Shown here: in pieces, positions 1 through 64,000 of the stretch
Numbering within the stretch: position 1 is the stretch's first letter
How the letters are laid out: each line of letters starts with the position of its first letter
From: Escherichia coli
Lineage (GTDB): Bacteria > Pseudomonadota > Gammaproteobacteria > Enterobacterales > Enterobacteriaceae
DNA length: 64,000 nt
NCBI RefSeq assembly: GCF_003790525.1
Contig: NZ_CP033635.1
Strand: one strand, 5' to 3'
Position numbers and translations under genes: made by a program
Notes under the pieces: generated by a model
Told to the model about the DNA's origin: nothing
The model's input: only the letters and a program-made list of their open reading frames with translations
Databases searched by the model: none

Positions 1-3000
1 TGCGGAAAGCGTTCCAGGACATGGAAGCGGCGCTGCGCGAAAACCGCATGACGCTGGAAGCGATTCGTGTCACCCAGTCGGACCGCGACCTGTTTAAGCA
101 TCTGATTAGCGAAGCCACCAACTACGTGGCGGCGGACTACATGCGTCACGCCAACGAGCGCCGTGTCCATCTCGACAAAGCCCTGGAGTTTCGTCGCGAG
201 CTACACACTTCGCGTCAGCAACTGGCGGCTGAGCAGTACAAACACGTCGATATGGCGCGTGAGCTGGCAGAGCACAACGGTGCCGAAGGCGATCTGGAAG
301 CAGATTATCAGGCGGCCAGCGATCACCTGAACCTGGTGCAAACCGCACTGCGTCAGCAGGAGAAGATCGAACGCTACGAAGCGGATCTCGATGAGCTGCA
401 GATCCGTCTGGAAGAGCAAAACGAAGTGGTGGCAGAAGCCATCGAACGCCAGGAAGAGAACGAGGCTCGTGCGGAAGCTGCCGAACTGGAAGTGGACGAG
501 CTGAAAAGCCAGCTTGCTGACTACCAGCAGGCGCTGGACGTCCAGCAAACGCGCGCGATCCAGTATAACCAGGCGATTGCTGCGCTTAATCGTGCCAAAG
601 AACTGTGCCATCTGCCGGACTTAACCGCCGACAGCGCCGCCGAATGGCTGGAAACCTTCCAGGCGAAAGAGCTGGAAGCGACCGAAAAAATGCTCTCTCT
701 TGAGCAGAAAATGAGCATGGCGCAAACCGCGCACAGCCAGTTTGAGCAGGCTTATCAGCTGGTGGTGGCAATCAACGGCCCGCTGGCGCGTAACGAGGCG
801 TGGGATGTCGCTCGCGAACTATTGCGCGAAGGGGTCGATCAGCGTCACCTGGCAGAGCAGGTTCAGCCGTTGCGGATGCGCTTAAGCGAACTGGAACAGC
901 GTCTGCGTGAGCAGCAAGAAGCTGAGCGTCTGCTGGCAGATTTCTGCAAACGTCAGGGCAAGAATTTTGACATTGACGAGCTGGAAGCTCTGCATCAGGA
1001 GCTGGAAGCACGCATTGCCTCTCTTTCCGATAGCGTGTCTAACGCCCGTGAAGAGCGGATGACACTGCGCCAGGAGCAGGAACAGCTGCAGTCTCGCATT
1101 CAGAGTTTGATGCGGCGTGCGCCGGTTTGGCTGGCTGCGCAAAACAGTCTCAACCAGTTGAGCGAACAGTGCGGCGAAGAGTTCTCCTCCAGCCAGGATG
1201 TCACCGAATATCTGCAACAGTTGCTGGAGCGTGAGCGCGAAGCCATTGTTGAACGCGATGAAGTAGGCGCGCGCAAAAACGCCGTCGATGAAGAGATCGA
1301 ACGTTTAAGCCAGCCAGGTGGTTCTGAAGACCAGCGTCTGAATGCGCTGGCGGAGCGTTTTGGCGGCGTGCTGCTGTCAGAAATTTATGACGACGTTAGC
1401 CTGGAAGATGCGCCGTACTTCTCAGCGCTGTATGGCCCGTCACGCCACGCCATCGTGGTGCCAGATCTGTCACAGGTAACCGAACACCTGGAAGGCTTGA
1501 CCGATTGCCCGGAAGATCTCTATCTGATCGAAGGGGATCCGCAGTCATTCGATGACAGCGTGTTCAGCGTTGATGAGCTGGAAAAAGCGGTGGTGGTGAA
1601 AATCGCCGATCGTCAGTGGCGTTATTCACGTTTCCCGGAAGTGCCGCTGTTTGGTCGTGCTGCGCGTGAAAGCCGTATTGAAAGCCTCCATGCCGAGCGT
1701 GAAGTGCTTTCCGAACGCTTCGCCACGCTCTCCTTTGATGTACAGAAAACCCAGCGTCTGCATCAGGCGTTCAGCCGCTTTATCGGCAGCCACCTGGCGG
1801 TGGCGTTTGAGTCTGATCCGGAAGCCGAAATCCGTCAACTGAACAGCCGTCGCGTCGAACTGGAGCGGGCGTTGAGTAATCATGAAAATGATAACCAGCA
1901 GCAGCGTATTCAGTTTGAGCAGGCGAAAGAGGGTGTTACGGCGCTGAACCGCATTCTGCCGCGTCTCAACTTGTTGGCTGATGACAGCCTGGCGGATCGC
2001 GTCGATGAAATCCGCGAACGTCTGGATGAAGCCCAGGAAGCCGCGCGTTTTGTTCAGCAGTTCGGTAATCAACTGGCGAAACTGGAACCGATCGTTTCGG
2101 TATTGCAGAGTGACCCGGAACAGTTCGAACAATTAAAAGAAGATTACGCGTACTCTCAGCAGATGCAGCGCGATGCCCGTCAGCAGGCGTTTGCCCTGAC
2201 GGAAGTGGTGCAGCGTCGTGCGCACTTTAGCTACTCTGACTCGGCAGAAATGCTTAGCGGTAACAGCGATCTCAACGAAAAACTGCGTGAACGTCTGGAA
2301 CAGGCGGAAGCGGAGCGTACCCGCGCGCGTGAAGCGTTGCGCGGACACGCAGCGCAGTTGAGTCAGTACAACCAGGTGCTGGCTTCGCTGAAAAGTTCTT
2401 ACGACACCAAAAAAGAGCTACTCAACGATCTGCAACGTGAATTGCAGGATATCGGCGTGCGTGCTGATAGCGGGGCAGAAGAGCGGGCGCGTATTCGCCG
2501 TGACGAGTTGCACGCGCAACTGAGCAATAACCGTTCACGCCGCAATCAACTGGAAAAAGCGCTTACCTTCTGCGAAGCAGAGATGGACAACCTGACCCGC
2601 AAACTGCGCAAGCTGGAGCGGGATTACTTTGAGATGCGCGAGCAGGTAGTGACCGCGAAAGCGGGCTGGTGTGCAGTCATGCGCATGGTGAAAGATAACG
2701 GTGTTGAGCGCCGCTTACACCGTCGTGAGCTGGCTTATCTCTCCGCTGATGATTTGCGTTCCATGTCGGATAAGGCGTTAGGTGCGCTGCGTCTGGCGGT
2801 GGCGGATAACGAACATCTGCGCGACGTGCTGCGGATGTCGGAAGATCCGAAACGTCCGGAGCGTAAAATTCAGTTCTTCGTGGCGGTTTATCAGCATCTG
2901 CGCGAGCGTATTCGTCAGGATATTATTCGTACCGATGATCCGGTTGAAGCTATCGAGCAGATGGAGATCGAACTTAGTCGTCTGACTGAAGAGTTAACGT

Positions 3001-3779
3001 CCCGCGAACAGAAACTGGCGATCAGTTCCCGCAGCGTGGCGAACATCATCCGTAAAACCATTCAGCGCGAGCAGAACCGTATCCGTATGCTCAACCAGGG
3101 CTTGCAGAACGTATCGTTCGGTCAGGTGAACAGCGTGCGCCTCAACGTGAACGTGCGTGAAACGCATGCCATGCTGCTGGATGTGCTCTCTGAACAGCAC
3201 GAGCAACATCAGGATCTGTTTAACAGCAACCGTCTGACCTTCTCGGAAGCGCTGGCGAAACTGTATCAACGTCTTAACCCGCAGATTGATATGGGGCAGC
3301 GCACGCCGCAGACCATCGGTGAAGAACTGCTGGATTACCGCAACTATCTGGAAATGGAAGTTGAGGTTAACCGTGGTTCCGATGGCTGGCTGCGCGCAGA
3401 ATCTGGCGCTCTGTCGACCGGTGAGGCGATTGGTACCGGTATGTCGATTCTGGTGATGGTGGTACAAAGCTGGGAAGATGAATCTCGCCGCCTGCGCGGT
3501 AAAGATATCTCTCCTTGCCGCCTGCTGTTCCTCGATGAAGCAGCGCGACTGGATGCTCGTTCCATCGCCACGCTGTTTGAATTGTGTGAGCGTTTGCAAA
3601 TGCAGCTCATCATCGCAGCGCCGGAAAATATCAGCCCGGAAAAAGGCACCACCTATAAACTGGTGCGTAAAGTCTTCCAGAATACCGAACACGTTCACGT
3701 AGTCGGTCTGCGTGGTTTTGCACCGCAACTCCCTGAAACGCTTCCAGGAAGTGACGAAGCGCCTTCCCAGGCGAGCTAA
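1..3779 (+). CDS. mukB: Chromosome partition protein MukB (SMC-like condensin), 5'-truncated by window edge; C-terminal about 1250 aa present
   Basis: Long coiled-coil-rich ORF (heptad-like E/Q/R/L-rich sequence) ending in a C-terminal ATPase head segment ([11 protein letters not shown] Walker-B-like); reading frame is open to the window start; matches MukB from memory. Confidence 0.93.
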
Positions 3780-3784
3780 GATTG

Positions 3785-3816
3785 AGGCGGCAGCGATGCC
3801 GCCTTTTCTATTTCTG
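3785..3816 (+). terminator. Intrinsic terminator downstream of mukB
   Basis: GC stem ggcggca...tgccgcc followed by a T-run (ttttctatttct) immediately after the mukB stop. Confidence 0.6.
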
Positions 3817-4039
3817 AAAACTCCGTTTCTGCACTAAAAAAATGCCACATTCTGGCGCGCTTTTCTTTAAACTTCTTTACATTAGGTTATGTAAAAACGT
3901 ATCGGCGTTTATATACTGAAGATAAGCCTGATGAGTAACAGGCTTGCTCGTCATACTTTCGTGAGTATTGGCGTTGTACAGGCAAGTCGTAAAATAACAG
4001 CCTGGCTATTCAGAGTATGATAAAAACAGGGGGCAAGGG

Positions 4040-5887
4040 ATGTTGCTTAATATGATGTGTGGTCGTCGGCTGTCGGCAATCAGTTTGTGCGTGGCCGTAA
4101 CATTCGCTCCACTGTTCAATGCGCAGGCCGATGAGCCTGAAGTAATCCCTGGCGACAGCCCGGTGGCTGTCAGTGAACAGGGCGAGGCACTGCCGCAGGC
4201 GCAAGCCACGGCAATTATGGCGGGGATCCAGCCATTGCCTGAAGGTGCGGCAGAAAAAGCCCGCACGCAAATCGAATCTCAATTACCCGCAGGTTATAAG
4301 CCGGTTTATCTTAACCAGCTTCAACTGTTGTATGCCGCACGCGATATGCAACCCATGTGGGAAAACCGTGATGCTGTTAAAGCCTTCCAGCAACAGCTGG
4401 CAGAGGTGGCGATTGCCGGTTTCCAGCCGCAGTTTAATAAATGGGTAGAGTTACTGACCGATCCTGGTGTTAACGGGATGGCACGCGACGTCGTGCTCTC
4501 TGATGCGATGATGGGCTATCTCCATTTCATTGCAAATATTCCGGTCAAAGGCACTCGCTGGCTATATAGCAGTAAACCTTATGCGCTTTCAACGCCGCCG
4601 CTTTCGGTGATTAACCAATGGCAGCTGGCGCTGGATAAAGGTCAATTGCCGACGTTTGTTGCAGGTCTGGCACCGCAGCATCCGCAATATGCAGCGATGC
4701 ATGAATCGTTACTGGCCTTACTCAGTGACACCAAACCGTGGCCCCAACTGACCGGCAAAGCAACGTTGCGCCCAGGGCAGTGGAGTAACGACGTACCGGC
4801 GTTGCGCGAAATATTGCAACGCACAGGCATGCTGGACGGGGGGCCGAAAATTACTCTACCTGGCGATGACACGCCAACTGACGCGGTAGTCAGCCCATCC
4901 GCTGTTACTGTTGAAACAGCAGAAACTAAGCCGATGGACAAGCAAACGACGTCTCGTAGTAAACCTGCGCCTGCCGTTCGTGCCGCCTACGATAATGAAC
5001 TGGTGGAAGCCGTTAAACGTTTTCAGGCATGGCAAGGATTGGGAGCAGATGGCGCTATTGGCCCGGCAACGCGTGACTGGTTAAACGTAACGCCCGCCCA
5101 GCGTGCTGGCGTGTTGGCACTCAACATCCAGCGATTGCGCTTGCTGCCAACAGAGCTTTCTACCGGGATCATGGTTAACATTCCGGCCTATTCGCTGGTC
5201 TACTATCAGAACGGCAATCAGGTGCTGGATTCGCGAGTCATTGTCGGTCGCCCCGATCGCAAAACGCCGATGATGAGCAGTGCACTTAACAACGTAGTGG
5301 TAAACCCGCCGTGGAACGTACCACCAACTCTGGCACGCAAAGATATTCTGCCGAAAGTGCGCAACGATCCGGGATATCTCGAAAGCCATGGCTATACGGT
5401 GATGCGCGGCTGGAACAGCAGAGAAGCGATTGACCCATGGCAGGTTGACTGGTCTACAATCACGGCCTCGAATTTACCGTTCCGCTTCCAGCAGGCTCCA
5501 GGCCCACGGAACTCGCTGGGGCGCTATAAATTCAATATGCCGAGTTCAGAGGCCATTTATTTGCATGACACGCCGAACCACAATCTGTTCAAACGTGATA
5601 CACGCGCATTGAGCTCAGGCTGTGTGCGAGTGAATAAAGCTTCCGATCTGGCGAATATGCTGTTGCAGGATGCAGGATGGAATGACAAACGTATTTCTGA
5701 TGCGCTGAAGCAGGGCGATACGCGTTACGTCAATATTCGGCAGTCGATTCCGGTGAATCTCTACTACCTGACGGCCTTTGTTGGTGCAGATGGTCGTACC
5801 CAGTATCGTACAGATATTTACAATTATGATCTGCCTGCGCGATCCAGCTCGCAAATCGTATCGAAAGCGGAACAATTAATCAGGTAA
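4040..5887 (+). CDS. ldtD: L,D-transpeptidase LdtD (YcbB), 615 aa
   Basis: N-terminal signal peptide; C-terminal YkuD-type L,D-transpeptidase domain with the catalytic cysteine in the SSGCVRV context; length and sequence match YcbB. Confidence 0.92.
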
Positions 5888-6067
5888 ATGAAGTAGTTCG
5901 GGGAAATCAGTTGTCGTAATAATTAGCATGATCGGGGGCGATTCTCTGCAGCCCCCGTCACTGCTGGGGTTGAGTCATCTTGACGTCAGCTTTACTGACG
6001 GTTAAGGTGCCTCTTGTGCGCCAGAAGTGCATATAAACGATAACATTGACCTGTAGACTTGATTATC

Positions 6068-6616
6068 ATGGACAAATTCGACGCTAATCGCCGCAAACTG
6101 CTGGCGCTTGGTGGCGTTGCACTCGGTGCCGCCATCCTGCCGACCCCGGCGTTTGCAACACTCTCTACCCCACGCCCGCGCATTTTGACACTCAATAATC
6201 TTCATACCGGAGAGTCAATCAAAGCGGAGTTTTTCGATGGCAGAGGCTATATTCAGGAAGAATTGGCAAAACTTAACCATTTTTTCCGCGATTACCGCGC
6301 GAACAAAATAAAGTCCATCGACCCAGGATTGTTCGATCAGTTGTATCGCCTGCAAGGGTTATTAGGTACCCGCAAACCGGTGCAACTCATTTCCGGTTAT
6401 CGTTCCATTGATACCAACAATGAACTACGCGCCCGCAGCCGTGGAGTAGCGAAGAAAAGCTATCACACGAAAGGGCAGGCGATGGATTTCCATATTGAAG
6501 GTATCGCGTTAAGCAATATTCGCAAAGCCGCGTTATCTATGCGCGCAGGTGGTGTAGGATATTACCCACGTAGTAACTTTGTGCATATTGATACCGGGCC
6601 AGCACGGCACTGGTAG
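6068..6616 (+). CDS. mepK: Peptidoglycan L,D-endopeptidase MepK (YcbK), 182 aa, Tat-type signal
   Basis: N-terminus MDKFDANRRKLLALGG...AFA carries a twin-arginine-like motif; start chosen at the second in-frame ATG to match the known 182-aa product. Confidence 0.85.
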   Translation: MDKFDANRRKLLALGGVALGAAILPTPAFATLSTPRPRILTLNNLHTGESIKAEFFDGRGYIQEELAKLNHFFRDYRANKIKSIDPGLFDQLYRLQGLLGTRKPVQLISGYRSIDTNNELRARSRGVAKKSYHTKGQAMDFHIEGIALSNIRKAALSMRAGGVGYYPRSNFVHIDTGPARHW

Positions 6617-6642
6617 TAATCGCTTAACGAAACAGGGGCAGT

Positions 6643-7290
6643 ATGAACTATCGTATTATTCCGGTCACCGCATTCTCCCAGAACTGTTCATTGATCTGGT
6701 GTGAACAAACCCGACTGGCCGCACTGGTCGATCCTGGCGGCGATGCGGAAAAAATCAAACAGGAAGTTGATGCCAGCGGCCTGACACTGATGCAGATCCT
6801 GCTGACTCATGGTCATCTGGACCACGTTGGCGCAGCGGCGGAACTGGCGCAACATTACGGCGTGCCGGTTTTTGGCCCGGAAAAAGAAGATGAGTTCTGG
6901 CTGCAAGGCTTGCCTGCGCAAAGTCGTATGTTTGGTCTGGAAGAGTGCCAGCCGCTGACGCCAGATCGTTGGCTGAACGAAGGCGATACCATCAGCATAG
7001 GGAATGTGACTTTACAGGTGTTACATTGCCCTGGGCATACGCCGGGTCATGTCGTGTTTTTTGATGAGCGGGCAAGGCTGCTGATTTCTGGCGACGTTAT
7101 TTTCAAAGGCGGAGTAGGGCGCAGTGACTTTCCGCGTGGCGATCATAATCAACTGATTTCTTCAATCAAAGATAAATTGCTGCCCCTGGGGGATGACGTG
7201 ACATTTATTCCGGGTCACGGACCATTATCAACTCTTGGTTACGAACGCCTGCATAATCCCTTCCTGCAAGACGAAATGCCCGTCTGGTAA
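6643..7290 (+). CDS. gloC: Metallo-beta-lactamase-fold hydrolase GloC (YcbL), glyoxalase II-type, 215 aa
   Basis: THGHLDHVG metal-binding motif (HxHxDH) typical of the MBL fold; length matches YcbL. Confidence 0.88.
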
Positions 7291-7295
7291 AGACG

Positions 7296-7330
7296 TATAA
7301 AAAAGCCCGCTTTCACAGCGGGCTTCGTTT
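7296..7330. terminator. Bidirectional intrinsic terminator between convergent gloC and aspC
   Basis: Stem gcccgc...gcgggc flanked by an A-run on one side and a T-run on the other. Confidence 0.65.
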
Positions 7331-7339
7331 AACTAGCCT

Positions 7340-8530
7340 TTACAGCACGGCCACAATCGCTTCGCACAGCGGAGCCATGTTATCTGGCGTCATCCCGGCC
7401 ACGTTCACACGACCAGAAGCCACTGCATACACGCCAAACTCTTCACGCAGACGCAGTACCTGTTCTTTCGTCAGGCCACTGAAGGAGAACATACCGTTCT
7501 GTTTGATGATAAAGCTGAAGTCGCGGTTTGCCCCTTTTTCCTGCAGCGTATTGACGAACAACTGACGCATACGCTGAATACGCTGGCGCATATCAGTCAG
7601 CTCTTGTTCCCAAATCGCACGTAACGCATCGTTGCTCAGGATGGTGGCAACAACAGAAGCGCCGTGTGCTGGTGGGTTAGAGTAGTTAGCGCGAATCGCC
7701 GCTTTCATTTGGCTGAATGCGCGATCAACGGTCTCACTGTCAGCAGCAACCAGAGTACAAGCGCCAACACGCTCGTTGTACAGGCCAAAGTTTTTAGAGT
7801 AGGAACTGGCAACAATCAGCTCTTTATGCATAGCAGCGAAAGCGCGCAGTCCTTCAGCATCTTCTTCCAGACCACGGGCAAAACCCTGGTAAGCGAAGTC
7901 AAACAGCGGTAACCAGCCTTTCTCAACGGAAAGTTGTGCCAGTGTCTGCCATTGTTCCAGCGTAGGGTCGATACCGGTTGGGTTATGGCAGCAGCCATGG
8001 AACAGCACTACGTCGCCAGCCTGAGCTTCGTTCAGGCTGTTAATCAGTGCATCGAAGTCAAGGGTGTGATTTTCCGCATCATAATAAGCGTATTCACGAA
8101 CTTCCAGACCTGCAGAGTTAAAGACGCTCTTATGGTTCGGCCAGCTTGGGTTGCTCACCCACACACGCTTAACGCTGGTATTTTTTGCCAGGAAATCGGC
8201 AGCCACGCGTAGTGCGCCAGTGCCACCCGGAGTCTGTGCCGTGCGAGCACGTTTGTCATTGATCAGGGCGCTACCTTTACCAAACAGCAGTTCCTGAGTG
8301 CAGCGACCAAATTCAGGGATGCCGTCAATGCCGAGGTAATTTTTGGTGGTTTCATTTTCGAGCAAATACTGTTCAGCCTTTTTCACGCTGGTCAGTACCG
8401 GGGTTTTGCCCGTCTCATCTTTATAGACACCAATCCCGAGGTTAATTTTGCCGGGACGTTCATCGGCACGAAACAGATCGGCCAGGCCCAGAATCGGGTC
8501 GGCAGGAGCGGCGGTAATGTTCTCAAACAT
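7340..8530 (-). CDS. aspC: Aspartate aminotransferase, 396 aa
   Basis: Full-length match to AspC ([23 protein letters not shown]...), PLP-dependent aminotransferase class I. Confidence 0.96.
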
Positions 8531-8660
8531 GACGAGGTTCCATTATGGTTACAGAAGGGAAGTCCGCTATCAGGGTAACGGGAGATTTACAAAATTCCAA
8601 CTATTACTGATGAAAACGCAGGCTGTTTTTGCAAGACGTGAGATTGCTCTGGAAGGCATA

Positions 8661-8690
8661 AAAAAAACAGGACCAACGTCCTGTTTTTTC
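8661..8690 (-). terminator. Intrinsic terminator of ompF
   Basis: A-run, stem acaggac...gtcctgt, T-run immediately downstream of the ompF stop. Confidence 0.65.
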
Positions 8691-8714
8691 GGCATTTAAC
8701 AAAGAGGTGTGCTA

Positions 8715-9788
8715 TTAGAACTGGTAAACGATACCCACAGCAACGGTGTCGTCTGAACCTACGCCCAGTTTGTTGTCAGAATCGATCTGGTTGATGATGT
8801 AGTCAACATAGGTGGACATGTTTTTGTTGAAGTAGTAGGTTGCGCCCACTTCAAAGTAGTTCACCAGATCAACATCACCGATACCTTCTACGTCTTTCGC
8901 TTTAGATTTGGTGTAAGCGATGGACGGACGCAGACCGAAATCGAACTGGTATTGCGCAACTAACAGAACGTCTTGCGTTTTGTTGGCGAAGCCGCCTTCA
9001 ATTGGCGTAGCGTTACGGGTTTCACCGTAGTTCGCTGCCAGGTAGATGTTGTTCGCGTCATACTTCAGACCAGTTGCCCACTGTTCAGCTTTTTTACCCT
9101 GACCGCGGAATTCGGCTTCCTGGGCGTCGGTACGGTCTGCTGCACCGTAAGCACCTACGATACCAAAGCCTTCGAATTCGTAGCTGATAGAGCCACCGAC
9201 GCCGTCGCCGTTGGAACGCTCAGGAATACCAGCACGTTCGTTTTTGCCCAGGTACTGAACGGCAAAGTTCAGGCCGTCAACCAGACCGAAGAAGTTGGAG
9301 TTACGATAGGTAGCAACGCCGCCTACACGACCAACGAAGAAGTCATCGCTGTATGCCGTGTCACCGCCAAACTCAGGCAGCATATCGGTGTAACCCAGTG
9401 CGTCGTAAACCACACCGTAGTTACGACCGTAGTCGATAGAACCCGCATCAGCGAATTTCAGACCTGCGAATGCCAGACGAGTTTTGTTACCTTTCTGGGC
9501 ATCAGCGCCTTCAGAGTTGTTACCCTGGAAGTTATATTCCCACTGACCGTAGCCGGTCAGATCGGAATTGATTTGTGTTTCCCCTTTAAAACCAAGACGG
9601 GCATAAGTTTTGTCGCCGTTTCCGCCGTAACTGTTTACACCATTGTCTTTAGAAAAATAATGCAGACCGACAGCTTTACCGTACAGATCTACTTTGTTGC
9701 CATCTTTGTTATAGATTTCTGCAGCGTTTGCAGTACCTGCTACTAACAGAGCAGGGACGATCACTGCCAGAATATTGCGCTTCATCAT
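8715..9788 (-). CDS. ompF: Outer membrane porin OmpF, 357 aa, non-K-12 allele
   Basis: Signal peptide [22 protein letters not shown], porin beta-barrel sequence ending in the C-terminal F; several loop segments differ from the 362-aa K-12 protein as I recall it. Confidence 0.95.
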
Positions 9789-9929
9789 TATTTATTACCC
9801 TCATGGTTTTTTTATGACACCTGCCACTGCCGTCAATAAGTTCTGTCAATAAAAATTTACGGAACTATTGATGAGAGTTTGGTGTCTTTATGTGTCTGCA
9901 GGCATCTTTCCATTCAAACTAACGTTTCG

Positions 9930-10000
9930 CTACCGTGAAAGTGCTACAAAGATAAAGATTTGGTTTCAAAAAGAAAAAATATGTAACCAAAAGTAAAATT
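9930..10000 (-). promoter_or_regulatory. ompF promoter-proximal OmpR binding region (F1-F3 sites)
   Basis: Minus-strand sequence TTTACTTTTGGTTACATATTTT (around + coordinates 9978-9998) matches the classic OmpR F1 site; position upstream of the ompF start fits the known promoter architecture. Confidence 0.6.
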
Positions 10001-10348
10001 TAAGGAACTTTGTGAACACCGTCATATTTCCATAGAAGCGTGATGATATTTACAGCAATTTTTATCTATTTATATGATTTCCTTATATTTAAATTAACTA
10101 AAAGGAAATTTTGTTTCTGATGGAAACTTTATCGACCTGGCACTAAATCCTCGTTCAGACATCCAGAACGCCAAAAAATAGTATGAAAATTGTGCTATCA
10201 GCTAAGAAAAAACTAATCCGCAATAAGAATGCGGATTATTTTTTGTGCGCAAATGTTGCAGTGTAATATTTCGTAACAGGATGATCGTTATGGCGGGGTT
10301 GCAAATAGATTGCTTGACTTAACAAACAGATAACTTGACAGAAAGGAT

Positions 10349-10378
10349 AAAAAAAGAGCCAGCGGGCGCTGGCTCTTG
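10349..10378 (-). terminator. Intrinsic terminator of asnS
   Basis: Stem agagccagcg...cgctggctct with a T-run on the minus strand just past the asnS stop. Confidence 0.65.
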
Positions 10379-10389
10379 AAGACGCTAAA

Positions 10390-11790
10390 TTAGAAGCTGG
10401 CGTTACGCGGAGTACGTGGGAACGGAATCACATCACGCACGTTTTGCACACCAGTTACGTAAGCAATCAGGCGTTCAAAACCAAGACCGAAACCTGAATG
10501 CGGAACAGTACCGTAGCGACGCAGATCGCGATACCACCAGTAATCTTCTTTATTCAGGCCCATTTCCAGCATACGCTCGTCCAGCACGTCCAGACGTTCT
10601 TCACGCTGGGAGCCACCAATGATCTCACCGATGCCCGGAGCCAGAACGTCCATAGCCGCAACGGTTTTACCGTCTTCGTTAAGGCGCATATAGAACGCTT
10701 TAATATCTTTCGGATAGTTTTTAACCACTACCGGTGCTTTAAAGTGTTCTTCCGCCAGATAACGCTCATGCTCAGAAGAGAGATCAACGCCCCAGTAAAC
10801 CGGGTTTTCAAACTTCCTGCCGCAGTTTTCGAGAATGGTCACTGCGTCGGTGTAATCCACCTGCGCAAAATCGGCTTCAATGAAGCGTTCCAGACGTGAA
10901 ACGGCATCTTTATCTACGCGTTCAGCGAAGAATTTCATGTCGTCAGCGCGTTCTTCGAGAACCGCTTTGAAGACATATTTCAGCATGGCTTCAGCCAGAC
11001 CCGCGATATCGTTCAGGTTAGCAAACGCCACTTCCGGCTCCAGCATCCAGAATTCCGCCAGGTGACGGCTGGTGTTGGAGTTTTCAGCACGGAAAGTCGG
11101 GCCGAAGGTATAAATTTTGGATAATGCGCAAGCGTAGGTTTCGCCGTTCAACTGGCCAGATACGGTCAGGAAAGACTCTTTACCAAAGAAGTCTTTGTCG
11201 AAATCCACTTTGCCCTGATCGTTACGCGGCAGGTTTTCCAGATCCAGCGTAGAAACGCGGAACATTTCGCCAGCCCCTTCGGTATCAGACGCAGTAATCA
11301 GTGGCGTTGAAACCCAGAAGAATCCCTGCTCGTTAAAGAAGCGATGCAGCGCCTGCGCCAGCGTATGGCGAACGCGCGCGACGGCACCAATCAGGTTTGT
11401 GCGCGGACGCAGGTGAGCGACTTCACGCAGATACTCAATGCTGTGGCGTTTTGCCGCCATCGGGTAAGTGTCTGGATCTTCAACCCAACCAGCAACTTCA
11501 ACCTTGCTGGCCTGAATTTCAAATTGTTGCCCCTGGCCCGGCGACGCCACGACTTTACCCGTCACAATGACCGAGCAGCCGGTGGTCAGACGCAGGACGT
11601 CTTCATTGTAGTTGGGCAGAGAATTATTGATGACAGCCTGTACAGGATCAAAGCAGGAACCGTCATAAACGGCGAGGAAGGAGATGCCAGCTTTTGAATC
11701 TCGGCGGGTACGTACCCATCCGCGCACGGTGACTTCGCTGTCAACGGCTACGCGGCCCTGGAGTACGTCGGCTACAGGCACAACGCTCAT
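10390..11790 (-). CDS. asnS: Asparagine--tRNA ligase, 466 aa
   Basis: Class II aminoacyl-tRNA synthetase; start placed at [13 protein letters not shown], 15 codons inside the ORF-track start. Confidence 0.94.
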
Positions 11791-11924
11791 AATATTCTCT
11801 CTGTTAATAGTCGGAAAAAATAAACACTTGTCCACCCGTAAATGGGGGGATACCTATGTTACCTGGCATCTGCAATCAGACAAGCAGAATTCGCAAATGC
11901 AGCGAAAGATTTCGGAATTAAAGG

Positions 11925-11951
11925 TAAAAAAGGGAGCCGATTAGCTCCCTG
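11925..11951 (-). terminator. Intrinsic terminator of pncB
   Basis: Stem gggagc...gctccc with a T-run on the minus strand directly after the pncB stop. Confidence 0.6.
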
Positions 11952-11957
11952 ATGATA

Positions 11958-13160
11958 TTAACTGGCTTTTTTAATATGCGGAAGGTCGAATGCTTTGCGC
12001 AGTGCCCGAACAAACGCTTTATCGTGGCAGATAGTTTTGCCAGGGCTGTCAGAAAGTTTCGCCACCGGTTTACCGTTACACTCAACCAACTTAATGACAA
12101 TATTCAGGGGTTTTACCTGGGGGATATCGCAGGTCAGGCGAGTCCCAATACCAAAACTTAATTGCACGCGGGAAGAGAAATGGCGGTATAGCTCAACCGC
12201 TTTGCGTAAATCCAGATTGTCAGAGAAAACCAGCGTTTTACTCTGTGGATCAATTCCCAGCTTCTCATAATGTGCAATGGCTTTTTCACCCCATTCAACC
12301 GGGTCGCCAGAGTCATGACGCAGGCCCTGATAGCGACTGGCGAACTCGACACCGAAATCACGCAGGAAAGCATCCATAGTGATGCAGTCGGTTAATGCAA
12401 TGCCAAGTTGGTCGGGATACTCTTCCAGCCAGGCAGCAAGTGCAGCTCGCTGGCTGTTGGCTAGATCCGGGCTGATTTGCTGATGCGCCTGGAACCATTC
12501 GTGTGCCTGTGTTCCCATCGGCGTGAGGGAAAGCCGGCGCGCCAGATCATAGTTGCTGGTGCCCACGAACCAGGATTCCTGTTGCAGACGCTTAACGATG
12601 GTTTCTTGTACTTCGCGAGAAAAACGGCGGCGGGTGCCAAAATCCATCAGATGGAAGCGCGACATATCAAGACCGGCGGTTAATGCCGAGAAGTCGACTA
12701 ATTTGCTTTCCAGCGTGTCGAGGGCTTGCGCAACGTCGGTCTGCGGTGAGCGATAGCGATGTACCATTTCACTGATAACCGCCAGCAAAGGAACTTCCCA
12801 GAGGATGACTTCACGCCACGGGCCGCTTAAACGAATATCCAGCTTGCCATTATCGTTGGATACGGTGACTTGTTCCGGGTTAAAGCGGAACTCGCGTAAC
12901 CAGTTAAGATAGTCGGCCTGAAAGAAAGGCAGGGCAGAGAGCCACTGATATTCATCATCCTGCAGGCGCAGGTGCTGCATCGCCTGAACCTGTTCACGAA
13001 TAGCATCGGCATAAATACCCAGCAGATCGTCACCTCGGCAACGAAACTCCGCCGCGACATGCACATCGTAATAGTGATGAAACACGGCTTGCTGCATATG
13101 CAACTTATAAGCATCTGTATCCAGCAACGAGTGCAGAACAGGAGAAGCGAATTGTGTCAT
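11958..13160 (-). CDS. pncB: Nicotinate phosphoribosyltransferase, 400 aa
   Basis: Matches PncB from [22 protein letters not shown]; start placed 16 codons inside the ORF-track start. Confidence 0.93.
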
Positions 13161-13189
13161 AGGTGCGCAGTAGCGTCCTCGTACAGGAG

Positions 13190-13207
13190 CGTTTAGTACA
13201 ATAAACA
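13190..13207 (-). promoter_or_regulatory. Candidate NadR operator in the pncB promoter
   Basis: Near-palindrome cgTTTAgtacaaTAAACa 30-50 bp upstream of the pncB ATG, resembling the TGTTTA...TAAACA NadR box; pncB is a known NadR target. Confidence 0.45.
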
Positions 13208-13425
13208 TCTTCAGGAACTGCTGGAGTATACCTTGTTTCGCAATTTATTGAACCCCGATCACACCATATGCCACCTTTCTGGTCGATGGCATTACGCGGT
13301 GTATGTTATAAAAATGTAGCAATAAAGGCGTTTGTACCTGAAAAGATGAAGATTCTGCATAGCGCGATTTACGCAACAGGAATAGACTGAACACCAGACT
13401 CTATAAAAGATGCTAAAGGTTATTT

Positions 13426-16038
13426 ATGACTCAACAGCCACAAGCCAAATACCGTCACGATTATCGTGCGCCGGATTACCAGATTACTGATATTGACTTG
13501 ACCTTTGACCTGGACGCGCAAAAGACGGTCGTTACCGCGGTCAGCCAGGCTGTCCGTCATGGTGCATCAGATGCTCCGCTTCGTCTTGATGGCGAAGATC
13601 TTAAACTGGTTTCTGTTCATATTAATGATGAGCCGTGGACCGCCTGGAAAGAAGAAGAGGGCGCACTGGTCATCAGTAATTTGCCGGAGCGTTTTACGCT
13701 TAAGATCGTTAATGAAATTAGCCCGGCGACGAATACCGCGCTGGAAGGGCTTTATCAGTCAGGCGATGCGCTTTGCACCCAGTGTGAAGCCGAAGGTTTC
13801 CGCCATATTACGTATTATCTCGACCGCCCGGACGTGCTGGCGCGTTTTACCACCAAAATTATTGCCGATAAAACCCAATATCCCTTCCTGCTTTCCAACG
13901 GTAACCGCGTTGCGCAAGGCGAACTGGAAAACGGACGTCACTGGGTACAGTGGCAGGACCCGTTCCCTAAACCGTGCTACCTGTTTGCGCTGGTGGCAGG
14001 CGACTTCGACGTGCTGCGCGACACCTTCACCACGCGTTCTGGTCGCGAAGTTGCGCTGGAGCTGTACGTCGATCGCGGCAACCTTGATCGTGCGCCGTGG
14101 GCGATGACCTCGCTGAAAAACTCCATGAAATGGGATGAAGAGCGCTTCGGCCTGGAGTATGACCTCGACATCTATATGATCGTCGCGGTGGATTTCTTCA
14201 ATATGGGCGCAATGGAGAATAAGGGTCTGAATATCTTTAACTCCAAATATGTGCTGGCCCGCACCGATACCGCCACCGACAAAGATTACCTCGATATTGA
14301 ACGCGTTATCGGCCATGAATATTTCCATAACTGGACCGGTAACCGAGTGACCTGCCGCGACTGGTTCCAGCTCAGCCTGAAAGAAGGTTTAACCGTCTTC
14401 CGCGATCAGGAGTTCAGCTCTGACCTTGGTTCTCGCGCGGTAAACCGTATCAACAACGTGCGCACCATGCGCGGATTGCAGTTTGCGGAAGACGCCAGCC
14501 CGATGGCGCACCCGATCCGCCCGGATATGGTCATTGAGATGAACAACTTCTACACCCTGACCGTTTACGAGAAGGGCGCGGAAGTCATTCGCATGATCCA
14601 CACCCTGCTGGGCGAAGAAAACTTCCAGAAAGGGATGCAGCTCTATTTCGAGCGCCATGATGGCAGCGCGGCAACCTGCGACGACTTTGTTCAGGCGATG
14701 GAAGATGCGTCGAATGTCGATCTCTCTCATTTCCGCCGTTGGTACAGCCAGTCCGGTACGCCGGTTGTGACCGTCAAAGACGACTATAATCCGGAAACCG
14801 AGCAGTACACCCTGACCATCAGCCAGCGTACGCCTGCTACGCCGGATCAGGCAGAAAAACAGCCGCTGCATATTCCGTTTGCCATCGAACTGTATGACAA
14901 CGAAGGCAAAGTGATCCCGTTGCAAAAAGGCGGTCATCCGGTGAATTCGGTGCTGAACGTCACCCAGGCGGAACAGACCTTTGTCTTTGATAATGTCTAC
15001 TTTCAGCCGGTGCCTGCGCTGCTGTGCGAATTCTCTGCGCCAGTGAAACTGGAATATAAGTGGAGCGATCAGCAACTGACCTTCCTGATGCGCCATGCGC
15101 GTAATGATTTCTCCCGCTGGGATGCGGCGCAAAGCCTGCTGGCAACCTACATCAAGCTAAACGTCGCCCGTCATCAGCAAGGGCAGCCGCTGTCTCTGCC
15201 GGTGCATGTGGCTGACGCTTTCCGCGCGGTGCTGCTCGATGAGAAGATTGATCCGGCGCTGGCGGCAGAAATCCTGACGCTGCCTTCTGTCAATGAAATG
15301 GCTGAACTGTTCGATATCATCGACCCGATTGCTATTGCCGAAGTACGCGAAGCACTCACTCGTACTCTGGCGACTGAACTGGCGGATGAGCTGCTGGCTA
15401 TTTACAACGCGAATTACCAGAGCGAGTACCGTGTTGAGCATGAAGATATTGCGAAACGCACTCTGCGTAATGCCTGCCTGCGCTTCCTTGCTTTTGGTGA
15501 AACGCATCTGGCTGACGTGCTGGTGAGCAAGCAGTTCCACGAAGCGAACAATATGACCGATGCGCTGGCGGCGCTTTCTGCGGCGGTTGCCGCACAACTG
15601 CCATGCCGTGATGCGCTGATGCAGGAATACGACGATAAGTGGCATCTGGACGGTCTGGTGATGGATAAATGGTTTATCCTGCAAGCCACCAGCCCGGCGG
15701 CGAATGTGCTGGAGACGGTGCGCGGTCTGTTGCAGCATCGCTCATTTACCATGAGCAACCCGAACCGCATTCGTTCGTTGATTGGCGCGTTTGCGGGCAG
15801 CAACCCGGCAGCGTTCCATGCCGAAGATGGCAGCGGTTATCAGTTCCTTGTGGAAATGCTTACCGACCTCAACAGCCGTAACCCGCAGGTGGCATCGCGC
15901 CTGATTGAGCCGCTGATTCGCCTGAAACGTTACGATGCCAAACGTCAGGAGAAAATGCGCGCGGCGCTGGAGCAGTTGAAAGGGCTGGAAAATCTCTCTG
16001 GCGATCTGTACGAGAAGATCACCAAAGCACTGGCTTGA
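13426..16038 (+). CDS. pepN: Aminopeptidase N (M1 zinc metallopeptidase), 870 aa
   Basis: HEYFHNW (HExxH) zinc-binding motif plus downstream glutamate; length and sequence match PepN. Confidence 0.96.
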   Translation: MTQQPQAKYRHDYRAPDYQITDIDLTFDLDAQKTVVTAVSQAVRHGASDAPLRLDGEDLKLVSVHINDEPWTAWKEEEGALVISNLPERFTLKIVNEISPATNTALEGLYQSGDALCTQCEAEGFRHITYYLDRPDVLARFTTKIIADKTQYPFLLSNGNRVAQGELENGRHWVQWQDPFPKPCYLFALVAGDFDVLRDTFTTRSGREVALELYVDRGNLDRAPWAMTSLKNSMKWDEERFGLEYDLDIYMIVAVDFFNMGAMENKGLNIFNSKYVLARTDTATDKDYLDIERVIGHEYFHNWTGNRVTCRDWFQLSLKEGLTVFRDQEFSSDLGSRAVNRINNVRTMRGLQFAEDASPMAHPIRPDMVIEMNNFYTLTVYEKGAEVIRMIHTLLGEENFQKGMQLYFERHDGSAATCDDFVQAMEDASNVDLSHFRRWYSQSGTPVVTVKDDYNPETEQYTLTISQRTPATPDQAEKQPLHIPFAIELYDNEGKVIPLQKGGHPVNSVLNVTQAEQTFVFDNVYFQPVPALLCEFSAPVKLEYKWSDQQLTFLMRHARNDFSRWDAAQSLLATYIKLNVARHQQGQPLSLPVHVADAFRAVLLDEKIDPALAAEILTLPSVNEMAELFDIIDPIAIAEVREALTRTLATELADELLAIYNANYQSEYRVEHEDIAKRTLRNACLRFLAFGETHLADVLVSKQFHEANNMTDALAALSAAVAAQLPCRDALMQEYDDKWHLDGLVMDKWFILQATSPAANVLETVRGLLQHRSFTMSNPNRIRSLIGAFAGSNPAAFHAEDGSGYQFLVEMLTDLNSRNPQVASRLIEPLIRLKRYDAKRQEKMRAALEQLKGLENLSGDLYEKITKALA

Positions 16039-16045
16039 TAAATAA

Positions 16046-16075
16046 CCGAATGGCGGCAATAGCGCCGCCATTCGG
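16046..16075. terminator. Bidirectional terminator hairpin between convergent pepN and ssuB
   Basis: Perfect 12-bp inverted repeat ccgaatggcggc / gccgccattcgg around a 6-nt loop, in the 42-bp gap between the two stop codons. Confidence 0.65.
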
Positions 16076-16080
16076 GGAAT

Positions 16081-16848
16081 TTACCCCTGTTTTCTCAGGC
16101 GAATTTCAGATTCACCACGCTGCATCACCCTTTGCAACACTTCCGATTCCAGCTCCGCTAATCGCACCGACCCTAATCGACGCGGACGGGGGATATCCAC
16201 TGTCAAATCCAGACCAATTTTTCCCTCTTCAATTAATAACACCCGGTCAGCCATTGCTACCGCTTCGCTCACATCATGCGTCACCAGCAAAACGGTAAAA
16301 CCGTGCTTCTGCCAAAGCGACACAATCAAATCCTGCATCTCGAGTCGCGTTAAAGCGTCCAGCGCACCGAGTGGTTCATCAAGTAACAATAAACCCGGTC
16401 GATGAATCAGCGCCCTTGCCAGCGCCACACGTTGTTTCTGCCCGCCAGAAAGTGCGGCAGGCCATTCCCCGGCGCGATTCTCCAGTCCTACCGCAGCCAG
16501 AGCCTGACGCGCCGCATCGCGCCACTGGCCTTTAAGGCCTAACCCAACGTTATCAATCACCGATTTCCACGGCAGCAGACGCGCGTCCTGAAACATCATT
16601 CGCGTATCATCCTGAATCTCAGCCAGCGGTGTGGTGCCCGCTAACACGTCGCCTGCGGTTGGCGTTTCCAGACCTGCCAGCAGGCGCAGCAGGGTACTTT
16701 TGCCACCACCGCTGCGGCCCACCACCGCCACAAACTGACCTGCCGGAATATGTAAATCCAGTTGGTTCAGGACGATATTTTCCGCGTAATGTTTGCTTAC
16801 TGCATTGAGCAACAATGGTGTGCCCTGGTTCAGACGAGCAGTATTCAT
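16081..16848 (-). CDS. ssuB: Aliphatic sulfonate ABC transporter ATP-binding protein, 255 aa
   Basis: Walker [13 protein letters not shown] signature LSGGQKQR; last gene of the ssuEADCB operon. Confidence 0.93.
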
Positions 16849-17636
16849 ACCGTGGCCTCCTTCAAATGATAAGCCGGGTTCCAGCGCAACCAGAGACGCT
16901 CTAACAGCTGCGCGCTGACGTCAGCAAGTTTGCCGAGCAGGGCGTAAAGAATAATAGCGACTACCACCACGTCCGTTTGCAGAAACTCCCGCGCATTCAT
17001 CGCCAGATAACCAATGCCGGAATTGGCAGAAATAGTTTCGGCAACGATCAGCGTCAGCCACATCAGGCCCAAAGCAAAACGCACACCGACCATAATTGAG
17101 GGCAGGGCACCAGGCAGGATCACATGGATAAACAGCGGTATGCCGGATAATCCATAGCTACGTGCCATCTCCACCAGCCCACGGTCGATATTACGGATGC
17201 CATGCCAGGTGTTGATATAAATGGGGAATAGCGTACCGAGCGCCACCAGAAAGATTTTTGCGGATTCATCAATGCCAAACCACAAAATCACCAGCGGGAT
17301 CAGCGCCAGATGCGGCACGTTGCGCAACATCTGAATGGAGGTATCCAGCAGCCGTTCTCCCCAGCGCGACAGCCCGCTAATCAGTCCCAGAATCAACCCC
17401 AGCGATCCGCCAATTGAAAAGCCAATCAACGCCCGCCAGGAGCTGATCGCCAGATGCTGCCACAATTCGCCGCTGGCAGAGAGCGTCCAGAACGCCATCA
17501 CCACTCCTTCCGGTGAGGGCAAAATACGCGTCGATAGCCAGCCAACCGAGGAGGCCAGTTGCCACACCGCCACGATGCCCACCGGTAAAAACCAGGGGGC
17601 AACGCGCAATAACCACTTCTTCACTGGCGTTGCCAT
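16845..17636 (-). CDS. ssuC: Aliphatic sulfonate ABC transporter permease
   Basis: Multi-pass membrane protein; stop overlaps the ssuB start by 4 nt; start could be either of two adjacent Met codons (17636 or 17639). Confidence 0.9.
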
Positions 17637-17647
17637 CATCGTGTTCC

Positions 17648-18793
17648 TTAGCTTTGCGCGACGTTACGGGGGATAAAATCATTCGCCACCGCTTCGCCTT
17701 GCGGATTCAGCGGTTGTGGCTGGGGAATTTCCGGGATGGCGACATCCAGATGTGGGAACAGTAACTCGCCGACCCGATACGCTTCTTCCAGATGCGGGTA
17801 GCCCGAAAGCACAAAACTGTCGATGCCAAGTGCAGCGTATTCGTTGATTCGCGCGGCGACCGTAGGACCATCGCCCACCAGCGCCGTCCCGGCACCGCCG
17901 CGCACTAAGCCAACACCCGCCCATAAATTGGGGCTAATCTCCAGATTGTCGCGCTTGCCGTTATGTAGCGCCGCCATTCGCTGTTGTCCTACGGAATCCG
18001 TTCGGGCGAATGCGGCCTGTGCTTTGGCGATAGTTTCATCATCAAGATGCGAGATTAACCGCTCGGCGGCCTGCCACGCTTCGCCGTTGGTTTCACGAAC
18101 AATCACATGCAGACGAATACCGAAACGAATTTTGCGTCCATGCGCGGCAGCTTTCGCCCGCACTTGTTCGATTTTCTCTTTTACCAGTTCCGGTGGTTCG
18201 CCCCAGGTGAGGTAGAGATCAACTTGTTCTGCCGCCAGCTCCTGGGCGACATCTGACGATCCGCCAAAGTAAAGCGGAGGATACGGCTGTTGAATCGGCG
18301 GGAAGAGCAGTTTGGCTCCGCGTACATGAATATGTTTGCCGTTGAAATCCACTGTCTCGCCAAGCAACAACCGCCGCCAGACTTGGGTAAATTCTGCCGA
18401 GGCTTCGTAACGCTCGCTATGATCAAGGAACACGCCGTCGCCTGCCAGTTCTTGGGGATCGCTGCCTGTGACCAGGTTAAACAACGCACGTCCGTTAGAG
18501 AGACGGTCAAGCGTGGCGGCCTGGCGGGCGGCAACGGTAGGCGATGTCACACTGGGGCGCAGGGCGACAAGAAACTTCAGCCGTTGTGTCACCGGGATCA
18601 TCGACGCCGCCACCAGCCACGCATCTTCACACGATCGCCCCGTCGGGATCAGCACACCGGTATAGCCCAGACGATCCGCCGCTTGCGCAATTTGTTGCAG
18701 ATAACCGTGATCAACCGGACGTGAACCTTCTTCCGTTCCCAGATAATGCCCGTCACCGTGGGTCGGTAAAAACCAGAACATATTCAGACTCAT
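17648..18793 (-). CDS. ssuD: FMNH2-dependent alkanesulfonate monooxygenase, 381 aa
   Basis: Luciferase-like monooxygenase sequence matching SsuD. Confidence 0.93.
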
Positions 18794-19749
18794 AATTGTT
18801 TTCCTTCCAGTTGAGTGGGTTGCCAGATGCGCTGGCGAATATCGACTTTTTTCGGCACCAGACGGTTTTCATAAAACAGATCTGCCGTTTGCTGCTGTAA
18901 GGCGGCAACTTCAGCGCTCAACGGTTTGATGGTGGTGGGAGGACGATGATCCAGATACGAGGCAATAACCGGTGCCGGTAAGCCCATCGTTTTTGCCAGT
19001 AAAGCGATGCTTTGTTCGCGCTGGCTGCGGGTTAACGCATCGGCCTCACTAAAGGTTGCCAGTACGCCCTGAATAAAAGCGCCGTTTTTTTCTGCATACG
19101 GACGGGCTGCCAGATAAAACGATCCGGTTTGATTGAGATCGGTGCCGTCTTTCAACACCCGCACGCCGCCCTGTAATAATGCAGCGGAGTAGTAGGGATC
19201 CCAGATAGCCCAGGCGTCAACGTTACCTTGCTGGAACGCGGCGCGGGCATCGGCAGGCGTCAGGTAAGTGGGCTGGATATCCGTGAATTTAAGCCCGGCC
19301 TGGCGTAGTGCGCGTAGTAAAAGATTGTGCGAGCTGGAACCTTTCTGAAAGGCAACTTTATGACCTTTAAGATCGGCTACGGTTTTGATTGGGCTGTTAT
19401 CTGCCACCAGAATCACTTCGGCTTTGGGCTTCGGCGGCTCGACGCCCACGTACACCAAATCAGCCCCGGCAGCCTGGGCAAAGATTGGCGGAATATCCCC
19501 GGTACTGCCGAGATCAATACTGCCAACGTTTAACGCCTCCAGCATCTGTGGGCCAGCCGGGAACTCCACCCAGGAGATTTTTGTTTGCGGATAGCGTTTT
19601 TCCAGTAATTGGTGGCTTTTTGCCAGCACCATACCAATACTGCCTTTCTGATAGCCAATTCGTAACGCCTCTGGCGAAGACTCCGCGGCAACAGCAAGTG
19701 TAGAGACGCTAAGTAAACCCGCCAGCACCAGTTTAATGAGCTTACGCAT
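18790..19749 (-). CDS. ssuA: Aliphatic sulfonate periplasmic binding protein, 319 aa
   Basis: Signal peptide [21 protein letters not shown]; start placed at the internal Met matching the known N-terminus. Confidence 0.9.
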
Positions 19750-20317
19750 GGGCATTACCTCGCAGAGACAGTAGGTCAGGAACCTGAACATCGCGGCGGT
19801 GCAACGCCTGACAGAAAGTTTCTAGCGCGGTATCAAGACGGGTTTGCAGATTTGGCGTGAATAGCGGCTTGTGCTGGTAATCAATCACCTGCGAGTCATC
19901 GGCAAACACGCCGTGCAGGATCTCCTGGGCTTTCAACGCACTTAAAACTGGATTTAGGGCATAATCGACCGCCAGTAGATGAGCCACGGTGCCGCCCGTC
20001 GCCAGCGGCAACACGACTTTGCCTTGCAGCGCGCGTTCTGGCAGCAGGTCGAGGAGCGTTTTCAGTGCACCGGAATAGGCTGCTTTATACACAGGCGTGG
20101 CGACAATCAGCCCATCAGCCTGTTGCAGCTGTTCGGTGAAGGTCTTGAGTGCCGGACTATCGAAACGGGCATAAAGCAGATCTTCCGGGGCGAAGTTTTG
20201 CAGATTCCAGTGATAAATCTCTACATCCAGGCCATTTAGTTTTTCCCGCGCATATTCCAGCAAGGAGCTGGAGCGAGAAGGAAAGCGAGGACTTCCTGCC
20301 AGGGTGATGACACGCAT
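19742..20317 (-). CDS. ssuE: NADPH-dependent FMN reductase, 191 aa
   Basis: Flavin reductase fold; first gene of the ssu operon; 8-nt overlap with the ssuA start. Confidence 0.92.
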   Translation of the reverse strand: MRVITLAGSPRFPSRSSSLLEYAREKLNGLDVEIYHWNLQNFAPEDLLYARFDSPALKTFTEQLQQADGLIVATPVYKAAYSGALKTLLDLLPERALQGKVVLPLATGGTVAHLLAVDYALNPVLSALKAQEILHGVFADDSQVIDYQHKPLFTPNLQTRLDTALETFCQALHRRDVQVPDLLSLRGNAHA

Positions 20318-20671
20318 ACTCTCTCCTTATAACCAATTGTTCTTGTTTTGTTAACATTGATAACAATTCGGTCAGTCTGTCGGAGAGACAAGAGAATGCC
20401 AAATATAAATTTTGTGTATCTTTTTCTGAAAATGAACTAAGGATTGAGGGATATATATCACGTGTATTTATTTATTGGATATTCAATAGATGTTGAATCA
20501 ATGAATTACTCGTTCAGGTAATAAAGAAAGATTCATGGAATCTATAAATAAAAGATTTGTCACGTATTGAGTAAACACTACTGGTTTAAATGGCGGTCAT
20601 TTGTTGTTATTATTAAGTCCAATGTCATTTGCAGGCATTATCATATTTACGAAAAAATCAGGATGATAACG
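20318..20671. promoter_or_regulatory. AT-rich divergent control region between ssuE and elfA
   Basis: About 350 bp of strongly AT-rich sequence separating the divergent operons; compatible with the Cbl/CysB-dependent ssu promoter and H-NS-silenced elf promoter. Confidence 0.5.
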
Positions 20672-21211
20672 ATGAAAAAAAATGTATTGGCGGCGTTTAT
20701 AACTGTGATATGTACAACTTCAAGTGTTATGGCGGCTGATGATAATGCCATCACGGATGGCTCGGTTACGTTTAATGGTAAAGTCATTGCTCCTGCCTGT
20801 ACGCTGGTTGCTGCGACGAAAGATTCCGTGGTGACTTTACCAGATGTTAGTGCAACGAAGTTGCAAAGTAATGGTCAGGTTTCTGGGGTGCAAACTGATG
20901 TGCCAATTGCATTAGAAGATTGTGATATTACCGTAACAAAAAATGCAACGTTCACTTTTAATGGCACAGCGGATACTACGCAGATTACAGCGTTTGCTAA
21001 CCAGGCCTCATCTGAGGCTGCTACAAACGTGGCCCTGCAAATGTATATGAATGATGGTACAACGGTCATTACGCCAGACACAGAAACCGGGAATATTTTG
21101 TTGCAGAGTGGAAATCAAACGCTAACTTTTAAAGTAGATTATATCGCTACGGGTAAAGCGACGTCAGGTAATGTCAATGCGGTAACAAATTTCCATATTA
21201 ATTATTATTAA
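20672..21211 (+). CDS. elfA: Fimbrial major subunit ElfA (YcbQ), 179 aa
   Basis: Signal peptide MKKNVLAAFITVICTTSSVMA, conserved pilin cysteine pair, C-terminal aromatic donor strand; RBS (agga) 6-9 nt upstream of this ATG; the ORF-track upstream extension is rejected. Confidence 0.9.
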   Translation: MKKNVLAAFITVICTTSSVMAADDNAITDGSVTFNGKVIAPACTLVAATKDSVVTLPDVSATKLQSNGQVSGVQTDVPIALEDCDITVTKNATFTFNGTADTTQITAFANQASSEAATNVALQMYMNDGTTVITPDTETGNILLQSGNQTLTFKVDYIATGKATSGNVNAVTNFHINYY

Positions 21212-21241
21212 TATCAGCCATTAATTTTTAATTAATTAATA

Positions 21242-21277
21242 CCCTTCCAGTGTCCTGGAGGGGATATTCATTTTTTT
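21242..21277 (+). terminator. Intra-operon attenuator/terminator hairpin after elfA
   Basis: 9-bp stem cccuuccag / cuggagggg (one G-U pair) with a 5-nt loop followed by auauucauuuuuuu; such partial terminators after major pilin genes set the subunit:assembly-protein ratio. Confidence 0.6.
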
Positions 21278-21291
21278 AAGAGTGACTATTT

Positions 21292-21993
21292 ATGAAAACT
21301 TGCATAACAAAGGGAATTGTGACCGTAAGTTTAACGGCAATATTACTCAGCTGTTCGTTCACATGGGCGGCAGGTAAAGGTGGGGTCGGACTTGCAGCAA
21401 CACGTCTTGTTTATTCGGAAGGTGAAGAGCAAATTTCACTGGGTGTACGTAACACCAGTCCGGATGTTCCTTATCTGATTCAGTCATGGGTGATGACACC
21501 AGATAATAAAAAGTCAGCGGACTTTATTATTACACCACCGCTATTTGTGCTGAATCCGGCAAACGAGAACCTGCTACGCATTATGTACATTGGCGCGCCG
21601 TTGGCGAAAGACAGAGAAACTCTTTTCTTCACCAGCGTACGGGCAGTCCCTTCAACAACGAAGCGGGAAGAAGGCAATACCCTGAAGATTGCCACACAAA
21701 GCGTCATCAAACTTTTCTGGCGACCAAAAGGTTTAGCGTATCCCTTAGCCGAGGCTCCGGCGAAACTACGTTGCACTTCGTCAGCTGACATGGTTACGGT
21801 CAGTAACCCAACACCTTATTTCATTACCCTGACAGACCTGAAAATAGGTGGAAAAGTAGTTAAAAATCAAATGATTTCCCCCTTTGATAAATACCAATTC
21901 TCTCTGCCAATGGGTGCCAAAAACAGCAGCGTAACGTACCGAACTATCAATGACTACGGGGCGGAAACGCCGCAACTCAACTGTAAATCGTAA
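21292..21993 (+). CDS. elfD: Periplasmic pilus chaperone ElfD (YcbR), 233 aa
   Basis: PapD-like chaperone fold with signal peptide. Confidence 0.9.
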   Translation: MKTCITKGIVTVSLTAILLSCSFTWAAGKGGVGLAATRLVYSEGEEQISLGVRNTSPDVPYLIQSWVMTPDNKKSADFIITPPLFVLNPANENLLRIMYIGAPLAKDRETLFFTSVRAVPSTTKREEGNTLKIATQSVIKLFWRPKGLAYPLAEAPAKLRCTSSADMVTVSNPTPYFITLTDLKIGGKVVKNQMISPFDKYQFSLPMGAKNSSVTYRTINDYGAETPQLNCKS

Positions 21994-22017
21994 TTCGTCT
22001 TCATTTAAGAGAGCGAG

Positions 22018-24600
22018 ATGTATAGAACTCAACGACAACACAGCCTGTTAAGCTCTGGTGGAGTGCCATCGTTTATTGGTGGGCTGGTGGTGTTTGTGTC
22101 GGCAGCGTTCAATGAACAAGCTGAAACCTGGTTCGATCCAGCCTTTTTCAAAGATGATCCCTCAATGGTGGCTGATTTGTCTCGTTTCGAAAAAGGGCAA
22201 AAAATAACGCCAGGGGTTTATCGAGTCGATATTGTTCTGAATCAGACAATTGTAGATACGCGCAACGTCAATTTTGTTGAGATAACGCCAGAGAAGGGGA
22301 TTGCCGCCTGTTTGACGACTGAAAGCCTGGATGCAATGGGCGTGAATACTGATGCGTTTCCGGCTTTTAAACAACTGGATAAACAAGCGTGTGCGCCATT
22401 GGCGGAAATTATTCCGGATGCCAGCGTAACTTTTAATGTGAATAAACTCCGTCTGGAAATTTCAGTACCGCAAATCGCCATCAAAAGTAACGCTCGTGGT
22501 TATGTCCCCCCTGAACGTTGGGATGAAGGGATCAACGCGCTATTACTGGGATATTCTATTCATAGCAGCGCAGGTAGTGATTCTGGCGACAGCTATTTTC
22601 TGAATTTAAACAGTGGCGTTAATTTAGGCCCATGGAGATTGCGCAACAATTCAACATGGAGTCGCAGTAGTGGCCAAACCGCAGAATGGAAGAATCTCAG
22701 CAGCTATTTGCAGCGGGCGGTGATTCCATTAAAAGGCGAACTGACCGTCGGTGATGATTATACGGCAGGCGATTTTTTTGATAGCGTCAGCTTTCGTGGC
22801 GTGCAGCTGGCGTCAGATGACAACATGCTGCCAGACAGCTTGAAAGGGTTTGCGCCAGTGGTGCGTGGTATCGCCAAAAGCAATGCACAGGTAACGATTA
22901 AGCAAAATGGTTACACCATCTATCAAACTTATGTTTCGCCTGGCGCTTTTGAGATTAGTGATCTCTACTCTACGTCGTCGAGTGGTGATTTGTTGGTTGA
23001 AATCAAAGAAGCTGACGGTAGTGTCAATAGTTACAGTGTGCCCTTTTCCAGCGTGCCATTACTCCAGCGTCAGGGACGCATCAAATATGCGGTGACGCTG
23101 GCGAAATACAGAACCAATAGTAATGACCAGCAAGAAAGTAAATTTGCTCAGGCCACGCTGCAATGGGGTGGGCCGAGGGGAACGACCTGGTATGGCGGAG
23201 GGCAATATGCTGAATATTACCGTGCCGCTATGTTTGGTCTGGGTTTTAACCTCGGCGATTTCGGAGCAATTTCGTTCGACGCGACCCAGGCTAAAAGTAC
23301 GCTGGCAGACCAAAGTGAACATAAAGGGCAGTCATATCGTTTTCTGTATGCCAAAACGCTCAACCAATTGGGCACCAACTTTCAATTGATGGGCTACCGC
23401 TATTCGACGTCGGGTTTCTACACCCTTTCCGACACTATGTATAAACACATGGATGGCTACGAATTTAATGACGGTGATGATGAAGATACGCCAATGTGGT
23501 CGCGTTATTACAATTTGTTTTACACAAAACGTGGCAAACTGCAGGTCAACATCTCCCAGCAATTAGGCGAGTACGGTTCGTTTTATTTAAGCGGTAGCCA
23601 GCAAACTTACTGGCATACCGATCAACAGGATCGGCTATTACAGTTTGGCTACAACACGCAAATTAAAGATCTCTCGCTGGGGGTTTCCTGGAACTACAGT
23701 AAGTCCCGTGGTCAACCTGACGCTGACCAGGTGTTTGCACTTAATTTTTCCCTGCCGCTCAATCTGTTGCTCCCCAAAAGTAATGATAGCTATACCAGGA
23801 AAAAAAATTACGCCTGGATGACCTCTAATACCAGTATCGATAACGAAGGGCACACTACACAAAACCTGGGTTTAACGGAGACACTACTCGATGACGGTAA
23901 TCTGAGCTACAGCGTGCAACAGGGATATAACAGCGAGGGGAAAACGGCTAATGGTAGCGCCAGCATGGACTACAAAGGGGCGTTTGCAGATGCTCGAGTG
24001 GGCTACAACTACAGCGATAACGGCAGTCAACAACAACTGAACTACGCTCTTTCAGGCAGTTTAGTTGCCCATTCGCAGGGTATTACGTTGGGTCAATCAT
24101 TGGGTGAAACTAATGTCCTGATTGCCGCGCCAGGCGCCGAAAATACTCGTGTGGCGAACAGCACCGGGCTGAAAACTGACTGGCGTGGATATACCGTTGT
24201 GCCTTATGCCACTTCTTATCGGGAAAATCGAATTGCACTTGATGCGGCGTCGTTAAAACGTAACGTGGATCTTGAAAATGCCGTAGTAAACGTGGTTCCC
24301 ACCAAAGGGGCATTGGTTCTGGCGGAGTTCAATGCCCATGCGGGGGCTAGGGTATTAATGAAAACATCAAAGCAGGGTATGCCGCTGAGATTTGGTGCAA
24401 TGGCAACACTGGATGGCGCACAAACAATTAGCGGTATCATTGATGATGATGGTTCGCTCTATATGTCTGGTTTGCCGGCGAAGGGAACGATAACTGTACG
24501 CTGGGGCGACGCTCCCGATCAAATTTGTCATATCAGTTACGAGCTTACCGAACAACAAATTAACGCTGCGATTACGCGGATGGATTCAGTATGCGAATAA
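22018..24600 (+). CDS. elfC: Outer-membrane fimbrial usher ElfC (YcbS), 860 aa here
   Basis: Large usher-family beta-barrel protein with conserved C-terminal cysteine pair; an in-frame stop 4 codons upstream fixes the start. Confidence 0.9.
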
Positions 24601-25661
24601 TTTCAGGGGATAGTAGTGTGTTAAGACTCCGGCTTCTTTTGACTGCTGTTTTAATGCTGTGGGGATTTCATGCCGCCGCTTATACCGGGCAGTGTCATAC
24701 CACTCAGGGGAATCCGTATATTGGCGTCAATTTTGGCGTTAAAACCCTGGAGGAGGAAGAGAATACGGCTGGAAAAGTCAAAGATGAATTTTATCAGTGG
24801 AGTGAATCGAATGATTATTATGTTTCCTGCGATTGCGATAAAGACAATGTCAGAAGTGGTCTATGGGCATTCGCTGCGGATTCTCCGTTAGTTTATTTGG
24901 GCGACAACTGGTACAAAATTAACGATTATCTTGCCGCAAAGGTGCTATTAGGAGTGAAAGGTAACACACCTTCGGCCGTACCTTTTGAAAATCTCGGTAC
25001 AGGAAGTGATACCCGATGGCATATTTGCGATCCCGGTGGTCAACGTTTGGGCGGCAAGGGGGCAAGCGGCAATAGCGGAAGTTTTTCACTGAAAATATTG
25101 CAGCCGTTTGTCGGTTCGGTCGTCATTCCTCCTATGGCGCTGGCGCGACTATATGAGTGTTACAACATACCCGCAAGTGATTCCTGCACGACTACAGGTA
25201 CACCGGTTTTAGTGTATTACCTGTCTGGTACGATTAATTCACTTGGCTCATGTTCTGTCAATTCTGGAGAGACAATAGAGGTTGATTTGGGGGATGTATT
25301 TGCTGCCAATTTCCGTGTTGTAGGGCATAAACCGCTTGGATCCAGAACGGCAGAACTCTCAATTCCAGTCAGGTGTAATACCGGAAACGCAGAGCTGGTT
25401 AATGTTAATTTGAGTCTGACGGCAACCAGTGATCCCGATTATCCTCAGGCAATCAAGACATCACGACCAGGTGTCGGTGTTGTGGTCACCGACAGCCAAA
25501 ACAACATTATTTCGCCTGCCGGTGGCACACTGCCGCTATCCATCCCTGACGACGCGGACAGCTTCGCTCGAATGAATGTTTATCCGGTCAGCACGACAGG
25601 TGTACCACCGGAAACCGGGAGCTTTGAAGCCACAGCAACGGTGAGAATAAACTTTGACTGA
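24591..25661 (+). CDS. elfG: Fimbrial tip adhesin-like protein ElfG (YcbT), 356 aa
   Basis: Two-domain fimbrial protein (lectin-like N-terminal part plus pilin domain); 10-nt overlap with elfC. Confidence 0.88.
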
Positions 25662-25672
25662 TATGTGAACGT

Positions 25673-26215
25673 ATGAAAAAGAACACAATATTTCAAGTCG
25701 TTATCTTATCATTCACTTTGCTTTATATGCATGTCGGGATAGCTGGACCTGAACAAGTCAGTATGCATATTTATGGTAATGTGGTCGATCAGGGCTGTGA
25801 TGTTGCCACCAAAAGTGCATTACAAAATATTCATATTGGTGATTTTAATATCAGTGATTTTCAGACCGCGAATACCGTAAGCACTGCTGCTGATTTGAAT
25901 ATCGATATCACCGGTTGTGCCGCTGGTATTACTGGCGCGGACGTCCTTTTTAGCGGCGAGGCTGACACCCTTGTGCCGACACTGCTCAAATTAACTGACA
26001 CAGGCGGAAGCGGTGGTATGGCAACGGGGATTGCTGTGCAAATTCTTGATGCGCAAAGTCAGCAAGAAATCCCGCTCAATCAGGTCCTACCTCTTACGCC
26101 CTTAAAAGCCGGGGATAACACACTCAAATATCAACTTCGTTATAAGTCCACAAAGGCGGGAGCAACGGGCGGTAATGCGACGGCGGTTCTCTATTTTGAT
26201 CTGGTTTACCAGTGA
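25673..26215 (+). CDS. ycbU: Fimbrial-like minor subunit YcbU, 180 aa
   Basis: Pilin-like with signal peptide and C-terminal Y-rich strand (LYFDLVYQ). Confidence 0.88.
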   Translation: MKKNTIFQVVILSFTLLYMHVGIAGPEQVSMHIYGNVVDQGCDVATKSALQNIHIGDFNISDFQTANTVSTAADLNIDITGCAAGITGADVLFSGEADTLVPTLLKLTDTGGSGGMATGIAVQILDAQSQQEIPLNQVLPLTPLKAGDNTLKYQLRYKSTKAGATGGNATAVLYFDLVYQ

Positions 26216-26222
26216 AGGAGTG

Positions 26223-26738
26223 ATGTTGAAACAGATAATCTGGATTCTGTTCTTACTGGGATTAACGGGGGGCTGTGAGCTATTTGCCCATGATGGCACG
26301 GTCAACATTAGCGGATCGTTTCGCCGTAATACATGCGTGCTGGCACAGGATAGCAAGCAAATCAATGTGCAGTTAGGCGACGTCTCGCTGACACGTTTTT
26401 CTCATGGGAATTATGGCCCGGAGAAATCGTTCATCATTAATTTGCAGGATTGCGGAACAGATGTCAGCACGGTTGACGTCACCTTTTCAGGAACCCCCGA
26501 CGGAGTACAGAGCGAAATGCTGTCCATTGAAAGTGGTACGGATGCAGCCAGTGGGCTGGCAATTGCAATTCTGGATGATGCGAAGATATTGATTCCGCTT
26601 AACCAGGCGAGTAAAGACTACAGCCTACATAGCGGTAAGGTGCCATTAACTTTTTACGCGCAATTGCGACCTGTCAATAGCGATGTGCAGTCGGGTAAAG
26701 TGAATGCCAGCGCGACATTTGTACTTCATTATGACTAA
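26223..26738 (+). CDS. ycbV: Fimbrial-like minor subunit YcbV, 171 aa
   Basis: Pilin-like; RBS aggag precedes the ATG at 26223; the ORF-track extension is rejected. Confidence 0.87.
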   Translation: MLKQIIWILFLLGLTGGCELFAHDGTVNISGSFRRNTCVLAQDSKQINVQLGDVSLTRFSHGNYGPEKSFIINLQDCGTDVSTVDVTFSGTPDGVQSEMLSIESGTDAASGLAIAILDDAKILIPLNQASKDYSLHSGKVPLTFYAQLRPVNSDVQSGKVNASATFVLHYD

Positions 26739-27441
26739 TACGTGGAACAGATTGGCGCTCTTGATTTTCGCCGTTTTATCGCTGCTGGTGGCGAGTGAAT
26801 TGCAGGCAGGAGTGGTGGTCGGCGGAACGCGATTTATCTTTCCGGCAGACAGAGATTCGATATCTATTTTATTGACTAATACCAGTCAGGAATCCTGGCT
26901 TATTAACAGTAAAATCAATCGCCCAACGCGTTGGGCTGGGGGTGAAGCGTCGACAGTACCAGCACCATTACTGGCCGCTCCGCCACTTATTCTCCTGAAG
27001 CCCGGTACTACAGGCACATTGCGCTTGCTGAGAACGGAAAGCGACATCTTGCCCGTGGATCGCGAAACGCTATTTGAGTTAAGCATTGCCAGCGTGCCAT
27101 CCGGCAAAGTTGAAAATCAGAGCGTAAAAGTGGCGATGCGCTCGGTATTTAAACTGTTCTGGCGACCCGAAGGTTTGCCGGGCGACCCGCTGGAAGCTTA
27201 TCAACAATTACGCTGGACACGGAATTCGCAGGGTGTACAACTCACTAACCCAACGCCTTACTACATTAACCTGATTCAGGTGAGCGTAAATGGTAAAGCG
27301 TTAAGTAATGCGGGAGTTGTGCCACCTAAAAGCCAGCGTCAGACAAGCTGGTGTCAGGCTATAACACCGTGTCATGTCTCCTGGCGGACGATAAATGATT
27401 ACGGCGGGTTGAGTGCAAAGAAGGAGCAAAATCTGCCCTGA
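26731..27441 (+). CDS. ycbF: Second periplasmic pilus chaperone YcbF, 236 aa
   Basis: PapD-like chaperone; start overlaps the ycbV stop. Confidence 0.87.
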   Translation: MTNTWNRLALLIFAVLSLLVASELQAGVVVGGTRFIFPADRDSISILLTNTSQESWLINSKINRPTRWAGGEASTVPAPLLAAPPLILLKPGTTGTLRLLRTESDILPVDRETLFELSIASVPSGKVENQSVKVAMRSVFKLFWRPEGLPGDPLEAYQQLRWTRNSQGVQLTNPTPYYINLIQVSVNGKALSNAGVVPPKSQRQTSWCQAITPCHVSWRTINDYGGLSAKKEQNLP

Positions 27442-27451
27442 AACAGGCTCG

Positions 27452-27465
27452 GAAAACGTTTGCGC
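27452..27465 (+). promoter_or_regulatory. Candidate PurR operator upstream of pyrD
   Basis: gaaaacgtttgcgc matches the palindromic PurR box core (GCAAACGTTTTC); pyrD is a known PurR regulon member. Confidence 0.5.
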
Positions 27466-27551
27466 TTTTTTTGCCACAGGTCAATTCCCTTTTGGTCCGA
27501 ACTCGCACATAATACGCCCCCGGTTTGCACACCGGGAATCCAGGAGAGTTC

Positions 27552-28562
27552 ATGTACTACCCCTTCGTTCGTAAAGCCCTTTTCCAGCTCGATCCAGAGC
27601 GCGCTCATGAGTTTACTTTTCAGCAATTACGCCGTATTACCGGAACGCCGTTTGAAGCACTGGTGCGGCAGAAAGTGCCTGCGAAACCTGTTAACTGCAT
27701 GGGCCTGACGTTTAAAAATCCGCTTGGTCTGGCAGCCGGTCTTGATAAAGACGGGGAGTGCATTGACGCGTTAGGCGCGATGGGTTTTGGATCTATCGAG
27801 ATCGGTACCGTCACGCCACGTCCACAGCCAGGTAATGACAAGCCGCGTCTCTTTCGTCTGGTAGATGCCGAAGGTTTGATCAACCGTATGGGCTTTAATA
27901 ATCTTGGCGTTGATAACCTCGTAGAGAACGTAAAAAAAGCCCATTATGATGGCGTCCTGGGTATTAACATCGGCAAAAATAAAGATACGCCGGTGGAGCA
28001 GGGTAAAGATGACTATCTGATTTGTATGGAAAAAATCTATGCTTATGCGGGATATATCGCCATCAATATTTCATCGCCGAATACCCCAGGACTACGCACA
28101 CTGCAATATGGCGAAGCGCTGGATGATCTCTTAACCGCGATTAAAAATAAGCAAAATGATTTGCAAGCGATGCACCATAAATATGTGCCGATCGCAGTGA
28201 AGATCGCGCCGGATCTTTCTGAAGAAGAATTGATCCAGGTTGCCGATAGTTTAGTTCGCCATAATATTGATGGCGTTATTGCAACCAATACCACGCTCGA
28301 TCGTTCTCTGGTTCAGGGAATGAAAAATTGTGATCAAACCGGTGGCTTAAGTGGTCGTCCGCTTCAGTTAAAAAGCACAGAAATTATTCGCCGCTTGTCA
28401 CAGGAATTAAACGGTCGCTTACCGATCATCGGTGTTGGCGGCATTGACTCGGTTATCGCTGCGCGTGAAAAGATTGCTGCGGGGGCCTCACTGGTGCAAA
28501 TTTATTCTGGTTTTATTTTTAAAGGTCCGCCGCTGATTAAAGAAATCGTTACCCATATCTAA
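27552..28562 (+). CDS. pyrD: Dihydroorotate dehydrogenase (quinone), 336 aa
   Basis: Matches PyrD from [21 protein letters not shown]; class 2 DHODH. Confidence 0.95.
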
Positions 28563-28594
28563 TTATTTCTTCGAATTCCTCTTTATAAGATAAT

Positions 28595-28628
28595 CAGGGC
28601 TTTATTTTAAGCCCTGGTTGTTTTATAT
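28595..28628 (+). terminator. Intrinsic terminator of pyrD
   Basis: Stem cagggct...agccctg followed by gttgtttt. Confidence 0.6.
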
Positions 28629-28735
28629 TCATCACTGTTGCTTATTTAGACATTTTGTACTTTTATTGTTGAGGTTATTAAGCGAAGCGACAATGGATTG
28701 TGTTGCTGCGGTTTTATAGGGTAGGGGAGAGGCAA

Positions 28736-29278
28736 ATGCGAATTAAACCAGACGATAACTGGCGTTGGTATTACGATGAAGAGCACGATCGAATGATGCT
28801 CGATTTAGCCAATGGTATGCTATTTCGCTCACGTTTTGCGCGCAAAATGTTGACTCCAGATGCCTTTTCTCCCGCAGGCTTTTGCGTTGACGACGCCGCG
28901 CTCTATTTCTCATTTGAAGAAAAATGCCGCGATTTTAATTTATCTAAAGAACAAAAAGCCGAACTGGTGCTTAATGCGCTGGTAGCAATTCGTTATCTCA
29001 AACCGCAAATGCCGAAAAGCTGGCATTTTGTTTCCCATGGTGAAATGTGGGTGCCCATGCCGGGCGATGCGGCCTGCGTTTGGTTGAGCGACACTCACGA
29101 GCAAGTCAATTTGCTGGTCGTTGAATCTGGCGAAAATGCCGCACTATGCCTGCTGGCACAACCCTGCGTTGTTATAGCGGGTCGCGCGATGCAGCTGGGC
29201 GACGCCATCAAAATCATGAACGACAGGCTGAAACCGCAGGTTAATGTTGACAGCTTCAGCCTCGAACAGGCAGTTTAA
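28736..29278 (+). CDS. zapC: Cell division protein ZapC (YcbW), 180 aa
   Basis: Matches ZapC from [24 protein letters not shown]. Confidence 0.9.
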
Positions 29279-30384
29279 CGCGTCAGCTTAAGTGCAGTCT
29301 TCGGTACACAACTACAGCAAAGAATAGTGCCATCATCACCCATTGCTGATTTTTTCAGCGGCGTGACTTCGCCTTCTAAAAGCTGAACACGGCAACTTCC
29401 ACAAATGCCCGCGCGGCAAGAATAAGGGATACGAATTCCCTGATTTTCTAATTGCTCCAGCAGCACCTGTTGGTTATTTCCACGAAATGCCTGTCCCTGC
29501 CAGTCAATATCTACGTTTGCGTCCGGTTGTTGCGTGATGTTGGCAGTATCATCGGCGGCACCTGCGCCGTAAATTTTAGCTGGAGCCGTTGCCAGAATTT
29601 CCACCTCATCGCCAACGCGAATCACGCCGCTATTACGGGCAATTAAATTCTGACCAAAATCGACATCGCCGTTATCCTGGGCAGTACGGAAAGATTGCAG
29701 CGTTTTTAATGGTTCGCCTGCCGGATGTTTTTGCCCTTTTTCTGGGCTGACGGTGGTGAAAATACAGCGGCTACAAGGCTTAACCACATCAAACACGACA
29801 TCACCAATGCGAATCACTTTCCAGCTATCTTCTTCCCAGGCCGATGCACCGGAAACCACCAGATTGGGGCGGAATTGCTCCATTTTTACACTGGCCGGAC
29901 AACGTTGTTGGAGATCACGTAACGAGGCCTCGTTAGCAAGAAGGTAAGGATAACCATCAGCAAATGACAGGGGTACAGTGTTGTGGCGTTTCACGCGCCG
30001 GGTCATTTGTGGCCCCACCCAGCGTAATTGCACTTCGCGGGAGAAAAATCCACTTAGCCATTTGTTGATCGCGTCTGGCGCAATTCGCGCGGTAAAATGT
30101 GTGCCCCAAACTTCGGTTGGTGCGTCTTGTGTGGCGAAATCAGCAAAACGAACATATGCACTACTGCCATCTGGTGCGGTGAGATGCAAGCCATCATGCA
30201 CGGGTGAAGGAGTAAACCGTACCATTAGCGGAAACTGGCGAGCGGTAATAAACGTACCGTCAGGTTCCGTGATCATAAAGATGCGATCGAAGGCCAGACC
30301 ACTGACATCTGCCAGGGTATGTGTAAGACCAATGCCGCGCATCGATTTAACAGGATGAATAAAAAGCCGGGTTAATGTCGCCAC
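29275..30384 (-). CDS. ycbX: MOSC-domain protein with C-terminal 2Fe-2S ferredoxin domain, YcbX, 369 aa
   Basis: C-terminal plant-type ferredoxin cysteine pattern (CRAGICGSC...C); N-terminal MOSC beta-barrel; stop overlaps the zapC stop. Confidence 0.9.
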
Positions 30385-30481
30385 GGTGCGGTCCTCAAAT
30401 GAAAATAAGCCCTCAACTTTATGACATGACGCGCTTATTAGCTATAATGCGCAACAATTTTCTTAGAGTAAAAGTGACGAT

Positions 30482-32590
30482 ATGAATTCTCTGTTTGCCA
30501 GTACGGCCCGTGGGCTGGAAGAGCTGTTAAAAACTGAACTGGAAAACCTGGGGGCCGTTGAATGCCAGGTGGTTCAGGGTGGGGTCCATTTCAAGGGCGA
30601 CACACGGCTTGTTTACCAGAGCCTGATGTGGAGCCGCCTGGCCTCGCGTATTATGTTGCCGCTGGGCGAGTGTAAGGTTTACAGCGATTTAGACCTCTAT
30701 CTCGGTGTTCAGGCGATCAACTGGACAGAGATGTTTAATCCTGGCGCGACCTTCGCTGTCCACTTCAGTGGTTTGAATGACACCATACGCAACAGTCAGT
30801 ACGGTGCGATGAAAGTGAAAGACGCGATCGTCGATGCTTTCACGCGGAAAAATCTGCCGCGTCCAAATGTTGATCGCGATGCGCCGGATATCCGCGTTAA
30901 CGTCTGGCTGCATAAAGAAACTGCCAGTATCGCCCTTGATCTCAGTGGTGATGGTTTACATCTGCGTGGCTATCGCGATCGTGCTGGTATTGCGCCGATC
31001 AAAGAAACCCTGGCAGCCGCGATTGTTATGCGATCCGGCTGGCAGCCAGGAACACCGCTGCTCGATCCGATGTGTGGTTCCGGTACGTTGCTGATTGAAG
31101 CGGCGATGCTGGCGACCGATCGCGCACCAGGCTTGCACCGTGGACGTTGGGGCTTTAGCGGCTGGGCACAGCATGATGAAGCCATCTGGCAGGAAGTGAA
31201 AGCAGAAGCGCAAACTCGCGCCCGTAAAGGCCTGGCGGAGTACAGCTCCCATTTCTACGGTTCGGACAGCGACGCACGGGTGATTCAACGTGCGCGCACT
31301 AACGCCCGTCTTGCGGGGATTGGTGAACTGATCACCTTTGAGGTGAAAGATGTCGCGCAACTGGCCAATCCGCTGCCGAAAGGGCCGTACGGTACAGTGT
31401 TGAGCAACCCGCCATACGGTGAACGTCTGGACAGCGAACCGGCGCTGATTGCGCTGCATAGTCTGCTGGGCCGAATCATGAAAAACCAGTTCGGTGGCTG
31501 GAATCTCTCTTTGTTTAGTGCCTCGCCGGATCTGCTCAGCTGCCTGCAGCTGCGTGCAGACAAACAGTACAAGGCGAAAAACGGCCCGCTGGACTGCGTA
31601 CAGAAAAACTACCATGTTGCCGAAAGCACACCAGACAGCAAACCGGCGATGGCAGCGGAGGACTACGCCAACCGTCTGCGTAAGAACCTCAAAAAATTCG
31701 AGAAGTGGGCTCGTCAGGAAGGAATTGAATGTTACCGCCTGTATGACGCCGATCTGCCGGAATATAACGTTGCCGTTGACCGTTATGCCGACTGGGTGGT
31801 GGTGCAGGAGTATGCGCCGCCAAAAACTATTGATGCGCACAAAGCGCGTCAGCGTCTGTTCGATATTATCGCTGCAACCATTTCGGTACTGGGGATTGCG
31901 CCAAACAAACTGGTACTGAAAACCCGTGAACGCCAGAAGGGCAAAAATCAGTACCAGAAACTGGGCGAGAAGGGCGAGTTTCTCGAAGTCACCGAATATA
32001 ACGCTCACTTGTGGGTGAACCTGACGGATTACCTCGATACCGGTCTGTTCCTCGATCACCGTATCGCCCGTCGTATGCTCGGTCAGATGAGCAAAGGCAA
32101 AGATTTCCTCAACCTGTTCTCTTATACCGGCAGCGCCACCGTGCACGCGGGATTAGGCGGTGCACGCAGCACCACCACCGTGGATATGTCGCGTACTTAT
32201 CTGGAGTGGGCAGAACGCAACCTGCGTCTGAATGGCTTAACCGGGCGTGCGCATCGCCTGATTCAGGCCGATTGCCTGGCGTGGTTGCGTGAGGCAAATG
32301 AACAGTTCGATCTGATCTTTATCGATCCGCCAACCTTTTCTAACTCAAAACGAATGGAAGATGCGTTTGATGTTCAGCGCGATCATCTGGTGCTGATGAA
32401 AGATTTGAAACGTCTGCTGCGTGCAGGTGGGACGATCATGTTCTCGAACAACAAACGCGGCTTCCGTATGGATCTCGACGGCCTGGCGAAACTGGGACTG
32501 AAAGCACAAGAAATTACGCAAAAAACGCTCTCCCAGGATTTCGCCCGTAACCGCCAGATCCACAACTGCTGGCTGATTACCGCAGCCTGA
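30482..32590 (+). CDS. rlmL: Bifunctional 23S rRNA methyltransferase RlmKL (m2G2445 / m7G2069), 702 aa
   Basis: Two fused methyltransferase modules: N-terminal THUMP plus SAM-binding DPMCGSGT with NPPYGERL motif, and a C-terminal second Rossmann module with DPPTF. Confidence 0.93.
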
Positions 32591-32601
32591 AAGGAATAGT
32601 A

Positions 32602-34509
32602 ATGTCATTAATCAGTATGCATGGCGCATGGCTGTCGTTCAGCGACGCGCCGCTTCTCGATAACGCAGAACTGCATATCGAAGATAACGAACGTGTTTGT
32701 CTGGTAGGTCGTAACGGCGCAGGCAAATCGACGTTAATGAAGATCCTCAACCGTGAACAGGGGCTGGATGACGGTCGCATTATTTATGAGCAAGATTTGA
32801 TTGTAGCTCGTCTGCAACAGGATCCGCCGCGTAACGTTGAGGGTAGCGTTTATGATTTCGTTGCCGAAGGCATTGAAGAACAAGCGGAATATCTGAAACG
32901 CTATCACGATCTTTCGCGCCTGGTGATGAACGACCCGAGCGAGAAAAATCTCAACGAACTGGCGAAGGTTCAGGAACAGCTGGATCACCACAACCTGTGG
33001 CAGCTGGAAAACCGCATCAACGAAGTGCTGGCGCAACTGGGATTAGATCCTAATGTTGCGCTGTCGTCGCTTTCCGGCGGCTGGTTGCGTAAAGCGGCAT
33101 TAGGACGCGCGCTGGTGAGCAATCCGCGTGTATTGCTGCTCGACGAACCGACTAACCACCTGGATATTGAAACCATCGACTGGCTGGAAGGGTTCCTCAA
33201 AACCTTCAATGGGACAATTATTTTCATTTCCCACGACCGTTCGTTTATCCGCAATATGGCGACGCGCATTGTTGATCTCGATCGCGGCAAGCTGGTGACC
33301 TATCCAGGGAATTACGACCAGTACCTGCTGGAAAAAGAAGAAGCCCTGCGCGTGGAAGAATTACAAAATGCCGAGTTCGATCGCAAACTGGCGCAGGAAG
33401 AGGTGTGGATCCGCCAGGGGATCAAAGCGCGCCGTACCCGTAATGAAGGCCGCGTACGCGCCCTGAAAGCAATGCGCCGTGAACGTAGCCAGCGCCGTGA
33501 GGTCATGGGGACGGCAAAGATGCAGGTGGAAGAAGCCAGCCGCTCCGGAAAGATCGTTTTCGAAATGGAAGACGTTTGCTACCAGGTTGACGGTAAGCAA
33601 CTGGTGAAAGATTTTTCTGCCCAGGTTCTACGTGGCGACAAAATTGCCCTGATTGGCCCGAATGGGTGCGGCAAAACCACGCTGCTGAAACTGATGCTCG
33701 GTCAGCTTCAGGCGGACAGCGGGCGTATTCACGTTGGCACCAAACTGGAAGTGGCTTATTTCGATCAGCACCGTGCGGAACTGGATCCCGATAAAACGGT
33801 GATGGATAACCTTGCCGAAGGTAAGCAAGAGGTGATGGTTAACGGCAAGCCACGCCACGTATTGGGCTATTTGCAGGACTTCCTGTTCCATCCGAAACGG
33901 GCGATGACGCCGGTACGTGCGCTTTCTGGCGGTGAGCGGAACCGCTTGCTGCTGGCGCGTTTGTTCCTCAAACCAAGCAACTTATTGATTCTTGACGAAC
34001 CGACCAACGATCTTGATGTCGAAACGCTGGAACTGCTGGAAGAACTGATCGACAGCTACCAGGGCACGGTATTGCTGGTAAGCCACGATCGTCAGTTTGT
34101 CGATAACACCGTTACAGAATGCTGGATCTTCGAAGGCGGCGGTAAAATTGGTCGTTATGTCGGCGGTTATCATGATGCCCGTGGTCAGCAAGAGCAGTAT
34201 GTGGCGCTCAAACAGCCTGCGGTGAAAAAAACCGAAGAAGCCGCCGCGGCAAAAGCAGAAACTGTAAAACGCAGCAGTAGCAAACTAAGCTATAAATTGC
34301 AGCGCGAACTGGAGCAGCTACCGCAATTGCTTGAAGATCTGGAGGCGAAGCTGGAAGCCCTACAGACGCAGGTGGCGGATGCTTCCTTCTTCAGTCAGCC
34401 CCATGAGCAGACACAAAAAGTGCTCGCTGATATGGCTGCTGCAGAGCAGGAGCTGGAGCAAGCCTTTGAACGCTGGGAGTATCTTGAAGCGTTAAAAAAT
34501 GGTGGCTGA
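32602..34509 (+). CDS. uup: ABC-F family ATPase Uup, 635 aa
   Basis: Two ABC cassettes (Walker A GRNGAGKST and GPNGCGKTT) with a C-terminal coiled-coil/DNA-binding tail; 11 bp after rlmL. Confidence 0.94.
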   Translation: MSLISMHGAWLSFSDAPLLDNAELHIEDNERVCLVGRNGAGKSTLMKILNREQGLDDGRIIYEQDLIVARLQQDPPRNVEGSVYDFVAEGIEEQAEYLKRYHDLSRLVMNDPSEKNLNELAKVQEQLDHHNLWQLENRINEVLAQLGLDPNVALSSLSGGWLRKAALGRALVSNPRVLLLDEPTNHLDIETIDWLEGFLKTFNGTIIFISHDRSFIRNMATRIVDLDRGKLVTYPGNYDQYLLEKEEALRVEELQNAEFDRKLAQEEVWIRQGIKARRTRNEGRVRALKAMRRERSQRREVMGTAKMQVEEASRSGKIVFEMEDVCYQVDGKQLVKDFSAQVLRGDKIALIGPNGCGKTTLLKLMLGQLQADSGRIHVGTKLEVAYFDQHRAELDPDKTVMDNLAEGKQEVMVNGKPRHVLGYLQDFLFHPKRAMTPVRALSGGERNRLLLARLFLKPSNLLILDEPTNDLDVETLELLEELIDSYQGTVLLVSHDRQFVDNTVTECWIFEGGGKIGRYVGGYHDARGQQEQYVALKQPAVKKTEEAAAAKAETVKRSSSKLSYKLQRELEQLPQLLEDLEAKLEALQTQVADASFFSQPHEQTQKVLADMAAAEQELEQAFERWEYLEALKNGG

Positions 34510-34638
34510 TCGCAAAATAGTCGATTTAAACAGAGACAGCTGACAACGGTAAAATTGCCTGATGAACTGGGTTTATCAGGCATGAAAACCAACACTTTGT
34601 TCGTCATCTGTAAAATAGCGCATCATTAAGGAGTACCA

Positions 34639-35892
34639 ATGTGCGAACATCATCATGCCGCGAAGCACATCCTGTGCTCGCAGTGTGACATGCTGGTGGC
34701 GTTACCGCGCCTTGAGCATGGTCAGAAAGCGGCATGTCCCCGGTGTGGCACAACGTTAACCGTGGCGTGGGATGCCCCTCGGCAGCGTCCCACCGCCTAT
34801 GCGTTGGCTGCACTGTTCATGCTGTTGCTGTCCAACTTGTTTCCTTTTGTGAATATGAACGTTGCGGGAGTCACCAGTGAAATTACATTACTGGAAATTC
34901 CCGGCGTGCTTTTTTCTGAGGACTACGCCAGCCTCGGCACCTTTTTCCTGTTGTTTGTGCAACTGGTTCCCGCGTTTTGTCTGATAACCATTCTGTTACT
35001 GGTGAATCGCGCGGAATTACCGGTCCGTTTAAAAGAGCAACTGGCACGGGTGCTTTTTCAACTCAAAACCTGGGGAATGGCGGAAATTTTCCTCGCGGGA
35101 GTGCTGGTCAGTTTCGTTAAACTGATGGCCTACGGCAGCATTGGTGTCGGCAGTAGCTTTCTCCCCTGGTGTTTATTTTGTGTCCTGCAACTGCGCGCCT
35201 TTCAGTGCGTTGATCGTCGCTGGTTATGGGACGATATCGCCCCGATGCCAGAACTGCGCCAGCCGCTAAAACCTGGCGTCACGGGGATACGTCAGGGGCT
35301 GCGTTCTTGCTCCTGTTGTACGGCAATCCTTCCTGCTGATGAACCCGTATGCCCGCGCTGTGGTACTAAAGGGTACGTTCGGCGTAGAAACAGCCTGCAG
35401 TGGACACTCGCGCTGCTTGTAACGTCCATCATGCTGTACCTTCCGGCTAATATTTTGCCCATCATGGTGACGGATTTATTAGGCTCGAAGATGCCATCGA
35501 CGATTCTCGCTGGGGTCATCCTGTTATGGAGCGAAGGATCTTATCCCGTCGCTGCGGTTATCTTTCTGGCCAGTATTATGGTGCCAACGTTAAAGATGAT
35601 CGCCATAGCGTGGTTGTGTTGGGATGCCAAAGGGCATGGCAAGCGCGACAGTGAAAGAATGCATTTGATTTATGAAGTTGTTGAGTTTGTAGGCCGCTGG
35701 TCGATGATTGACGTTTTCGTTATCGCGGTGCTCTCGGCGCTGGTGCGTATGGGAGGTTTAATGAGTATTTATCCGGCAATGGGTGCATTAATGTTTGCTT
35801 TAGTCGTCATAATGACAATGTTTTCTGCTATGACGTTTGACCCGCGTTTGTCGTGGGATCGTCAACCTGAATCAGAGCATGAGGAGTCCTGA
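34639..35892 (+). CDS. pqiA: Paraquat-inducible inner membrane protein PqiA, 417 aa
   Basis: Duplicated PqiA module, each with a CxxC...CxxC zinc-ribbon-like motif followed by transmembrane helices. Confidence 0.92.
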   Translation: MCEHHHAAKHILCSQCDMLVALPRLEHGQKAACPRCGTTLTVAWDAPRQRPTAYALAALFMLLLSNLFPFVNMNVAGVTSEITLLEIPGVLFSEDYASLGTFFLLFVQLVPAFCLITILLLVNRAELPVRLKEQLARVLFQLKTWGMAEIFLAGVLVSFVKLMAYGSIGVGSSFLPWCLFCVLQLRAFQCVDRRWLWDDIAPMPELRQPLKPGVTGIRQGLRSCSCCTAILPADEPVCPRCGTKGYVRRRNSLQWTLALLVTSIMLYLPANILPIMVTDLLGSKMPSTILAGVILLWSEGSYPVAAVIFLASIMVPTLKMIAIAWLCWDAKGHGKRDSERMHLIYEVVEFVGRWSMIDVFVIAVLSALVRMGGLMSIYPAMGALMFALVVIMTMFSAMTFDPRLSWDRQPESEHEES

Positions 35893-35896
35893 CAGT

Positions 35897-37537
35897 ATGG
35901 AATCTAATAATGGGGAAGCCAAAATCCAGAAAGTGAAGAACTGGTCTCCCGTGTGGATATTTCCTATCGTCACGGCGCTCATTGGGGCCTGGGTTCTTTT
36001 TTATCATTACAGCCATCAGGGGCCGGAAGTGACCCTGATCACCGCGAATGCGGAAGGAATAGAAGGTGGTAAAACCACCATTAAAAGCCGTAGCGTTGAC
36101 GTCGGCGTGGTTGAAAGCGCCACACTGGCTGATGATTTGACGCACGTTGAAATCAAAGCGCGGCTGAATTCCGGTATGGAAAAATTGCTGCATAAAGATA
36201 CCGTCTTTTGGGTGGTGAAACCGCAGATTGGTCGAGAAGGGATTAGCGGCCTGGGAACGCTGCTGTCTGGGGTTTATATCGAACTGCAGCCAGGCGCAAA
36301 AGGCAGCAAAATGGATAAATACGATTTGCTGGACTCGCCACCGTTGGCCCCGCCTGATGCGAAAGGTATCCGTGTGATTCTCGATAGCAAAAAAGCCGGG
36401 CAGCTCTCGCCAGGAGATCCCGTGCTGTTCCGTGGCTATCGGGTAGGTTCGGTTGAAACCAGCACCTTCGATACGCAAAAACGCAATATCAGCTATCAAC
36501 TGTTCATCAATGCACCTTATGACCGACTGGTGACCAGCAATGTTCGCTTCTGGAAAGATAGTGGCATTGCGGTTGATTTGACGTCAGCGGGAATGCGTGT
36601 GGAGATGGGCTCATTGACAACGCTGCTTAGTGGCGGTGTCAGCTTTGATGTGCCGGAAGGTCTGGATTTAGGGCAGCCAGTGGCACCGAAAACAGCTTTC
36701 GTTTTGTATGATGATCAGAAGAGCATTCAGGATTCGTTGTACACCGATCACATTGATTATCTGATGTTCTTTAAAGATTCGGTACGCGGTCTGCAACCGG
36801 GAGCTCCGGTAGAATTCCGGGGTATTCGCCTGGGTACCGTAAGCAAAGTGCCATTCTTTGCGCCGAATATGCGTCAGACATTTAACGATGATTACCGTAT
36901 TCCGGTACTGATTCGTATCGAGCCAGAGCGGCTGAAAATGCAGCTTGGAGAAAATGCGGATGTTGTTGAGCACCTTGGCGAATTGTTGAAACGTGGTTTA
37001 CGCGGATCGCTGAAAACCGGAAACCTGGTCACTGGCGCACTGTATGTTGATCTCGATTTCTATCCAAATACGCCTGCAATAACCGGTATTCGTGAATTTA
37101 ATGGTTATCAGATTATCCCGACCGTTAGCGGCGGTCTGGCGCAAATCCAGCAACGACTGATGGAAGCGTTGGATAAGATCAACAAACTGCCATTGAATCC
37201 GATGATTGAACAGGCAACCAGTACGCTTTCTGAAAGTCAGCGCACAATGAAAAACCTGCAAACGACGCTGGATAGCATGAACAAGATCCTCGCCAGCCAG
37301 TCGATGCAGCAGTTACCGACGGATATGCAGTCAACGTTGCGTGAATTGAATCGCAGTATGCAGGGCTTCCAGCCTGGCTCCGCAGCCTACAACAAGATGG
37401 TGGCGGATATGCAGCGACTTGATCAGGTGTTGCGAGAACTGCAACCGGTGCTGAAAACGCTCAACGAGAAGAGTAACGCGCTGGTATTTGAAGCGAAGGA
37501 CAAAAAAGATCCAGAGCCGAAGAGGGCGAAACAATGA
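35897..37537 (+). CDS. pqiB: MCE-domain intermembrane transport protein PqiB, 546 aa
   Basis: N-terminal TM anchor, tandem MCE domains, long C-terminal coiled-coil; start placed at MESNNGEAKIQK. Confidence 0.92.
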   Translation: MESNNGEAKIQKVKNWSPVWIFPIVTALIGAWVLFYHYSHQGPEVTLITANAEGIEGGKTTIKSRSVDVGVVESATLADDLTHVEIKARLNSGMEKLLHKDTVFWVVKPQIGREGISGLGTLLSGVYIELQPGAKGSKMDKYDLLDSPPLAPPDAKGIRVILDSKKAGQLSPGDPVLFRGYRVGSVETSTFDTQKRNISYQLFINAPYDRLVTSNVRFWKDSGIAVDLTSAGMRVEMGSLTTLLSGGVSFDVPEGLDLGQPVAPKTAFVLYDDQKSIQDSLYTDHIDYLMFFKDSVRGLQPGAPVEFRGIRLGTVSKVPFFAPNMRQTFNDDYRIPVLIRIEPERLKMQLGENADVVEHLGELLKRGLRGSLKTGNLVTGALYVDLDFYPNTPAITGIREFNGYQIIPTVSGGLAQIQQRLMEALDKINKLPLNPMIEQATSTLSESQRTMKNLQTTLDSMNKILASQSMQQLPTDMQSTLRELNRSMQGFQPGSAAYNKMVADMQRLDQVLRELQPVLKTLNEKSNALVFEAKDKKDPEPKRAKQ

Positions 37538-38097
37538 AAAAGTGGCTAGTGACGATTGCAGCACTGTGGCTGGCCGGATGCAGCTCCGGCGAAATTAATA
37601 AAAACTATTACCAGTTACCTGTGGTGCAGGGCGGTACACAAAGTACCGCCAGCCAGGGTAATCGCCTGTTATGGGTAGAGCAGGTCGCTGTTCCTGACTA
37701 TCTGGCGGGAAATGGTGTGGTTTATCAAACCAGTGATGTGAAGTATGTGATTGCCAACAACAACTTGTGGGCCAGCCCGTTGGATCAACAGTTGCGCAAC
37801 ACTCTGGTTGCCAACCTGAGCACGCAACTGCCCGGCTGGGTGGTTGCCTCCCAGCCTCTGGGAAGCGCCCAGGATACGCTCAATGTTACCGTAACGGAGT
37901 TTAACGGGCGATATGATGGCAAGGTCATTGTCAGTGGTGAATGGCTGTTGAACCACCAGGGACAACTGATCAAACGTCCGTTCCGTCTGGAAGGGGTGCA
38001 AACTCAGGATGGTTACGATGAGATGGTTAAAGTACTGGCCAGTGTCTGGAGTCAGGAAGCCGCTTCTATTGCGCAAGAGATAAAGCGTCTACCTTAA
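37534..38097 (+). CDS. pqiC: Outer-membrane lipoprotein PqiC (YmbA), 187 aa
   Basis: Lipobox LAGC at the end of the signal peptide (MKKWLVTIAALWLAGCSS); overlaps the pqiB stop. Confidence 0.9.
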   Translation: MKKWLVTIAALWLAGCSSGEINKNYYQLPVVQGGTQSTASQGNRLLWVEQVAVPDYLAGNGVVYQTSDVKYVIANNNLWASPLDQQLRNTLVANLSTQLPGWVVASQPLGSAQDTLNVTVTEFNGRYDGKVIVSGEWLLNHQGQLIKRPFRLEGVQTQDGYDEMVKVLASVWSQEAASIAQEIKRLP

Positions 38098-38352
38098 TTA
38101 TAAAGATTTGTAAATATAACCGCCTCCGGTATGTTGCCTGAGGCGGTTTTTTTGTCTCTAACGTGCGGAAAAAGTTGTTCCTCTTCACATTTTTTGTACA
38201 ACTGACATGCCCGTGTAGCTCACAAATATGACAGTGGCGTGAATTTTGCGCATTGACGGCAGTTATGATTCGCGGTATTGCTTAACTGTGATTGCACATT
38301 TAGTAATCACTGTTTTCTTTTCCACCAGAAACCAGTATGAGGGAAACGAGGC

Positions 38353-38520
38353 ATGAAGAGACAAAAACGAGATCGCCTGGAACGGGCACATCAACGTGGT
38401 TATCAGGCCGGCATCGCCGGACGCTCAAAAGAAATGTGTCCCTATCAGACGCTGAATCAAAGGTCACAATGGCTGGGAGGCTGGCGAGAAGCCATGGCGG
38501 ACAGGGTAGTAATGGCCTGA
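38353..38520 (+). CDS. rmf: Ribosome modulation factor, 55 aa
   Basis: Translation MKRQKRDRLERAHQRGYQAGIAGRSKEMCPYQTLNQRSQWLGGWREAMADRVVMA matches Rmf; the overlapping 65-aa ORF in the track is in another frame and is rejected. Confidence 0.93.
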   Translation: MKRQKRDRLERAHQRGYQAGIAGRSKEMCPYQTLNQRSQWLGGWREAMADRVVMA

Positions 38521-38537
38521 TTCTGTCTCTTTAAAAA

Positions 38538-38570
38538 GAAACCTCCGCATTGCGGAGGTTTCGCCTTTTT
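38538..38570. terminator. Bidirectional terminator between convergent rmf and fabA
   Basis: Stem cctccgca...tgcggagg flanked by A-run and T-run. Confidence 0.7.
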
Positions 38571-38589
38571 ATACTCTGTCTGATTATTA

Positions 38590-39108
38590 TCAGAAGGCAG
38601 ACGTATCCTGGAACAGACCGACTTTCAGGTCGCTGGCGGTATAGATCAGACGACCATCAACCAGCACTTCGCCATCTGCCAGACCCATAATCAGACGACG
38701 ATTAACAATGCGTTTAAAGTGAATACGGTAGGTTACTTTTTTCGCTGTCGGCAGTACCTGACCAGTGAATTTCACTTCGCCAACGCCCAGCGCGCGGCCT
38801 TTACCTTCGCCGCCCAGCCAGCCGAGGTAGAACCCTACCAGCTGCCACATTGCGTCCAGGCCCAGGCATCCCGGCATAACCGGATCGCCAATGAAGTGGC
38901 ATCCGAAGAACCACAGATCCGGATTGATATCCAGCTCTGCTTCAACATACCCTTTGTCGAAGTTACCACCCGTTTCGGTCATTTTGACCACACGGTCCAT
39001 CATCAGCATGTTCGGTGCTGGCAATTGCGGGCCTTTAGCGCCAAACAGTTCACCGCGACCAGAGGCAAGAAGGTCTTCTTTTGTATAGGATTCGCGTTTA
39101 TCTACCAT
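38590..39108 (-). CDS. fabA: 3-hydroxydecanoyl-ACP dehydratase/isomerase, 172 aa
   Basis: Matches FabA from [30 protein letters not shown]; the ORF-track 238-aa extension runs through the promoter and is rejected. Confidence 0.95.
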
Positions 39109-39146
39109 GTTCTCTGTAAGCCTTATTTTATTGAAGCACGCAGGAT

Positions 39147-39164
39147 AGCTAACACGTGTACGCT
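39147..39164 (-). promoter_or_regulatory. FabR operator in the fabA promoter
   Basis: 18-bp palindrome agctaacacgtgtacgct (reverse complement AGCGTACACGTGTTAGCT) matching the FabR box. Confidence 0.75.
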
Positions 39165-39165
39165 G

Positions 39166-39182
39166 AACAAGTCCGATCAGTT
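39166..39182 (-). promoter_or_regulatory. FadR activator site in the fabA promoter
   Basis: Minus-strand AACTGATCGGACTTGTT matches the FadR consensus (AACTGGTCNGACCTGTT) at the expected -40 position; it overlaps the ycbZ stop codon. Confidence 0.7.
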
Positions 39183-40937
39183 CGGAATAAACCAGTTCAG
39201 CCAACGTAATGGCCATGGAAAACGGTGACGTCCTTCCTGTTGCGATGCTTGTGCGATACGTTCCTGGATGGTTTGCATCAGCGTCGTTTGGCCTTCGCCA
39301 TCCCACACCAGATTTAATAATAACGGCAGTGCGTCAGTCACATCGTCTACTGCCCAGATGGTGAATTTGCCTTCTTCTACCGCTTTCACCAGTTCACTGT
39401 GAAGACTTAAATGGCGAACGTTAGCAGTGGGGATAATGACACCTTGTTTCCCCGTTAACTCACGTTGCTGGCAAATAGCAAAGAAGCCTTCGATTTTCTC
39501 ATTTAAACCACCGACTGGCTGGGCGCGACCGAACTGATCGACTGAACCTGTGATAGCGATACTCTGATTCACCGGCACATCGGCGAGGGCGCTGATCAGG
39601 GCGCAGAGTTCAGCCATCGAGGCACTATCGCCATCCACTTCACTGTATGACTGCTCAAATGTCAGCGATGCTGAGAAGGGGATCTGTTGCTCAAGCTGTA
39701 GTTCCGACATCAGGAACGCTTGCATGATCATCATCCCTTTCGCATGGATATTGCCGCCAAGCTCCGCTTTGCGTTCGATGTCGGTGAATTCACCATCGCC
39801 AATATGCACAACGCAGCTAATGCGAGAAGGTTCGCCAAAAGCGCGTGGATGACCCGGAAATTCAATGACCGAAAGGGCGTTAATTTGCCCGATGCGTTCG
39901 CCTTCGGTTTCAATCAGGATTTGCTCCTGAAGGATCTCATCCTGCATGCGTTCAGCGAGGAAACCTTCACGCCATTCACGCTGCTGCAGCATTAAGTTTA
40001 GCTGCTCGCCGGAGAAGGTGTCGCCATCGCACAGGGAGGCGACCTCTTTACACTGGCGGAGGATCCACTGCGGGCTAAGCGGAAGTGTTTCTTGTTCACC
40101 GGTGTAGCGGGCTGCTTCGCGGATAAGTACTGGCCAGGCATCCGCTCCCGGTGCAGGTAAGTGATTATGTCTTGCGGTCAATGTTACCCAGCGACACCAC
40201 TGGCTTACTGACTCCGCATCGACAATCTGCAGAGTATCTTCAAATTCGCTATAAATAGCCTGCTCTGAAAGCTCTGGTTCCATCTCCTGGAAATCAGCCA
40301 ATGATTCACGTTCGCCTACCAGAATGACTTTCAGCTTCAATGGCATCGAAGGCACAGAGACGGGGAGAGGGCGCGACTCATCAAACGCAACCCAGTCAAA
40401 ACGCTCGCGGTTAACGATATTTTTCAGCCGCATCCACAGCAGAGGTTGCGCCAGCAGTGTACGCAAAGAGATGATGAGAATACCGCCATTTGCCTGATGC
40501 ACCAGACCAGGCTGCAGGGTAATGTCGCCATTAAACTGGCGCAGGCAGCCAAAGAGTTGTTCCGCTTCTACCCAGTCGGCAGCGACAACTTGCGTTAAAG
40601 TCGCAAAATTATCATCTGCACTCACTGCGTTACGTAAGCGGATGGTGTGCCCGGAAACCTCATAGTGACAGCCCACCAGTTGGCCTGCATCGCTTTGTAG
40701 CGCACGCGCGGCATCGGCAATAAGATTCAGATACTCAGACTCTTCCGGGGCCTTCGCCAGCATAAAAGAGGAGGATGCTCGCGTATGCAGCAACTGCTCC
40801 AGCGCAAATTGCAGTCGCGGTTGAGTATCACTGAATAAAGGATCGTTTTCGTCAATCAAATGTGGCTGAGCAAATATTTCCTGATAGCTATCGGTATCAG
40901 GAACCAGGTCACGCCATGCAAGTTTCGTAATGGTCAA
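39177..40937 (-). CDS. ycbZ: Lon-like protease homolog YcbZ, 586 aa
   Basis: C-terminal Lon S16 proteolytic domain with the catalytic serine in DGDSAS and the partner lysine in GGLNEKIEG; no canonical Walker A (GxxxxGK[ST]) visible in the N-terminal part. Confidence 0.9.
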
Positions 40938-41122
40938 AGTTGATGTTTTTTAGTCTGTTGTCAAAGCCGCGATTATACCGTAACCGGCACTGCAGCACAC
41001 GTAGAAAGCACCGACAATACTCCTGGCATGGGCGTTAAAGCTCACAGGATGGAGATTCTTTTCTTCACTGGCCCAAAAAGCTGATATTCTGTAAAGAGTT
41101 ACACGGTAACATTGAGATCGCT

Positions 41123-41575
41123 ATGAAATATCAACAACTTGAAAATCTTGAAAGCGGTTGGAAATGGAAGTATCTGGTGAAGAAGCATCGCGAAGGGGAG
41201 TTAATCACCCGTTACATAGAAGCCAGTGCCGCCCAGGAAGCCGTCGATGTGTTGCTCTCGCTGGAAAATGAACCCGTGCTGGTAAATAACTGGATTGATA
41301 AGCATATGAATCCGGAACTGGTCAATCGCATGAAGCAGACCATTCGGGCCAGACGGAAGCGCCATTTTAATGCGGAACACCAGCATACGCGCAAAAAATC
41401 GATCGATCTGGAATTTATTGTCTGGCAACGTCTGGCTGGTCTTGCGCAGCGTCGCGGTAAAACGCTTTCTGAAACGATTGTTCAGCTGATTGAAGATGCG
41501 GAAAACAAAGAGAAATACGCGAATAAAATGTCTTCTCTGAAGCAGGATCTGCAGGCATTGCTGGGTAAGGAATAA
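41123..41575 (+). CDS. matP: Macrodomain Ter protein MatP, 150 aa
   Basis: Matches MatP ([26 protein letters not shown]...), with C-terminal coiled-coil. Confidence 0.93.
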
Positions 41576-41607
41576 CTGTCAAAAGTCACTTCAATTTACT
41601 AAAGGCG

Positions 41608-41638
41608 AAAAAAAACCCCGCAGCTGCGGGGTTTTTTA
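41608..41638. terminator. Bidirectional terminator between convergent matP and ompA
   Basis: A-run, stem accccgcag / ctgcggggt, T-run. Confidence 0.75.
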
Positions 41639-41650
41639 CCAGACGAGAAC

Positions 41651-42703
41651 TTAAGCCTGCGGCTGAGTTACAACGTCTTTGATACCTTTAACTTCGATCT
41701 CTACGCGACGATCCGGAGCCAGGCAGTCGATCAGTGCAGCACGCTGTTTCACGTTGTCACAGGTGTTGCCAGTAACCGGGTTGGATTCGCCCATACCACG
41801 TGCGGAGATTTTGTCTGCCGGGATACCTTTAGAGATCAGGTAATCAACAACGGACTGAGCACGACGCTCGGACAGAGCCTGGTTGTAAGCGTCAGAACCG
41901 ATGCGGTCGGTGTAACCCAGAACAACTACGGAACCGTCTTTCGGATCCAGGTTGCTCAGCTGGCTGTACAGCTGATCCAGAGCAGCCTGACCTTCCGGTT
42001 TCAGGGTTGCTTTGTTGAAGTTGAACAGAACGTCAGACTTCAGAGTGAAGTGCTTGGTCTGTACTTCCGGTGCCGGAGCTGGAGCCGGAGCAACTACTGG
42101 AGCTGCTTCGCCCTGACCGAAACGGTAGGAAACACCCAGGCTCAGCATGCCGTTGTCCGGACGAGTACCGATGGTGTGTGCGTCACCGATGTTGTTGGTC
42201 CACTGGTATTCCAGACGGGTAGCGATTTCAGGAGTGATCGCGTACTCAACACCGCCAGCGAAGACCGGAGAAACGCCGGTGTCGTGGTCTTTAGTGGATG
42301 CGCCACCAGGTACGTTAGACTTGGTGTCTGCACGCCATACCATACCACCCAGACGAGTGTAAACGTCCAGATCGTCAGTGATTGGGTAACCCAGTTTAGC
42401 GGTCAGCTGAACGCCCTGAGCTTTGTATGCGCCGTTGATGTTGTCGCCTTTGTACGGCATACGACCTAACCAGTCGTAACCCATTTCAAAGCCAACATAC
42501 GGGTTAACCTGGTAACCACCAAAAGCACCTGCACCCAGTTGGTTTTCGTGGGTCGGACCATTGTTAGGAATAAAACCAGTGTCATGGTACTGGGACCAGC
42601 CCAGTTTAGCACCAGTGTACCAGGTGTTATCTTTCGGAGCGGCCTGCGCTACGGTAGCGAAACCAGCCAGTGCCACTGCAATCGCGATAGCTGTCTTTTT
42701 CAT
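41651..42703 (-). CDS. ompA: Outer membrane protein A, about 350 aa, non-K-12 loop allele
   Basis: Signal peptide [21 protein letters not shown], 8-strand barrel, APAPAPAP hinge, OmpA-like peptidoglycan-binding C-domain; loop regions ([22 protein letters not shown]) differ from K-12 as I recall it. Confidence 0.95.
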
Positions 42704-43058
42704 TTTTTGCGCCTCGTTATCATCCAAAATACGCCATGAATATCTCCAACGAGATAACACGGTTAAATCCTTCACCGGGGATCTGCTCAATATTAACTCT
42801 ACCGATATCTTCGGCTTATGCCGAGCACCCCTGGCGATGTAAAGTCTACAACGTAGTTGAAAACTTACAAGTGTGAACTCCGTCAGGCATATGAAAAAAA
42901 AGTCTTGTATAAGGTACGTTTAATCTTTTTTGTCAGCGACAATTTACAGAAGAAAATCGCGGAAACCGCTTCAGACAAGCCTCTGCAAGGAAAATTAGTC
43001 ACGACTGAAAGCATTGGCTGGGCGACAAAAAAAGTTCCAGGATTAATCCTAAATTTAC

Positions 43059-43568
43059 TTAATGATACAAATTAGAGTGAATTTTTAGCCCGGAAAGTTG
43101 TCTCGTTGCGTGAGAGGAAGCGCTTACCGGACGCATAATAAACCCCATAGCGTTACCTTCATTTGCCGCATCAACAAGTTCAGCATGCTCTTCTTCAGTC
43201 AAATCATCTGCCAACCAACCGATCACCACACTGTAATTGCCCGTGCGTAAAGCGCGAACCATTGACTCCACGGTGTGGCAAGGGGAGAGCTGGCTAATCT
43301 GCATTACTTTCGTTAAGGGTAGCCCAGATGCCTGAACCCATTCGCGACTCAGTTTTTGTTGCGGTGTTAACCAGAGTTGCCAGCGCGATTGCTGACCGAG
43401 TTGCTGTAACAATGGCAACAGTAGAAGTTGCGTCATCATGGGCTGATCTTCGCGATAGACAACTTCACTGATAAGCCCGGCTGTAGTGTTTTCCGTAGAG
43501 ACACGCGCAATTTTACTTGCTGCGGATGAGAACGACGAAGAACGATGTGCATAGCCTGAAGTGTACAT
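43059..43568 (-). CDS. sulA: SOS cell division inhibitor SulA, 169 aa
   Basis: Matches SulA from [41 protein letters not shown]. Confidence 0.94.
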
Positions 43569-43590
43569 AATCAATCCAGCCCCTGTGAGT

Positions 43591-43610
43591 TACTGTATGA
43601 ATGTACAGTA
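43591..43610 (-). promoter_or_regulatory. LexA (SOS) box in the sulA promoter
   Basis: tactgtatgaatgtacagta: a perfect CTGT-N8-ACAG palindrome with TA-rich spacer, 23-42 bp upstream of the sulA ATG. Confidence 0.85.
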
Positions 43611-43786
43611 CATCCAGTGACAACAAAGATCAACCCTATTTTCGGAAAGAGCCTCGCAAATTTTGTCGTTGGTGACGGGAAAACATAAATTAATCTTGCC
43701 CCTTAAGAATAAGTTGCCTATTTTCGTAGTTAACGGATCCGTTAATGTGAATCATTCTTTTATGTTATGATTTTAAAAGGAATTTT

Positions 43787-44416
43787 ATGAAAAGCCTCTC
43801 CTATAAGCGGATCTATAAATCACAAGAATACCTGGCAACGTTGGGCACAATTGAATACCGATCATTGTTTGGTAGTTACAGCCTGACTGTTGACGACACG
43901 GTGTTTGCGATGGTTTCTGATGGTGAGTTGTATCTTCGGGCTTGTGAGCAAAGTGCACAGTACTGTGTAAAACATCCGCCTGTCTGGCTGACATATAAAA
44001 AGTGTGGCCGATCCGTTACCCTCAATTACTATCGAGTTGATGAAAGTCTATGGCGAAATCAACTGAAGCTGGTGCGTCTGTCGAAATATTCTCTCGATGC
44101 AGCGCTGAAAGAGAAAAGCACGCGCAATACCCGGGAAAGACTGAAAGATTTGCCCAATATGTCTTTTCATCTGGAAGCGATTCTCGGGGAGGTGGGGATT
44201 AAGGATGTACGGGCGTTACGTATACTTGGGGCAAAAATGTGTTGGTTGCGACTGCGGCAGCAAAACAGTCTGGTGACAGAAAAGATTCTGTTTATGCTTG
44301 AAGGGGCCATTATCGGCATTCATGAAGCTGCGCTCCCGGTGGCTCGCCGCCAGGAGCTTGCAGAATGGGCTGACTCTCTTACGCCGAAACAGGAGTTTCC
44401 TGCGGAACTTGAGTAA
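43787..44416 (+). CDS. sxy: Competence regulator Sxy (TfoX), 209 aa
   Basis: Matches Sxy/TfoX in length and sequence. Confidence 0.92.
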   Translation: MKSLSYKRIYKSQEYLATLGTIEYRSLFGSYSLTVDDTVFAMVSDGELYLRACEQSAQYCVKHPPVWLTYKKCGRSVTLNYYRVDESLWRNQLKLVRLSKYSLDAALKEKSTRNTRERLKDLPNMSFHLEAILGEVGIKDVRALRILGAKMCWLRLRQQNSLVTEKILFMLEGAIIGIHEAALPVARRQELAEWADSLTPKQEFPAELE

Positions 44417-46532
44417 TCTGGCGTTGCAGACGACCAATCTCTGGCAGTAATGCAATCAATAACCCAACTTGTTGTACGACCAGAGGTTCTTTGCTGTCTG
44501 CCCGTGGTTCAAGTTGCTGCATCCGCTGTTTCAGGCCAGCTAATGCCTGATTGACGCGTTCTTCATCAGCAGGTTGATGATGTAACGCGTCATCAACATA
44601 GCAAACTGCGTCATCAAGAAACGCCAGAATTTCAGGATTAGTTAACTGCTCCCGGTGAGCACCGAGGGCTGAGATATAGCTGGTAAACGTATGGTTAAGG
44701 CACAGCAACCGAAACGCGGCCTCGCGAATTTGCGGGGTAACGTTCGGCTCGCTGGACATATTTGATACCACCGACGCCAGTTCAGCATCACGGTTGTGTG
44801 CATCGCGGCGGGCAATACGATACGCCAGACGGTTATCACGCCCCTGATGGTATTGCTCCAGTATGGCATCGAGATAGCGACAGTTGGCCTCGGTGGCACG
44901 TTCGAGCATGCGCGGCAGATTGCGAAACTTCCAGTCAGGCCAGATGTAGCTCACCGCCGCCCACGCAATGGCACAACCAATCAGCGTATCGATTACGCGA
45001 GGTAACGCCACTTCAAAACCTTCACCCAGCAAGTTAAAACAAAGTAGCACCAAAAGTGTGATGAACATCGTTGCATGGGCATATTGCACGTTACGGAAGG
45101 CAAAAAAGAGCACGCCGGTAATAACCAGCAGCACCAGCTGCCCTTCCAGTGACGGCACAAACCACAGCACAGGAATGCCAATCGCGATACCTACCAGCGT
45201 ACCAATAATCCTTAATTTCAGGCGGTGGCGCGTGGCGTTATAGTTTGGCTGGCAGACAAACAAACTTGTCAGCAAGATCCAATACCCGTGATGCAGTCCG
45301 GTTATCTGAATGATGGCGTAGCCGAAGCACAACACCAGCGACATTCTTACCGCATGACGGAAGAGGGCGGATTCCGGCGTGAAGTGACGGCTAAGACGCA
45401 GCCAGATATCACTCAATCCGTGCGGGCTGTCATCAGCGAGCTCATTTTCGTCATCATTATGGGGCAGTGCCTGGGCCTGTTCTGATTCAATTGTTGCCAG
45501 TTGGGCATCAATGGCACGTAAATTGTTCAGTAAAAATCCCAGTGTTTTGAGTAAATCAGCAGGCGCGCCGTTATCGCGCATCCGCTCCAGCGCAGCATCA
45601 ATATGCGTAAAAGCGCGCTCAAAATGCGGATCATGTTGATAAGGCTGACGCAGCAAAATACAGCGTGACAGTTGCTGGCACGCCTGGCCCTGCATCGACA
45701 TCAGCCGCTGAAAACGGAACAGCACGTCGCTGTGGCGAAAATGTTCACGCAATGTTTGATACTGAATATGAGAAGAGCTGGCACGCTCGTGAATATCCTG
45801 CGCGACAAAGTAATAATGCAGTGTGCGACGCGTTCCCCGTTGACCACGATCGCCACGTAAGCGGGTCAGCAGCGAGAGTTTCGTCTGATTCAATGTCGCC
45901 ATCAGCTGACCGTTGGCGAGAGCCAAATCGTACAGCGGTGCCTGGCTTTCATCTTCAATATCAGGATCAAACATGCGCGACTTGAGCTCAAGATAACGCG
46001 CCAGTTGTTCATAGCAACGCGCCAGGTTGTCCTGCAGCGGGCGGACCGGGAACAGTAGATGACCAATAAGTGTCAGGACGTTGTACCAGACGGCACCGGC
46101 CAGCAGATACATCGGCTGCTGATACCAGTGCTCATACAGTGACGTCCCCAACATAGTGTAAATGGCGATCAGTAACGCACCGAAGGCAATTGTTGCATAG
46201 CGTTGACCCAGACCGCCGAGCAAAATGAAGCCGCTGGTTGAGAGCGTTAAGCCAATCGCAAATAGCCAGGGCCAGGGAAACAGCAGTTCTACTGAGGCCG
46301 AGGCGATAAAAAAGCAGAACAGCGTAATGATGAGGTTACGCAAACGTCCCGCCAGTCGGTCATCGAGATCGGTCAGCGCCGCTGCCACCATCCCCAGCGT
46401 CAGCGGAATCGTCAGTTTTACATCACCCAGCCACCACGGAAACGCTGTGGTTCCACAAAGCGCAATAAAAATACGCGCGTAATACAGCCAGGCGCTGTTC
46501 CAGGTATAGCGTTTGAGCAAAGGACTTAGCAT
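44379..46532 (-). CDS. yccS: Inner membrane protein YccS (FUSC/ArAE-like duplicated transporter-type protein), about 717 aa
   Basis: Two membrane-spanning modules separated by a soluble region; 3' end overlaps the convergent sxy by 38 nt; start taken at MLSPLLKRYTWNSAW. Confidence 0.88.
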   Translation of the reverse strand: MLSPLLKRYTWNSAWLYYARIFIALCGTTAFPWWLGDVKLTIPLTLGMVAAALTDLDDRLAGRLRNLIITLFCFFIASASVELLFPWPWLFAIGLTLSTSGFILLGGLGQRYATIAFGALLIAIYTMLGTSLYEHWYQQPMYLLAGAVWYNVLTLIGHLLFPVRPLQDNLARCYEQLARYLELKSRMFDPDIEDESQAPLYDLALANGQLMATLNQTKLSLLTRLRGDRGQRGTRRTLHYYFVAQDIHERASSSHIQYQTLREHFRHSDVLFRFQRLMSMQGQACQQLSRCILLRQPYQHDPHFERAFTHIDAALERMRDNGAPADLLKTLGFLLNNLRAIDAQLATIESEQAQALPHNDDENELADDSPHGLSDIWLRLSRHFTPESALFRHAVRMSLVLCFGYAIIQITGLHHGYWILLTSLFVCQPNYNATRHRLKLRIIGTLVGIAIGIPVLWFVPSLEGQLVLLVITGVLFFAFRNVQYAHATMFITLLVLLCFNLLGEGFEVALPRVIDTLIGCAIAWAAVSYIWPDWKFRNLPRMLERATEANCRYLDAILEQYHQGRDNRLAYRIARRDAHNRDAELASVVSNMSSEPNVTPQIREAAFRLLCLNHTFTSYISALGAHREQLTNPEILAFLDDAVCYVDDALHHQPADEERVNQALAGLKQRMQQLEPRADSKEPLVVQQVGLLIALLPEIGRLQRQITQVPQETPVSA

Positions 46533-46550
46533 AAAGGCCATATTAGTGGA

Positions 46551-46997
46551 TTATTCAAAACGACGACGTGCATTGGCTTCACGCGCAGCTTGCGCTGTTT
46601 CTACCGATACCACGCGACGACCGACCGGCCATAGTGCAATAGCGGCAATTTTAAAGTTCGCAATGCCGACAGGAATGCCAATGATGGAAATACATTGTGC
46701 GATGCCCGTTGCAATGTGCATCAGGCATAACCACCAGCCAAAGAAAATCAGCCAGAAAATATTCAATACCGTACCGCCAGTATTTAGCAGCACATTTTTG
46801 CCAGCCGGGTTCAGTTCATCGACATGAATAGCTTCATTGCCATAAGGCACCAGAGACAGTTTAGTGATCTCCCAGCAGGATCGTGTCAGCGGTAAGGTAA
46901 AAATCAGCACAATACTGACCAGAGTCGCCAACAGCCAGCCCAGAGTGGTGGCAAATCCGCCAAGCACAAAGTTCAGAATGTTCAAAACGGTACGCAT
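46551..46997 (-). CDS. yccF: Small inner membrane protein YccF, 148 aa
   Basis: Hydrophobic 148-aa protein; stop lies 19 bp upstream of the yccS start, so probably co-transcribed. Confidence 0.88.
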   Translation of the reverse strand: MRTVLNILNFVLGGFATTLGWLLATLVSIVLIFTLPLTRSCWEITKLSLVPYGNEAIHVDELNPAGKNVLLNTGGTVLNIFWLIFFGWWLCLMHIATGIAQCISIIGIPVGIANFKIAAIALWPVGRRVVSVETAQAAREANARRRFE

Positions 46998-47119
46998 AAA
47001 ACCTCGCTTTACTGTGGTTTTCAGTAATGGGCGGCAATTGTAACGTTTTTTTGGGCTGGAGCACGTTTTCTCTGACGGTTACACTGATAAGAAATCATTT
47101 CGTGTGGATCTACAGAGTC

Positions 47120-49174
47120 ATGGAACTGAAAGCGACAACGCTTGGAAAACGTCTGGCACAGCACCCTTACGATCGGGCGGTGATCCTCAATGCCGGGATT
47201 AAAGTCTCCGGCGATCGCCACGAATACCTTATTCCTTTTAATCAATTACTGGCGATTCACTGTAAGCGCGGTCTGGTATGGGGCGAGCTGGAATTTGTAC
47301 TGCCGGACGAAAAAGTGGTGCGTCTGCACGGCACCGAATGGGGCGAGACGCAGCGTTTTTACCATCATCTTGATACTCACTGGCGGCGGTGGAGTGGGGA
47401 GATGAGCGAAATTGCGTCTGGCGTTTTACGTCAGCAACTGGATTTGATTGCCACGCGCACCGGAGAAAATAAATGGCTGACGCGTGAGCAAACCTCTGGT
47501 GTGCAGCAACAAATCCGCCAGGCTTTGTCGGCGTTGCCGTTGCCGGTTAACCGACTGGAAGAATTCGATAACTGCCGTGAGGCGTGGCGTAAATGTCAGG
47601 CCTGGTTGAAGGACATTGAAGGCGCTCGGTTGCAGCATAATCAGGCGTATACCGAAGCCATGCTTACCGAGTATGCGGATTTTTTCCGCCAGGTCGAGTC
47701 TTCACCGCTGAATCCGGCGCAGGCCCGGGCAGTCGTTAATGGCGAGCATTCTTTGTTAGTGCTGGCTGGTGCAGGAAGCGGAAAAACGTCGGTGCTGGTG
47801 GCCCGTGCAGGCTGGTTGCTGGCACGTGGTGAAGCGTCCCCTGAGCAAATTTTATTGCTGGCGTTTGGTCGCAAAGCCGCTGAAGAGATGGACGAGCGTA
47901 TTCGCGAACGGCTACATACCGAAGACATTACCGCACGCACATTTCATGCGCTGGCGCTGCATATTATTCAGCAGGGCAGCAAAAAAGTTCCGATAGTCAG
48001 CAAACTGGAAAATGATACCGCTGCCCGTCATGAACTTTTTATTGCTGAGTGGCGCAAGCAATGCAGCGAAAAGAAAGCGCAGGCGAAGGGCTGGCGGCAA
48101 TGGCTGACGGAAGAAATGCAGTGGTCAGTGCCAGAAGGTAACTTCTGGGATGATGAAAAATTACAGCGTCGTCTTGCCTCACGCCTCGATCGTTGGGTAA
48201 GTCTGATGCGGATGCACGGTGGTGCACAGGCAGAAATGATTGCCAGTGCACCCGAAGAGATTCGCGATCTGTTCAGTAAACGTATCAAGTTGATGGCTCC
48301 GTTATTAAAAGCCTGGAAAGGTGCGCTGAAGGCAGAAAACGCTGTCGATTTTTCGGGCCTTATTCACCAGGCGATTGTGATTCTGGAGAAAGGTCGCTTT
48401 ATCAGCCCGTGGAAGCATATTCTGGTTGATGAATTTCAGGATATCTCGCCGCAGCGCGCAGCGTTGTTAGCGGCATTACGCAAGCAAAACAGTCAGACGA
48501 CGTTGTTCGCCGTTGGTGATGACTGGCAGGCGATTTATCGCTTCAGCGGTGCGCAAATGTCGCTCACCACCGCTTTCCATGAAAACTTTGGTGAAGGTGA
48601 TCGCTGCGATTTAGACACGACTTACCGTTTTAACAGTCGTATCGGTGAGGTGGCAAACCGGTTTATTCAGCAGAACCCAGGCCAGCTGAAAAAGCCGCTA
48701 AACAGCTTAACCAATGGAGACAAAAAAGCCGTCACGTTATTGGATGAGAGTCAACTTGACGCTTTGCTGGATAAGCTCTCTGGTTATGCCAAACCGGAAG
48801 AGCGCATTCTGATCCTGGCGCGTTACCATCACATGAGGCCTGCCAGCCTGGAAAAAGCGGCAACACGCTGGCCGAAGTTGCAAATCGACTTTATGACCAT
48901 TCATGCCAGCAAAGGGCAACAGGCGGATTACGTCATCATCGTTGGCTTGCAGGAGGGGAGTGATGGTTTTCCGGCTGCGGCGCGGGAGTCGATTATGGAA
49001 GAGGCGCTACTGCCACCGGTTGAGGATTTCCCGGACGCTGAAGAACGGCGGTTAATGTACGTGGCGCTGACCCGGGCACGCCATCGGGTATGGGCACTGT
49101 TTAACAAAGAGAATCCCTCTCCCTTTGTGGAAATACTGAAAAATCTGGATGTGCCGGTGGCGAGAAAACCGTAA
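47120..49174 (+). CDS. helD: DNA helicase IV, 684 aa
   Basis: UvrD-like SF1 helicase with Walker A GAGSGKTSVL; start placed at MELKATTLGKRLAQHPYDRAVILNAG. Confidence 0.93.
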   Translation: MELKATTLGKRLAQHPYDRAVILNAGIKVSGDRHEYLIPFNQLLAIHCKRGLVWGELEFVLPDEKVVRLHGTEWGETQRFYHHLDTHWRRWSGEMSEIASGVLRQQLDLIATRTGENKWLTREQTSGVQQQIRQALSALPLPVNRLEEFDNCREAWRKCQAWLKDIEGARLQHNQAYTEAMLTEYADFFRQVESSPLNPAQARAVVNGEHSLLVLAGAGSGKTSVLVARAGWLLARGEASPEQILLLAFGRKAAEEMDERIRERLHTEDITARTFHALALHIIQQGSKKVPIVSKLENDTAARHELFIAEWRKQCSEKKAQAKGWRQWLTEEMQWSVPEGNFWDDEKLQRRLASRLDRWVSLMRMHGGAQAEMIASAPEEIRDLFSKRIKLMAPLLKAWKGALKAENAVDFSGLIHQAIVILEKGRFISPWKHILVDEFQDISPQRAALLAALRKQNSQTTLFAVGDDWQAIYRFSGAQMSLTTAFHENFGEGDRCDLDTTYRFNSRIGEVANRFIQQNPGQLKKPLNSLTNGDKKAVTLLDESQLDALLDKLSGYAKPEERILILARYHHMRPASLEKAATRWPKLQIDFMTIHASKGQQADYVIIVGLQEGSDGFPAAARESIMEEALLPPVEDFPDAEERRLMYVALTRARHRVWALFNKENPSPFVEILKNLDVPVARKP

Positions 49175-49205
49175 GAAACAGGTGGCGTTTGCCACCTGTG
49201 CAATA

Positions 49206-49664
49206 TTACTTCAGACGGTCCGCGAGATAACGCTGATAATCGGGGATCAGAATATCGACCGCGTCGTTGAAATGCGGCGACTGGATAATGAAGTCTGCCG
49301 TTGCCACGTTGGTGGCAACCGGAATGTTCCATACCGTCGCCAGACGCAGCAAGGCTTTCACGTCAGGATCGTGCGGAACGGCATTTAGTGGGTCCCAGAA
49401 GAAAATCAATACATCAATTTTCCCTTCTGAGATCAATGCGCCAACCTGCTGGTCACCCCCCATTGGGCCACTCAACATCGCGTTGACGTTCATGCCGGTT
49501 GCACGGGAAATCAAGTTACCGGTAGTGCCTGTTGCATACAGTACGTGTTGTTCCAGTAACGGTTGATGTCGTTCCACCCAGCTCATCAGCATTTGTTTGC
49601 AGTGATCGTGTGCCACCAGCGCAATATGTTTCCGCGCAGGTAAAGTGCGTGTCGTCAGTTCCAT
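49206..49664 (-). CDS. mgsA: Methylglyoxal synthase, 152 aa
   Basis: Matches MgsA from [23 protein letters not shown]. Confidence 0.94.
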
Positions 49665-49760
49665 AATGTTACATCCGTAGTTAACTTTCCTACAGATTAC
49701 TGTAAGCACTTATCGCTGCAAGATAAAGACCGAAAAAGCCTGCGCACAGGCACAAAAATC

Positions 49761-50423
49761 TCAGGAAGATGGTTGTTTTTCCGCCCATTGCAGGAAAGTA
49801 TTTCGCGTTTGTGGGTCAGCCAGTTTAAACCAATACTTCAGCCGTTGTTCTGTGAGCACCTGAGACTGCGGTGGAATAGCATCCAGCTCGGAAACACCCG
49901 AAAGCAGCGTACTGTCATCTGCCATCATCGTGGCAAATTGCGGTAGTGAAGCGCGTTTCGCGGATTTGTTATAGCGTTCAACCTCGACCTCATAATCAAT
50001 CGTTTTTGCCGTTGAGGTAATGGCGAGAATATCCAGCTTTACCGGAATCGGCGTCGCATCGCCATCCAACAATTCAAGGCGCGGCGCGGCATCAAAATGG
50101 TTAGCTTCCCGCTCATTCTCCAGACGAGGCAGGCGAAAATTGACCTGGTTGATGAGCTGGGTATTAAAACTGACCACCAGCGGTGGGGAGATATACAGCC
50201 GTTCTTCACTATTGGAAAGATGAATCGTCTTCTCAACGCGAAACACTAACTGATGCGGTCCGTTATCCAGTTCAATGCTGTCCGCACCGCGCAGCAGAGA
50301 GCTGGAAACCTTTTTACCGTCGAGTACCAGAAGATCGACATCGGTTGAAAGCCGCAGCGTGGTGGCAAAAACGGATACCGGCAAACATAATGCAATCAAG
50401 GTGGTCACGATGCCGGTTTTCAT
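49761..50423 (-). CDS. yccT: Secreted protein of unknown function YccT (DUF2057), 220 aa
   Basis: N-terminal signal peptide [20 protein letters not shown]; length matches YccT. Confidence 0.88.
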
Positions 50424-50595
50424 AGGTAGCTCCTGTCAAAAGACCGCCCGAATAATAATGTGTCAAAATTTTTCTTTAATCATACTTACTAACATATAGA
50501 CATATTTCCCGCTTTTGCTCTCATTCATTCGTATTAGCTGCATGGTTGGCATGTCGGCTTTGTCGTACACTTTGTTAAACAGTCTGGAGGAAATA

Positions 50596-51009
50596 ATGAA
50601 AGAAACCGATATTGCAGGCATTTTAACGTCCACTCACACCATTGCGCTGGTGGGGGCAAGCGACAAACCCGATCGTCCCAGCTATCGCGTGATGAAATAT
50701 CTACTCGACCAGGGGTATCACGTCATTCCGGTTTCGCCAAAAGTTGCCGGCAAAACACTGCTGGGCCAGCAGGGGTATGGCACGCTGGCAGAAGTTCCTG
50801 AAAAAGTCGATATGGTCGATGTTTTCCGGAATTCAGAAGCGGCGTGGGGCGTAGCGCAGGAAGCTATTGCCATTGGCGCGAAAACCCTCTGGATGCAACT
50901 GGGGGTGATTAATGAGCAAGCGGCAGTACTGGCACGGGATGCCGGGTTAAATGTAGTGATGGATCGCTGCCCGGCTATTGAGATCCCTCGCCTGGGCCTG
51001 GCCAAATAA
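50596..51009 (+). CDS. yccU: CoA-binding domain protein YccU, 137 aa
   Basis: Rossmann-like CoA-binding sequence ([15 protein letters not shown]); start placed at [10 protein letters not shown]. Confidence 0.88.
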
Positions 51010-51046
51010 AAAATCCCCGGAAGGCAAAAACCTTCCGGGGATTTGT
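51009..51046. terminator. Bidirectional terminator between convergent yccU and hspQ
   Basis: 12-bp stem atccccggaagg / ccttccggggat with A-run and T-run flanks. Confidence 0.75.
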
Positions 51047-51053
51047 TCAGGGA

Positions 51054-51428
<375 letters not shown>

Positions 51429-52619
51429 TTACATGACGCGACAGGCAAACCCTTTCAGATATAGCCCTTCCGGATAGGTAGCGATCACCGGATGATCGGC
51501 TGCCTGACGGAACTGCTCTATAAATTGTACATCACGACCGGCATCAATTGCGGCATCTGCGATGATTTTCTGAAATAAATCGCTGGTCATCAGGCCAGAA
51601 CAGGAGAAAGTCAGGAGAACTCCGCCTTCATTCAGCAACTGAATCGCCAGCATGTTGATGTCTTTATAGCCACGACACGCGCCCATCAACTGGCTTTTAT
51701 TCTCAACAAACTTCGGCGGGTCCATCACGATAACGTCAAATTTTTCACCGCGATCGCGATAGGTACGCAGCAATTTAAAGACATCATCACGGACAAACTC
51801 AGCCTTGCTCAGATCCAGTTTGTTCAGCTCAACGTTCTGCCGTGCAATATCCAGGGCTTCCTGGGAGGTATCAACGCTGACAACCTGGCTGCAACCGCCC
51901 ATCAGTGCCGATACGGCGAAACCACCGGTATAGGAGAAACAGTTCAGTACGCGTTTATTTTCAACGTAGCGGCGGGTAGCCAGGCGGCTATCACGCTGAT
52001 CCAGGTAGTAGCCCGTTTTGTGTCCGTGCTGTATGTCCACCAGCAGCTTCATGCCGTGTTCTTCAATCGGCAGCAGGGCAGGCGGCAACTCGCCGGTGAC
52101 GGGGCCCTGGGTCAGCTCCATCCCTTCTTTTTTACGTACCGCAACATCGCTGCGATCGTAAATCGCACATTCCGGGTACAGCGTTTGCAGGGCACTAATT
52201 AATGCCGCGCGCTGATACTCTGCGCCAGCACTCAGCAGTTGCAGCACCAGAAAATTACCGAAACGATCGATAGTAATACCCGGCAGGCCATCAGATTCTC
52301 CGGCGATTAAACGATAGCTGTTGAGGCCATCTTTTTGCGCCAGCCAGTCACGCCATTTTTGTGCTTGTTGTAAACGTCGGGTAAAAAAAGCAATGTCGAT
52401 AGACTCAGACGGGTCAAACGTCCAGACGCGCGCCCGGATTTGCGAAGCTGGCGAATAAGCGCCGCGTGCTAACCATTTTCCCTGATGATCAACAATATCG
52501 ATGGTTTCACCGAGGCTGGCTTTACCTTCCATGCGGGCAACGGCCCCGGAAAAGATCCACGGATGGCGACGAAGTAATGATTTTTCGCGCCCTTTGGCTA
52601 ACACTAAACGTACACTCAT
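51429..52619 (-). CDS. rlmI: 23S rRNA m5C1962 methyltransferase RlmI (YccW), 396 aa
   Basis: PUA plus SAM-dependent methyltransferase domains; matches RlmI. Confidence 0.92.
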
Positions 52620-52713
52620 AATTTACTTTTCTGTCGATGCAAAGAAATGGGCGTCATTGTCCGGAGTTTTCCATGGATTTGCAACGCGTCCATTAAGGAT
52701 AAGGAGAGCAGCA

Positions 52714-52992
52714 ATGTCGAAAGTCTGCATAATTGCCTGGGTTTACGGGCGAGTTCAGGGCGTAGGATTCCGCTACACCACGCAGTACGAAGCGAAAAAA
52801 CTGGGACTAACCGGGTACGCCAAAAATCTTGACGATGGCAGCGTGGAAGTGGTTGCCTGCGGTGAAGAAGGGCAGGTAGAAAAATTAATGCAGTGGTTAA
52901 AAAGTGGCGGCCCGCGTTCTGCGCGTGTAGAACGGGTGCTCAGCGAGCCGCATCATCCCTCGGGGGAATTAACCGATTTTCGTATCCATTAA
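52714..52992 (+). CDS. acyP: Acylphosphatase (YccX), 92 aa
   Basis: Acylphosphatase signature (VQGVGFRY...GYAKN); start placed at [16 protein letters not shown]. Confidence 0.9.
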
Positions 52993-53318
52993 ATACATTT
53001 TACCGGTTTTGGCAGGCCAGCAATTTTGGTGGCTTGCTTAGCCGGACCTTTCGGAAACAGTCGGTATAAATAGCGGCTGTTACCTTTTTCTTCGCCAAAT
53101 TTATTCGCCATCGCTTTTACCAGCATACGAATCGCCGGAGAAGTATTGAATTCCAGATAGAAATCACGCACAAAACGCACCACTTCCCAGTGTTCTGGCG
53201 ACAGCGCAATCCCTTCGTTCTCTGCAATCACCACCGCCAGTGGCTCACTCCACTGGCTGCTTTCTTTGAGATAGCCTTCGGTATCCGTTTCTATCTCTTT
53301 ACCTTCGAAGATCAGCAT
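52989..53318 (-). CDS. tusE: Sulfurtransferase TusE (YccK), DsrC-like, 109 aa
   Basis: DsrC-family sequence with conserved C-terminal cysteine; stop overlaps the acyP stop. Confidence 0.9.
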
Positions 53319-53409
53319 AATTCTTTACTACCTTAATCAGACTGGCGGCAGTGTAACAAAAAACAAAGCCCCGCATAAAGCGAGGCTATGAAAGTGTTAG
53401 CGGGTGAGA

Positions 53410-54069
53410 TTAATCGCGGCTGGCGAAGCCCAGAATGCTCAGCAGGCTGACGAAGATGTTGTACAGCGAAACATACAGGCTAACCGTGGCACGAATATAG
53501 TTCGTTTCACCGCCATGAATGATGTTGCTGGTTTCAAACAAAATAGCGCCAGAGGAGATCAGAATGAAGACCGCGCTGATCGCCAGATGCAGGGCAGGCA
53601 GCTGCAGGAAGATATTAGCAACCATACCAATCAGCACCACCACAATACCCGCCATCAGCATACCGCCAAGGAACGACATATCTTTGCGGGTGGTCAGCAC
53701 ATACGCAGAGCAGCAGAAGAACACTAACGCCGTTCCGCCCAGTGCCATAGCGATTACGTCACCCATTCCGGCAGACAGGTAGGTGTTCAGAATTGGTCCG
53801 AGGATATATCCCAGAAAACCGGTAAAGGCGAATGCGGAGATAATCCCGGTCGGCTTATTCGCCGTTTTATAGGTCAGGAACATCAAACCATACATACCCA
53901 CCAGCGTCAGAATCAGACCCGGAGATGGCAGCATCAGCACCGTACTGGCAGTTGCGGTAATCGCCGAAAAGGCCAGCGTCAGGCTCAGCAGAAAATAGGT
54001 ATTACGCAGCACCTTATGGGTGCTAAGCAGTGATGTACGGTCATGTGAAGAACTAACAATACGATCCAT
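53410..54069 (-). CDS. yccA: Bax-inhibitor-1 family inner membrane protein YccA (FtsH modulator), 219 aa
   Basis: Seven-helix BI-1-like membrane protein; matches YccA. Confidence 0.92.
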
Positions 54070-54240
54070 TGAGTCACTCTCTATGACAGATGTAATTAAT
54101 TAAGCAGCATAATGATAATGCGTAAGGGCACCCAGAAGTTTTACCCATCTTTACGCATTTGATCTGGAACAGGTTTAACAGCGGATTATCAGGTCATTAA
54201 GCAAATATAACGCCCTGAGAATTTCGACAGGCAAAAGAAA

Positions 54241-54275
54241 AAGGGGTTAGCATTTAGCTAACCCCTTATCTTATT
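54241..54275 (-). terminator. Intrinsic terminator of serT
   Basis: Hairpin aaggggttagc...gctaacccctt immediately 3' of the tRNA on the minus strand, followed by a T-rich run. Confidence 0.65.
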
Positions 54276-54363
54276 TGGCGGAAGCGCAGAGATTCGAACT
54301 CTGGAACCCTTTCGGGTCGCCGGTTTTCAAGACCGGTGCCTTCAACCGCTCGGCCACACTTCC
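54276..54363 (-). tRNA. serT: tRNA-Ser (UGA anticodon), 88 nt, class II tRNA with long variable arm
   Basis: Minus-strand sequence GGAAGTGTGGCCGAGCGGTTGAAGGCACCGGTCTTGAAAACCGGCGACCCGAAAGGGTTCCAGAGTTCGAATCTCTGCGCTTCCGCCA: acceptor stem pairs, anticodon loop CT-TGA-AA, encoded CCA end. Confidence 0.93.
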
Positions 54364-54375
54364 GGAATGACGCGC

Positions 54376-54404
54376 ACTATAAACATCCCGATGCGGCGTG
54401 TAAA
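54376..54404 (-). promoter_or_regulatory. serT sigma-70 promoter
   Basis: Minus-strand TTTACA (-35), 17-bp spacer, TATAGT (-10), then a GC-rich discriminator (gcgcg) about 12 nt before the mature tRNA 5' end. Confidence 0.7.
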
Positions 54405-54789
54405 CCCCTAATTTGTTTGTTTGCCTGAAAAACAGCCAAAAGTGCATTGATAGCGTGAAATAACAGCAGATTGATCATTTCATCACCATGAATTCCTTCT
54501 CTTTTACTCGTTTGGCAACCGGCTAAACATCCCCACTGCCCGGCAAAAAGAAAAATAGGTCCATTTTTATCGCTAAAAGATAAATCCACACAGTTTGTAT
54601 TGTTTCGTGCAAAAGTTTCACTACGCTTTATTAACAATACTTTCTGGCGACGTGCGCCAGTGCAGAAGGATGAGCTTTCGTTTTCAGCATCTCACGTGAA
54701 GCGATGGTTTGCCTTGCTACAGGGACGTCGCTTGCCGACCATAAGCGCCCGGTGTCCTGCCGGTGTCGCAAGGAGAAGAGACGTGCGAT

Positions 54790-55908
54790 ATGAATAACGA
54801 GGAAACATTTTACCAGGCCATGCGGCGTCAGGGCGTTACCCGGCGCAGCTTTCTCAAATATTGCAGTCTGGCTGCCACGTCGCTGGGATTAGGCGCGGGA
54901 ATGGCACCAAAGATTGCCTGGGCGCTGGAGAACAAACCGCGCATTCCGGTGGTATGGATCCACGGTCTGGAATGCACCTGCTGTACCGAATCTTTTATCC
55001 GCTCCGCTCACCCGCTGGCAAAGGACGTCATCCTTTCCCTGATTTCCCTCGATTACGACGATACTTTGATGGCTGCCGCCGGAACCCAGGCGGAAGAAGT
55101 CTTTGAAGACATCATCACGCAATACAATGGCAAATATATCCTCGCAGTAGAAGGTAATCCGCCGCTGGGCGAGCAGGGGATGTTCTGTATCAGCAGCGGA
55201 CGACCGTTTATTGAGAAACTCAAACGTGCCGCTGCCGGAGCCAGTGCGATTATCGCCTGGGGAACCTGCGCGTCCTGGGGCTGCGTGCAGGCCGCGCGAC
55301 CCAATCCGACGCAGGCAACGCCTATCGACAAAGTCATCACCGACAAACCTATTATCAAAGTACCTGGCTGCCCGCCGATCCCGGATGTGATGAGCGCCAT
55401 CATTACTTACATGGTGACCTTTGATCGCTTGCCAGATGTCGACAGAATGGGCCGTCCGTTGATGTTCTATGGTCAGCGAATCCACGATAAATGCTATCGC
55501 CGCGCCCACTTCGACGCCGGAGAGTTCGTCCAGAGTTGGGACGATGACGCTGCCCGCAAAGGTTACTGCCTGTACAAAATGGGCTGCAAAGGGCCTACCA
55601 CCTATAACGCCTGTTCCTCCACACGCTGGAATGATGGCGTTTCTTTCCCAATCCAGTCTGGTCACGGCTGCCTGGGCTGTGCGGAAAATGGTTTCTGGGA
55701 TCGCGGTTCGTTCTACAGCCGCGTGGTCGATATTCCGCAAATGGGTACTCATTCCACCGCCGATACCGTCGGCTTAACCGCGCTTGGCGTGGTGGCAGCG
55801 GCTGTTGGTGTGCACGCAGTCGCCAGCGCCGTTGACCAGCGCAGACGTCATAACCAGCAACCTACAGAAACCGAACATCAGCCAGGCAATGAGGATAAAC
55901 AGGCATGA
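54790..55908 (+). CDS. hyaA: Hydrogenase-1 small subunit, 372 aa, Tat signal
   Basis: Twin-arginine motif [12 protein letters not shown]; Fe-S cluster cysteines; C-terminal membrane anchor; start placed at [15 protein letters not shown]. Confidence 0.95.
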
Positions 55909-57698
55909 GCACTCAGTACGAAACTCAGGGATACACCATCAATAATGCCGGACGCCGCCTGGTGGTCGACCCGATTACGCGCATTGAAGGCCACATGCGC
56001 TGCGAAGTGAATATTAACGATCAGAATGTGATCACCAATGCCGTCTCCTGCGGCACCATGTTTCGCGGGCTGGAGATCATCCTGCAAGGGCGTGACCCGC
56101 GCGATGCGTGGGCGTTCGTTGAACGTATCTGCGGCGTCTGTACTGGCGTACACGCCCTGGCTTCGGTTTACGCCATCGAAGATGCCATCGGTATTAAAGT
56201 GCCGGACAACGCCAATATCATCCGCAACATTATGCTGGCAACGCTCTGGTGCCACGATCATCTGGTGCACTTCTATCAGCTTGCCGGGATGGATTGGATC
56301 GATGTGTTAGATGCGCTGAAAGCCGACCCGCGGAAAACCTCCGAACTGGCGCAAAGCCTCTCCTCATGGCCGAAATCATCCCCTGGCTATTTCTTCGACG
56401 TACAAAACCGCCTGAAGAAATTCGTTGAAGGCGGGCAGTTGGGGATCTTCCGCAATGGCTACTGGGGGCACCCGCAGTACAAACTGCCGCCAGAAGCCAA
56501 CCTGATGGGCTTTGCCCACTATCTCGAAGCTCTCGATTTCCAGCGTGAAATTGTCAAAATCCACGCGGTCTTTGGCGGTAAAAACCCACATCCAAACTGG
56601 ATTGTCGGCGGGATGCCTTGTGCCATTAACATTGACGAAAGCGGCGCGGTCGGGGCGGTCAATATGGAACGCCTGAACCTGGTGCAGTCAATCATTACCC
56701 GTACGGCGGATTTCATTAACAACGTGATGATCCCCGACGCCTTAGCCATCGGTCAGTTCAACAAGCCGTGGAGCGAAATCGGCACTGGCCTTTCGGATAA
56801 ATGCGTTCTCAGTTACGGCGCGTTCCCGGATATCGCCAACGACTTTGGCGAGAAAAGTCTGCTGATGCCTGGCGGCGCGGTGATTAACGGCGACTTCAAC
56901 AATGTGCTGCCAGTGGATTTGGTTGATCCGCAGCAGGTGCAGGAGTTTGTCGATCACGCCTGGTATCGTTATCCCAACGATCAGGTCGGGCGTCATCCGT
57001 TCGATGGTATTACCGACCCGTGGTACAACCCCGGCGATGTCAAAGGCAGCGATACCAACATTCAGCAGCTGAATGAACAGGAACGCTACTCGTGGATCAA
57101 AGCGCCACGCTGGCGCGGTAACGCGATGGAAGTGGGGCCGCTGGCACGCACGTTAATCGCTTATCACAAAGGCGATGCGGCGACCGTTGAGTCGGTCGAT
57201 CGCATGATGTCGGCGTTGAACCTACCGCTTTCCGGCATCCAGTCAACGTTAGGCCGCATTTTGTGTCGCGCGCACGAAGCGCAGTGGGCCGCAGGCAAGT
57301 TGCAATATTTCTTCGACAAGCTGATGACCAATCTCAAAAACGGCAATCTCGCCACCGCCTCCACTGAGAAGTGGGAACCAGCAACCTGGCCGACAGAGTG
57401 CCGTGGTGTCGGCTTTACCGAAGCGCCGCGCGGAGCGTTAGGCCACTGGGCCGCCATTCGCGATGGCAAGATTGATCTCTACCAGTGCGTGGTGCCGACC
57501 ACCTGGAACGCCAGCCCGCGCGATCCTAAAGGGCAAATTGGCGCTTATGAAGCGGCGCTGATGAACACCAAAATGGCGATCCCCGAGCAACCGCTGGAGA
57601 TCCTGCGTACTCTGCACAGCTTTGATCCGTGCCTCGCCTGTTCAACACACGTGCTGGGCGACGACGGTAGCGAGCTGATCTCCGTGCAGGTGCGTTAA
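55905..57698 (+). CDS. hyaB: Hydrogenase-1 large subunit ([NiFe]), 597 aa
   Basis: N-terminal RIEGH region with CxxC and C-terminal DPCLACSTH nickel-ligand motif; overlaps the hyaA stop. Confidence 0.96.
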
Positions 57699-57716
57699 CA
57701 GCGAAGGAGAATCATC

Positions 57717-58424
57717 ATGCAACAGAAAAGCGACAACGTTGTCAGCCACTATGTCTTTGAAGCGCCAGTGCGTATCTGGCACTGGCTGACGGTGTTATGC
57801 ATGGCGGTGTTGATGGTCACCGGTTACTTCATCGGCAAACCGCTGCCTTCGGTCAGCGGTGAGGCGACGTATCTGTTTTACATGGGCTATATCAGGTTGA
57901 TTCACTTCAGCGCCGGGATGATTTTTACCGTGGTCTTGCTGATGCGGATCTACTGGGCTTTTGTCGGCAATCGCTACTCACGCGAGCTTTTCATCGTGCC
58001 AGTATGGCGTAAAAGCTGGTGGCAGGGCGTGTGGTATGAAATCCGCTGGTATCTGTTTCTGGCAAAACGTCCAAGTGCCGATATAGGCCATAACCCCATC
58101 GCCCAGGCGGCGATGTTCGGCTATTTCCTGATGTCAGTTTTTATGATCATCACCGGCTTTGCGCTGTACAGCGAACACAGCCAGTACGCTATTTTTGCGC
58201 CGTTCCGTTATGTGGTGGAATTTTTCTACTGGACGGGTGGCAACTCAATGGACATTCACAGCTGGCATCGGCTGGGGATGTGGCTGATTGGCGCGTTTGT
58301 GATCGGTCATGTCTACATGGCGCTGCGTGAAGACATCATGTCCGACGACACGGTGATCTCCACTATGGTCAACGGCTACCGTAGCCACAAATTTGGCAAA
58401 ATAAGTAACAAGGAGCGTTCATGA
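57717..58424 (+). CDS. hyaC: Hydrogenase-1 cytochrome b subunit, 235 aa
   Basis: Four-helix membrane cytochrome b; matches HyaC. Confidence 0.93.
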
Positions 58425-59008
58425 GCGAGCAACGCGTGGTGGTAATGGGGCTGGGCAACCTGCTGTGGGCCGATGAAGGTTTCGGCGTGCGGGTGGCGGA
58501 ACGGTTGTATGCCCATTACCACTGGCCCGAGTATGTGGAGATTGTCGATGGCGGTATTCAGGGACTGAACTTGCTGGGGTATGTCGAAAGCGCCAGCCAT
58601 CTGTTGATTCTCGATGCCATTGACTACGGGCTGGAACCTGGAACGCTGCGAACCTATGCCGGAGAACGTATTCCGGCTTATCTCAGCGCGAAGAAAATGA
58701 GCCTGCACCAGAACAGTTTCTCCGAAGTGCTGGCGCTGGCAGATATCCGCGGACATCTGCCAGCACATATTGCCCTCGTCGGTCTGCAACCCGCAATGCT
58801 CGACGACTACGGCGGCAGCCTGAGCGAACTGGCACGGGAGCAACTGCCCGCAGCGGAACAGGCGGCGCTGGCGCAGTTGGCTGCGTGGGGAATTGTGCCG
58901 CAACCGGCTAATGAATCGCGCTGTCTCAATTATGACTGTCTGTCGATGGAAAATTACGAAGGCGTTCGCTTGCGCCAGTACAGGATGACGCTGGAGGAGC
59001 AGGAATGA
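58421..59008 (+). CDS. hyaD: Hydrogenase-1 maturation endopeptidase, 195 aa
   Basis: HybD/HyaD-family protease; overlaps the hyaC stop. Confidence 0.93.
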
Positions 59009-59403
59009 GCAACGACACGCCATTTGATGCGTTGTGGCAACGTATGCTGGCGCGCGGCTGGACGCCGATCAGTGAATCCCGTCTTGACGACTGGCTTACG
59101 CAAGCGCCAGACGGCGTGGTGTTATTAAGTAGTGACCCGAAACGCACGCCAGAAGTCAGCGATAACCCGGTCATGATTGGCGAATTACTGCGCGAGTTTC
59201 CCGACTATACATGGCAGGTAGCGATTGCTGATCTTGAGCAGAGCGAAGCCATCGGCGATCGCTTTGGCGTCTTTCGCTTTCCCGCCACATTAGTGTTTAC
59301 CGGCGGAAACTATCGCGGCGTGCTGAATGGTATTCACCCGTGGGCGGAACTGATAAACCTGATGCGTGGGCTTGTCGAACCACAACAGGAGCGTGCCTCA
59401 TGA
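59005..59403 (+). CDS. hyaE: Hydrogenase-1 operon protein HyaE (thioredoxin-like chaperone), 132 aa
   Basis: Matches HyaE; overlaps the hyaD stop. Confidence 0.92.
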
Positions 59404-60257
59404 GCGAAACTTTTTTCCATCTGCTGGGGCCAGGAACGCAACCGAACGATGACAGTTTCAGCATGAATCCACTGCCGATCACCTGTCAGGTGAATGATGA
59501 ACCGAGTATGGCGGCCCTGGAGCAATGTGCTCACAGCCCGCAGGTGATTGCGCTGTTAAACGAGTTACAACATCAACTAAGCGAACGCCAGCCGCCGTTG
59601 GGCGAGGTGCTGGCAGTCGATCTGTTAAATCTCAACGCCGACGATCGTCACTTTATCAATACGCTTCTCGGGGAAGGGGAAGTGTCAGTGCGCATACAGC
59701 AGGCTGACGACAGTGAAAGTGAAATACAGGAGGCGATCTTCTGCGGATTATGGCGGGTGCGCAGACGTCGCGGCGACAAGTTGCTGGAGGACAAACTGGA
59801 GGCTGGCTGCGCGCCGCTGGCATTGTGGCAGGCGGCAACGCAAAACGTCTTGCCGACAGATTCGCTGTTACCGCCGCCCATTGATGGCCTGATGAATGGC
59901 CTACCGTTGGCGCATGAGTTACTGGCGCATGTACGTAACCCCGACGCGCAGCCGCACAGCATTAATCTGACGCAATTACCCATCAGCGAGGCTGATCGGC
60001 TTTTTCTCTCACGTCTCTGTGGGCCGGGAAATATTCAGATTCGTACCATTGGCTATGGCGAGAGCTATATCAACGCCACGGGGTTACGCCATGTCTGGCA
60101 TTTACGCTGTACGGACACCTTAAAAGGCCCGTTACTGGAAAGTTATGAAATCTGCCCAATACCGGAAGTGGTGCTGGCAGCGCCAGAAGATTTGGTCGAC
60201 TCTGCGCAGCGGCTTAGCGAGGTATGTCAGTGGCTGGCGGAAGGTGCACCGACATAA
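59400..60257 (+). CDS. hyaF: Hydrogenase-1 operon protein HyaF, 285 aa
   Basis: Matches HyaF from [20 protein letters not shown]; start overlaps the hyaE stop (ATGA). Confidence 0.92.
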
Positions 60258-60390
60258 AAAGACGGTAAGTATCGCTTTCAGTCTTATGAATATCGCAATC
60301 GGCGAATACCTCTGGTCGTAGAGTTTCAGGATAAAGAGGGAGATCTACCATTATCGGGTTATTTTTCTCTCTTCGCCTACAGGAGTGCGC

Positions 60391-61935
60391 ATGTGGGATG
60401 TCATTGATTTATCGCGCTGGCAGTTTGCACTGACCGCGCTGTATCACTTTTTATTTGTACCCCTTACCCTGGGGCTGATTTTTTTGCTGGCTATCATGGA
60501 AACCATTTACGTGGTCACCGGCAAAACAATCTACCGCGATATGACGCGCTTCTGGGGTAAGCTCTTCGGTATCAACTTTGCTCTTGGCGTGGCTACCGGC
60601 CTGACCATGGAGTTTCAGTTTGGTACTAACTGGTCATTCTATTCCAACTATGTGGGCGATATTTTTGGCGCACCGCTGGCAATGGAAGCATTAATGGCCT
60701 TCTTCCTCGAATCCACCTTTGTCGGGCTGTTCTTCTTCGGCTGGCAGCGGCTGAATAAATACCAGCACCTGCTGGTGACGTGGCTGGTGGCGTTCGGTTC
60801 AAATCTCTCTGCATTGTGGATATTGAATGCCAACGGTTGGATGCAATACCCGACCGGTGCGCATTTTGATATCGACACCCTGCGTATGGAGATGACCAGT
60901 TTCAGCGAGTTGGTCTTTAACCCGGTCAGCCAGGTGAAATTTGTGCACACCGTAATGGCGGGATACGTGACCGGGGCCATGTTTATTATGGCGATCAGCG
61001 CCTGGTATTTACTGCGCGGACGGGAGCGCGATGTCGCATTACGCTCGTTTGCCATCGGTTCCGTCTTCGGTACTCTGGCGATTATCGGTACGCTGCAACT
61101 CGGAGACAGTTCTGCGTATGAAGTCGCGCAAGTACAACCGGTAAAACTGGCGGCGATGGAAGGGGAGTGGCAAACAGAACCTGCACCTGCACCGTTCCAT
61201 GTGGTTGCCTGGCCGGAACAGGATCAAGAGCGTAACGCCTTTGCCATCAAAATTCCCGCGCTGCTAGGGATCCTCGCCACTCACTCATTAGATAAACCCG
61301 TGCCGGGTCTGAAGAATTTGATGGCTGAAACCTACCCACGCTTGCAACGCGGACGTATGGCCTGGCTGTTAATGCAGGAAATATCGCAAGGCAATCGTGA
61401 GCCGCATGTGTTGCAGGCATTCCGGGAGCTGGAAGGCGACCTGGGTTACGGCATGTTGCTCTCCCGCTATGCGCCGGATATGAATCATGTCACAGCCACA
61501 CAGTACCAGGCGGCGATGCGTGGCGCGATACCTCAGGTTGCGCCGGTATTCTGGAGTTTCCGCATCATGGTAGGCTGTGGTTCCCTGCTGTTACTGGTGA
61601 TGCTGATTGCGCTTGTCCAGACGCTGCGTGGCAAAATCGACCAGCATCGCTGGGTGCTGAAAATGGCGCTCTGGAGTTTGCCGCTTCCGTGGATTGCGAT
61701 TGAAGCCGGATGGTTTATGACCGAGTTTGGTCGTCAGCCGTGGGCGATACAGGACATCTTACCGACATACTCCGCGCACTCCGCCTTAACCACAGGACAA
61801 CTGGCTTTCTCACTGATCATGATCGTAGGGCTTTACACCCTGTTCTTAATCGCCGAAGTCTACCTGATGCAGAAATATGCCCGTCTGGGGCCGAGCGCGA
61901 TGCAGAGTGAACAACCGACGCAGCAACAGGGGTAA
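60391..61935 (+). CDS. appC: Cytochrome bd-II ubiquinol oxidase subunit I, 514 aa
   Basis: CydA-family with Q-loop; RBS aggag precedes the ATG at 60391 (ORF-track start is a GTG 6 nt upstream). Confidence 0.94.
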
Positions 61936-61946
61936 AGGAGAAAATC

Positions 61947-63083
61947 ATGTTTGATTATGAAACATTGCGCTTCATCTGGTGGCTGCTGATTGGCGTGATC
62001 CTGGTGGTCTTTATGATCTCCGACGGATTTGACATGGGGATTGGCTGTTTGCTGCCGCTGGTGGCGCGTAATGATGATGAACGCCGGATAGTGATAAACA
62101 GCGTTGGCGCGCACTGGGAAGGCAATCAGGTCTGGTTGATCCTCGCAGGTGGGGCATTATTTGCCGCCTGGCCCAGAGTGTATGCAGCGGCGTTTTCCGG
62201 CTTTTATGTGGCGATGATTCTGGTGCTGTGCTCGCTGTTCTTCCGCCCGCTGGCCTTTGATTATCGCGGAAAAATTGCCGATGCACGCTGGCGTAAAATG
62301 TGGGATGCCGGTCTGGTCATCGGCAGTCTGGTGCCGCCGGTAGTCTTCGGTATCGCCTTCGGCAACTTGTTGCTCGGCGTGCCGTTTGCCTTTACACCGC
62401 AATTACGCGTGGAGTATCTCGGCAGCTTCTGGCAACTGCTGACGCCATTCCCTTTATTGTGCGGATTGCTCAGCCTTGGGATGGTGATTTTGCAAGGTGG
62501 CGTCTGGTTACAACTGAAAACTGTTGGTGTGATTCATCTGCGTTCACAGCTGGCGACCAAACGCGCCGCACTACTGGTGATGCTGTGCTTTTTGCTGGCG
62601 GGTTACTGGCTGTGGGTCGGTATTGATGGCTTTGTACTGCTCGCCCAGGATGCTAACGGTCCTTCCAATCCGTTAATGAAACTGGTGGCAGTGCTACCTG
62701 GTGCCTGGATGAATAATTTCGTCGAATCGCCCGTTTTGTGGATCTTCCCGCTGCTGGGGTTCTTCTGCCCATTGCTGACGGTGATGGCGATTTATCGTGG
62801 TCGCCCGGGTTGGGGATTTTTGATGGCATCATTGATGCAATTTGGCGTGATTTTCACGGCAGGCATCACGCTGTTCCCCTTTGTCATGCCGTCAAGCGTG
62901 AGTCCAATCTCCAGCCTGACGTTGTGGGACAGCACTTCCAGCCAGTTGACGCTGAGTATTATGTTGGTAATCGTGCTGATATTTTTGCCCATTGTGTTGC
63001 TCTACACTCTCTGGAGCTACTACAAAATGTGGGGGCGCATCACGACAGAAACTCTCCGCCGTAACAAAAACGAGCTGTACTAA
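61947..63083 (+). CDS. appB: Cytochrome bd-II ubiquinol oxidase subunit II, 378 aa
   Basis: CydB-family membrane protein; matches AppB. Confidence 0.94.
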
Positions 63084-63095
63084 GGAGCAGGAACA

Positions 63096-63188
63096 ATGTG
63101 GTATTTACTTTGGTTCGTTGGCATTTTGTTGATGTGTTCGCTCTCCACCCTTGTGTTGGTATGGCTGGACCCGCGATTGAAAAGTTAA
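63096..63188 (+). CDS. appX: Cytochrome bd-II small subunit AppX (YccB), 30 aa single-helix membrane protein
   Basis: Not in the ORF track (too short); translation MWYLLWFVGILLMCSLSTLVLVWLDPRLKS is a CydX-like hydrophobic helix; RBS aggag lies upstream. Confidence 0.85.
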   Translation: MWYLLWFVGILLMCSLSTLVLVWLDPRLKS

Positions 63189-63267
63189 CGAACGTAAGTC
63201 TGATGCGGCGCATTAGCGTCGTATCAGGCAATCAATAATGTCGGATATGAAAAGCGGAAACATATCG

Positions 63268-64000
63268 ATGAAAGCGATCTTGATCCCATTTTTATCTCTT
63301 CTGATTCCGTTAACCCCGCAATCTGCATTCGCTAAGAGTGAGCCGGAGCTGAAGCTGGAAAGTGTGGTGATTGTCAGTCGTCATGGTGTGCGTGCCCCAA
63401 CCAAGGCCACGCAACTGATGCAGGATGTCACCCCAGACGCATGGCCAACATGGCCGGTAAAACTGGGGTGGCTGACACCGCGCGGTGGTGAGCTAATCGC
63501 TTATCTCGGACATTACCAACGCCAGCGTCTGGTGGCTGACGGATTGCTGGCGAAAAAGGGCTGCCCGCAGCCTGGTCAGGTCGCGATTATTGCTGATGTC
63601 GACGAGCGTACCCGTAAAACAGGCGAAGCCTTCGCCGCCGGGCTGGCACCTGACTGTGCAATAACCGTACATACCCAGGCAGATACGTCCAGTCCCGATC
63701 CGTTATTTAATCCTCTAAAAACTGGCGTTTGCCAACTGGATAACGCGAATGTGACTGACGCGATCCTCAGCAGGGCAGGAGGGTCAATTGCTGACTTTAC
63801 CGGGCATCGGCAAACGGCGTTTCGCGAACTGGAACAGGTACTTAATTTCCCACAATCAAACTTGTGCCTTAACCGTGAGAAACAGGACAAAAGTTGTTCA
63901 TTAACGCAGGCATTACCATCGGAACTCAAGGTGAGCGCCGACAATGTCTCATTAACCGGTGCGGTAAGCCTCGCATCAATGCTGACGGAGATATTTCTCC
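63268..64000 (+). CDS. appA: Periplasmic phytase / pH 2.5 acid phosphatase AppA, 3'-truncated by window edge
   Basis: Signal peptide MKAILIPFLSLLIPLTPQSAFA and histidine acid phosphatase motif RHGVRAP; frame open to window end; an in-frame ATG at 63247 is an alternative start. Confidence 0.92.
   Translation, partial: MKAILIPFLSLLIPLTPQSAFAKSEPELKLESVVIVSRHGVRAPTKATQLMQDVTPDAWPTWPVKLGWLTPRGGELIAYLGHYQRQRLVADGLLAKKGCPQPGQVAIIADVDERTRKTGEAFAAGLAPDCAITVHTQADTSSPDPLFNPLKTGVCQLDNANVTDAILSRAGGSIADFTGHRQTAFRELEQVLNFPQSNLCLNREKQDKSCSLTQALPSELKVSADNVSLTGAVSLASMLTEIFL

Follow-up and report, generated by a model that had tools for sequence, protein, structure and literature searches.

A shared TTAA ends acyP and tusE in Escherichia coli: an ordinary stop-stop overlap, probably a collapsed spacer, nearly invariant across Enterobacteriaceae

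In co-directional ATGA overlaps, the stop codon of one gene is fused with the start codon of the next gene on the same strand, an arrangement with a known function in supporting translational coupling. Convergent genes can overlap over an equal length, likewise with two punctuation codons in one tetramer, which in this case holds two opposite-strand stops within the pattern YTAR (Lillo and Krakauer 2007, Biol Direct 2:22; PMC2174442). The pattern follows from the genetic code, because the reverse complements of TAA and TAG are TTA and CTA, so that a stop preceded by a pyrimidine also holds an opposite-strand stop, one base off-register. The same study names CTAA, TTAA, CTAG and TTAG as the permitted tetramers, puts the convergent overlaps of E. 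coli at 58 and reports a jump in frequency at a convergent overlap length of 4. Unlike the stop-start fusion of ATGA, two convergent stops cannot couple translation.

Two further described systems deal with the ends of converging genes. Bidirectional intrinsic terminators face the same problem, namely the ending of two converging transcripts within a tiny space. Strictly, the term excludon implies that the expression of the two genes is mutually exclusive. ExcludonFinder (NAR 2025; PMC12288877) catalogues 165 convergent excludons in E. coli MG1655, whose transcription overlaps in at least half of 58 RNA-seq data sets, and reports higher synteny for excludon pairs. Here, we compare with these systems the tail-to-tail junction of acyP (yccX) and tusE (yccK), which lies in a 64-kb stretch of E. 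coli DNA, hereafter the window. The architecture of this pair, its annotation and its catalogue entry are already known, and a shared TTAA in a compact bacterial genome is textbook-level knowledge and, as such, small as a discovery. What the present analysis adds to the YTAR class is the history of one pair, whose genes are separated by a spacer in Yersiniaceae, Erwiniaceae and Photobacterium, whereas their overlap is fixed in Enterobacteriaceae.

The coordinates of the pair, and of a second pair with the same architecture, are collected in the table.

Table. Genes and shared tetramers of the two convergent pairs that end in a common TTAA within the window
Feature	Position	Strand	Remarks and evidence
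acyP (yccX) CDS	52714..52992	+	92 aa and TAA stop at 52990-52992; ORF, Pfam and RefSeq yccX, same coordinates
tusE (yccK) CDS	52989..53318	-	109 aa and TAA stop (plus-strand TTA, 52989-52991); ORF, Pfam and RefSeq tusE
TTAA of acyP/tusE	52989..52992		two interlocked stops, central TA common to both; sequence
zapC CDS	28736..29278	+	ends ...GTT TAA, stop at 29276-29278; ORF, Pfam ZapC_N and ZapC_C, RefSeq
ycbX CDS	29275..30384	-	stop as TTA at 29275-29277; ORF, Pfam MOSC_N, MOSC and Fer2, RefSeq
TTAA of zapC/ycbX	29275..29278		second shared TTAA; sequence, RefSeq annotates a 4-nt overlap

On the plus strand, the acyP reading frame closes with ...ATC CAT TAA. Bases 52990-52991 (TA) belong to both stops, while 52989 is the third base of the last acyP sense codon and 52992 the third base of the last tusE sense codon (Ile). 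Only these two third bases fall within the TTAA, and no further sense codons are shared, giving a CDS overlap of 4 nt with the stops included. The original prediction, that the stops of acyP on the plus strand and tusE on the minus strand overlap within a single TTAA, agrees with the sequence, the reading frames and RefSeq, and its gene names agree with Pfam and RefSeq. Its description of a zero-gap pair is right about the shared tetramer, although strictly the genes overlap by 4 nt and the gap is not zero. Both proteins are full length: AcyP matches the Pfam model Acylphosphatase (PF00708) at 5.6e-27 over residues 8-91 of 92, and TusE matches DsrC (PF04358) at 7.5e-45 over residues 4-109 of 109, up to the last position of the model. 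TusE ends in ...PVKCI, with the conserved cysteine in the penultimate position as expected for the DsrC family. In RefSeq NC_010498.1 (E. coli SMS-3-5, to which the window is 100% identical), yccX and tusE are annotated with the 4-nt overlap, and of 5426 complete E. coli genomes, 5424 contain the locus. The junction therefore joins two genuine convergent CDSs, interlocked by exactly 4 nt in a permitted tetramer; it has the same architecture as the overlaps of Lillo and Krakauer, with no structural difference from them.

Several features of the surroundings are worth recording. The last AcyP codon (52987-52989) is CAT (His) here, whereas the remaining E. coli loci that were compared, and those of E. 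albertii, have CGT (Arg), and most other genera end the protein with Tyr. The T that closes the codon, and is the first base of the tetramer, is unaffected by these changes. acyP is the single plus-strand gene inside the minus-strand run yccA-tusE-(acyP)-rlmI-hspQ. Between yccA and tusE, a hairpin with a T run resembling an intrinsic terminator is located at 53367-53387 on the minus strand, leaving ~48 nt upstream of tusE for a promoter of its own.

The second pair, zapC/ycbX, lies 23 kb away, and its architecture was correctly described beforehand as the same as that of acyP/tusE, judging from sequence, reading frames, Pfam and RefSeq. Its 4-nt TTAA overlap recurs in Salmonella, Klebsiella and Cronobacter, and computed read-through following the loss of a stop would add 35 residues to zapC and 59 to ycbX. 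Altogether, nine pairs converge in the window, and their gaps measure -4, 44, 31, -38, 75, 69, -4, 42 and 49 nt. The third overlap among them, yccS/sxy, spans 38 nt (44379-44416) and involves sense codons of both genes, which makes it far longer than the stop-stop class; it is likewise listed as an excludon (PMC12288877). One further YTAR site, at 12158, is shared by two open reading frames of at least 60 aa (69 and 71 aa), and this candidate was rejected as spurious, since it falls inside pncB.

The occurrence of two such pairs in one window raises the question of how common they are. We took the base rate from the curated annotation of E. coli K-12 MG1655, using sixteen evenly spaced 50-kb chunks outside the acyP/tusE region, which together cover 800 kb or 17% of the chromosome. 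In this sample, we counted 110 convergent CDS pairs, for which the median gap is 52.5 nt; 16 of them overlap, five by exactly 4 nt, corresponding to 4.5% of convergent pairs (95% CI 1.5-10.3%). The five pairs are pptA/yddH, mltF/tadA, yidL/glvG, yidP/yidE and yjfP/ulaR, and all five share a TTAA (glvG is a pseudogene in K-12). Within the range from -20 to +20 nt, -4 is the commonest distance, with five pairs, where the mean over all values in this range is 0.66 (Poisson P = 6e-4). The enrichment check on this class, as run on the 800-kb sample, is thus positive. In contrast, the co-occurrence of two pairs in one window, which the original prediction had called notable, is not significant, and the claim is not supported: the probability of finding at least two of nine window pairs at -4 is 0.060, a length-based Poisson estimate gives 0.062, and extrapolation yields ~29 pairs at -4 and ~5 such two-pair 64-kb windows per K-12 genome. 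One of the K-12 chunks offers an even tighter case, with the TTAA overlaps of yidL/glvG and yidP/yidE only 3.4 kb apart (3861173-3864615). The 4-nt stop-stop overlap is hence the already described modal class of convergent overlaps, and acyP/tusE is an ordinary member of it.

Comparison across species offers a greater level of detail about this one member. TusE was searched in one genome per species, which gave 80 Enterobacteriaceae species, among them Escherichia, Citrobacter, Salmonella, Enterobacter, Klebsiella, Kosakonia, Cedecea, Buttiauxella, Kluyvera, Mangrovibacter and Shimwellia. Every one of the 80 has acyP as the convergent neighbor of tusE, and in 78 of them the two genes overlap by exactly 4 nt. 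Read in the acyP sense, the tetramer in these 78 species is TTAA in 48, CTAA in 11, TTAG in 11 and CTAG in 8, such that all four permitted tetramers are in use. The central TA is constant throughout, and variation is confined to the two outer positions. The two exceptions carry small insertions that re-separate the stops, to a gap of 0 in Entomohabitans and of +3 in Cedecea colo, the latter via a 7-nt duplication. TusE itself has a constant length of 109 aa across the 80 species, 79 of which share the ending PVKCI; its distant relatives retain a K/R-C-I/L ending, with the cysteine again penultimate. A separate case was encountered within E. coli: strain O2:H16 BA92 (NZ_CP176406.1) carries an IS4-like ISVsa5 in the 3' end of yccX (L230 1280-2488). 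The insertion alters the end of yccX and leaves an intact tusE ~1.3 kb away, making BA92 a natural strain without the overlap.

The best 120 matches of a TusE protein homologue search are all from Enterobacteriaceae. Relatives outside the family were sampled with a degenerate DNA pattern, built on the C-terminus of TusE and independent of acyP, which gave 80 metagenome loci that we grouped by TusE identity to E. coli. At an identity of at least 83%, 35 loci display the -4 overlap. Three more loci of this group are unclear. The contig of the first (L180) stops 61 nt past tusE. The second (L189) is irregular, with a junction sequence identical to that of the overlapping loci and an acyP that is probably frameshifted. 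The third (L161), also irregular, has no acyP, and its tusE-like frame is 84% identical over the C-terminal two-thirds and contains in-frame stops N-terminally; this may reflect a pseudogene or an assembly problem.

At identities of 72-81%, nine loci still have acyP in convergent orientation, here with spacers of +3, +9, +9, +13, +21, +25, +27, +48 and +79 nt. These intermediate families were sampled from metagenome contigs alone, and identical protein sequences gave names to six of the nine spacer loci, namely Serratia plymuthica (+3), Rahnella (+9), Erwinia (+9), Pantoea brenneri (+13), a Rouxiella-like organism (+48) and Photobacterium phosphoreum (+79). The 79-nt spacer of the last (L144) folds into a hairpin, AAAAACCAAACATA...TATGTTTGGTTTTCTTTT, with A and T runs on its two sides, which is a textbook bidirectional terminator of a kind absent in Enterobacteriaceae. 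Below ~72% identity, acyP is absent except in one weak case. Four distant TusE representatives (60-67% identity) have neighbors other than acyP, and in two of them (L104 and L108) tusE belongs to a yccA-tusD-tusC-tusB-tusE cluster that converges on serS. The linkage of yccA and tusE therefore seems to be older than the acyP neighbor. The TusE search also brought up longer proteins: the best-scoring representative (P0241) has 541 aa with five TusE/DsrC-like stretches, and several proteins of 200-350 aa have two such stretches each. From their sequences, these look like tandem fusions of DsrC domains.

The most economical reading of these distributions would be an old convergent adjacency of acyP and tusE, whose spacer and terminator disappeared close to the origin of Enterobacteriaceae, after which the -4 state has stayed frozen. 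We infer the direction from spacer to overlap by parsimony over a handful of outgroup contigs, rather than from a dated tree. The collapse would have taken place once, probably through a short deletion. To illustrate such a step, removal of the seven bracketed nucleotides between the two TAA repeats of the Serratia-like TGCATC[TAAAGGT]TAATAGCGGAT would create the exact Enterobacteriaceae junction. This 7-nt route is plausible as one path among the possible ones, and the 7-nt duplication in Cedecea colo is the reverse of the proposed deletion. Where a spacer is present, its length varies, whereas the -4 state does not drift.

The persistence of the junction can be best explained, in our opinion, by the coding demands of the two genes. 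Both outer positions of the tetramer are wobble positions, and changes there are tolerated for this reason: an outer change would be synonymous in one gene and convert TAA to TAG in the other, and exactly these changes are seen. A change in the central TA removes one stop, and computed read-through then adds 11 residues to TusE or 26 to AcyP. The -4 state would also be hard to leave by other routes, as most insertions or deletions would harm one C-terminus or the other. TusE, for its part, probably needs its penultimate Cys108, the established sulfur-accepting residue of the Tus sulfur relay, near the C-terminal end. Selection on the C-termini of both proteins is therefore sufficient to hold the junction in place. 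Consistent with this, reduced synonymous variation near the junction, a sign of selection at the RNA level, was not seen across the 80 species: tusE codons 101-109 have a mean third-position synonymous entropy of 1.04, compared to 0.88-1.19 in the other bins, and such unreduced variation fits protein-level constraint alone. We thus regard it as likely that acyP/tusE is an ordinary tail-to-tail overlap, the end state of a collapsed spacer held by selection on both proteins, and not a purpose-built signal. The near-total stasis (78 of 80 species and the 35 metagenome loci) would, however, also be expected if the overlap itself were selected.

Such selection is the essence of the strongest competing explanation, in which the overlap acts as a regulatory convergent excludon. 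The obligate overlap of the two transcripts would make acyP and tusE mutually antagonistic, through polymerase collision or through RNase III cleavage of the RNA duplex, and selection would keep the stops interlocked. Transcript overlap is indeed to be expected at this site. A scan for a terminator-like site at the acyP/tusE junction found none, nor was a conserved terminator-like hairpin in either partner gene or a bidirectional terminator by the stops found. Without an intergenic terminator, each transcript must run into its partner gene and end inside it, which sets the pair apart from genes separated by bidirectional terminators: acyP and tusE manage with neither intergenic DNA nor a conserved terminator-like hairpin. 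The excludon catalogue agrees in that it lists yccX-tusE, zapC-ycbX (in Table 1 of that study) and sxy-yccS with overlapping transcription (PMC12288877), and these three are all of the overlapping convergent pairs of the window. The higher synteny of excludon pairs in the same study and the almost invariant overlap in Enterobacteriaceae can both be counted in favor of regulation. So can the co-purification of yccX/tusE in a RyhB MAPS experiment, mentioned in a review of sRNA target searches (PMC7154689), whose authors note that tail-to-tail overlapping UTRs could explain it; the observation is consistent with an RNA duplex. However, any very short convergent spacing yields overlapping transcripts automatically, and the overlap of the transcripts is therefore no proof of selection.

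Two hairpins were considered as possible RNA-level elements of the junction, and both were rejected. The first, at 53236-53257 on the plus strand, is followed by a T-rich tail and could have served as an acyP terminator inside tusE, antisense to tusE codons 21-28; other E. coli have a weakened form of it and most genera lack it, which makes it specific to strain or lineage. The second, a strong hairpin at 53003-53045 on the plus strand, starts 11 nt past the acyP stop, lies within tusE codons 92-106 and is predicted in nearly all species, with a mean MFE of -21.3 against -11.4 for shuffled sequences. When tested against a randomization of synonymous codons that preserves the protein, its z score is only -1.3. 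It displays zero compensatory changes, a paired fraction equal to the shuffle expectation and no T run, and it is present also in outgroups that have no acyP. This hairpin is best regarded as a by-product of the conserved peptide.

Against the regulatory explanation, the lack of a conserved terminator adds to the absence of extra conservation at synonymous sites near the junction. Synonymous sites, hairpins and covariation gave no sequence evidence of an added RNA-level function at acyP/tusE. The pair is listed among the convergent excludons, yet selection beyond coding constraint is not seen in its sequence here. Furthermore, relatives have spacers, a bidirectional terminator or different neighbors, and in the natural isolate BA92 an IS element separates yccX and tusE. 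Nor do we know of any function that connects acylphosphatase with tRNA thiolation. Taken together, we consider it unlikely that the overlap is a regulatory excludon maintained by selection, and a selected regulatory role of any kind for acyP/tusE appears similarly doubtful. Somewhat less probable still is the far-reaching form of the idea, according to which the stops are kept so as to force transcript collision or pairing, as a hard-wired reciprocal switch between acyP and tusE across Enterobacteriaceae with zapC/ycbX as a second example. If true, such a switch would couple acylphosphatase with the TusE step of tRNA 2-thiouridine synthesis.

A different kind of explanation assigns the function to the DNA itself, with TTAA as a motif for protein recognition, recombination or insertion that is placed at gene ends. 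TTAA is a palindrome, and it is found at both junctions of the window and in all five K-12 cases. However, the share of TTAA expected from E. coli stop usage is ~0.8, and seven out of seven then has P ~0.21; the excess matches stop usage, and all E. coli cases are TTAA because E. coli prefers TAA stops. Counted without regard to genes, TTAA occurs 266 times in the window, where ~250 occurrences are expected from length alone. Above all, the tetramer is CTAA, TTAG or CTAG in 30 of the 78 species with the overlap, and given this variation of the tetramer the motif explanation, which we hold to be very improbable, is largely refuted.

That the overlap is an artefact, be it of a wrongly called stop, of an error in sequencing or of a spurious reading frame, is hardly credible. 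The only spurious pair of reading frames found is the one in pncB, and nothing of the kind supports an artefact at acyP/tusE. The locus recurs across the complete E. coli genomes, 78 of 80 species have the same stop positions, and the Pfam matches of the two proteins extend to the last residues; with these population data, resequencing is very unlikely to alter either frame.

The finding can thus be placed at two levels. As a class, shared TTAA tetramers at enterobacterial convergent ends are unremarkable, making up ~4-5% of pairs or ~29 per E. coli genome. The new detail concerns the individual pair, in which the overlap is present in 78 of 80 species with all four tetramers in use, while sister groups have spacers. 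As such, acyP/tusE is a clean example of the origin and persistence of an overlap, in which a spacer of 3-79 nt would have given way to the -4 state and the wobble positions alone have remained free. The same properties make the pair a handy test case for the regulatory value of an obligate 3' overlap of transcripts.

Follow-up and report, generated by a model that had tools for sequence, protein, structure and literature searches.

The single tRNA gene that ARAGORN detected in the analyzed window, a 64-kb stretch of Escherichia coli DNA, is a tRNA-Ser gene with anticodon TGA, 88 nt in length and located on the minus strand at 54276-54363. The Rfam tRNA family RF00005 matches the same interval with 57.5 bits (gathering score 29), and both tools thus agree with the preliminary description of this locus, in which an 88-nt tRNA-Ser had been read from the letters. 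At the gathering threshold, Rfam reported only this tRNA and a PyrD leader across the whole window. The mature sequence starts with GGAAGTG and ends with a gene-encoded CCA, and its fold contains acceptor, anticodon and T arms together with a long variable arm. The counterpart in E. coli K-12 MG1655 is annotated as serT (b0971, tRNA-Ser(UGA)) and the window gene is 100% identical to it. On the basis of ARAGORN, Rfam, the fold and the identity to K-12 we assign the gene as serT. tRNA-SerT is the only dedicated decoder of UCA codons and is essential (PMC11805395, PMC11705081). Given its identity to the K-12 gene, the copy in the window is expected to be expressed, aminoacylated and active in UCA decoding.

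The tRNA gene is located between two protein-coding genes. As serT is on the minus strand, a point left unstated in the preliminary description, its downstream direction points toward lower coordinates and toward yccA (FtsH protease modulator; 53410-54069, minus strand), which is separated from the serT 3' end by 206 bp and was identified from the open reading frame list and the RefSeq annotation of E. coli SMS-3-5. On the other side, 427 bp upstream of serT, is the divergent hyaA (hydrogenase 1 small subunit; 54790-55908, plus strand). Between yccA and the divergent hya operon, serT appears to form a small minus-strand transcription unit of its own, and candidate signals for such a unit are found at both of its ends. 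A consensus scan revealed a -35 hexamer TTTACA (54399-54404, minus strand; identical in K-12) and a -10 hexamer TATAGT (54376-54381, minus strand) with a 17-nt spacer, within the range of 16-18 nt. Together (54404 to 54376) they match the consensus at 10 of 12 positions and thus resemble a near-consensus sigma-70 promoter. Between the -10 hexamer and the mature 5' end of serT lie 12 nt, which read as a G+C-rich discriminator, GCGCGTC (54369-54375, minus strand), followed by ATTCC. With this arrangement, transcription would start at approximately position 54368, and RNase P could remove the resulting short leader of ~5 nt (ATTCC) to generate the mature 5' end. G+C-rich discriminators in promoters of stable RNA genes are associated with stringent and growth-rate control; by extension from other stable RNA genes, GCGCGTC may render the serT promoter sensitive to ppGpp and DksA.

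At the other end of the gene, the encoded CCA is followed by AATAAGAT, a hairpin of the form AAGGGGTTAGC-TAAAT-GCTAACCCCTT that starts 8 nt past the CCA, and the T-run TTTTTCTTTT. We consider this element to be the putative intrinsic terminator of serT, of the native type (54231-54267, minus strand). Its stem (54267 to 54241) comprises 11 pairs, 6 of which are G-C, and encloses a 5-nt loop, while the T-run occupies 54231-54240. The segment folds with -21.6 kcal/mol (z = -6.0), and none of 200 shuffled sequences was as stable. The hairpin and T-run would end serT transcription, after which RNase P and 3' exonucleases would be expected to trim the precursor. The promoter and terminator are consensus matches, and a scan of 1 kb returned 2 sites of each kind where chance alone would give 1.2 and 1.3. 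What makes the two signals credible is accordingly where they lie with respect to the tRNA and that they are identical to K-12, not the scan score, and their activity is predicted on these grounds. The -35/-10 promoter of serT's own, the G+C-rich discriminator and the intrinsic terminator named in the preliminary description were thus all recovered. The two limits of the span it had delimited, 54241-54404, coincide with the foot of the terminator stem and with the first base of the -35 hexamer, and only the T-run falls outside.

Comparison with K-12 MG1655 revealed 100% identity throughout the stretch that begins with the serT promoter, includes the tRNA and its terminator, and ends after the 206-bp spacer at the start of yccA. 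The sequence between the 3' end of the tRNA and yccA is therefore native, as had been proposed. On the opposite side, the 427-bp spacer between serT and hyaA carries 5 substitutions relative to K-12, all in the hya-proximal part, and no insertion or deletion. The K-12 locus is like that of the window in the gene itself, its signals and the order yccA-serT-hyaA, and differs from it only by these 5 substitutions. An even closer match was found in E. coli SMS-3-5, where a 1.7-kb query that covers yccA and the tRNA and reaches into the first part of hyaA is 100% identical and where the RefSeq annotation names the neighbors as yccA, tRNA-Ser and hyaA. Over its full 64 kb, the window differs from the SMS-3-5 chromosome (NC_010498.1) by 2 substitutions and one 18-bp deletion and by nothing else. 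These three differences led us to reject the possibility that the window is the exact SMS-3-5 sequence. SMS-3-5, an environmental isolate of a lineage that we take to belong to phylogroup F, is nevertheless a very close relative, and DNA beyond the window was read from its near-identical chromosome.

We found no mobile element at serT. No second copy of the 33-nt 3' end of the tRNA is present in the window when up to 3 mismatches are allowed, and a search for repeats of the serT 3' end on both strands of 180 kb of SMS-3-5 with the locus at their center, with queries ranging from a 60-mer (up to 10 mismatches allowed) to exact 12-mers, returned only the gene itself. In agreement, megablast with the 1.7-kb query placed the locus at one position in the whole SMS-3-5 chromosome. 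When homologues of the integrase and of the DUF4224 protein encoded by serT-type prophages were sought by tblastn in the window and in the 180 kb of SMS-3-5, only chance matches were obtained (E 1-9). According to the SMS-3-5 annotation, no integrase, recombinase or transposase is encoded across the range of the window, and no integrase is annotated within ~105 kb on the yccA side. These ~105 kb consist only of core genes (tusE, rlmI, helD, ompA, pqiABC, uup, pyrD, the elf and ssu operons, pepN, ompF, mukFEB and onward), save for one IS4 transposase ~71 kb away. On the hya side, the SMS-3-5 annotation likewise lists only core genes for at least 69 kb. The G+C content is flat at the locus (0.51-0.52 on both sides), with no shift in base composition. 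Repeats within 53300-55300 were limited to two two-copy families of 15-16 nt that are unrelated to the tRNA and that we take as chance, and a scan of the window for tandem repeats returned none. Finally, the 206-bp interval between serT and yccA is native and contains no non-core DNA. The preliminary description had stated that neither an integrase nor a repeat of the tRNA 3' end accompanies the gene, and had proposed a search for a duplicated 3' segment as a check; that search yielded a single copy, both for the window and across the 180 kb of SMS-3-5, and the repeat searches, tblastn and annotation all gave the same negative answer. In the window, serT is unoccupied: it is accompanied by no direct repeat, no integrase and no foreign DNA.

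The 1.7-kb yccA-serT-hyaA query matches 5,425 out of 5,426 complete E. coli genomes. The three genes are contiguous, as in the window, in 4,660 of these 5,425 genomes (~86%). Where the match is split, the break falls at query position 926, corresponding to window position 54335, among the matches listed. We found a lambdoid prophage between serT and yccA in 748/5,425 complete genomes (~14%, about one in seven), a figure that counts the genomes covering a 240-nt query laid across the junction of the displaced serT copy and the integrase arm. The prophage leaves 60 nt duplicated from the 3' portion of the tRNA beside yccA, adjoining genes that encode a tyrosine integrase and a DUF4224 protein. 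The same integrase arm was seen in two more occupied strains, one from swine and one from cattle. serT had been called a potential attachment site, and these numbers show that it is a real one for lambdoid phages. This is consistent with previous reports, in which serT was a prophage site in Shiga toxin-producing E. coli O121:H19 (PMC8767318) and, with insertions in tandem, in CC119 (PMC10132054), and in which serT was listed as an island hotspot (PMC11537424). Outside E. coli, SPI-5 of Salmonella, 9-10 kb in size, is listed as an island inserted at the orthologous tRNA gene (PMC3175032). In contrast to the E. coli elements at serT, SPI-5 is a fixed island and not a prophage; we compared it by description.

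Having identified occupied genomes, we compared the window with the O157:H7 strain ECP19-2498, a comparison with serT-occupied strains having been proposed in the preliminary description. The flanking genes and the tRNA are as in the window. In the O157:H7 strain, however, an intact serT on the hya side is followed by a ~49.7 kb lambdoid prophage and by a 60-nt repeat beside yccA; all of these prophage features are absent from the window. At its yccA-side end, the prophage carries a DUF4224 gene and then a tyrosine integrase gene, beyond which the 3'-terminal 60 nt of serT precede the native terminator and yccA. A three-way alignment of the window with both O157:H7 junctions revealed that the block of identity shared by phage and chromosome is this 60-nt 3' part of serT, starting at tRNA nt 29, in the 5' strand of the anticodon stem, and ending at the CCA. 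In the window, this block corresponds to 54276-54335 (minus strand), which equals the 60 nt duplicated in the lysogen and is present in a single copy. Based on the O157:H7 junctions and on the attP of the phage described below, we define this part of serT as attB. The hya-side copy of serT in the O157:H7 strain continues into a similar but distinct hairpin, AAGGGGTTACCAAATGGTAGCCCCTT, and hence both a terminator and the tRNA 3' part are contributed by the phage. The phage terminator (L004 8431-8470) resembles the native one (54231-54275) without being identical to it, and the pairing of its stem is kept by changes on both strands (GTTAGC/GCTAAC to GTTACC/GGTAGC). The genes carried by the prophage include tail genes, sodC, a Q antiterminator, an exonuclease and pseudogene fragments annotated as EspV and EspF-repeat. 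By our assumption, this element probably corresponds to Sp4 of strain Sakai and CP-933M of strain EDL933.

The phage side of the reaction is represented by Escherichia phage Evi (LR597642.1). It carries ~100 nt that are 91% identical to window positions 54335-54233, which comprise the 3' part of serT and the terminator region, just downstream of its integrase gene. Evi thus provides the attP partner, whereas the window contains the bacterial partner only. Both the O157:H7 and the Evi integrases reach the Pfam threshold for Phage_integrase. Other phage matches to the serT segment, in Stenotrophomonas and Pseudomonas phages, were set aside as far as E. coli is concerned; the match in PhiPA3 lies under an annotated tRNA-Thr, while those in Stenotrophomonas phages fall under no annotated feature.

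Taken together, these comparisons outline the course of integration. A phage tyrosine integrase recombines the identical segment of attP with the 60 nt at the 3' end of serT (attB). The phage-borne 3' part, together with its own terminator, completes the tRNA gene, and the original 3' part stays behind as a direct repeat beside yccA. The crossover presumably occurs within the 60-nt block of identity. At tRNA sites of this kind, crossover usually takes place in the anticodon loop, and this is most likely also the case at serT. Since tRNA-SerT is essential as the dedicated UCA decoder, a phage integrating at serT must rebuild the gene. The O157:H7 junctions show that serT is indeed rebuilt after integration.

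The window therefore holds the empty form of a genuine attachment site. We regard it as very nearly certain that the locus as a whole, that is the serT unit together with its empty attB, is the ordinary single-copy serT of E. coli, a textbook gene in its commonest state and already known as such. Nothing in our data contradicts this explanation. The attB of the window is predicted to be competent for recombination, and the strain to be lysogenizable at this site. Somewhat better than even, in our estimation, are the chances that the intact attB leaves the strain open to lambdoid phages that target serT, such as those resembling Evi or Sp4 of O157, with serT remaining expressed in the lysogen through the 3' half and the terminator that such phages bring.

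Three other explanations deserve consideration, none of which we find probable. The first is that serT was once occupied by a prophage that was later precisely excised, in which case "unoccupied" would describe only the present state of the site. We give this history a small but real chance, a figure based on the ~14% of complete E. coli genomes that carry a prophage at serT. Integrase and excisionase are known from lambda-type phages to restore attB exactly, and because of this exact restoration a cured site looks no different from one that has never received a phage. A phage-type terminator following serT, which we looked for in the window as a trace of past occupancy, was not found. The terminator there is of the native type, and the terminator and the 3' flank are as in K-12 and beside the displaced copy of O157:H7, with no positive trace of an earlier prophage. 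A native terminator and flank are predicted by either history and fit an excised and a never occupied site equally well.

According to the second explanation, serT is flanked by the hidden remnant of a degraded island whose integrase has been lost. Such remnants are common at tRNA genes, and a gene of unclear origin encoding a DUF2726 protein adjoins a neighboring tRNA-Ser gene in SMS-3-5. At serT itself, however, the spacers on both sides match K-12 without any insertion or deletion, which leaves no room for a remnant, and the search in 180 kb of SMS-3-5 returned not even a partial copy of the 3' end; we consider a hidden remnant extremely unlikely. We attach just as negligible a probability to the third, an element at serT in the source genome whose far end and integrase lie beyond the window: the flanks do come from SMS-3-5, which is not base-for-base the same as the window, but integration at serT inserts DNA between serT and yccA, an interval that is inside the window and native, and 54 kb of uninterrupted core genes follow on the yccA side within the window. 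For the known mode of integration this explanation is excluded; it would hold only for an element that uses another sublocation, not seen to date, over 10 kb upstream on the hya side.

With the ordinary, unoccupied serT as the preferred explanation, the absence of an island is a correct negative annotation that is itself ordinary and matters little. Its use lies in the bookkeeping of prophage typing and in providing a clean reference sequence for attB. O157:H7 and other Shiga toxin-producing lineages are among the serT-occupied genomes, unlike the window. Should the strain indeed be open to such phages, occupancy of serT would serve as a simple marker of exposure to serT-targeting phages, which in other lineages bring effector-related genes and sodC. 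Openness to lysogeny would in that case extend a known principle to one more strain and would involve no new mechanism.

Several further loci were noted in the course of this analysis. On the yccA side of SMS-3-5, the run of core genes ends with the next tRNA-Ser gene, ~105 kb from serT and located after infA, which by its position we take to be serW. In this region (SMS-3-5 2261374-2266232), it is immediately followed by island-type genes encoding a DUF4942 protein, a CbtA/YeeU toxin-antitoxin pair, a JAB-domain protein, an antirestriction protein and a DUF932 protein. With these genes beside it, serW is occupied, while serT is empty in the same SMS-3-5 genome. A further tRNA-Ser gene (L007 23412-23499), presumably serX as judged from its position beside ghrA, is followed by the DUF2726 gene mentioned above (region SMS-3-5 2109644-2110509, including the tRNA gene), and a small insertion or a remnant may be present there. 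Another prophage integration site, the interval between torS and torT (PMC8767318), contains no prophage in SMS-3-5, and torS itself (2140452-2143195) is annotated there as a frameshifted pseudogene.

The differences between the window and SMS-3-5 fall into two genes. Both the 18-bp deletion and one of the substitutions (22115) affect elfC, which encodes a fimbrial usher (open reading frame 22018-24600, plus strand), and the other substitution (41852) affects ompA. The deletion removes ATTTAGCGGGGCTAACAG at 22556-22557 and is in frame, resulting in a protein of 860 aa versus 866 aa in SMS-3-5. Among 5,426 complete E. coli genomes, the best match to this elfC segment is 98.1%, and thus no complete genome contains the full set of differences; the deletion appears to be unique to the source of the window. 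The surrounding fimbrial operon elfADCG-ycbUVF (20001-26000) has a G+C content of 0.43-0.47, compared with ~0.50-0.57 in the rest of the window. Finally, the PyrD leader detected by Rfam (RF02373; 27484-27557, plus strand) scored 97.9 bits against a gathering score of 47 and is located directly upstream of pyrD.

What the first reader, a model, noticed from the sequence alone, without database searches (positions are those of the whole stretch)
54790..63188. Hydrogenase-1 (hya) and cytochrome bd-II (app) operons are contiguous and intact
hyaABCDEF is followed after 133 bp by appCBX-appA. The juxtaposition of an O2-tolerant uptake hydrogenase with a bd-type oxidase forms a compact H2-to-O2 respiratory module. 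All genes are full length with overlapping start/stop junctions inside hya.
Basis: partly seen in the sequence, partly recalled or inferred. Interest (0 to 1): 0.3.

Follow-up and report, generated by a model that had tools for sequence, protein, structure and literature searches.

The report
E. coli hya and app operons
This stretch is the ordinary, intact hydrogenase-1 (hyaABCDEF) and cytochrome bd-II (appCBX-appA) gene cluster of Escherichia coli, found in nearly every E. coli genome and already well studied.

Summary
Window 54300-64000 is 100% identical to the E. coli SMS-3-5 chromosome. It carries hyaA-F (54790-60257), a 133-bp spacer, appC, appB and appX (60391-63188), and then appA from 63268, which the window end cuts at 64000.

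All nine complete genes have the same length as in K-12 MG1655, with no stops or frameshifts. HyaA, HyaB and AppX are identical in protein sequence, and the others differ by 1-4 residues. The catalytic motifs are present: the Tat signal, the six-cysteine proximal cluster, the NiFe motifs and the haem ligands.

The 9.7-kb stretch lies in one piece in 5413 of 5426 complete E. coli genomes. The hya-appCBX order is also kept in other Escherichia species, Edwardsiella, a Citrobacter and, by locus tags, Salmonella.

The published IscR and ArcA sites of the hya promoter are present. The IscR site has one minority substitution.

The "H2-to-O2 module" idea is already published (Yamanaka 2014; Hughes 2021). 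It is only partly true, because electrons pass through the quinone pool, so the pairing is not exclusive.

Small corrections:
- The hyaB/hyaC junction has an 18-bp gap rather than an overlap.
- appA is incomplete in the window.
- The source strain lacks appY, the textbook co-activator.

Verdict: already known, low interest.

The parts
54276..54363 (-). serT tRNA-Ser(UGA), the upstream neighbour; marks the left edge of the hya regulatory region
   Evidence: RefSeq annotation mapped from L001. Rfam tRNA hit at 54279-54363, 57.5 bits. Same gene as K-12 serT.
54364..54789 (+). hya regulatory region and 5' leader: 426 bp with 5 SNPs against K-12 (54514, 54537, 54545, 54606, 54776)
   Evidence: Alignment with K-12. 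The AppY ChIP-seq summit at K-12 1031990 (PMC10057817, Table 1) maps to about 54641. YdeO-box hexamers TGAAAT at 54456 and ATTTCA at 54477 (box defined in PMC4222967).
54580..54608 (+). IscR type II repressor site of PhyaA, the 29-mer crystallised with IscR (PDB 4HF1); one T->C change at 54606
   Evidence: The 4HF1 DNA sequence 'ataaatccacacagtttgtattgttttgt' is listed in PMC6480146. The window reads ATAAATCCACACAGTTTGTATTGTTTCGT. Only 85 of 5416 genomes share the exact 61-mer around it.
54617..54637 (-). ArcA-P binding site of PhyaA (TTGTTAATAAAGCGTAGTGAA on the minus strand), reported at -18 to +3; this places the transcription start near 54635
   Evidence: Sequence and position come from the supplementary tables of Park et al. 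2013, PMC3798270. Exact match in the window at 54617.
54790..55908 (+). hyaA, hydrogenase-1 small subunit (372 aa)
   Evidence: 100% aa identity to K-12. Pfam PF01058 + PF14720. Tat motif TRRSFLK at residue 17. Mature Cys17/19/20/115/120/149 are all present.
55905..57698 (+). hyaB, hydrogenase-1 large [NiFe] subunit (597 aa)
   Evidence: 100% aa identity to K-12. PF00374, 739 bits. RICGVC at 74 and DPCLACSTH at 574, followed by a 15-residue tail.
57717..58424 (+). hyaC, b-type cytochrome membrane anchor (235 aa)
   Evidence: One substitution against K-12, V69I. PF01292, 134 bits.
58421..59008 (+). hyaD, maturation endopeptidase (195 aa)
   Evidence: 3 substitutions against K-12. PF01750.
59005..59403 (+). 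hyaE, Hyd-1 accessory protein (132 aa), annotated in K-12 as putative HyaA chaperone
   Evidence: 1 substitution against K-12. PF07449. K-12 product name.
59400..60257 (+). hyaF, Hyd-1 expression/formation protein (285 aa)
   Evidence: 3 substitutions against K-12. PF04809.
60258..60390 (+). 133-bp hyaF-appC spacer holding the app (cyx) promoter region
   Evidence: 100% identical to K-12. The AppY ChIP summit at K-12 1037695 maps to about 60346 (PMC10057817). No terminator-like site and no unusual RNA structure, z = 0.07. TATCGC occurs at 60270 and 60291, 21 bp apart. In the alignment of six Escherichia spacers the first copy is unchanged in all six and the second in five; E. albertii reads TATCGA.
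60391..61935 (+). appC (cbdA), cytochrome bd-II subunit I (514 aa)
   Evidence: 4 substitutions against K-12. PF01654, 585 bits. His19, His186 and Met393 present.
61947..63083 (+). appB (cbdB), cytochrome bd-II subunit II (378 aa)
   Evidence: 2 substitutions against K-12. PF02322, 323 bits.
63096..63188 (+). appX (cbdX/yccB), 30-aa accessory subunit of bd-II
   Evidence: 100% aa identity to K-12. PF08173, 45 bits.
63268..64000 (+). appA, periplasmic acid phosphatase/phytase; only the first 244 codons lie in the window
   Evidence: RefSeq annotation. PF00328. 5 substitutions in the visible part. The full gene in the source genome is 436 aa with an altered C-terminus.

Best explanation
This is the standard E. 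coli chromosomal locus serT | hyaABCDEF | appCBX-appA.

Established biochemistry, not tested here:
- hyaA and hyaB encode the periplasmic, Tat-exported, O2-tolerant [NiFe] hydrogenase 1. HyaC is its cytochrome b anchor and passes electrons from H2 to the quinone pool. HyaD, HyaE and HyaF are its dedicated maturation proteins.
- appC, appB and appX encode the quinol oxidase cytochrome bd-II, which reduces O2 to water.
- appA is an acid phosphatase/phytase that shares the app transcript.

According to the literature, the two operons are transcribed from separate promoters:
- PhyaA lies near 54600-54635. It is repressed by IscR and de-repressed by ArcA-P.
- The app promoter lies in the 133-bp spacer.

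In K-12 both operons are switched on together by anaerobiosis, stationary phase and acid, through ArcA, RpoS, YdeO and, where present, the prophage regulator AppY.

Shown here: sequence identity, intactness, motifs, regulatory-site sequences, near-universal presence in E. coli, and conserved gene order in other genera. Inferred: that Hyd-1 and bd-II act together as an H2:O2 chain through the quinone pool. That pairing is favoured by co-regulation but is not exclusive.
For: - The stretch is 100% identical to E. coli SMS-3-5, with RefSeq annotation of all ten genes.
- Gene-by-gene comparison with K-12 shows equal lengths, no stops and 0-4 amino-acid changes.
- Pfam gives full-length family matches for all proteins.
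- The Tat motif, six-Cys proximal cluster, NiFe motifs, C-terminal cleavage tail and bd haem ligands are present.
- 5413 of 5426 complete E. coli genomes hold at least 80% of the 9.7 kb in one place.
- The hyaABCDEF-appCBX order is kept in 10 of 11 informative loci from Escherichia spp., four Edwardsiella spp. and a Citrobacter sp.. Flanking genes differ in the one Edwardsiella locus (L009) and the Citrobacter locus examined.
- In Salmonella LT2, tags STM1786-1791 are hydrogenase genes and STM1792/1793 are cytochrome oxidase subunits I and II.
- The IscR 29-mer and the ArcA 21-mer of PhyaA are present.
- AppY ChIP summits map into both regulatory regions.
- YdeO activates both operons, and the Hya-quinone-AppBC chain is drawn explicitly in PMC4222967.
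- In vivo, the benefit of H2 use partly depends on appC (PMC8177889).
Against: Nothing contradicts the identification. Several points argue against a strict 'module':
- The operons have separate promoters, and electrons go through the common quinone pool.
- In mice, the benefit of H2 use also depended on fumarate and nitrate reductases, and no single acceptor accounted for it.
- One Escherichia species representative (L004) keeps hya but has lost appCBX-appA.
- The AppY link between the operons cannot operate in the source strain. No K-12-like appY is on its chromosome, and appY is in only 837 of 5426 genomes.
Confidence: 0.97

Rival explanations
1. hya and app form one long transcription unit (a ten-gene super-operon). 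Readthrough from PhyaA would drive app, so the adjacency would be a direct mechanistic coupling rather than two co-regulated operons.
For: - No intrinsic-terminator-like site lies between the hyaF stop and the appC start, and the spacer RNA has no unusual structure.
- All genes are on the same strand, with a spacer of only 133 bp.
- The order is kept across genera.
Against: - The literature treats them as separate transcription units, with an AppY/YdeO-responsive promoter directly upstream of appC. PappC-gfp and appC-lacZ fusions respond on their own (PMC10057817; PMC4222967).
- A separate AppY ChIP peak sits in the spacer.
- In Edwardsiella the spacer is 400-540 bp.
- The absence of a consensus terminator does not show readthrough.
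Confidence: 0.15
2. The adjacency is a historical accident with no functional meaning. Hyd-1 and bd-II simply happen to be neighbours in an Escherichia ancestor and work independently.
For: - Coupling is only through the quinone pool, and Hyd-1 can also feed fumarate and nitrate reduction.
- A natural Escherichia lineage has hya without app.
Against: - The nine-gene order is retained in Edwardsiella and Citrobacter, although the flanking genes differ in the two loci examined. By locus tags it is also retained in Salmonella.
- Both operons are direct targets of the same activators, AppY and YdeO.
- Deleting appC reduces the H2-dependent fitness gain.
Confidence: 0.15

Closest known systems
E. 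coli K-12 MG1655 hyaABCDEF (b0972-b0977), hydrogenase 1
   Same: Same six genes, same order, same lengths and same junctions. HyaA and HyaB are 100% identical in protein sequence; HyaC-F differ by 1-3 residues. The promoter region holds the same ArcA site and the IscR site.
   Different: 123 synonymous or near-synonymous nucleotide differences across the six genes. There are five SNPs in the 426-bp upstream region. One is T->C at the edge of the crystallised IscR site (54606), and one is G->A 14 nt before the start codon (54776).
E. coli K-12 appCBX-appA (b0978, b0979, b4592, b0980), cytochrome bd-II oxidase plus acid phosphatase
   Same: Same genes, order and lengths for appC, appB and appX. 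The 133-bp promoter spacer is identical. There are 4, 2 and 0 amino-acid changes respectively.
   Different: In the source genome (beyond the window end) appA ends ...PACALHQDK instead of ...PACSL and overlaps cspH. The etk-etp-gfcABCDE cluster and IS1 that follow appA in K-12 are absent. 1668 of 5417 genomes share this arrangement.
cydABX, cytochrome bd-I oxidase of E. coli (paralogue)
   Same: Same three-subunit architecture and the same Pfam families, PF01654, PF02322 and PF08173.
   Different: It sits at a different locus and is not next to a hydrogenase. The genes here are 99% identical to appC and appB, not to cydA and cydB.
hya-appCBX blocks of Edwardsiella spp. and Citrobacter sp. On2M
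   Same: Same nine genes in the same order. HyaA is 92-96%, HyaB 91-93% and AppC 87-91% identical to the window proteins.
   Different: There is no appA. The spacer is about 90 bp in Citrobacter and 400-540 bp in Edwardsiella. The flanking genes are different: a decarboxylase and an antiporter in Edwardsiella (L009), and putrescine-utilisation-like genes in Citrobacter (L012), both judged by eye from the translations.

Membership tests
O2-tolerant membrane-bound [NiFe] hydrogenase (group 1d; E. coli Hyd-1) | Small subunit with a twin-arginine (Tat) signal peptide | tested here: met
   TRRSFLK at residues 17-23 of HyaA. The mature protein starts LENKPR after ...AWA at residue 46.
O2-tolerant membrane-bound [NiFe] hydrogenase (group 1d; E. 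coli Hyd-1) | Six-cysteine ligation of the proximal [4Fe-3S] cluster, including the two supernumerary cysteines (mature Cys19 and Cys120). The positions are from my own knowledge of the Hyd-1 structure literature. | tested here: met
   Mature positions 17, 19, 20, 115, 120 and 149 are all Cys. HyaA is 100% identical to the K-12 protein.
O2-tolerant membrane-bound [NiFe] hydrogenase (group 1d; E. coli Hyd-1) | Large subunit with the N-terminal RxCGxC and C-terminal DPCxxCxxH NiFe-binding motifs and a cleavable C-terminal extension | tested here: met
   RICGVC at 74. DPCLACSTH at 574, followed by [15 protein letters not shown]. PF00374, 739 bits.
O2-tolerant membrane-bound [NiFe] hydrogenase (group 1d; E. 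coli Hyd-1) | Cognate cytochrome b anchor and a dedicated endopeptidase in the operon | tested here: met
   HyaC matches PF01292 and HyaD matches PF01750.
O2-tolerant membrane-bound [NiFe] hydrogenase (group 1d; E. coli Hyd-1) | H2 oxidation sustained in the presence of O2 | not testable with these tools
   Needs enzyme electrochemistry. It is inferred from the 100% identity of HyaA and HyaB to the characterised K-12 enzyme.
Cytochrome bd-II quinol oxidase (AppCBX) | Subunit I, subunit II and a small YbgT/YccB-type third subunit, encoded in that order | tested here: met
   PF01654 (585 bits), PF02322 (323 bits) and PF08173 (45 bits). Gaps between the genes are 11 and 12 bp.
Cytochrome bd-II quinol oxidase (AppCBX) | Haem axial ligands His19, His186 and Met393 in subunit I (CydA numbering, from my own knowledge) | tested here: met
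   H, H and M at those positions of AppC.
Cytochrome bd-II quinol oxidase (AppCBX) | Orthology to appCB rather than cydAB | tested here: met
   4 of 514 and 2 of 378 residue differences from K-12 AppC and AppB, and the same chromosomal position after hyaF.
IscR/ArcA/AppY-controlled hya promoter as described for K-12 | IscR type II site overlapping the -35 element | tested here: met
   28 of 29 bases of the 4HF1 oligonucleotide lie at 54580-54608; the mismatch is T->C at 54606. The effect of the substitution on binding was not tested.
IscR/ArcA/AppY-controlled hya promoter as described for K-12 | ArcA-P site at -18 to +3 | tested here: met
   The exact 21-mer lies at 54617-54637.
IscR/ArcA/AppY-controlled hya promoter as described for K-12 | Presence of the activator gene appY in the same genome | tested here: not met
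   A chimeric query (1500 nt of hya plus K-12 appY) gave only one place, the hya part, on the SMS-3-5 chromosome. appY is found in 837 of 5426 genomes at megablast sensitivity. A diverged homologue or a plasmid copy is not excluded.
Single co-transcribed hya-app unit | A transcript spanning the hyaF-appC junction | not testable with these tools
   No terminator-like site lies in the spacer. The literature nevertheless uses independent appC promoter fusions. RNA data are needed.

The most novel reading that the evidence does not exclude
The nine genes hyaABCDEF-appCBX are kept together by selection as one unit across Enterobacterales. They are found intact in different chromosomal contexts in Escherichia, Edwardsiella and Citrobacter. 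The reason would be that Hyd-1 and cytochrome bd-II work as a dedicated pair, through a supercomplex, local quinone channelling or readthrough transcription, rather than merely sharing the quinone pool. In lineages such as this one, which lack AppY and carry a variant IscR site, that pairing would be controlled by a different regulator set.
Probability: 0.12. Interest if true: 0.35.

Novelty: already known. Interest (0 to 1): 0.05.

Why it matters
It matters little as a discovery. The locus, its enzymes, their structures, their regulators and even the proposed H2-to-quinone-to-O2 chain have been published, and the arrangement is found in 99.8% of complete E. coli genomes.

The check is useful mainly as a clean annotation anchor for this end of the window. 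It also adds a few small population-level notes:
- The AppY activator studied in K-12 is absent from about 85% of genomes, including the source strain.
- The crystallised IscR site carries a rare substitution here.
- The hya-appCBX order is kept in other genera despite different neighbours.

Tried and rejected
1. Degenerate IscR type II motif (ANNNCCNNANNNNNNNTANGGNNNT, up to 1 mismatch): 12 hits in the window against 9.3 expected, and none in the hya or app regulatory regions. The motif is too loose. The real site was found only by matching the 4HF1 oligonucleotide.

2. The 8-bp AppY MEME motif ATGSCWGM has no exact match in either regulatory region, and the ArcA direct-repeat pattern TGTTA-N6-TGTTA has no match with up to 2 mismatches. 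The real ArcA site has a weak second repeat and was located from the published table.

3. Rfam scan at a permissive E-value: only the serT tRNA, with no riboswitch or sRNA in the region.

4. Promoter/terminator consensus scan: fewer promoter-like sites than in shuffles (4 against a shuffle mean of 7.0). Neither PhyaA nor the app promoter was detected, which fits their being activator- or RpoS-dependent. The only convincing terminator is the bidirectional hairpin at 54241-54267 between yccA and serT.

5. The primary papers on hya/cyx regulation are not held (Nesbit 2012 PMC3510566; Atlung and Brondsted 1994 PMC196729/PMC196730; Rajagopalan 2013 PMC3676455). Statements about separate promoters therefore rest on secondary citations.

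6. I considered recent horizontal transfer of the block into Edwardsiella, because HyaA and HyaB are 93-96% identical. I dropped the idea. The Edwardsiella block has 62-63% GC, close to its 57-60% flanks and far from the 54.7% of the E. coli block, and HyaE and HyaF are only 76-78% identical.


Full report
**Observation**

A megablast of window 54300-64000 against 5,426 complete E. coli genomes gave 100% identity over all 9,701 bases to E. coli SMS-3-5 (NC_010498.1) and about two dozen other strains. 5,413 genomes hold at least 80% of the stretch in one place. Mapped to window coordinates, the RefSeq annotation of that record gives:

| Gene | Window coordinates |
|---|---|
| serT tRNA-Ser | 54276-54363 (-) |
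| hyaA | 54790-55908 |
| hyaB | 55905-57698 |
| hyaC | 57717-58424 |
| hyaD | 58421-59008 |
| hyaE | 59005-59403 |
| hyaF | 59400-60257 |
| appC | 60391-61935 |
| appB | 61947-63083 |
| cbdX/appX | 63096-63188 |
| appA | from 63268 |

The ORF list shows the same frames.

**Intactness**

I fetched the K-12 MG1655 locus and compared gene by gene.

- All nine complete genes have the K-12 length, an ATG start, a stop codon and no internal stop.
- HyaA, HyaB and AppX are identical in protein sequence.
- HyaC and HyaE differ by 1 residue, HyaD and HyaF by 3, AppC by 4 and AppB by 2.
- The 133-bp hyaF-appC spacer is identical base for base.
- Pfam assigns each protein its expected family over essentially the whole model.

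The diagnostic motifs are all present:

- the Tat motif TRRSFLK;
- the six cysteines of the proximal cluster, including the two extra ones associated with O2 tolerance (mature Cys19 and Cys120; the positions are from my own knowledge of the Hyd-1 structures);
- the RICGVC and DPCLACSTH nickel-iron motifs, followed by the 15-residue tail that HyaD removes;
- His19, His186 and Met393 in AppC.

- Only four of the five hya junctions are ATGA overlaps; hyaB and hyaC are separated by 18 bp.
- appA lies beyond the stated end and is cut by the window end after codon 244.

The 426-bp serT-hyaA region differs from K-12 at five positions.

- *IscR.* The 29-bp DNA co-crystallised with IscR (PDB 4HF1; sequence quoted in PMC6480146) lies at 54580-54608. 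It has one change, T to C at 54606. Only 85 of 5,416 genomes share the exact 61-mer around it, so it is a minority allele.
- *ArcA.* The ArcA site listed for hyaA by Park et al. 2013 (TTGTTAATAAAGCGTAGTGAA, at -18 to +3) is present unchanged at 54617-54637. This places the transcription start near 54635.
- *YdeO.* A pair of YdeO-box hexamers lies at 54456 and 54477 (box defined in PMC4222967).

Loose consensus searches for IscR, ArcA and AppY motifs were uninformative.

The spacer has no terminator-like site and no unusual RNA structure. An alignment of the spacers of six Escherichia lineages shows conserved blocks. These include a TATCGC hexamer repeated 21 bp apart; the first copy is unchanged in all six lineages and the second in five.

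**How it works**

By established biochemistry, Hyd-1 oxidises periplasmic H2 and reduces quinone through HyaC, and cytochrome bd-II oxidises quinol and reduces O2. The literature treats the operons as separate transcription units that share activators:

- AppY binds both promoter regions and induces both operons.
- YdeO does the same, and its authors describe the Hya-to-quinone-to-AppBC chain explicitly.
- ArcA activates hya directly and app indirectly through AppY.
- IscR represses hya by occluding RNA polymerase.

In mice with colitis, the fitness gain from Hyd-1 and Hyd-2 falls when appC is deleted. It falls equally when fumarate reductase or the nitrate reductases are deleted, and no single deletion abolishes it.

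**Related sequences**

A scan of one genome per species with HyaF found 12 loci. tblastn with the window proteins gave the following.

- hyaABCDEF-appCBX is in the same order in five Escherichia loci: E. albertii, E. whittamii, two loci titled E. coli and Escherichia sp. E1V33.
- The same order holds in four Edwardsiella species and in Citrobacter sp. On2M.
- appA is present only in Escherichia.
- The spacer is about 90 bp in Citrobacter and 400-540 bp in Edwardsiella.
- The flanking genes differ in the two loci examined, judged by eye from the translations: a decarboxylase and an antiporter upstream in Edwardsiella anguillarum (L009), and putrescine-utilisation-like genes in Citrobacter (L012).
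- In Salmonella LT2, consecutive locus tags give the same picture: STM1786-1791 are hydrogenase genes and STM1792/1793 are cytochrome oxidase subunits.
- One exception is Escherichia sp. MOD1-EC7003, where hyaF is followed by ORFs whose sizes and order match etk-etp-gfc, and the app operon is missing.

The order is thus conserved beyond E. coli. This supports a functional link, but the scan reaches only close relatives.

**Points specific to this strain**

- K-12-type appY is in only 837 of 5,426 genomes. A chimeric query showed no appY place on the SMS-3-5 chromosome. The textbook AppY link therefore cannot act here unless a diverged homologue exists.
- Beyond the window end, appA is joined almost directly to cspH and the etk-gfc capsule cluster is absent. 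Its last two residues are replaced by six. 1,668 of 5,417 genomes share this junction.

**Verdict**

The locus is textbook E. coli: already known and of low interest. The most novel reading still open is a dedicated, selected Hyd-1/bd-II unit with lineage-specific rewiring of its control. I rate that unlikely and only moderately interesting.

Noticed in passing
window 54606 (within 54580-54608): The IscR site of the hya promoter that was crystallised with IscR (PDB 4HF1) carries a T->C change at its 27th base in this strain. Only 85 of 5,416 E. coli genomes share the exact surrounding 61-mer. The effect on repression is unknown.
   Followed up: partly
not in the window; source genome NC_010498.1 and K-12 L015:1182-1931: appY is the prophage-borne activator through which hya and app are co-induced in K-12. 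It is found in only 837 of 5,426 complete E. coli genomes and has no match on the SMS-3-5 chromosome. Even so, the 133-bp app promoter spacer is 100% identical to K-12.
   Followed up: partly
L001:13170-13350 (source genome, about 580-1280 bases beyond the window end): In the source strain appA runs almost straight into cspH. The 9-kb etk-etp-gfcABCDE capsule cluster and the IS1 of K-12 are absent, and AppA ends ...ACALHQDK instead of ...ACSL. 1,668 of 5,417 genomes share this junction.
   Followed up: yes
L004:10800-20125 (Escherichia sp. MOD1-EC7003): This is a natural counter-example. hyaABCDEF is intact, but appCBX-appA is missing apart from a 60-residue appC-like remnant. hyaF is followed by ORFs whose sizes and order match etk-etp-gfc.
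   Followed up: partly
L008-L011 (Edwardsiella spp.) and L012 (Citrobacter sp. On2M): The nine-gene hya-appCBX block is kept in order in these genera. In the two loci examined the neighbours are unrelated to those in E. coli. In L009 (Edwardsiella anguillarum) the block sits just downstream of a large decarboxylase and an amino-acid antiporter, which look like an acid-resistance pair; this was judged by eye from the translations, without a family search.
   Followed up: partly
window 60270-60275 and 60291-60296; also 54568-54573: The hexamer TATCGC occurs twice, 21 bp apart, in the app promoter spacer; among six Escherichia spacers the first copy is unchanged in all six and the second in five. 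It also occurs once just upstream of the IscR site in PhyaA. It could be part of an AraC-family (AppY/YdeO) half-site, but it was noticed after the fact and not tested. There are 54 copies in the 64-kb window counting both strands.
   Followed up: no
window 54776: A G->A change 14 nt upstream of the hyaA start turns the K-12 leader ...AAGGAGGAGAGACG... into ...AAGGAGAAGAGACG..., next to the ribosome-binding site.
   Followed up: no
window 54241-54267: A perfect 11-bp-stem hairpin with T-runs on both sides lies between yccA and serT. It looks like a bidirectional intrinsic terminator.
   Followed up: no
L014 (NZ_JAJCLZ010000176.1, 250 bp): A 250-bp contig in an assembly labelled Ruminococcus sp. 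encodes a fragment 99% identical to E. coli HyaF. This is most likely E. coli contamination of that assembly.
   Followed up: no

Follow-up and report, generated by a model that had tools for sequence, protein, structure and literature searches.

The small open reading frame at positions 63096-63188 (+) of the window, the whole 64,000-nucleotide stretch of Escherichia coli DNA that was analyzed, is with near certainty appX (cbdX, formerly yccB), the third gene of the appC-appB-appX operon for cytochrome bd-II (Table 1). The gene is already known: it is annotated in RefSeq, is covered by a curated HMM, and its product is resolved in two cryo-EM structures. Read directly from the window sequence, it runs from an ATG (63096-63098) to a TAA (63186-63188) and encodes MWYLLWFVGILLMCSLSTLVLVWLDPRLKS (30 aa). 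The start codon is preceded by a Shine-Dalgarno motif, AAGGAG, at a spacing of 8 nt (CAGGAACA); the motif is given for appX as UAAGGAG in PMC9841429. The frame opens 12 nt 3' of the appB stop codon and closes 79 nt 5' of appA. The original prediction of a 93-nt frame with a ribosome binding site, situated between appB and appA, was therefore correct in both respects.

Table 1. Features of the app locus discussed in the text, with positions counted from the first nucleotide of the window.
Feature	Coordinates	Strand	Description
appC, cytochrome bd-II subunit I	60391..61935	+	NF011609 equivalog, 1200.6 bits (cut-off 1025); RefSeq
appB, cytochrome bd-II subunit II	61947..63083	+	PF02322, E = 2.6e-96; NF011602 equivalog, 830.8 bits (cut-off 681); RefSeq
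Overlapping antisense ORF	63040..63231	-	63 aa
appX Shine-Dalgarno motif AAGGAG	63082..63087	+	Overlaps the appB stop codon TAA (63081-63083)
appX/cbdX (yccB)	63096..63188	+	30 codons plus stop; single-helix small subunit of cytochrome bd-II
Overlapping GTG-start ORF	63098..63238	+	46 aa; opens at the GTG within AUGUG
REP-like hairpin, appX-appA spacer	63198..63229	+	Perfect 14-bp stem, 4-nt loop
appA, acid phosphatase/phytase, 5' part	63268..64000	+	Full gene extends to 64578, past the window end; RefSeq

A 701-nt query around appX gave a 100% match to E. coli SMS-3-5 (NC_010498.1). In that genome RefSeq places, exactly at 63096-63188, the CDS cbdX (WP_000270305.1), annotated as ‘cytochrome bd-II oxidase subunit CbdX’. 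The equivalent place in the K-12 MG1655 annotation is occupied by appX (b4592, ‘cytochrome bd-II accessory subunit AppX’). The query also matched 5419 of 5426 complete E. coli genomes, and in a second count the region was present in 5418 of the 5426. The gene lies directly 3' of the gene for subunit II in the bd-II (appC-appB) operon and, in the RefSeq annotation of SMS-3-5, the hya operon is located upstream of appC-appB-cbdX-appA.

The family models separate the product from its counterpart in cytochrome bd-I. AppX matches the NCBIfam CbdX equivalog NF011333 over model positions 1-30 of 30, at 80.8 bits (E = 4.2e-23) against a curated cut-off of 57 bits, and Pfam PF08173 (YbgT_YccB) at 45.4 bits (E = 8.5e-12; gathering score 26.2). 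On the equivalog for CydX of bd-I (TIGR02106) it reaches 18.9 bits, below the cut-off of 31.6. Because it passes the CbdX model and fails the CydX model, we conclude that AppX is the bd-II paralog of CydX and not CydX itself. One could still suppose that AppX acts as an additional CydX for bd-I, rather than as a dedicated bd-II subunit: both proteins belong to PF08173, they superpose in structures, and the N-terminal 24 residues of AppX align with CydX (6RKO_X, E = 0.009). We regard this as very improbable, given the contrast between the two equivalog scores, the placement of the gene in the app operon, the finding of the peptide bound to AppC, and the report that deletion of appX left the phenotypes of cydX point mutants unchanged and unmasked none (PMC6005532).

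Considered as the bd-II paralog, AppX shares with CydX (YbgT; 6RKO_X) the Pfam family PF08173, the motif MWY.xW..G.LL.CS, a single helix, a gene position after subunit II and the site at which it binds subunit I. CydX is 37 aa long and has a longer acidic C-terminal tail, whereas AppX has 30 residues and ends in DPRLKS. In addition, Leu4, Leu5, Leu16 and Leu19 of AppX correspond to Phe, Ala, Phe and Ile in CydX, differences that have been suggested to explain the AppX-mediated dimer contacts in one bd-II structure (PMC8585947). A further parallel is CydS of the Geobacillus thermodenitrificans cytochrome bd, described as a single-helix accessory protein beside subunit I, like AppX, but slightly tilted and in contact with another set of helices (PMC8951039).

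The AppX encoded in the window is identical at 30 of 30 residues to the chains named AppX in two cryo-EM structures of E. coli cytochrome bd-II, 7OSE (chain C) and 7OY2 (chain X, residues 1-30). The K-12 gene (b4592) encodes these same 30 residues with the same spacings and the same UAAGGAG Shine-Dalgarno sequence; the strain background differs, and the DNA departs from that of the window at only 3 of 93 positions, all synonymous, so that the protein is unchanged. In purified bd-II, AppX was detected by mass spectrometry (PMC8585947, the paper describing 7OSE). There it forms a single 30-residue helix, wholly buried in the membrane, that contacts transmembrane helices 1, 5 and 6 of AppC and superposes completely with CydX of bd-I (PMC8585947). 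In the amphipol-reconstituted dimer of bd-II, a leucine-zipper-like surface of AppX makes the main contact; whether this dimer exists in vivo was left open by the authors (PMC8585947). A review concurs on the structure of AppX and considers CydX, CydS and AppX to be mainly structural in role (PMC8951039). A preprint reports coverage of AppX by translation-initiation-site profiling, treating it as a known small protein (PMC11188072), and a paper on the conservation of CydX makes no statement specific to AppX (PMC4325964). We found no direct loss-of-function test of the need for AppX in bd-II in the literature.

That AppX is physically a subunit of bd-II has been shown by others for the K-12-derived enzyme and, from the identity of the peptide, we infer that the same would be true in the strain studied here. 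Tagged YccB/AppX was reportedly detected in work by VanOrsdel et al. in 2013 and Hemm et al. in 2008, and overexpressed AppX is said to complement a cydX mutant in part. Residues 1-24 carry zero charged side chains, and the tail contains D25, R27 and K29, a distribution that fits one transmembrane helix. The frame had been proposed to encode a single hydrophobic helix that is a CydX-like accessory subunit of cytochrome bd-II; the uncharged segment and the one membrane helix formed by the identical chain in 7OSE and 7OY2 agree with the first part, and the CbdX model, the RefSeq annotation and the identity to the AppX chains agree with the second. The further proposal that such a gene is invisible to length-thresholded ORF calling holds for naive length-threshold or longest-ORF procedures. 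It does not hold for current HMM pipelines, as cbdX is annotated in 59 of the 59 sampled E. coli records (those with a match across the whole query).

Relatives were sampled without presupposing the small ORF, by scanning one genome per species (GTDB representatives) with a pattern for the AppB tail only. The scan returned 13 loci, five from Escherichia (E. albertii, E. whittamii, Escherichia sp. E1V33 and two records titled E. coli) and eight from other Gammaproteobacteria (two Neptunomonas species, Ketobacter and five MAGs). In 13 of 13, a small ORF with the motif MWY[LF]xW, preceded by an SD-like motif, opens 11-65 nt 3' of the stop codon of subunit II. In the five Escherichia loci it is always 30 codons long and differs from that of the window only by L19V, D25E and S30G; Escherichia AppX orthologs reach 77-81 bits on NF011333. 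Outside Escherichia, five distinct peptides were scored; they have 32-47 codons and pass the CydX model TIGR02106 at 59-70 bits. Among the 13 loci, AppX-type genes occur only in Escherichia, the sole enterobacterial genus in this sample. Conservation of the frame in related genomes had been put forward as a check on the gene, and no loss was seen: seven Escherichia lineages keep the frame, as do the 13 loci the small ORF.

The eight non-Escherichia loci combine an AppB-like tail (W[ST]YYKMWGR) with a CydX-type small ORF immediately afterwards (32-47 aa, with acidic tails), so the YYKMWGR tail is not diagnostic of bd-II. In two of the MAG loci the small ORF is 47 aa long and has a C-terminal extension that contains Cys. 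The end of AppB also varies within Escherichia. Between 63041 and 63066, within the last 15 codons, two residues that are Met and Glu in K-12 are Ile and Lys in SMS-3-5, and the tails RHHENELY, RRHDHELY and RRHDSELY occur in other Escherichia. At the site of this Ile, Met, Leu or Val is found in K-12 and most of the relatives.

Across the seven Escherichia lineages, the variable sites of appX are distributed over codon positions 1/2/3 as 5/0/15, with a mean dN/dS of 0.068. Read in the appX frame, a fraction of 0.81 of the changed codons is synonymous, versus 0.23 and 0.01 in the shifted frames. Thus, we conclude that the appX frame is conserved and under purifying selection in Escherichia. These values also bear on the possibility that the 30-codon frame arose by chance in an appB-appA spacer that codes for no protein. 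Short ORFs are plentiful here (the 5 kb around appX contain 82 with 20 aa or more), and a length of 30 codons alone therefore proves no gene; other evidence is needed. That evidence consists of the family matches (E = 4e-23 for CbdX and 8.5e-12 for Pfam, with scores above curated cut-offs), the identical peptide in cryo-EM maps and mass spectrometry, the codon-position pattern with its low dN/dS, and the small ORF in all 13 independently anchored loci. The CbdX model score, the identity to solved chains and the substitution pattern lift appX above chance, and they refute the chance-ORF reading, to which we attach essentially zero probability.

Two longer ORFs overlap appX, one beginning at the GTG of its AUGUG start and one on the opposite strand (Table 1), and the true product of the site could in principle be either of them. 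Both exceed appX in length, and at some genes AUGUG starts are reported to let translation begin in either of two frames (PMC9841429). The same study, however, lists appX among the AUGUG genes with a predicted ambiguity of ‘no’ (PMC9841429). In relatives the GTG frame ranges from 26 to 490 aa and lacks a conserved stop; its synonymous fraction is 0.01-0.23 and it matches no NCBIfam family. RefSeq has no annotation on the antisense ORF, and whether any frame across the strongly conserved appX codons is open would be a matter of accident. We therefore consider it exceedingly unlikely that either ORF, rather than appX, specifies the product.

Codon 19 of appX (63150-63152) encodes Val in all five of the non-K-12-like Escherichia lineages sampled, and the D25E and S30G positions vary too. 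AppX homologs in bd-II operons are said to conserve the Leu positions (PMC8585947). Leu19 is named in the AppX-AppX dimer contact and is called conserved in AppX homologs in that paper, yet it is Val in five Escherichia lineages.

The locus suggests a simple scheme for AppX. The gene would be translated from an AAGGAG/ATG site of its own; because the Shine-Dalgarno motif of this site overlaps the appB stop codon, ribosomes that finish appB could reinitiate or couple, judging from this geometry. The 30-residue product is predicted to form one hydrophobic transmembrane helix that would pack against AppC helices 1, 5 and 6, at the position that CydX holds in bd-I. There it probably stabilizes the four-helix bundle carrying hemes b595 and d. 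By analogy with CydX, AppX may be required for the assembly or activity of bd-II. It is conceivable, but in our view unlikely, that AppX has a bd-II-specific role beyond the CydX-like scaffold, namely leucine-zipper-like dimerization of bd-II in the membrane, with L19V, D25E and S30G, by which other Escherichia lineages differ from E. coli proper, tuning that dimerization. Position 19 enters this scheme because it is among the residues named in the dimer contact (PMC8585947).

One E. coli genome carries a naturally disrupted copy of the gene. In strain EL361 (swine, NZ_CP193497.1), an IS3-family element (locus-record 3107-4512) lies within appX, inserted after the equivalent of 63147 (codon 17/18; 63145-63147) with a 3-bp target duplication; appC, appB and appA are intact. 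What remains is a fusion frame of 39 aa, and cbdX is missing from the annotation. Thus, at least one strain is viable without an intact appX. The search of E. coli genomes also returned five matches to the app region on plasmids, and matches at up to four places in some genomes. From this we conclude that E. coli occasionally carries all or part of the app region in extra copies or on a plasmid.

The spacer between appX and appA contains a REP-like hairpin (Table 1) with a predicted dG of -30 kcal/mol (z = -4.9; 0 of 200 shuffled sequences were equally stable). Each arm fits the REP half-site GCCKGATGCGRCG with no more than one substitution. A search for further copies of the full hairpin recovered only 63198-63229 itself in the window; with this single full copy, only the looser half-site consensus ties the hairpin to the REP family. 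It has no U-tract and is therefore not an intrinsic terminator. The hairpin could act as a stabilizer of the mRNA 3' end or as an element for differential expression between appCBX and appA. K-12 differs from the window at 5 of 79 positions of this spacer; four differences (63197, 63199, 63218 and 63222) fall within the stem or beside it. A scan for promoters and terminators identified no promoter-like or terminator-like site near appX, the hairpin included, and the sequence thus gives no sign that appX is transcribed separately.

The surroundings of appA differ between strains. In SMS-3-5 the gene is 1311 nt long, versus 1299 nt in K-12. It is followed directly, beyond the 3' end of the window, by cspH, with which it overlaps by 13 nt (locus-record 5767-5979). 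In K-12, appA is followed by etk (K-12 locus record, 6031 onward). On comparison of the two loci, the etk-containing cluster appears to be absent from the 3' side of appA in SMS-3-5. Farther 3' in SMS-3-5, torS is annotated as a frameshifted pseudogene.

In summary, appX serves as a positive control: a gene of 30 codons that was recognized from sequence alone and that a default 60-aa ORF filter drops. A longest-ORF rule picks the wrong frame here, in the form of either of the two longer ORFs that overlap appX. The window containing appX is thus usable for calibrating the detection of small ORFs.
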